From a virus (Duplodnaviria; Heunggongvirae; Uroviricota; Caudoviricetes), in IMG/VR virus record IMGVR_UViG_2700989486_000005: a stretch of DNA of 14,975 bases; one strand, given 5' to 3'. The notes beneath the pieces are model-generated. The model was not told where the DNA came from, searched no databases, and saw nothing but the letters and a program-made list of their open reading frames with translations. Positions 1-14,975 of the stretch are shown here, piece after piece; position 1 is the stretch's first letter; the number at the start of each line of letters is the position of its first letter. A program made the translations under genes and the position numbers.

Positions 1-1465
1 CATGCTTCTCCAGCGTCCGGAGTTCTGCCTGAAGCGTCAGCAGGGCAGCATGAGCACTGTCTTCCTGACGATCGCCCGCAGACACCTTCACGCCGGACTG
101 TTTCGGCTTTTTCAGCGTCGCTTCATAATCCTTTTTCGCCGCCGCCATCAGCGTGTTGTAATCCGCCTGCAGGATTTTCCCGTCTTTCAGTGCCTTGTTC
201 AGTTCTTCCTGACGGGCGGTATATTTCTCCAGCGGCGTCTGCAGCCGTTCGTAAGCCTTCTGCGCCTCTTCGGTATATTTCAGCCGTGACGCTTCGGTAT
301 CGCTCTGCTGCTGCGCATTTTTGTCCTGTTGAGTCTGCTGCTCAGCCTTCTTTCGGGCGGCTTCAAGCGCAAGACGGGCCTTTTCACGATCATCCCAGTA
401 ACGCGCCCGCGCTTCATCGTTAACAAAATAATCATCCTTGCGCAGATTCCAGATGTCGTCTGCTTTCTTAAACGCAGCCTCTGCCTTAATCAGCATCTCC
501 TGCGCGGTATCAGGACGACCGATATCCAGCACCGCATCCCACATGGATTTGAATGCCCGCGCAGTCCTGTCTGCCCAGGTCTCCAGCGTGCCCATGTTCT
601 CTTTCAGGCGGCGGATCTGGTCATCAAACCCTTTCGTTGCGGCCTCGTTCGCCGCCTGCAATGCCCCGGCTTCATCGCCGGAACGCTGCAACTGAGCAAC
701 ATACGCAATCTGCTCCGTCGTCACGTTATGGAACTGGCGTGCCATCGCCGTCAGCCCCGACGTCGGGTCTGTGGTCAGCTTCCCGAAGGCTTCAGCGACC
801 TTGTCCACCTCCACGCCGGATGCAGAGGAGAAACGCGCCACACTCTGGCTGATGGACGCAATCTGAGCCTCACCGCTTACCCCCGCCTTAACCAGTGCGC
901 TGAGTGACTCGCTGGTCTGGTTAAACGTCAGCCCTGCCGCCTGCCCGGCTCTGGACAGGACCAGCATACGATCTGCCGTCAGTCCCGCCTGATTGCCGGA
1001 AAGGACCAGCGTTTTGTTGAAATCGGACAGGGTTGAGTTGCCCTGATACCAGGCATACGCCAGCGCACCGGTCGCCACCGCCAGCGAGGTGGCCCCCACC
1101 ATCGGCAGGGTGATCGCACCGGCAAGCCCCCTGAACATGGGGATCATCCCGCCGAAGGAGTCCTTCACCTGCCCCCCCTGTTGCAGCAGGATCAGCCACG
1201 GACTTTGCCCGCCTGCAAGCTGCGTGGCCACGTCGGTGAACTGTGCAGGCAGCATACGCATGGCGGCTTTATACTGCCCGACGGAAATCCCCGCTTTCTG
1301 TGCAGCCAGCGCCTGTCGGCTCAGCGACTGTTCAACGACTGCCGCTGTTTTTTTCGCATCACTTTCCGTACCGGAAAAATGACGCCTGACTCTGGCCATC
1401 TGCTCGTCAAATCTGGCCGCATCCAGACTCAAATCAACGACCAGATCGCCTACCGGTTCAGCCAT
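1..1465 (-). CDS. H: Tail tape-measure protein, N-terminal ~488 codons; 3' end lies beyond the window start
   Basis: Minus-strand frame is open from the ATG at 1463-1465 to the window edge; the first residues read MAEPVGDLVVDLS, matching lambda gpH as I recall it. Position directly after G/T matches lambda order. Absent from the ORF track because its stop is outside the window. Confidence 0.88.
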   Translation of the reverse strand, partial: MAEPVGDLVVDLSLDAARFDEQMARVRRHFSGTESDAKKTAAVVEQSLSRQALAAQKAGISVGQYKAAMRMLPAQFTDVATQLAGGQSPWLILLQQGGQVKDSFGGMIPMFRGLAGAITLPMVGATSLAVATGALAYAWYQGNSTLSDFNKTLVLSGNQAGLTADRMLVLSRAGQAAGLTFNQTSESLSALVKAGVSGEAQIASISQSVARFSSASGVEVDKVAEAFGKLTTDPTSGLTAMARQFHNVTTEQIAYVAQLQRSGDEAGALQAANEAATKGFDDQIRRLKENMGTLETWADRTARAFKSMWDAVLDIGRPDTAQEMLIKAEAAFKKADDIWNLRKDDYFVNDEARARYWDDREKARLALEAARKKAEQQTQQDKNAQQQSDTEASRLKYTEEAQKAYERLQTPLEKYTARQEELNKALKDGKILQADYNTLMAAAKKDYEATLKKPKQSGVKVSAGDRQEDSAHAALLTLQAELRTLEKH

Positions 1466-1892
1466 ACCGGACTCCTCCTGCGATCCCTTCTGATACTGTC
1501 ATCAGCATTACGTCATCCTCCGTCATGTCCGCCACATCCGGGGAAGCGGGGATAACTTCATTCCCGTCCGGGCCAAAGCGGACACCTCCGGCAAGCCCTG
1601 CCGCTTTCTGCATCAGCACATCATCTTCAGGCTCTTCGTCAGCCTCGCGCCGGTTCAGCAGACTGAAATCCAGCGGATGCATATCCGGATCGCTGAAAAA
1701 CAGGCTGAGCACGGTGTACGTCAGCCCGGAAAAGTGCATATCCAGCAGAACATCATGAAAATAATGGGTACTGTAAAAGCGGTGCCAGTCGGCATACTCC
1801 GTGGATGACATCCCGGCAAGCATGGCACGCCAGTCGGGTCGCCCCATCTCACGCGCCAGTTTCAGGGCAAAACTCAGCTCACCGTCGAACAC
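1458..1892 (-). CDS. T: T segment of the tail assembly chaperone, expressed only as a G-T fusion by -1 frameshift
   Basis: 144-aa ORF in the -1 frame relative to G, overlapping G's 3' end by 19 nt and H's start; length 435 nt equals lambda T; no independent start expected. Confidence 0.85.
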   Translation of the reverse strand: MFDGELSFALKLAREMGRPDWRAMLAGMSSTEYADWHRFYSTHYFHDVLLDMHFSGLTYTVLSLFFSDPDMHPLDFSLLNRREADEEPEDDVLMQKAAGLAGGVRFGPDGNEVIPASPDVADMTEDDVMLMTVSEGIAGGVRYG

Positions 1893-2296
1893 TTTCCCGC
1901 AGAAACAGGCTCTGCGGGCCCGGCGTCCTCTGTCTGTTCAGGGGCATTATTCACCACAAACTCATACATACCAGACAGCCGGTACACCACGTTTTCAGCA
2001 TGAGAAATTGCCTCCGTGGGCCAGGTGGTAAGCACTTCCTGCTCAATCTGTTTAACGGCTTCATTCATGGACGGCATCTGCGTCTTCTGCGGATGGTTAT
2101 GCCACAGGGACATCGCCACCAGAAACGCGCCGGTTCTGATGGCGTCTTCCACAGTAAACTTCCGGTTGCTGTCTGACTCCGCCTGTTCTGCCTGCCGTTT
2201 CATCAGGGCGAGATGCTCAATGCGCTGCAGGGCTGACAGTTCAGAAAGCGTGACGGTCACACCGTTATGTTCAAATGATTCGGTTTTCTGGAACAT
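1874..2296 (-). CDS. G: Tail assembly chaperone G
   Basis: 140-aa ORF (MFQKTESFEHNGVTVTLSEL...) matching lambda gpG length and sequence as recalled; stop TGA at 1874-1876. Confidence 0.92.
   Translation of the reverse strand: MFQKTESFEHNGVTVTLSELSALQRIEHLALMKRQAEQAESDSNRKFTVEDAIRTGAFLVAMSLWHNHPQKTQMPSMNEAVKQIEQEVLTTWPTEAISHAENVVYRLSGMYEFVVNNAPEQTEDAGPAEPVSAGKCSTVS
1892..1898 (-). other. Programmed -1 ribosomal frameshift slippery heptamer G GGA AAG (G to G-T)
   Basis: Plus-strand ctttccc at 1892-1898 is the reverse complement of GGGAAAG, placed so that GGA and AAG are G-frame codons (Gly-Lys) six codons before the G stop. Same position as the lambda G/T frameshift site. Confidence 0.8.
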
Positions 2297-2311
2297 CGCT
2301 GACTCTCCGGA

Positions 2312-3052
2312 TTAACTGGCGGTGACGGTAATTTCTGCAACCGCAGCAAACTCACCATTACCGGATACAACCGGAATGTTGACCTTGCCTGCAGCAACGC
2401 CGTTCACGGTGATGGTCATACCACTGACCGACACGGTGGCTTTTGTTTTATCCGCAGACACCGCACGAAAGCTCTTGTCGGTTACGCCCTCCGGCTGGAA
2501 GGCCACGGTCAGCGTGGTGCTCTGCCCTTTCACCACCGAGGTGCTGGAAGGCGTCACGGTCATGCCGGTTGCCGCTGTTACCGTGCTGCGATCTTCTGCC
2601 ATCGACGGACGTCCCACATTGGTGACTTTCACCGTGCGGGTGATCACTTCCTTCGCCGTCACCGCCTTACCGATACTGCTGACCCAGCCACGGAACACAT
2701 CGACCGTGCCGTTCGGGAAGCGGATTTTATAGGCTCGGGTATCGCCTTCATTAAACCACGCCAGCAGCGCCTGCTGCCCCTGCTCTCCGGGCATCCACGC
2801 CAGCGTGAAGCTGGTATCTCCGGCAGATTTCTGCCCCTGCCCGGTCGCAGTCCAGTCTGCATCTTCATCATCGAGATAGCTGTCGTCATAGGACTCAGCG
2901 GTCAGTTCGCCGGGCGTCAGGTCTTTAACTTTTGCCAGACGCGACCAGTCAACGTCTGAAAGCGGATTCGCATAAGGGTCACCGCTCCCCTTATAAACCC
3001 ACAGGGTGGTCCCGGCACCTTTCACCGGCATTGTAGGATTTGGTACAGGCAT
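2312..3052 (-). CDS. V: Major tail tube protein
   Basis: Track ORF 2312..3082 is a 5'-extension; residues from [22 protein letters not shown] match lambda gpV (246 aa), so the start is set at 3052. Confidence 0.92.
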
Positions 3053-3059
3053 AGCGTCC

Positions 3060-3455
3060 TCACATTTCATAGGTAATGACATAAGTCAGATCGGCTGAAC
3101 TCCACAGGCCCGCATCATCGTCGCGCCGGTAGTCATAGCCACTGGCCACCATACTGGTGATCAAATCTGACAGTGCCGGGATATCGCTCATCACCGGATA
3201 AATCCGGGACTCCATCCACGCATCCAGCTCTGAATCCGGCACCTGAGCAGGCAGGAAAACTTCGATATGCAGCTCCGCCTGCCAGGTATCGCTGTCCAGC
3301 TCTTCGCCCGTGTATTCAGCGCCGGTGAGATAAACGGCAACTGCCGGAAAATCCGCCTCATCAAAAACAGCGGGGCGACCATCAAAAAACGTCGCCCCGG
3401 TGTCATGCTTCTCCAGTGCATCCAGTACGGCTGCACGGAGTTCAGTATGTTTCAT
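3060..3455 (-). CDS. U: Tail terminator protein
   Basis: 131-aa ORF ([28 protein letters not shown]...) with lambda gpU length and position; 4-nt overlap with Z. Confidence 0.92.
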
Positions 3456-4030
3456 CGCTTTATTACCATCCTCAGTTGATGCTGCAGCGCATAGCCCAGC
3501 TCTTTCGGAAGACGTTCACGCCGTATCCGCTCAATATTTTGTTTAAACGCCGTGGTCAGCGGCACCGCCATCGGGATTTTCACCACATCAATGGGGTAAC
3601 GGTTTTTCCCGGCCACACGCTGCATGACATGCCACCGGCCATTTTTCAGTTGCTGAATAAACGCGCCGGGAATACGACGGTTACCCACCACAAGCACGCT
3701 GCCGCCACCTTTCAGGGATGAACGCTGCCCCTTTTTACGACGCCTGCGGCGCGAAAGGACAACCCGCGCATTACCCAGCTTGATTACGGGCAAATCCCCC
3801 CGGTTAACTTTGATTCTGGCCTGCGGATTTTTGACCGTGGCCCTTTTCAGCCTGGCCCTTTCCTTTACCAGTTTCCGGCGTACCTTTGTCTCACGGGCAA
3901 CCTGTGACGCCGACTGCGATATCGCGGATGAAGCAACGCGGTTAATGGCCATTGCGGCGGCACCAGGCACCGCCGTTTTGCTGATACGGCTGAGGTTTTC
4001 AACGGCCTGCTCAAGACCTTTTATGGCCAT
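3452..4030 (-). CDS. Z: Tail completion protein
   Basis: 192-aa ORF in the lambda gpZ position with the same length; 4-nt start/stop overlap with U. Confidence 0.9.
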   Translation of the reverse strand: MAIKGLEQAVENLSRISKTAVPGAAAMAINRVASSAISQSASQVARETKVRRKLVKERARLKRATVKNPQARIKVNRGDLPVIKLGNARVVLSRRRRRKKGQRSSLKGGGSVLVVGNRRIPGAFIQQLKNGRWHVMQRVAGKNRYPIDVVKIPMAVPLTTAFKQNIERIRRERLPKELGYALQHQLRMVIKR

Positions 4031-4041
4031 ACATCCCCCTT

Positions 4042-4395
4042 TCAGCGGCGACGGTTAACGGCAGGCGGTACGCCCCGTCCAAGCCAGAGATGACAACTTC
4101 CGCCATCATCCGGCGAAACCCGATCTACCCAGAAATTTTCCTCACCGATGGTCAGCGTGTCTCCACGCCGCAGCTGCCGCACCTCATCAGTCCGGACAAA
4201 CAGGGACGGGCTGGAGCCTTCAACGCGCACGCCCTGTCCGGCATAGCTGATATTTTCAGGGTCATCAAAAACACCACGTATCACCGCACCTGACTGCTCA
4301 CCGGATGTAATGGTGGCTGACGTTCCCATGTACCCGCGTATCGTTTCATCGGCGCGGGCAATGGCAGCATCGAACAGGTTATCGAAATCAGCCAC
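4042..4395 (-). CDS. FII: Head-tail connector / head completion protein
   Basis: 117-aa ORF (MADFDNLFDAAIARADETIRGYMG...) matching lambda gpFII in length and position. Confidence 0.9.
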   Translation of the reverse strand: MADFDNLFDAAIARADETIRGYMGTSATITSGEQSGAVIRGVFDDPENISYAGQGVRVEGSSPSLFVRTDEVRQLRRGDTLTIGEENFWVDRVSPDDGGSCHLWLGRGVPPAVNRRR

Positions 4396-4406
4396 AGCGC
4401 CTCCCG

Positions 4407-4805
4407 TTATTGCATTCTGGCCAGGCCGCGCTCTGTCATTTCGGCTGCCACACCGGCAGAGACACGAAACGCCGTTCCCGGCAGCACAAATGCCACAGGT
4501 TCATCCCGCGTGGCGTGAAGTGCATCAGTATGCAGCTTCACCAGTGCCACGACCGTGACCAGTTCAGACGTATCCAGAATCACGGTATCCGGCTGCGCTG
4601 ATCCCACCTCATTTTCATGTCCGGTCAGCACATTTTCCCGGCTGAGAGGGGTGTCCTGACCGGCAGTTTCATCCGTGTCATCAAGCTCCTCTTCCAGCTC
4701 TGCCACACGGAGCGCCAGTTCTTCTTTCGTCCCCGTCAGGCTGACATCACGGTTCAGTTGTTCACCCAGCGAGCGGAGACGGGCAATCAGTTCATCTTTC
4801 GTCAT
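4407..4805 (-). CDS. FI: DNA packaging accessory protein
   Basis: Track ORF 4407..4844 is 5'-extended; residues from MTKDELIARLRSLGEQLNRDVSLTG match lambda gpFI (132 aa). Confidence 0.9.
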   Translation of the reverse strand: MTKDELIARLRSLGEQLNRDVSLTGTKEELALRVAELEEELDDTDETAGQDTPLSRENVLTGHENEVGSAQPDTVILDTSELVTVVALVKLHTDALHATRDEPVAFVLPGTAFRVSAGVAAEMTERGLARMQ

Positions 4806-4846
4806 GGACTCCTCCACAGAGAAACAATGGCCCCGAAGGGCCATGA

Positions 4847-5872
4847 TTACGCCAGTTGTACGGACACGAACTCATCAGGGTCAGCCAGCAGCATCAGCGG
4901 TGCTGACTGAATCATGGTGAACTCACGCGCCGGATCGCCGGTGGTCACCCAGTTTTTCGGGTAACGGGCAGAGGCGTTAATGCCTTCGCGCTGTGCGTCC
5001 GCATCCTGAATGCAGCCATAGGTGCGCAGACCGCGTGCCTGAGTGTTCCCCAGCACCATCGTGTTGTCCGGCAGGAAGTTCTTTTTGACGCCGTTTTCCA
5101 CGTACTGTCCGGAATACACGACGATGGCCACATCGCCATACATCCCCTTATAGGACACCGCTTTACCTAGGTCTTTCACCGCTGTCTCCAGCTCGGAATT
5201 AGAGCCACGACGGGTATCCAGCTTCTCCTTGACGGCTTTGAAGGAACGGAACAGCGCCCAGCCTTTCGGATCGAACACGATGATATTCACCACACCGCTG
5301 GCGTTCAGCGCGTAGGCTTCGATATCGTCGGTCGGGTCATACGTGGACTTGTCACGCTTGCTCCACTCCGTGCCGCCGGACTGCGTGATGTTATTCTCCT
5401 CACTGCGGCCCATATCCACCTCAACCGGATCGAAGGCTTCACCGGTCATGGTGTATTTGCCCTTAAGCACGGCAGAAACTGCCTGCATCTCTTCGACCTG
5501 AGCAATGGCCAGCTCTTCGTCACGCATGTTCTGCATGATGATGCGACGGCGGCGGTAAGCCGGGTCCGCCAGATTCTGCGGATCTTCATCCGGCAGGCGA
5601 CGCAGGGTCATCTGCGGATTCACTTCATGCTTCGGCTTGACATATCCCGGCGTAAATTCAGAGGTGGAGCCGCCACGGGAACGGATAACCTCACCGGAAA
5701 CAATCGGCGAAACGTACAGCGCCATGTTTACCAGTCCCGGAATTTGTGAGAGATAGACTTTCTCCGTGGTGAAGGGATAGCTCTCACGGAAAAAGAGACG
5801 CAGAAACAGCGGATCAAACTTAAATTTCTGCTCATTTGCCGCCAGCAGTTGGGCGGTTGTGTACATCGACAT
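4847..5872 (-). CDS. E: Major capsid protein
   Basis: Track ORF 4847..5899 is 5'-extended; residues from MSMYTTAQLLAANEQKFKFDPLFLRLFF match lambda gpE (341 aa). Confidence 0.95.
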   Translation of the reverse strand: MSMYTTAQLLAANEQKFKFDPLFLRLFFRESYPFTTEKVYLSQIPGLVNMALYVSPIVSGEVIRSRGGSTSEFTPGYVKPKHEVNPQMTLRRLPDEDPQNLADPAYRRRRIIMQNMRDEELAIAQVEEMQAVSAVLKGKYTMTGEAFDPVEVDMGRSEENNITQSGGTEWSKRDKSTYDPTDDIEAYALNASGVVNIIVFDPKGWALFRSFKAVKEKLDTRRGSNSELETAVKDLGKAVSYKGMYGDVAIVVYSGQYVENGVKKNFLPDNTMVLGNTQARGLRTYGCIQDADAQREGINASARYPKNWVTTGDPAREFTMIQSAPLMLLADPDEFVSVQLA

Positions 5873-5927
5873 AAAAAAATCCCGTAAAAAAAGCCGCACA
5901 GGCGGCCTTTAGTGATGAAGGGTAAAG

Positions 5928-6260
5928 TTAAACGATGCTGATTGCCGTTCCGGCAAACGCGGTCCGTTTTTTCGTCTCGTCGCTGGCAGCCTCCGGCCAG
6001 AGCACATCCTCATAACGGAACGTGCCGGACTTGTAGAACGTCAGCGTGGTGCTGGTCTGGTCAGCAGCAACCGCAAGAATGCCAACGGCAGCACCGTCGG
6101 TGGTGCCATCCCACGCAACCAGCTTACGGCTGGAGGTGTCCAGCATCAGCGGGGTCATTGCAGGCGCTTTCGCACTCAATCCGCCGGGCGCGGTTGCGGT
6201 ATGAGCCGGGTCACTGTTGCCCTGCGGCTGGTAATGGGTAAAGGTTTCTTTGCTCGTCAT
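5928..6260 (-). CDS. D: Capsid decoration / stabilisation protein
   Basis: Residues from [27 protein letters not shown] match lambda gpD (110 aa); the track adds two codons at the 5' end. Confidence 0.95.
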
Positions 6261-6269
6261 AAACATCCC

Positions 6270-6875
6270 TTACACTGGTGTGTTCAGCAAATCGTTAACG
6301 GCATCAGATGCCGGGTTACCTGCAGCCAGCGGTGCCGGTGCCCCCTGCATCAGACGATCCAGCGCAGTGTCACTGCGCGCCTGTGCACTCTGTGGTGCTG
6401 CGGCCAGAATGCGGCGGGCCGTTTTCACGGTCATACCGGGGGTTTCTGCCAGCACGCGTGCCTGTTCTTCGCGTCCGTGAGCCTCCTCACAGTTGAGGAT
6501 CCCCATAATGCGGCTGTTTTCTGCCGCAACCGCTGCGGTGATCTGCGCGTTCACGTCCGGCTGCGCCGCGCTGGCGTTCTCGCCCTCCGTCGCTGGCACC
6601 ACGTCAGTAACGTCAGCCTGCGAAGCAGTGGCTGAAACAGTTGTTGATTGAGTCTCTTTGGTCATTCGCCCTCCTGAGAGACGGGATTTACGTGCATCCA
6701 GTGCATCACGCATGACGGTGATCGCATCGGTGCTGTTAACAAGTTCATCAGCCAGTCCGGCATCAATGGCCTCCTGACCGCTGTACACTGCAGCCTCGGT
6801 ATCCAGCACAGCCTGCACGGACAGGCCGGTATATGCCGACACCTTCTGCGCAAACATCCGGCGGGTTGCGTCCAT
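6270..6875 (-). CDS. nu3: Scaffolding protein Nu3, nested in-frame in the 3' third of C
   Basis: In-frame ATG at 6873-6875 (MDATRRMFAQKVSAYTG...) sharing the C stop codon; corresponds to the lambda C/Nu3 nested arrangement. The internal start is inferred by homology of position, not proven from sequence. Confidence 0.7.
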   Translation of the reverse strand: MDATRRMFAQKVSAYTGLSVQAVLDTEAAVYSGQEAIDAGLADELVNSTDAITVMRDALDARKSRLSGGRMTKETQSTTVSATASQADVTDVVPATEGENASAAQPDVNAQITAAVAAENSRIMGILNCEEAHGREEQARVLAETPGMTVKTARRILAAAPQSAQARSDTALDRLMQGAPAPLAAGNPASDAVNDLLNTPV

Positions 6876-7569
6876 CCGGGACTGCAGTGTCTCCCGGACG
6901 TCATCCGGAAGATGGCTGTAGGGGTTGCCATCCACCTTATGGCTGCCGCTGTAAATCAGCGTGATTTCCACACCCTGTTTCTCCAGCGCAGCACCGTAAT
7001 TACTGTGAGCCATCATGACGCCGATGGAGCCTGTCCGGGCGGTCTGCGTGACCAGACGCCGGGAGGCGGCACTGGCAAGCAACTGACCTGCACTGCAGTT
7101 CATGTCGTTGGCAAGCGCCCATACCGGTTTTATGTCACGCACACGGGCGATGATGTCAGCGCAGTCAAATGCCCCCGCCACCATCCCGCCGGGCGTGTCC
7201 ATATCGAGCAGAATGCCGTCCACCATCGGATCGCTGGCAGCCTGTTGCAGACGGGCGATAATGCCGTTGTAACCGGTCATCCCCGAGTACGGCTGCAGCG
7301 CCCGCGTCCGGCTGACCAGCGTGCCGGACACCGGCAGCACGGCGATGCCGTTCATGACCTGATAACTGCGGGCCTGTCGTGGTCCGTCATCATCACCGGA
7401 TAATGCCAGCGTCGCGAGTGCCTCCTGGGCAGTCAGGCTGTCGCCGGACACCGCATCCGTCAGGCGGCTGATCCCAAGCTGGCCTGCAAGCGCACAAAAG
7501 AAAACCCGCGCATAGGCGGGTTCAAGCATCAGCGGCTCATTAAAGGCCATGCTGGCAATATGCGGGAGA

Positions 7570-7589
<20 letters not shown>
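6270..7589 (-). CDS. C: Capsid maturation protease/scaffold C (S49/ClpP-like), 439 aa
   Basis: Track ORF 6270..7724 is 5'-extended through an open frame; residues from (V/M)TAELRNLPHIASMAFNEPLMLEPAY match lambda gpC. Likely GTG start at 7587-7589, overlapping the 3' end of B by 20 nt as in lambda. Confidence 0.9.
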
Positions 7590-11270
<3,681 letters not shown>

Positions 11271-11296
<26 letters not shown>

Positions 11297-11816
11297 TCAG
11301 CAACCCCGGTATCAGTTCATCCAGCGCGGCTGCTTTGTTCATGGCTTTGATGATATCCCGTTTCAGGAAATCAACATGTCGGTTTTCCAGTTCCGGAAAA
11401 CGCCGCTGCACCGACAGGGGGAGCCCGTCGAGAATACTGGCAATTTCACCTGCGATCCGCGACAACACGAAAGTACAGAATGCGGTTTCCACCACTTCAG
11501 CGGAGTCTCTGGCATTCTTCAGTTCCTGTGCGTCGGCCTGCGCACGCGTAAGTCGATGGCGTTCGTACTCAATAGTTCCTGGCTGGAGATCTGCCTCGCT
11601 GGCCTGCCGCAGTTCTTCAACCTCCCGGCGCAGCTTTTCGTTCTCAATTTCAGCATCCCTTTCGGCATACCATTTTATGACGGCGGCAGAGTCATAAAGC
11701 ACCTCATTACCCTTGCCACCGCCTCGCAGAACGGGCATTCCCTGTTCCTGCCAGTTCTGAATGGTACGGATACTCGCACCGAAAATGTCAGCCAGCTGCT
11801 TTTTGTTGACTTCCAT
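11271..11816 (-). CDS. nu1: Terminase small subunit (cosB-binding)
   Basis: 181-aa ORF (MEVNKKQLADIFGASIRTIQNWQEQGMPVLRGGGKGNEVLYDSAAVIKWYAERDAEIENEKLRREVEELRQ...) matching lambda gpNu1; N-terminal winged helix-turn-helix; lies immediately next to cos. Confidence 0.95.
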
Positions 11817-12040
11817 TGTTCATTCCACGGCCAAAAACAGAGAAAGGAAACGACAAAGGCCCAAAAGTTCGTTTTCAGCACCTGTCGTTTCCTTTCTTTT
11901 CAGGGGGTATTTTAAATAAAAACATTAAGTTACGACGAAGAAGAACGGAAACGCCTTAAACCGGAAAATTTTCATAAATAGCGAAAACCCGCGAGGTCGC
12001 CGCCCCGTAACCTGTCGGATCGCCGGAAAGGACCCGCAAA
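11817..12040. other. cos region: cosB (Nu1/IHF sites), cosN with the 12-nt cohesive-end sequence, and cosQ
   Basis: Plus strand at about 11994-12005 reads aggtcgccgccc, the reverse complement of the lambda cohesive end GGGCGGCGACCT. Flanks match lambda left-end (gcgaaaacccgcgaggtcgccgccc) and right-end (cgtaacctgtcggat) sequences joined head to tail. An AT-rich IHF-type segment lies at about 11900-11950. Confidence 0.85.
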
Positions 12041-12204
12041 ATGATAATAATTATCATCTACATGTCACAACGTGCATCTACGCCATCAAACCACGTCAAA
12101 TAATCAATTATGACGCAGGTATCGTATTAATTGATCCGCATCAACTTAACGTAAAAACAACTTCAGACAATACAAATCAGCGACACTGAATACGGGGCAA
12201 CCTC

Positions 12205-12399
12205 ATGTCAACGAAGAACAGAACCCGCAGAACAACAACCCGCAACATCCGCTTTCCTAACCAAATGATTGAACAAATTAACATCGCTCTTGATCAAAAA
12301 GGGTCCGGGAATTTCTCAGCCTGGGTCATTGAAGCCTGCCGTCGGAGGCTAACGTCAGAAAAGAGAGCATATACATCAATTAAAAGTGATGAAGAATGA
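12205..12399 (+). CDS. Small basic protein with predicted ribbon-helix-helix (Arc/CopG-like) DNA-binding fold; function unknown
   Basis: 64-aa ORF with ATG start. Basic N-terminus (MSTKNRTRRTTTRNIRF), then a beta-strand / helix / GSGN turn / helix pattern (NIRFPNQMIEQINIALDQKGSGNFSAWVIEACRRRL). Same size and position as the small ORF next to cos in lambda and, as I recall, ylcI of the K-12 DLP12 prophage. Opposite strand to the late operon. Confidence 0.6.
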   Translation: MSTKNRTRRTTTRNIRFPNQMIEQINIALDQKGSGNFSAWVIEACRRRLTSEKRAYTSIKSDEE

Positions 12400-12492
12400 A
12401 CATCCCGCGTTCTTCCCTCCGAACAGGACGATATTGTAAATTCACTTAATTACGAGGGCATTGCAGTAATTGAGTTGCAGTTTTACCACTTT

Positions 12493-12530
12493 CCTGACAG
12501 TGACAGACTGCGTGTTGGCTCTGTCACAGG
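12493..12530. terminator. Candidate stem-loop between convergent ORFs (gtgacaga ... tctgtcac, ~8-bp stem, 12-nt loop)
   Basis: Inverted repeat seen in the sequence between the stop of the 64-aa ORF and the stop of the 68-aa ORF; no clear U-tract, so terminator function is uncertain. Confidence 0.3.
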
Positions 12531-12563
12531 TTAAGTAGTTTGAATGATTAGCAGTTATGGTGA

Positions 12564-12770
12564 TCAGTCAACCACCAGGGAATAATCCTTCATATTATTA
12601 TCGTGCTTCACCAACGCTGCCTCAATTGCCCTGAATGCTTCCAGAGACACCTTATGTTCTATACATGCAATTACAACATCAGGGTAACTCATAGAAATGG
12701 TGCTATTAAGCATATTTTTTACACGAATCAGATCCACGGAGGGATCATCAGCAGATTGTTCTTTATTCAT
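12564..12770 (-). CDS. Small acidic hypothetical protein (68 aa)
   Basis: ATG start with GGAG Shine-Dalgarno about 8 nt upstream on the minus strand. Same size and position as a lambda right-end ORF and, as I recall, ybcW of DLP12. No recognisable catalytic motif or transmembrane segment. Confidence 0.6.
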
Positions 12771-13055
12771 TTTGTCGCTCCATGCGCTTGCTCTTCATCT
12801 AGCGGTTAAAATATTACTTCAAATCTTTCTGTATGAAGATTTGAGCACGTTGGCCTTACATACATCTGTCGGTTGTATTTCCCTCCAGAATGCCAGCAGG
12901 ACCGCACTTTGTTACACAACCAATACTATTAATTGAAAACATTCCTAATATTTGACATAAATCATCAACAAAACACAAAGAGGTCAGACCAGATTGAAAC
13001 GATAAAAACGATAATGCAAACTACGCGCCCTCGTATCACATGGAAGGTTTTACCA

Positions 13056-13466
13056 ATGGCTCAGGTTGCCATTTTTAAAGAAATATTCGATCAAGTGCGA
13101 AAAGATTTAAACTGTGAATTGTTTTATTCTGAACTAAAACGTCACAATGTCTCACATTATATTTACTATCTAGCCACAGATAATATTCACATTGTGTTAA
13201 AAAACGATAACACTGTGTTAATAAAAGGACTTAAAAAGGTTGTAAATGTTAAATTCTCAAGAAATACGCATCTTATAGAAACGTCCTTTGATAGGTTGAA
13301 ATCAAGAGAAATCACATTTCAGCAATACAGGGAAAATCTTGCTAAAGCAGGAGTTTTCCGATGGGTTACAAATATCCACGAACATAAAAGATATTACTAT
13401 ACCTTTGATAATTCATTACTATTTACTGAGAGCATTCAGAACACTACACAAATCTTTCCACGCTAA
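13056..13466 (+). CDS. Hypothetical protein, possibly DUF1398/YbcV-like (136 aa from ATG 13056; alternative starts ATG 13014 or TTG 12933)
   Basis: The track ORF 12933..13466 starts at a TTG. ATG at 13056 ([50 protein letters not shown]...) has a GGAAGG Shine-Dalgarno-like motif about 8 nt upstream and gives 136 aa. Lies upstream of bor on the same strand in AT-rich DNA. Family assignment is from memory and unverified. Confidence 0.6.
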
Positions 13467-13756
13467 ATCATAACGTCCGGTTTCTTCCGTGTCAGCACCG
13501 GGGCGTTGGCATAATGCAATACGTGTACGCGCTAAACCCTGTGTGCATCGTTTTTAATTATTCCCGGACACTCCCGCAGAGAAGTTCCCCGTCAGGGCTG
13601 TGGACATAGTTAATCCGGGAATACAATGACGATTCATCGCACCTGACATACATTAATAAATATTAACAATATGAAATTTCAACTCATTGTTTAGGGTTTG
13701 TTTAATTTTCTACACATACGATTCTGCGAACTTCAAAAAGCATCGGGAATAACACC

Positions 13757-14050
13757 ATGAAAAAAATGCTACTCGCTACTGCGCTGGCCCTGCTTATTAC
13801 AGGATGTGCTCAACAGACGTTTACTGTTCAAAACAAACAGACAGCAGTAGCACCAAAGGAAACCATCACCCATCATTTCTTCGTTTCTGGAATTGGGCAG
13901 AAGAAAACTGTCGATGCAGCCAAAATTTGTGGCGGCGCAGAAAATGTTGTTAAAACAGAAACCCAGCAAACATTCGTAAATGGATTGCTCGGTTTTATTA
14001 CTTTAGGCATTTATACTCCGCTGGAAGCGCGTGTGTATTGCTCAAAATAA
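13757..14050 (+). CDS. bor: Bor outer-membrane lipoprotein (serum-resistance lysogenic-conversion protein)
   Basis: 97-aa ORF MKKMLLATALALLITGCAQQTFTVQNKQ... with signal peptide and lipobox L-I-T-G-C; matches lambda Bor apart from a few substitutions as recalled. Transcribed opposite to the late genes, as in lambda. Confidence 0.93.
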   Translation: MKKMLLATALALLITGCAQQTFTVQNKQTAVAPKETITHHFFVSGIGQKKTVDAAKICGGAENVVKTETQQTFVNGLLGFITLGIYTPLEARVYCSK

Positions 14051-14056
14051 TTGCAT

Positions 14057-14082
14057 GAGTTGCCCATCGATATGGTCAGCTC
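14057..14082. terminator. Imperfect hairpin between convergent bor and Rz (gagttgcccat cgat atggtcagctc)
   Basis: Inverted repeat seen immediately 3' of the bor stop and overlapping the Rz stop. I recall the equivalent lambda site as a perfect palindrome; here the stem carries mismatches or wobbles. Confidence 0.35.
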
Positions 14083-14543
14083 TATCTGCACTGCTCATTA
14101 ATATACTTCTGGGTTCCTTCCAGTTGTTTTTGCATAGTGATCAGCCTCTCTCTGAGGGTGAAATAATCCCGTTCAGCGGTGTCTGCCAGTCGGGGGGAGG
14201 CTGCATTATCCACGCCGGAGGCCGTGGTGGCTTCACGCACTGACTGACAGACTGCTTTGATGTGCAACCGACGACGACCAGCGGCAACATCATCACGCAG
14301 AGCATCATTTTCAGCTTTCGCATCAGCTAACTCCTTCGTGTATTTTGCATCGAGCGCAGCAACATCACGCTGACGCATCTGCATGTCAGTAATTGCCGCG
14401 TTCGCTAGCTTCAGTTCTCTGGCATTTTTGTCGCGCTGGGCTTTGTAGGCGATTGCGTTATCACGGTAATGATTGACCGCCCATGACAGGCTGACGATGA
14501 TGCAGATAATCAGAGCGGATATAATCGCGGTTACTCTGCTCAC
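14082..14543 (-). CDS. Rz: Spanin, inner-membrane subunit (i-spanin)
   Basis: Track ORF 14082..14555 begins at a non-ATG codon; residues from (V/M)[59 protein letters not shown] match lambda Rz (153 aa) with an N-terminal transmembrane segment. Its start overlaps the endolysin stop. Confidence 0.9.
14141..14323 (-). CDS. Rz1: Spanin, outer-membrane lipoprotein subunit (o-spanin), embedded in Rz in the +1 frame
   Basis: 60-aa [63 protein letters not shown]: lipobox VVGC and proline-rich mature region, wholly inside Rz, as in lambda. Confidence 0.87.
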
Positions 14544-14729
14544 TGTTGCCCCCACAAACAGACTTCACGCTCAATCTCACGACGAGTCATCAGGCCTTTC
14601 CATTGCTTACCGCCAGCGTATGTCCAGCGACGCAGCTGATCACATGCGCCTTTGATATCGCCCTGGTTTATTTTGCGAAGAAGCGTCGATGTTCTAAAAT
14701 TGCCAGCACCCACATTGTAAACGAATGAG
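14540..14729 (-). pseudogene. Endolysin, T4-lysozyme (GH24) type, 3' fragment only; 5' part displaced by an IS1 insertion
   Basis: Minus-strand frame encodes ...[62 protein letters not shown] ending at the Rz start. This is the conserved C-terminal region of GH24 phage lysozymes (as in P22 gp19 or DLP12 RrrD) and is unlike lambda R. The apparent ATG and the first residues MESLP of track ORF 14540..14743 are encoded by the IS1 terminal repeat, not by the lysozyme gene. Confidence 0.8.
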
Positions 14730-14975
14730 GGTAATGACTCCAACTTATTGATAGTGTTTTATGTTCAGATAATGCCCGATGACTTTGTCATGCAGCTCCA
14801 CCGATTTTGAGAACGACAGCGACTTCCGTCCCAGCCGTGCCAGGTGCTGCCTCAGATTCAGGTTATGCCGCTCAATTCGCTGCGTATATCGCTTGCTGAT
14901 TACGTGCAGCTTTCCCTTCAGGCGGGATTCATACAGCGGCCAGCCATCCGTCATCCATATCACCACGTCAAAGGG
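14730..14975 (-). mobile_element. IS1 insertion sequence, right end (IRR plus 3' part of insB); the element continues beyond the window
   Basis: Sequence from about 14730 begins GGTAATGACTCCAACTTATTGATAGTGTTTTATGTTCAGATAATGCCCGATGAC, the characteristic IS1 terminal inverted repeat, followed by the insB 3' coding region. Confidence 0.9.
14745..14975 (-). CDS. insB: IS1 transposase InsB, C-terminal 76 codons (partial; 5' end outside the window)
   Basis: Minus-strand translation ...[73 protein letters not shown] matches the IS1 InsB C-terminus; the frame stays open to the window edge. Confidence 0.88.

Follow-up and report, generated by a model that had tools for sequence, protein, structure and literature searches.

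The window, a 14,975-nucleotide stretch of Caudoviricetes DNA, holds at 12010-13756 a segment with three separate small genes: ylcI (64 aa; 12205..12399, plus strand), ybcW (68 aa; 12564..12770, minus strand) and ybcV (136 aa; 13056..13466, plus strand). The G+C content of this segment is 39.0%, against 57.0% for the head genes at 1-11816, where the lowest value of any equal-sized control window was 53.6%; this bears out the AT-richness claimed in the preliminary description, and the AT-richest portion is ybcV (31.4% G+C).

The cosN overhang AGGTCGCCGCCC (11994-12005) lies just outside the segment, and position 12006 corresponds to lambda 48502 in the coordinate map; the segment therefore falls exactly between cos and bor, where that description had placed it within a lambdoid phage, and its initial ~30 nt still belong to cos. 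The packaging-termination subsite cosQ (12029..12035, minus strand; AGGACCC) is the complement of lambda 48473-48479, which we take to be the exact lambda coordinates of cosQ, and the phage 434 record carries a cosQ annotation at the position equivalent to 12029-12035. The role of cosQ, together with the subsites and factors of cos, is described in PMC4669245. On the right, the segment is bounded by the serum-resistance lipoprotein gene bor (13757..14050, plus strand; Pfam Lambda_Bor, E = 1.4e-30), whose product is identical to K-12 BorD and differs from lambda Bor at three residues.

The same gene set, order, orientation and spacing are found at the right end of lambda (NC_001416, 46,753-48,502: bor, lambdap78, lambdap79, an unannotated DUF3950 ORF and cosQ) and in the borD-ybcV-ybcW-ylcI-nohD block of the E. 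coli K-12 prophage DLP12. Nucleotide identity of 12010-13756 is 98.4% to lambda 46,753-48,498 (~1.6% substitutions) and 99.9% to phage PhiR26_1; two E. coli chromosomes are 100% identical across the segment, and their prophage genes are annotated ylcI, ybcW and ybcV by RefSeq. Furthermore, 4101 of 5426 complete E. coli genomes match at least part of the region. Relative to lambda and DLP12, YlcI differs at one residue and YbcV at three, whereas YbcW is 100% identical to both lambda p79 and K-12 YbcW; the adjoining Rz and R are of the 434/PA-2 type, unlike those of lambda. The R gene in this stretch is disrupted by IS1.

All three genes are already catalogued in E. coli and correspond to the unnamed ORF, p79 and p78 of lambda, so that the segment, which has been part of the lambda reference sequence since 1982, is not new and contains nothing undescribed.

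Gene families and coding evidence

Running antisense to the late genes, ylcI specifies a basic protein (pI 10.5) of the DUF3950 (YlcI/YnfO) family; this protein scored 71.4 bits against Pfam PF13132 (cut-off 25) and 36.6 bits against NCBIfam NF041551 (cut-off 30). Compared with 20 diverse members, for which diversity was taken from a representative-library protein search, the product has every residue of the family core IRFP...NFSAWV.EAC; I15, R16, F37 and V41 are invariant among these members, and F17, S38, W40, A44 and C45 nearly so. The N-terminal domain shows a pN/pS of ~0.10 against phage BP-4795, despite the unrelated flanking DNA there. Database searches with YlcI and YbcW mostly brought up error-laden lambda copies on ENA contigs of roughly 3.5 kb, presumed to be a sequencing control fragment, and added no useful diversity.

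The ybcW gene is the last before cos and lies in late-operon sense, co-oriented with Rz and Nu1; the break in gene orientation from the late operon, as described earlier, holds for ylcI and ybcV and fails for this 68-aa ORF. Its product is acidic (pI 4.9), has no membrane segment and is matched over positions 1-68 of 68 by PHROG 657 (E = 7.5e-48); no Pfam, PDB or PADLOC family was found for it, the best score in PADLOC-DB v2 being Mem_04 at 12.8 bits. Against homologues ~80% identical, pN/pS is 0.45-0.47. Lambda p79 activates the Vulcan NADase defence system, and phages that escape Vulcan are without p79 (bioRxiv 10.64898/2026.09.04.749371); triggering this abortive-infection system is the sole demonstrated activity of YbcW. 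CRISPRi alone scores p79 as essential, in work whose authors show that polarity gives false positives, and p79 is not needed for lambda growth.

The ybcV product belongs to DUF1398 (Pfam PF07166, with a score of 156.4 bits where the cut-off is 22 and an alignment that spans positions 1-119 of the 119-position profile), is 80.9% identical to K-12 YdfO, and matches the YdfO NMR structure (PDB 2HH8) at E = 2.8e-72 over residues 40-177 of the long ORF. It is soluble and basic, with no hydrophobic segment or signal peptide, and its gene shows a pN/pS of 0.26 against ydfO. The three ORFs listed in the preliminary description (64 aa, plus; 68 aa, minus; 136-177 aa, plus) are all present, the 136-aa form of the last, from the ATG at 13056, being the most likely. 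The 177-aa reading (12933-13466, plus strand) is unlikely; its 41-codon extension starts with a non-ATG codon (TTG at 12933 here, GTG in lambda), has no Shine-Dalgarno sequence and contains a mapped PdhR-binding box, and both K-12 and the RefSeq E. coli genomes annotate YbcV at 136 aa. CRISPRi scored p78 and bor as non-essential and lambda recombinants with ybcV::kan are viable, and ybcV is dispensable for lambda. The best match of YbcV in PADLOC-DB v2 (REase_II, 17.4 bits) was treated as compositional noise. YdfO overexpression is stated to increase resistance to oxidative stress (PMC4077768), a statement that was not located in the main text of the source cited there.

Lambda RefSeq/GenBank records name p78 a "head protein" or "envelope protein", and such product names stand in NC_001416, in related records and in the label of PHROG 413. 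That p78 is a virion protein is nonetheless extremely improbable: its gene runs counter to the late operon and is sparsely distributed, with tblastn matches in only 43 of the 50,697 phage records and none in lambda-type phages such as 434, while the product is non-essential, carries neither signal peptide nor membrane segment, and belongs to a family, DUF1398, with a cytoplasmic paralogue whose structure comes from structural genomics. The labels themselves originate from a GeneMark prediction note; they are unsupported and should not be propagated.

We also see next to no probability that the ORFs are spurious and the segment merely cis-acting AT-rich DNA beside cos. Small size, AT-richness and a promoter scan without enrichment would fit that view, but pN/pS values of 0.26-0.47 across ylcI, ybcW and ybcV indicate purifying selection on all three, Shine-Dalgarno-like sequences precede all three start codons (for ybcV, that of the 136-aa form), and the ORF families are conserved across genera; moreover, the YdfO paralogue was expressed and its structure solved, and expression of p79 has a phenotype. 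Further ORFs (12603-12809, plus; 12697-12936, plus; and shorter ones) lie on the opposite strand of the real genes, overlap them and have no family support. A 37-aa ORF at 12076-12189, present in some lambda records, was discounted as a gene, given that lambda has GTG at its start and the present sequence ATC.

The three products are thus already covered by Pfam, NCBIfam or PHROG families, with one paralogue structure solved, and the family and structure searches placed none of them in a well-characterised housekeeping family, so that the outcome named in the preliminary description as refuting its view did not occur. The earlier statement that none has an assignable function holds as regards biochemistry; the genes are nonetheless not undescribed, given the named families and the Vulcan-trigger phenotype of p79.

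Intergenic regions and transcription

ylcI and ybcW converge on an intergenic region (12400..12563) over which their transcript 3' ends overlap in K-12, and ExcludonFinder classes the pair as a convergent excludon, seen in 50% or more of the RNA-seq samples from K-12 (PMC12288877). A consensus scan found no strong intrinsic terminator at 12400..12563, and Rfam 15 gave no match at an E of 1 or better over 11700-14975. The divergent regulatory region between ybcW and ybcV (12771..13055) comprises a PdhR box and the doubtful 41-codon extension; the box, ATCTGGTCTGACCTCTT (12978-12994), is an exact match to the DLP12 genomic SELEX site, with zero such matches expected by chance. In a pdhR mutant, ybcV and ybcW mRNA decreased about 10-fold as determined by RT-qPCR (PMC7660256), and overexpression of T4 MotB, which perturbs H-NS repression, induced DLP12 ybcV and ybcW more than 1000-fold. 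All three genes are transcribed in K-12, as published for DLP12 rather than for the present prophage.

Downstream of ybcV by 57 nt, the consensus scan located a weak terminator-like hairpin followed by a T-run (13523..13548, plus strand); the region yielded 4 sites against 1.8 ± 1.7 in shuffles, and this match is therefore not significant. A candidate sigma-70-like promoter 5' of bor (13601..13627, plus strand; TGGACA, 15 nt spacer, TACAAT) is a consensus match that corresponds to a promoter feature annotated in phage HK629. Promoter and terminator scans showed no enrichment over shuffled sequence, and a repeat scan of the segment found nothing above chance.

Lying in late-operon sense, ybcW would be made from the pR' late transcript during the lytic cycle; in the prophage state, it would be expressed from a PdhR-dependent promoter in the divergent region, from which ybcV would be expressed as well. 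YbcV, like bor, is most likely a prophage-expressed factor acting on the host.

Distribution among phages, prophages and satellites

We searched 50,697 phage records by tblastn and found YlcI in 155, YbcV in 43 and YbcW in 40. The combinations vary: phage 434 has ylcI and bor only, phage PhiR63_1 has ylcI and ybcW, the Qin prophage and phage ev099 have ynfO and ydfO, and phage BP-4795 has a DUF3950 gene alone, beside an unrelated packaging module of the HNH-TerS-TerL type. IMG/VR scans with YbcV and YbcW gave 80 kept loci, which are uninformative for selection or context statistics because they are 97-100% identical. Both families, DUF3950 and DUF1398, recur in Qin and ev099 next to cos and nohA, again on the strand opposite the late genes, but there the two genes are adjacent and co-directional, without ybcW and bor; YnfO of Qin has another, longer C-terminal tail (77 aa). 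More distant DUF3950 relatives are found in phage satellites of the PICI-like type; among the 20 family members sampled, two carry a fusion to the N-terminal DNA-binding domain of a terminase small subunit (Terminase_2).

These data agree with the view of the region as a moron-type accessory zone, since gene content varies among related phages, p78 and p79 are dispensable, and the genes are transcribed from a K-12 prophage. The moron concept for lambdoid phages (bor, lom) was reportedly set out by Juhala and colleagues in 2000. Lambdoid morons and the segment are alike in deviant base composition (here beyond the range of all control windows), variable presence and lytic dispensability, and probably in prophage expression, which is documented for DLP12. 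Presence or absence among homologous phages is true of ybcW, ybcV and bor and false of ylcI, which 155 phage records retain at this junction and which is also known from satellites, and is therefore more like a fixed regulatory gene than cargo. From these sequence comparisons, ylcI appears as the constant gene, antisense at the lysis-packaging junction, with ybcW, ybcV and bor as interchangeable moron-type cargo.

A prophage-encoded anti-phage or superinfection-exclusion system is, in our estimation, a very unlikely identity for the cassette. It does sit among lysogenic-conversion genes such as bor, consists of AT-rich variable cargo, and has genes that are expressed from cryptic prophages; ydfO is also listed, as a table entry only, among the genes lost in one spontaneous phage-resistant mutant of avian pathogenic E. 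coli. However, no PADLOC family scored above noise for the cassette proteins, p79 does the opposite of defence by betraying the phage to Vulcan, and no phenotype is reported in the literature consulted.

Candidate roles of YlcI and its neighbours

Taken together, the segment very probably represents the accessory region, dispensable to the phage, at the right end of a lambdoid prophage of the lambda/DLP12 type, consisting of cosQ, then three separate small genes, then bor; this degree of confidence applies to the whole explanation jointly, including a regulator role for YlcI, the expression scheme proposed for ybcW and ybcV, and the division into anchor and cargo.

An AlphaFold2 model of YlcI built on a shallow alignment was poor (pLDDT 62.9), and one built on 20 diverse sequences was better. 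The predicted layout is strand-helix-helix, with Arc, Mnt and ribbon-helix-helix (RHH) antitoxins as the top structural matches at weak scores; YlcI is probably an RHH DNA binder. Small size and the predicted layout are common to YlcI, to Arc and Mnt of phage P22, and to the antitoxins TacA, VapB, MazE9 and CopA; the N-x-R-x-P strand motif reads NIRFP in YlcI and NLRWP in Arc, and a G-x-x-x-S turn preceding helix 2 is shared by YlcI and Arc-type RHH proteins, whereas a long basic N-terminal arm and a charged C-terminal tail are specific to DUF3950. With hhalign, DUF3950 aligned to Arc in the correct register at E = 0.003 and only 10% probability; none of the 20 DUF3950 members matched a Pfam RHH family at E < 0.05, and searches of PDB sequences with the family profile and with the single YlcI sequence returned nothing. 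A repeat scan and an alignment of the cos-ylcI spacer across phages found no operator-like repeat 5' of ylcI; an operator is not inferable from this spacer because the lambda-type copies are near-identical and that of BP-4795 is unrelated. Unlike these RHH repressors and antitoxins, YlcI has no known operator or partner gene of its own.

One reading makes ylcI and ybcV a toxin-antitoxin-type pair (RHH antitoxin, DUF1398 toxin), split by insertion of ybcW in lambda and DLP12. The arrangement in Qin and ev099, where 57 nt separate a DUF3950 gene from a co-directional DUF1398 gene, is consistent with this, as is the 77-aa DUF3950 tail variant that accompanies the adjacent DUF1398 gene. We nevertheless regard such a pair as quite unlikely: most phage records with DUF3950 are without DUF1398 (155 versus 43), all examined satellite loci have DUF3950 alone, and lone DUF1398 also occurs (ycgX). 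In the present segment, a gap of 656 nt that accommodates the oppositely oriented ybcW divides ylcI from ybcV, and the two are separate transcription units; no toxin or defence family matched above noise (best, PADLOC REase_II at 17 bits), and RHH antitoxins are over-represented in structural match lists because many of their structures have been solved.

YlcI, a small basic protein whose gene is transcribed away from cos and against the late operon, is proposed to be an RHH regulator. As a dimer it would bind DNA, govern the antisense unit from which it is itself expressed, and counteract transcription heading for cos and the terminase genes. An extended form of this proposal, which we put forward as improbable, makes ylcI not cargo but a conserved RHH regulator guarding the lysis/packaging boundary, whose antisense transcription or repression would block prophage-state read-through into cos and the terminase genes, and whose domain satellites would have borrowed. 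Such a guard would act through repression, convergent transcription or a combination of the two, with the PdhR-dependent ybcW promoter as one source of read-through; were a lysogen to produce terminase, its chromosome would be cleaved at the cos site of the resident prophage. Satellites may reuse the DUF3950 domain, sometimes fused to a TerS DNA-recognition domain, to manipulate the packaging module of a helper phage.

YlcI could alternatively be tied to DNA packaging rather than to general regulation, binding close to cos or where the terminase operon begins, limiting terminase expression or cos cleavage in the lysogen, and redirecting packaging in satellites; to this we assign a low probability. 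To our knowledge, lambda packaging has been reconstituted and genetically dissected without any YlcI-like factor, which counts against such a role, and ylcI is antisense to the packaging genes, to whose cos site its linkage could be hitch-hiking. The DUF3950 gene does always adjoin the packaging module in the compared phages, even that of the HNH-TerS-TerL type in BP-4795, and one of the two Terminase_2 fusions comes from a satellite that neighbours a prophage, the last 53 residues of this fusion sharing 64% identity with the N-terminal end of the TerS which that prophage encodes; these fusions are rare, however, and show only that both domains bind DNA. Distant homologues in int-alpA-primase satellites, and the report of cf-PICIs with YlcI/YnfO genes (PMC13612085), likewise speak for a link to packaging, but the satellite DUF3950 gene adjoins alpA and replication genes rather than the satellite terminase gene.

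As it stands, the segment matters little: roughly three in every four complete E. coli genomes have its y-gene ORFs at least partly. It is among the few parts of lambda without assigned biochemistry, and p79, as the protein sensed by Vulcan, lends the region slightly greater interest. Besides the unsupported labels of p78, a usable lead is the 64-aa protein, probably of the RHH type, which stays at the junction of lysis and packaging modules whatever the terminase type and recurs in PICI-like satellites.

Position and limits of the segment

Lambda-type head and packaging genes occupy positions 1–11816 on the minus strand, where A, W, B and the remaining genes precede Nu1 (11271–11816, minus strand; Pfam Phage_Nu1, E = 2.5e-100). 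The 12-nt cohesive-end sequence lies at 11994–12005 and the last lambda base, 48502, aligns with position 12006; this makes the segment at 12010–13756 the reverse complement of lambda 46,753–48,498. Identity is 98.4% with lambda, 99.9% with phage PhiR26_1 and 100% with two E. coli chromosomes. On the right of the segment come bor, Rz and a shortened endolysin gene, which leads into a fragment of an IS1 transposase. Of 5426 complete E. coli genomes, 4101 match the region at least in part and 954 match its full length; an Rfam search returned no family in the region.

The segment has a G+C content of 39.0%, versus 57.0% for the structural genes, and same-size windows across the structural part never fell below 53.6%, bearing out the AT-richness claimed in the preliminary description. 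All three small ORFs lie where that description had placed them, and its reading of the stretch as an accessory zone was correct: the feature at 12010–13756 is real and correctly described, but it is already known. As a cos-to-bor stretch the segment holds in general, except that its initial 30 nt are still part of cos, with cosQ at 12029–12035, the place at which the phage 434 record also annotates it. The proposed break from late-operon orientation fails for the 68-aa ORF, which is co-oriented with the late operon.

Six nucleotides past cosQ, at 12041–12057, we observed an 8-1-8 palindrome, ATGATAAT-A-ATTATCAT, whose lambda version is 7-1-7 with a different centre base as well; it is kept in all aligned lambda-type cos phages, which are nearly identical throughout. 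A sigma-70-like site (minus strand, 12068 to 12041, 10/12 matches) overlaps it and is directed towards cos and Nu1. Several lambda-type records annotate a 37-aa ORF at 12076–12189 (plus strand; PHROG 9395). This is probably no real gene; its start codon is ATC here versus GTG in lambda, and the cos–ylcI spacer has ten substitutions, four of them at the first two codons of this ORF.

Identity and expression of the three genes

The 64-aa product, YlcI, matches DUF3950 at 71 bits (cut-off 25) as well as the NCBIfam YlcI/YnfO model. Lambda p79 and K-12 YbcW (PHROG 657) have the same sequence as the 68-aa product, for which no Pfam family matched. The 136-aa product, which corresponds to lambda p78 and YbcV, belongs to DUF1398 over its full length and is 81% identical to YdfO (NMR structure, PDB 2HH8). 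RefSeq annotation of a 100% identical E. coli locus covers all three genes. The third ORF had been given as 136–177 aa; the 136-aa form, from the ATG at 13056, stands and is the one in RefSeq, whereas the 177-aa form is improbable, since the extension has a TTG start here (GTG in lambda), is without a ribosome-binding site and holds a transcription-factor site.

A Shine-Dalgarno-like sequence is present for each gene, and no hydrophobic segment was found in any of the three proteins; YlcI is very basic (pI 10.5) and YbcW acidic (pI 4.9). Between diverged homologues, pN/pS was 0.40 for ylcI versus ynfO, 0.45–0.47 for ybcW and 0.26 for ybcV versus ydfO. The N-terminal 50 codons of ylcI, compared with phage BP-4795, gave a pS of 0.51 and a pN of 0.053 amid unrelated surrounding DNA, so the conservation lies in the protein itself and goes beyond that of the cos-linked DNA. 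All three ORFs are real genes.

The K-12 ybcV–ybcW divergent region binds PdhR, and both mRNAs are ~10-fold lower in a pdhR mutant (PMC7660256); the exact PdhR box occurs here at 12978–12994. The pair ybcW–ylcI appears in a K-12 list as a convergent excludon (PMC12288877), and overexpression of T4 MotB, which perturbs H-NS repression, raised DLP12 ybcV and ybcW more than 1000-fold (PMC7827196). By CRISPRi, bor and p78 are non-essential and p79 was called "essential", contrary to the literature; the authors trace such calls to polarity on long transcripts (PMC10695390), and we infer that a p79 roadblock halts the late transcript ahead of Nu1. Viable lambda recombinants have acquired ybcV::kan from DLP12 (PMC3945230). 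A defence role for the segment finds no support, and a defence-family search matched none of the three proteins. Co-expression of p79 with the NADase defence system Vulcan is toxic, and all seven sequenced lambda-vir escapers (7/7) had lost p79 via recombination with Qin (bioRxiv 10.64898/2026.09.04.749371), which fits the Qin arrangement of flanking DUF3950 and DUF1398 genes with no ybcW.

RefSeq names p78 "head protein" (the PHROG 413 label) in lambda records NC_001416, NC_019711, NC_042057 and others, and older records have "putative envelope protein". Both labels are unsupported, being contradicted by antisense orientation, distribution, dispensability, soluble sequence and DUF1398 membership.

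Flanking lysis genes and lambda DNA in other assemblies

The endolysin gene (within 14540–14966, minus strand) is cut down to its C-terminal 67 codons (Phage_lysozyme, profile positions 70–125) and is joined directly to the last 73 residues of an IS1 transposase (14745–14966), which makes a lysis defect of the prophage probable. In NZ_CP066032, whose locus is otherwise identical, rrrD is intact. Rz and the remaining R (14400–14729) are 100% identical to PhiR29 and 99.4–99.7% to phages 434 and PA-2. Rz carries 2.7% substitutions versus lambda in a head-to-head alignment, above every gene of the segment, and 2 of 31 nt differ in the bor–Rz spacer, near which a mosaic joint may lie. The 290-nt ybcV–bor spacer (13467–13756) shows zero substitutions versus lambda and a single 1-nt indel at 13551, where ~4–5 differences are expected given 1–2% in the flanking genes; either constraint on the promoter region of bor or a patch of recent recombination could be the cause.

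Lambda right-end DNA also turned up in assemblies from unrelated organisms (loci L090–L128; proteins P0001–P0240): in Streptomyces, Pseudomonas, Cohnella, Flavobacterium and Shewanella, in a plant and in a "Campylobacter phage", often on ~3.5 kb contigs, with thousands of error-laden copies in ENA assemblies. These look like lambda control fragment contamination and both swell and skew the homologue lists of the proteins.

Gene arrangements and the DUF3950 family

Homologues of YlcI, YbcV and YbcW occur in 155, 43 and 40 phage records, respectively. In window orientation, lambda and DLP12 read Nu1(−) cos ylcI(+) ybcW(−) ybcV(+) bor(+) Rz(−), DLP12 of K-12 having the identical order borD-ybcV-ybcW-ylcI-nohD; phage 434 reads cos ylcI(+) bor(+) Rz(−), Qin and ev099 cos ynfO(+) ydfO(+) and onward, PhiR63_1 cos ylcI(+) ybcW(−) gnsB(−) and onward, and BP-4795 TerL(−) TerS(−) HNH(−) DUF3950(+) Rz(−). 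The DUF3950 gene is the constant element: in every compared arrangement it is antisense and adjoins the packaging module, irrespective of terminase type. The other genes, ybcW, ybcV and bor, behave like exchangeable cargo. The Qin arrangement would suit a toxin-antitoxin pair of ylcI and ybcV, but the two families do not obligately co-occur and the genes are separate units in the window. DUF3950 proteins have a 77-aa C-terminal tail variant where a DUF1398 gene directly follows (K-12 Qin, L089, 3757–4458; ev099, L252, 204–904) and a 64-aa variant where none does; this split could mark a recombination breakpoint near codon 50 of the DUF3950 gene or a functional link between tail and DUF1398.

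DUF3950 is a small family: 1.84 billion proteins contain 141 representatives at 50% identity. Beyond Escherichia, its members are found on elements with an integrase, AlpA and a D5_N/DUF5906 primase, which are PICI-like satellites, in agreement with reported YlcI/YnfO genes in cf-PICIs (PMC13612085). Two of 20 sampled members are fused to the N-terminal DNA-binding domain of a Terminase_2 small subunit; one fusion sits in a prophage-adjoining satellite, and over its C-terminal 53 residues it shares 64% identity with the N-terminus of that prophage's TerS. Such TerS fusions and the gene's position suggest a packaging-linked role for YlcI; the well-defined packaging system of lambda and the location of the gene within satellites speak against it.

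In two E. coli loci (L253/L254; CP027459.1, AP026754.1; 1–10363) a satellite directly adjoins a prophage block of lysis genes, KilA-N, DUF3950, HNH and TerS. It holds an integrase, two antisense DUF3950 genes (one a TerS N-terminal domain fusion), DUF4222, a D5_N primase, its own Terminase_2 TerS and a capsid gene. Prophage terS and a single small gene are followed by the satellite integrase gene, an order that resembles insertion of the satellite into the packaging operon.

The best-supported explanation identifies the segment with the accessory right end already known from lambda/DLP12-type prophages, in which ylcI is a fixed antisense gene for a small, predicted DNA-binding regulator and ybcW, ybcV and bor are variable moron-type cargo. 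Among the new leads, the most testable is that YlcI would be a ribbon-helix-helix regulator at the lysis–packaging boundary.

Follow-up and report, generated by a model that had tools for sequence, protein, structure and literature searches.

Gene content and landmarks of the locus

The 15-kb window (the whole stretch of DNA that was analysed, 14,975 nucleotides) derives from a lambda-type phage or prophage and reads as the reverse complement of the usual lambda map. Its region 11800-12900 shares 99.9% identity with phage PhiR26_1 and 98% with lambda, and lambda base x corresponds to window position 12006 + (48502 - x). Nu1, a 181-aa open reading frame (ORF), occupies 11271-11816 on the minus strand, with the head genes next on the same strand. 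The cohesive-end sequence cosN lies at 11994-12005 (minus strand) and reads aggtcgccgccc in the window and GGGCGGCGACCT on the lambda strand. By conversion of lambda coordinates to those of the window, cosQ, the packaging-termination signal that we take to occupy lambda 48473-48479, is placed at 12029..12035 (minus strand; GGGTCCT on the lambda strand). This signal is a 7-bp element, and a segment of about 200 bp with cosQ, cosN and cosB suffices for packaging (PMC4669245).

Beyond cosQ, on the strand opposite to Nu1 and the late genes, lies a 64-aa ORF with an ATG start (12205..12399, plus strand), whose product is MSTKNRTRRTTTRNIRFPNQMIEQINIALDQKGSGNFSAWVIEACRRRLTSEKRAYTSIKSDEE. It corresponds to lambda complement(48109..48303), or 48112-48303 by tblastn, without the stop codon. 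The first-pass annotation had reported a 64-aa frame near cos that opposes the late operon, and the sequence is as it described, with 200 bp separating the frame from cosN. A GGGG run at 12194..12197 (plus strand), 7 nt before the ATG, can be read from the sequence as a weak Shine-Dalgarno-like stretch. The ORF is outside the cos segment, its start being 170 bp beyond cosQ; IR2, an inverted repeat described below, is 68-100 bp beyond cosQ.

A conserved gene of a catalogued family

The pattern of substitution in this ORF is that of a protein-coding sequence. Among 16 natural alleles, drawn from 80 viral contigs and several E. coli prophages, the variable sites in codons 1-50 number 5 at first, 4 at second and 31 at third codon positions, and pN/pS across the same alleles and codons is 0.09. 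Because substitutions are in excess at third positions and pN/pS is this low, we conclude from the allele comparison that the ORF is a real gene under purifying selection. Its conserved core is formed by codons 1-47; variability climbs after position ~12345, and the C-terminal tail differs between prophages. Read-through of the TGA into 44 in-frame codons was considered and set aside, since the chance of such an open stretch is ~0.12 and the ynfO type diverges there.

The product matches Pfam DUF3950 (PF13132; 71.4 bits against a cutoff of 25, E 5e-20), NCBIfam NF041551 (YlcI_YnfO_N; 36.6 bits against a cutoff of 30) and PHROG 949 (E 4e-35). By these profile matches, the ORF belongs to the already catalogued YlcI/YnfO (DUF3950) family. 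It also occupies the position typical of that family, between the lysis/bor region and the small-terminase gene and on the opposite strand. In RefSeq E. coli genomes the identical region carries the annotation ylcI, a name given by the NCBI pipeline, which we use here.

In the literature searched, we found no functional or experimental study of YlcI, YnfO or DUF3950. A genome-wide CRISPRi map of essentiality in lambda covers 73 annotated ORFs only, and ylcI is not among them. In E. coli K-12, ybcW and ylcI are convergent genes whose transcripts overlap in at least 50% of RNA-seq samples (PMC12288877), and therefore the copy in the DLP12 prophage is transcribed.

The gene is widespread in E. 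coli. At least 80% of the 415-bp query is present in 3748 of 5426 complete genomes (~70%), and genomes with any match have a median of two matching places each and a maximum of 13. A search of 1.8 billion cluster representatives returned 141 clusters, many of which are error-laden lambda reads, while about 20 are genuine relatives with identities of 35-60%. These relatives retain the sequence K-N/G-I-R-F-P, an amphipathic helix and the sequence N-F-S-A-W-V-x-E/D-A-C. Residues I15, R16, F37 and V41 are invariant in the family, and F17 and S38 are nearly so. When one genome per species was scanned, the family was encountered only in Enterobacterales and Pasteurellaceae, obvious lambda contamination aside.

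Two sets of matches were discarded as not reflecting natural diversity. These are ENA contigs of ~3.5 kb, odd in length and 85-98% identical, and matches of 98% in Streptomyces, Cohnella, Pedobacter and others. Together they have the appearance of lambda control DNA that carries sequencing errors, or of contamination, a judgment based in part on the 3.6-kb amplicon that serves as a lambda control.

An ORF of this size might instead be open by chance in DNA that is conserved for packaging or for other reasons at the DNA level. Such a view can point to the absence of ylcI from the annotation of the lambda reference records J02459 and NC_001416, to surrounding non-coding DNA that is as conserved as the ORF itself, and to the lack of a clear promoter. 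It is effectively refuted, however, by the third-position bias and the low pN/pS value, by protein homologs of 35-60% identity that reside in unrelated DNA contexts across Enterobacterales and Pasteurellaceae, and by Pfam, NCBIfam and PHROG models that all score above their cutoffs.

A predicted ribbon-helix-helix fold

The first-pass annotation had assigned the product to the ribbon-helix-helix (RHH) proteins and had named fold prediction as a check. An AF2 model of the monomer, computed with 22 natural sequences, is indeed RHH-like. With a mean pLDDT of 72, it has an extended segment at residues 12-18, a helix at 19-32, a GSGN loop at 33-36 and a second helix at 37-63, reproducing the strand, helix, tight turn, helix topology of the RHH superfamily. 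The model is of a single chain, and the RHH ribbon cannot arise in a monomer.

Comparisons with known proteins lead in the same direction. The Foldseek neighbours of the YlcI model are nearly all RHH proteins (StnY, NikR, Arc, CopG, the N-terminal part of MazE9, HicB, ParD2 and AmrZ), with no E-value in that search reaching significance. YlcI gives a weak match to the HicB-like phrog_497 (E 0.016), a group that 8 of 22 family members match (best E 8e-5), while two of the 22 match the Arc-like PHROG 228 (E 7e-4). One family member matches Pfam RHH_6 (E 0.092); YlcI itself matched no RHH family in a Pfam search, and a profile search of PDB sequences returned no relative and no tie to any solved structure. 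Using hhalign, YlcI 11-33 is placed on Arc 8-30 with NIRFP over NLRWP (P 0.012, probability 3.5%), and Mnt aligns to YlcI in the register of Arc. The strand N14-I15-R16-F17 alternates polar and hydrophobic residues, the turn contains glycine, and S38 stands at the start of helix 2 with F37 before it. No fold or profile score for RHH is significant alone; the topology of the AF2 model, the list of structural neighbours, the HicB-like and Arc-like PHROG matches and the register shared with Arc are each weak and agree with one another. On the strength of the model and this agreement, YlcI very likely has an RHH fold.

Genomic contexts of ylcI and its homologs

In all 80 lambda-type viral loci, ylcI abuts cos-Nu1, while ybcW, a DUF1398 gene and bor are variably present on its other side. 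Among 56 haplotypes, conservation extends as one unit over a block of ~11966-12345, which encompasses cosN, cosQ, the upstream region and codons 1-47. Left of this block, the cosB/Nu1 region is a mosaic, and right of it the C-terminal tail of ylcI is variable. In HK97/Stx-type phages, ylcI is 41 bp from, and divergent to, an HNH gene that precedes terS, such that the HNH gene separates ylcI from cos.

Homologs outside these phages occupy other settings. About 24 of 41 divergent species-level loci have the gene flanked by an integrase gene and a primase operon, both of which are on the other strand, and the Pasteurella element Pmp7 has the same placement with its DUF3950 gene left unannotated. 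Judged by gene order, this arrangement of integrase, reversed DUF3950 gene and primase operon is a phage-satellite layout. A scan of the immediate neighbours of the satellite homologs revealed no recognisable DNA-binding gene other than AlpA. A few chromosomal copies are found beside genes for a TonB-dependent receptor, CopC, DUF2946 or cytochrome bd.

The first-pass annotation had tied the gene to cos, a link that the comparative contexts do not bear out as the conserved feature. As read from the gene maps, what the loci share is a small gene that stands alone and antisense to a long operon, and not cos adjacency or a fixed partner. This lone antisense arrangement recurs in three kinds of element, namely lambda-type phages, HK97/Stx-type phages and many satellites.

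A satellite of E. coli 90-3040, located inside terL of an HK97/Stx-type prophage, carries two DUF3950 genes. One of them also encodes a 53-residue segment with 66% identity to the DNA-binding N-terminal part of the helper-type TerS, and PGAP annotates this fusion as two pseudogene fragments. Because an ortholog of 44% identity in another satellite shares the DUF3950-TerS(N) architecture, the fusion is a conserved protein and not debris. The architecture hints at interference at the helper's packaging site.

These contexts bear on whether YlcI is a packaging-linked accessory and not a transcription factor. Such a protein would bind DNA or terminase near the packaging site, and would modulate cos recognition or termination or interfere with the packaging of competing phages or satellites. 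The invariable proximity to cos-Nu1 in lambda-type loci whose other-side genes come and go, the inclusion of ylcI in one conserved block with cosN and cosQ, and its distance of 41 bp from the HNH-terS packaging genes in HK97/Stx-type phages are all in keeping with this role. So are the two satellite proteins that join DUF3950 to the DNA-binding part of TerS, and it is mainly because of these fusions that we retain both this explanation and the satellite-repressor reading considered in the Discussion. A role in packaging is nevertheless unlikely. Most satellite homologs are situated between integrase and primase operon, away from packaging genes, and chromosomal homologs adjoin genes for a TonB-dependent receptor, CopC or cytochrome bd. 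Adjacency to cos is not even kept in HK97-type phages, where the HNH gene intervenes. As far as is known, no factor of this kind was needed when lambda packaging was reconstituted, which also counts against this role. Furthermore, the defined function of lambda cos needs only cosQ, cosN and cosB plus I2 (PMC4669245).

The first-pass annotation had also raised the possibility that the protein is the antitoxin-like half of a pair. YlcI would then be the antitoxin of a type II toxin-antitoxin system, with a neighbour such as the DUF1398 gene encoding the toxin. The weak matches to the HicB-like PHROG 497 are compatible with this proposal, as is the arrangement in the Qin/UTI89 type, in which a co-directional DUF1398 gene follows ynfO by 57 bp. 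However, we disfavour an antitoxin because there is no conserved co-directional partner gene. The downstream neighbour in the window is ybcW on the opposite strand; more than 20 loci have bor or Rz there, and elsewhere an unrelated ORF on the opposite strand is found. Satellite and chromosomal homologs lack a DUF1398 neighbour altogether. Moreover, the C-terminal tail, which is the toxin-binding part in RHH antitoxins, is the least conserved part of YlcI, and PADLOC defence models yielded no match. Taken together, these observations make an antitoxin function highly improbable.

Palindromes and promoter-like sites upstream of ylcI

Two inverted repeats are present between cosN and the start of ylcI. 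IR1 (12041..12057), 6 bp beyond cosQ, is a perfect 8+1+8 palindrome, ATGATAAT-A-ATTATCAT, that includes ATAAT-N-ATTAT at 12044-12054 and is overlapped by the motif gataataattatcatc at 12043-12058. IR2 (12103..12135) is formed by ATCAATTATGACG and CGTATTAATTGAT, which are 13-nt arms (12103-12115 and 12123-12135) with 85% complementarity, a 7-nt spacer and a centre 86 bp upstream of the ATG. The sequence attaattgat (12126-12135) lies inside IR2, and a second copy of the IR1 motif, in the form ATAAT-NN-ATTAT (12100-12111), overlaps its left arm.

The likelihood that such repeats arise by chance was assessed with 2000 dinucleotide-preserving shuffles of 12006-12204 (199 bp). The P values were 0.016 for a perfect arm of at least 8 nt, 0.010 for a 13-nt arm carrying no more than two mismatches, and 0.0025 for the two together. 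The first-pass annotation had drawn attention to AT-rich near-palindromes in this region, and while both of its motifs are present, exceed chance and are conserved, it overstated the composition, since a content of 58% A+T makes the region only mildly AT-rich. The pattern ATAAT-N1-2-ATTAT, which was defined after inspection of the data, occurs exactly twice in the 15-kb window against 0.02 expected, and both occurrences are upstream of ylcI. No lambda-type locus has lost either copy, not even one that is only 86% identical. IR2 is the least variable non-coding stretch among the 56 haplotypes, with 3 of 33 sites varying compared to about 29% in the flanks.

These palindromes may be binding sites for YlcI, although we put this forward only as a tentative reading of the sequence in which IR1 and IR2 are candidate operators. 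Their conservation may be due to hitch-hiking, because the whole block of ~11966-12345 is conserved together. IR1 could also be part of an extended cos, since it stays with the cos module in a phage without ylcI; in this lambda-type cos locus it persists in a decayed form, with 3 mismatches in 17 positions. In addition, HK97/Stx-type ylcI genes encode an identical arm and strand, but have a wholly different upstream region that lacks ATAAT-N-ATTAT. This mismatch implies that either the palindromes are not YlcI operators or autoregulation is not the conserved function.

Other short elements were noted in the same region. The sequence GTATTAATTG at 12124-12133 (plus strand) is a lead, with an inverted partner, CACTGAATAC, at 12184-12193 and a copy with one mismatch at 12164-12173. 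Both ATAAT-N-ATTAT and GTATTNANTG are candidate motifs within 12006-12204. The 11-mer ACACTGAATAC, located at -88 in the HK97-type, is the only word of at least 11 nt that is common to the lambda-type and HK97-type upstream regions. It is not significant, because its chance expectation is 0.02-0.4 depending on the search space, and beyond this 11-mer the two upstream regions yielded no shared operator.

Searches for transcription signals gave little. A scan of the upstream DNA for sigma-70 promoters on the strand of ylcI itself (plus) revealed none that reaches 9 of 12 matches. A promoter-like site with 10 of 12 matches (GTGACA, 16 nt, TATCAT) is located at 12041..12068 on the minus strand, which is that of the late operon. 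This site faces cos and Nu1, and its -10 element falls inside IR1. We know of no promoter at this position, and the four promoter-like sites in the region are no excess over the 2.9 +/- 1.9 expected. Downstream of ylcI, a search for a terminator or structured RNA identified no significant hairpin (z -0.24) and no Rfam family.

Palindromic repeats of 11-14 bp are also found upstream of satellite homologs, at -45 to -110. They are either of the GTGnnnnnnCAC type at a spacing of 23-24 bp, or consist of TGGTACGTACCA occurring twice at a spacing of 33 bp. Repeats reach P<0.05 in 13 of 47 satellite upstream regions, with a Fisher combined value of 1e-10, though these loci are mutually related.

The two helices might alternatively serve as an interaction surface, with YlcI acting by protein-protein contacts, for instance as a product of lysogenic conversion or exclusion that titrates a factor of the host or phage. 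Its location alongside bor and the DUF1398 gene in an accessory ('moron') stretch would suit such a product, as would the lack of an operator common to the lambda-type and HK97-type copies. We consider this improbable, given that the most conserved residues (I15, R16, F17, S38 and W40) are those of the RHH strand and the helix-2 N-cap, that the structural neighbours are almost exclusively DNA-binding RHH proteins, and that palindromic repeats accompany the gene in several subfamilies.

Discussion

YlcI is, on balance, probably an RHH DNA-binding regulator and a repressor similar to Arc and Mnt. We infer its dimerisation, its binding to DNA, the sites bound, the timing of its expression and its physiological target, and the mechanism proposed here should be read in this light. 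Two chains would pair their N-terminal strands (T12-R13-N14-I15-R16-F17) to form a two-stranded ribbon, giving a dimer or possibly a dimer of dimers. This ribbon would enter the major groove, where N14 and R16 may read bases, with I15 and F17 packed in the core. The basic arm rich in threonine and arginine (residues 1-13) could add further DNA contacts, and S38 at the start of helix 2 could grip the phosphate backbone.

Transcription of ylcI would proceed from its own start and antisense to the late operon. Because of this antisense orientation, the gene is probably expressed in the prophage state, as are bor and P22 mnt. The protein might then exert repression at the palindromes in the 200 bp between the ylcI start and cos (IR1 and IR2). 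As a result, YlcI could hold down its own production, shut off transcription toward the terminase genes that arises in the cos-proximal region or runs through it, or do both.

A broader possibility concerns the satellites. The RHH proteins of the YlcI/YnfO family could be resident repressors at the divergent control region of these elements (int, alpA, reversed DUF3950 gene, Icd-like/primase), and the helper-phage copies beside packaging genes would share the same regulatory currency. Although we judge this scenario quite unlikely, it would concern a large class of satellites in Enterobacterales and Pasteurellaceae. Helper copies might in that case silence stray terminase transcription in the lysogen, where cleavage of chromosomal cos is harmful, or engage in cross-talk with satellites. 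Satellite versions fused to TerS would act directly at the helper's packaging site.

Lambda is a reference phage, and yet a conserved gene that is often present in several copies per E. coli genome is missing from its reference annotation. If the target of the proposed repressor is transcription toward terminase, or the interplay of helper and satellite, then YlcI would bring another level of regulation to a system that is regarded as completely mapped. If it merely autoregulates an accessory gene, then YlcI is an ordinary small repressor.

Comparison with known systems

The gene is already catalogued (YlcI/YnfO, DUF3950), and the protein is probably a further member of the RHH repressors and not a new kind of system. 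YlcI of the DLP12 prophage and YnfO of the Qin prophage, both in E. coli K-12, belong to the same family, and for YlcI it is essentially the same gene. The synteny in K-12 is likewise the same (Nu1/nohD, cos, ylcI, ybcW, ybcV (DUF1398), bor). Only the C-terminal tail separates the ylcI type (64 aa) from the ynfO type (77 aa).

Among RHH proteins, the best structural and weak profile neighbours of YlcI are the CopG-family antitoxin 5ceg, CopA(SO) 6iya, VapB12, the C-terminal domain of HicB and the N-terminal domain of NikR. Unlike these antitoxins and regulators, YlcI is a stand-alone protein of 64 aa encoded by a lone antisense gene, and has neither a toxin partner nor a ligand-binding domain.

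Likeness to the packaging-interference proteins Ppi of SaPIs and Rpp of E. coli PICIs (PMC6739421) is limited to the fused satellite variants P0256 and P0196, in both of which the DNA-binding domain of helper-type TerS is present as a copy. This domain copy is the reason for suggesting that P0256 and P0196 act at the helper's packaging site. The YlcI protein of lambda differs from these variants in having no TerS-like part.

Arc and Mnt of the phage P22 immI region resemble YlcI in size and in the predicted strand-helix-turn-helix arrangement, with the strand motif NIRFP of YlcI corresponding to NLRWP in Arc and NFRMP in Mnt, and Arc structures are among the Foldseek neighbours of YlcI. However, neither P22 protein has significant sequence similarity to YlcI, the signature N-F-S-A-W-V-x-E-A-C is peculiar to the YlcI/YnfO family, and ylcI has no adjacent antirepressor gene as a target. 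According to its annotation, mnt of the lambdoid phage P22 lies antisense within the late region and encodes an RHH repressor that keeps up repression in the prophage state. In gene placement, Mnt of P22 is thus the closest analogue of YlcI.

Putative operators upstream of satellite-type genes

DUF3950 genes of the satellite type are preceded by paired repeats of 11-14 bp, located between -45 and -110 from the start codon (loci L002, L003, L146, L151, L152, L157, L160, L161, L169, L175, L177 and L181). The repeats either resemble GTGnnnnnnCAC and have a spacing of 23-24 bp, or consist of two copies of TGGTACGTACCA with a spacing of 33 bp. Among 47 DUF3950 upstream regions, 13 yielded P<0.05 (Fisher 1e-10), a statistic that draws on satellite-type loci related to one another. 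The paired repeats have the appearance of operators that belong to a divergent control region.

In E. coli 90-3040, an HK97/Stx-type prophage carries within its terL gene a satellite of ~8.8 kb (locus L184, 2383-12884; also L003, 6001-6363), whose genes are arranged in the order int, alpA-like, two DUF3950 genes (reversed), Icd-like, primase, TerS and capsid. One of its two DUF3950 proteins, P0256 (120 aa), is a fusion with the N-terminal DNA-binding part of TerS, and its TerS-like part is 66% identical to helper-type TerS. An ortholog with the same architecture, P0196, is 44% identical to P0256, the gene for which is called by PGAP as two pseudogene fragments.

The record of Pasteurella 'phage' Pmp7 (OR544138; 10.7 kb), which has a satellite-like gene set, carries a clear DUF3950 gene without annotation (59 aa; L101, 4853-5032, + strand). 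This gene runs antisense beneath a 224-aa CDS annotated as 'transcriptional repressor', which, judged by its sequence, looks like a spurious ORF.

Chromosomal copies and probable database contamination

Chromosomal, non-phage DUF3950 genes are located directly 3′ of cytochrome bd genes or of a TonB-dependent receptor gene (L012/L158, 6001-6225; L014/L180, 6001-6192; L007/L143, 5001-5180). DUF2946, CopC/CopD and YebY are encoded nearby, a setting suggestive of a domesticated regulator that belongs to a metal-related locus.

Lambda right-end DNA is also present at 98% identity, often as contigs of ~3.5 kb, in assemblies of unrelated organisms, including Kitasatospora, Cohnella, Pedobacter, Flavobacterium, Saprospiraceae MAGs and others (L104-L133, L136, L137, L140, L142 and L144). 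The same DNA occurs in thousands of error-laden ENA contigs, and those of ~3.5 kb underlie P0001-P0120. These occurrences most likely represent lambda control or spike-in DNA rather than biology, and they exaggerate the apparent host range and diversity of the DUF3950 family.

The ylcI region of the window

A sharp mosaic boundary, seen among 56 haplotypes, separates 11805-11990 from 11966-12345. On one side, cosB and the 5′ end of Nu1 are strongly variable, with two small-terminase types. On the other, a single block that comprises cosN, cosQ, the upstream region and codons 1-47 of ylcI hardly varies. The cosQ-containing word AGGACCCGCAAAA (12029-12041) has two imperfect copies within the 5′ end of the ylcI ORF, AGAACCCGCAGAA (12220-12232) and ACCCGCAACAT (12238-12248), which fall in codons of the Thr/Arg-rich arm and are probably due to chance.

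The ylcI frame remains open for 44 codons beyond its TGA stop (12400-12534), until a TAA is reached near 12532. In databases, many gene calls are fused products of 102-110 aa, which probably come from erroneous reads or from a code in which TGA is sense.

In the Qin type of UTI89 (L020, 2700-3401), a co-directional DUF1398 gene lies 57 bp beyond ynfO (77 aa), an arrangement that resembles an operon of two genes. Between the ylcI-type gene and the DUF1398 gene of the window stands ybcW, on the opposite strand.

Follow-up and report, generated by a model that had tools for sequence, protein, structure and literature searches.

Relation to described systems

The closest described relatives of the endolysin gene considered here, RrrD of the cryptic prophage DLP12 (PDB 4ZPU) and R of phage 21 (3HDE/3HDF), are GH24 endolysins of the signal-anchor-release (SAR) type, and both are whole enzymes. 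The disabling of single genes by IS elements in otherwise well-kept lambdoid prophages is also well documented. IS-disabled prophages have been described in Escherichia coli O157 Sakai, with nu1 of Sp4 as one example (Asadulghani et al. 2009, PMC2669165), and the loss of the SRRz cassette, a studied module of the DLP12 type, is described as pathoadaptive for Shigella (Leuzzi et al. 2017, cited in PMC7918800). As presented in these sources, such cases are similar to ours in that single IS hits or losses disable functions of well-kept lambdoid prophages; they differ in that another gene is hit (nu1 in Sp4) or the whole cassette is lost.

A precedent in the very same gene is found in the APEC strain BEN2908 (NZ_LR740776.1). 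In that genome, a complete IS1A element lies in rrrD, both halves of the gene are kept, and the neighbours are the same as those of our locus, with essD, a porin gene and quuD upstream and rzpD and iss/bor downstream. We analysed a stretch of DNA of 14,975 bp (hereafter called the window) from a lambda-like E. coli prophage that has the same IS in the same gene and in the same orientation. BEN2908 differs from it by the position of the insertion, ~110 bp further 5' in rrrD, and by a 9-bp target duplication, TGCTTTGGT. Its insertion lies in a diverged (~95%) cassette and represents an independent event. The locus described here is an ordinary case of a prophage endolysin gene knocked out by IS1, with an element, a gene and a mechanism that are all already known, and its significance extends little beyond annotation.

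The interrupted endolysin gene

The window corresponds to the entire draft contig JXVV01000056.1 of the E. coli assembly GCA_000948475.1, and both of its ends are assembly breaks, one located in IS1 and the other inside the tape-measure gene H, whose partial product at the left edge (488 residues) is WP_044860357.1. Copies of a multicopy element such as IS1 are collapsed in short-read assembly, which is why the contig stops after 246 bp of it. As the window is a whole contig that stops in a repeat, it is impossible to read past 14975 on this record. The sequence that would complete a 768-bp IS1, reveal a target duplication and supply the 5' half of rrrD would therefore lie beyond the contig end, out of view in the source genome. 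A literature search found no papers citing JXVV00000000 or JXVV01. An origin from Shigella or from E. coli B/BL21 was rejected, given that the record is an NCBI draft of E. coli. For annotation, a contig end of this kind calls for some caution, since a feature that appears to leave a window may in fact be leaving its contig.

The features at the junction are the following (positions in the window, strand, description):

14540..14729, minus strand: 3' remnant of an rrrD-type (phage 21 R/DLP12 RrrD) GH24 SAR endolysin gene, from its identity to intact rrrD
14722..14729, plus strand: predicted copy of the duplicated target, CGAATGAG on the plus strand and CTCATTCG on the gene strand, 8 bp long if the insertion was simple
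14730..14975, minus strand: right-hand 246 bp of an IS1A-type IS1, identical at 246/246 positions to the 768-bp IS1A of E. coli BEN2908
14730..14752, plus strand: IS1 right inverted repeat (IRR), whose inward plus-strand reading is GGTAATGACTCCAACTTATTGAT, by exact string match
14745..14975, minus strand: C-terminal 76 codons of insB and its TAA stop (14745-14747), with a match to Pfam DDE_Tnp_IS1

The first-pass annotation had proposed that an IS1 terminal repeat begins at about 14730 in the frame of a GH24-type endolysin, that about 62 C-terminal lysozyme codons remain, and that the catalytic residues were in the missing N-terminal part. All three points hold. The first base of the IRR is exactly 14730, and the remaining 246 bases of the contig are those of IS1A without exception. 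Relative to the uninterrupted allele of E. coli FDAARGOS_1059, exactly 62 codons are left (S104-Q165), and the catalytic residues E35, D44 and T50 of that allele are located upstream of the break.

The IS1 end resembles the 768-bp element of the IS1A/IS1E consensus type of E. coli and Shigella in its identical terminal repeat, its 246 matching bases and its InsB C-terminus. The sequence GGTAATGACTCCAACTTATTGAT likewise bounds complete IS1 copies in four of the loci that we compared (L007, L032, L033 and L034). The InsB C-terminus matches Pfam DDE_Tnp_IS1 (PF03400) with E=1e-41 over profile positions 56-131 of 131, and the insB frame stops ~15 bp from the tip of the IRR, which is the pattern of IS1; its N-terminal part is beyond the contig end. 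With 2,051 blocks of the protein collection containing it, the exact 76-residue InsB tail is uninformative. The standard orientation of IS1 corresponds here to the minus strand, i.e. the direction of rrrD. In contrast with a complete element, the contig holds only the right-hand third of IS1, with neither the full length nor the left inverted repeat (IRL) nor the duplication in view. The 8-bp duplication that we propose below would be within the known range of 8-9 bp.

The remnant of the endolysin gene is 190 nt long; read in the direction of the gene, it has the third base of codon Tyr103, then 62 full codons and then a TGA stop. It is identical without a break to the intact rrrD of FDAARGOS_1059 and of ten other loci (L001-L010), and its translation is 100% identical to residues 104-165 of RrrD. 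The window and the empty site of FDAARGOS_1059 agree from 14540 to exactly 14729 and then part, the window continuing with GGTAATGACT… and the empty site with TAAAGAGCGC…, such that the IS1 terminus adjoins nucleotide 309 of rrrD.

The uninterrupted protein, of 165 residues, has the same sequence as PDB 4ZPU ('Lysozyme RrrD', 100% identity), and 3HDE (phage 21 lysozyme) is almost identical to it. It has a single E-X8-D-X5-T motif, formed by E35, D44 and T50, which is the canonical triad of 'true lysozymes' (PMC9239132), and a Gly/Ala-rich membrane segment typical of SAR endolysins at residues 8-25, AVAAAIGGGAIAIASVLI. It covers positions 3-125 of the Pfam Phage_lysozyme profile (PF00959). The remnant also matches this profile (E=1.6e-21), over positions 70-125 of 125 only. 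In contrast to RrrD and phage 21 R, the gene in the window is split, and what is left of it has neither the SAR domain (residues ~1-30) nor the triad, so that both hallmarks of a GH24 SAR endolysin are missing. Since it encodes residues 104-165 only and E35, D44 and T50 are absent, the remnant represents a piece of a gene rather than a functional GH24 enzyme.

Uninterrupted relatives and age of the insertion

FDAARGOS_1059 (NZ_CP066032.1) matches positions 1-14729 of the window in one piece, with 14,728/14,729 bases identical, and its rrrD is uninterrupted. The annotation of that genome lists essD, rrrD (165 residues), rzpD, bor, ybcV, ybcW, ylcI, nohD and the genes from terminase to tape-measure protein, all as intact CDS. 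This sister prophage, which is also present in STEC genomes of serogroups O103, O111 and O45, has the same gene order from H to Rz as the window; it differs in that its rrrD is intact, with essD directly upstream. Similarly, ten loci retrieved via the exact Rz protein have undisturbed genes for Q, the porin, the holin (71 residues), the lysozyme (165 residues), Rz, Bor, a DUF1398 protein, Nu1, A and so on. One of these loci shares 99.97% identity with the window across 10.6 kb.

The sole difference between the window and FDAARGOS_1059 is located at position 2735 (T in the window, A in FDAARGOS_1059) and is synonymous in the gene of the major tail protein V. Because a single synonymous difference in 14,729 bp separates the interrupted copy from an uninterrupted one, the IS1 hit appears to be recent. 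A recent IS hit had been one of the explanations offered for the lesion at the outset, and both this single SNP in 14.7 kb and the 100% match to a consensus-type IS1A speak for it.

Many near-identical genomes align with the window in two pieces, over a span shorter by ~80 bp (14,649 vs 14,729). One possibility is that this difference reflects variation of the tape-measure gene H near the left end, which might also have caused the assembly break there.

Origin of the lesion

We consider it highly probable that the lesion arose when a recent, simple transposition brought an IS1A-type IS1 into a lambda-like prophage that is otherwise intact, disrupting its rrrD-type SAR endolysin gene. The insertion would have taken place at codons 103-106 of the gene in the E. 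coli host (GCA_000948475.1). The rest of IS1, the 8-bp duplication CTCATTCG and rrrD codons 1-105 would then be found on another contig of the same assembly, with the essD pinholin gene, the porin gene and Q upstream of the 5' part of rrrD. In a simple insertion, the IRL of IS1 (GGTGATGCTGCCAACTTACTGAT) would be joined to …GCGCTCTTTACTCATTCG(T), with essD further upstream.

At the DNA level, neither junction was found in the collections searched. The exact 40-nt junction string had no match in the GTDB representative genomes, IMG/VR or the JGI metagenomes. A megablast search with a 181-nt junction in 5,426 complete E. coli genomes yielded two-piece matches only, with IS1 located elsewhere near the cassette, and the junction was absent from the phage and plasmid collections, in which matches stop at 14729. 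The DNA predicted for the second junction (duplications of 8-10 bp) likewise had no match in the GTDB representatives, IMG/VR or the JGI metagenomes.

We then predicted the protein products of the opposite junction for duplications of 7-11 bp and looked up the 7- to 10-bp versions by exact identity. The 8-bp version is a protein of 106 residues specified by rrrD nt 1-316 fused to an IS1 end, which comprises rrrD codons 1-105 and a Gly residue, followed by a stop codon supplied by IS1 (…GALYSFG, then stop). This exact product is present in the protein collection, on one ENA contig of 5,471 bp that belongs to a different dataset. The 7-, 9- and 10-bp versions were not in that collection. As judged from its sequence, the 106-residue product would be the complementary junction expected from plain transposition with an 8-bp duplication, and without an IS1 end its C-terminus would require two independent point changes. 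Both 8 and 9 bp are documented lengths for IS1 duplications (PMC12428005).

A different explanation is that the prophage is a truncated remnant generated by an IS1-mediated adjacent deletion, by an inversion or by IS1-IS1 recombination. The 5' part of rrrD, the holin gene, Q and possibly the whole early region would then have been lost or moved. The far side of IS1 is outside the contig, deletions and rearrangements are known from IS1 (PMC12428005), and truncated derivatives of the same prophage do exist, such as those of L002, L005 and L007, in which the prophage breaks off after the portal gene. However, a deletion starting from a pre-existing IS1 leaves no complementary junction, yet a product with precisely the 8-bp offset is found in a public dataset. 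In addition, the single synonymous base that distinguishes the window from an intact prophage leaves little time for secondary events, and BEN2908 shows a plain insertion in the same gene. On balance, we regard a rearrangement as unlikely.

It is very improbable that the junction is an assembly artefact in which the last 246 bp were mis-joined to a contig that truly continues with an intact rrrD. The junction is indeed close to the end of a short-read draft contig, no other genome searched has it, and the target and the IS1 end have the 5-base string AATGA in common. However, assembly k-mers are all far longer than this string. Moreover, transposition gives a join at precisely the first nucleotide of the inverted repeat, as observed here, whereas a k-mer mis-join would land there only by luck, which makes a mis-join unlikely. 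Finally, the product of the opposite junction that would match this one is present in an independent dataset.

The 67-residue reading frame

A mechanical search for open reading frames calls one at the junction, the start codon of which, as the first-pass annotation had recognized, comes from the IS1 end:

14741..14743, minus strand: TTG that opens a 67-residue reading frame (14540-14743), inside the IS1 IRR

IS1 sequence accounts for 14 nt of this frame. We found no Shine-Dalgarno sequence upstream of the TTG (14743-14741) or of an internal GTG (14713). The exact 67-residue product is not on record among 153 billion gene positions. A 57-residue version starting at the GTG is on record, only in other prophages whose lysozymes are frameshifted or cut by contig ends, and no IS1 junction was found among them. 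That the frame is expressed as a functional truncated lysozyme or a regulator is scarcely credible: it is open and matches PF00959, but with neither the triad nor a SAR or signal segment its product would have no means of cutting peptidoglycan and no route to the periplasm, quite apart from the lack of a Shine-Dalgarno sequence and of a recorded product. We therefore rejected this frame as a real gene, and its proper label is that of a pseudogene fragment, namely the 3' part of an rrrD disrupted by IS1.

Other IS1 copies in and around the cassette

Independent IS1 copies are also found in or beside the same cassette in other E. coli genomes, at positions 4138-4905 of L032, ~4610-5377 of L033 and 3001-3768 of L034. 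Their sites are the inside of rrrD, with the 9-bp duplication (BEN2908), a position shortly before essD (Combat11I9 and a large group of similar genomes) and the inside of ybcV (NCTC9104). These copies may reflect a hotspot or the mere abundance of IS1.

We give little credence to the idea that IS1 hits in and around the rrrD-type cassette are recurrent and selected, either as a quick way to disarm lysis or because they reduce the release of peptidoglycan fragments, the latter as proposed for Shigella. If it were true, bor/iss and the remaining prophage would be kept while lysis is disarmed.

Predicted consequences for lysis

Lysis of the phage 21 type combines depolarisation of the membrane by the pinholin with cutting of the wall by the SAR endolysin. 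As far as can be predicted, neither rrrD fragment can make an active muramidase. The 5' part would have the SAR segment and the triad without the C-terminal lobe, and the 3' part has neither an export signal nor the catalytic residues. Upon induction, the pinholin would still depolarise the membrane and kill the cell; the peptidoglycan would remain uncut and the virions would be trapped, unless a compatible endolysin came from another prophage resident in the cell.

This last condition deserves attention, since rrrD-like genes are present in 3,950 of the 5,426 complete E. coli genomes (73%), with up to 6 copies per genome. A co-resident prophage could therefore complement the defect. The earlier statement that a phage with this lesion should be unable to lyse normally is thus a likely reading of the gene rather than a certainty for the strain, in which complementation is possible. 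We suggest that the prophage in the source strain be scored as probably lysis-defective despite its intact structural genes.

IS1 insertions are polar, but the Q-modified RNA polymerase of lambda reads past terminators, those responsible for this polarity among them. Because of this read-through, the late genes downstream of the insertion are probably still expressed.

The remaining late region

The other features of the window are the following:

14082..14543, minus strand: Rz (i-spanin, 153 residues), intact; Pfam Phage_lysis (PF03245), E=5e-54
14141..14323, minus strand: Rz1 (o-spanin lipoprotein, 60 residues), intact, in another frame within Rz; Pfam Rz1 (PF06085), E=4e-20
13757..14050, plus strand: gene of the Bor serum-resistance lipoprotein (97 residues); Pfam Lambda_Bor, E=1e-30, annotated as bor in L011
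11994..12005, minus strand: lambda cohesive-end sequence (cos), GGGCGGCGACCT, exact match, between the lysis region and Nu1
1..11816, minus strand: genes for packaging, head and tail of the lambda type, with 99.5% identity to phage lambda records
2-1465, minus strand: first 488 codons of the tape-measure gene H, cut by the contig end, from the gene list

Apart from the endolysin gene, the late region had been described as intact, including Rz and Rz1, and our analysis agrees: the other proteins encoded in the window are identical to proteins of FDAARGOS_1059 that are not annotated as pseudogene products, with H cut by the contig end. Rz and Rz1 are both full length and conform to the pattern of two-component spanins, and the exact Rz protein is present in 3654 blocks of the protein collection. 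The GTG start codon of Rz overlaps the stop codon of rrrD (GTGA, 14540-14543), with a G-rich ribosome-binding stretch 6 nt upstream. As this stretch is within the rrrD remnant, the translation signals of Rz survive the insertion.

The organization of the window is that of a lambda late region, with cos, the gene order Nu1 (11271-11816), A, W, B, C, D, E, FI, FII, Z, U, V, G, T and H, and bor after Rz on the opposite strand, as in lambda. Phage lambda records match positions 1-14542 at 99.5% identity and stop at the R/Rz boundary. A mosaic joint is thus located at ~14542, beyond which the sequence is that of a phage 21/DLP12 RrrD-type endolysin gene and not of the lambda R transglycosylase gene. 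By its sequence, the phage is a mosaic in which an endolysin of the phage 21/DLP12 type accompanies Rz, bor and the structural and packaging module of lambda. Lastly, for ybcV (DUF1398), the mechanical reading frame has 177 codons from a TTG (12933-13466), and the RefSeq product has 136 residues (13056-13466).
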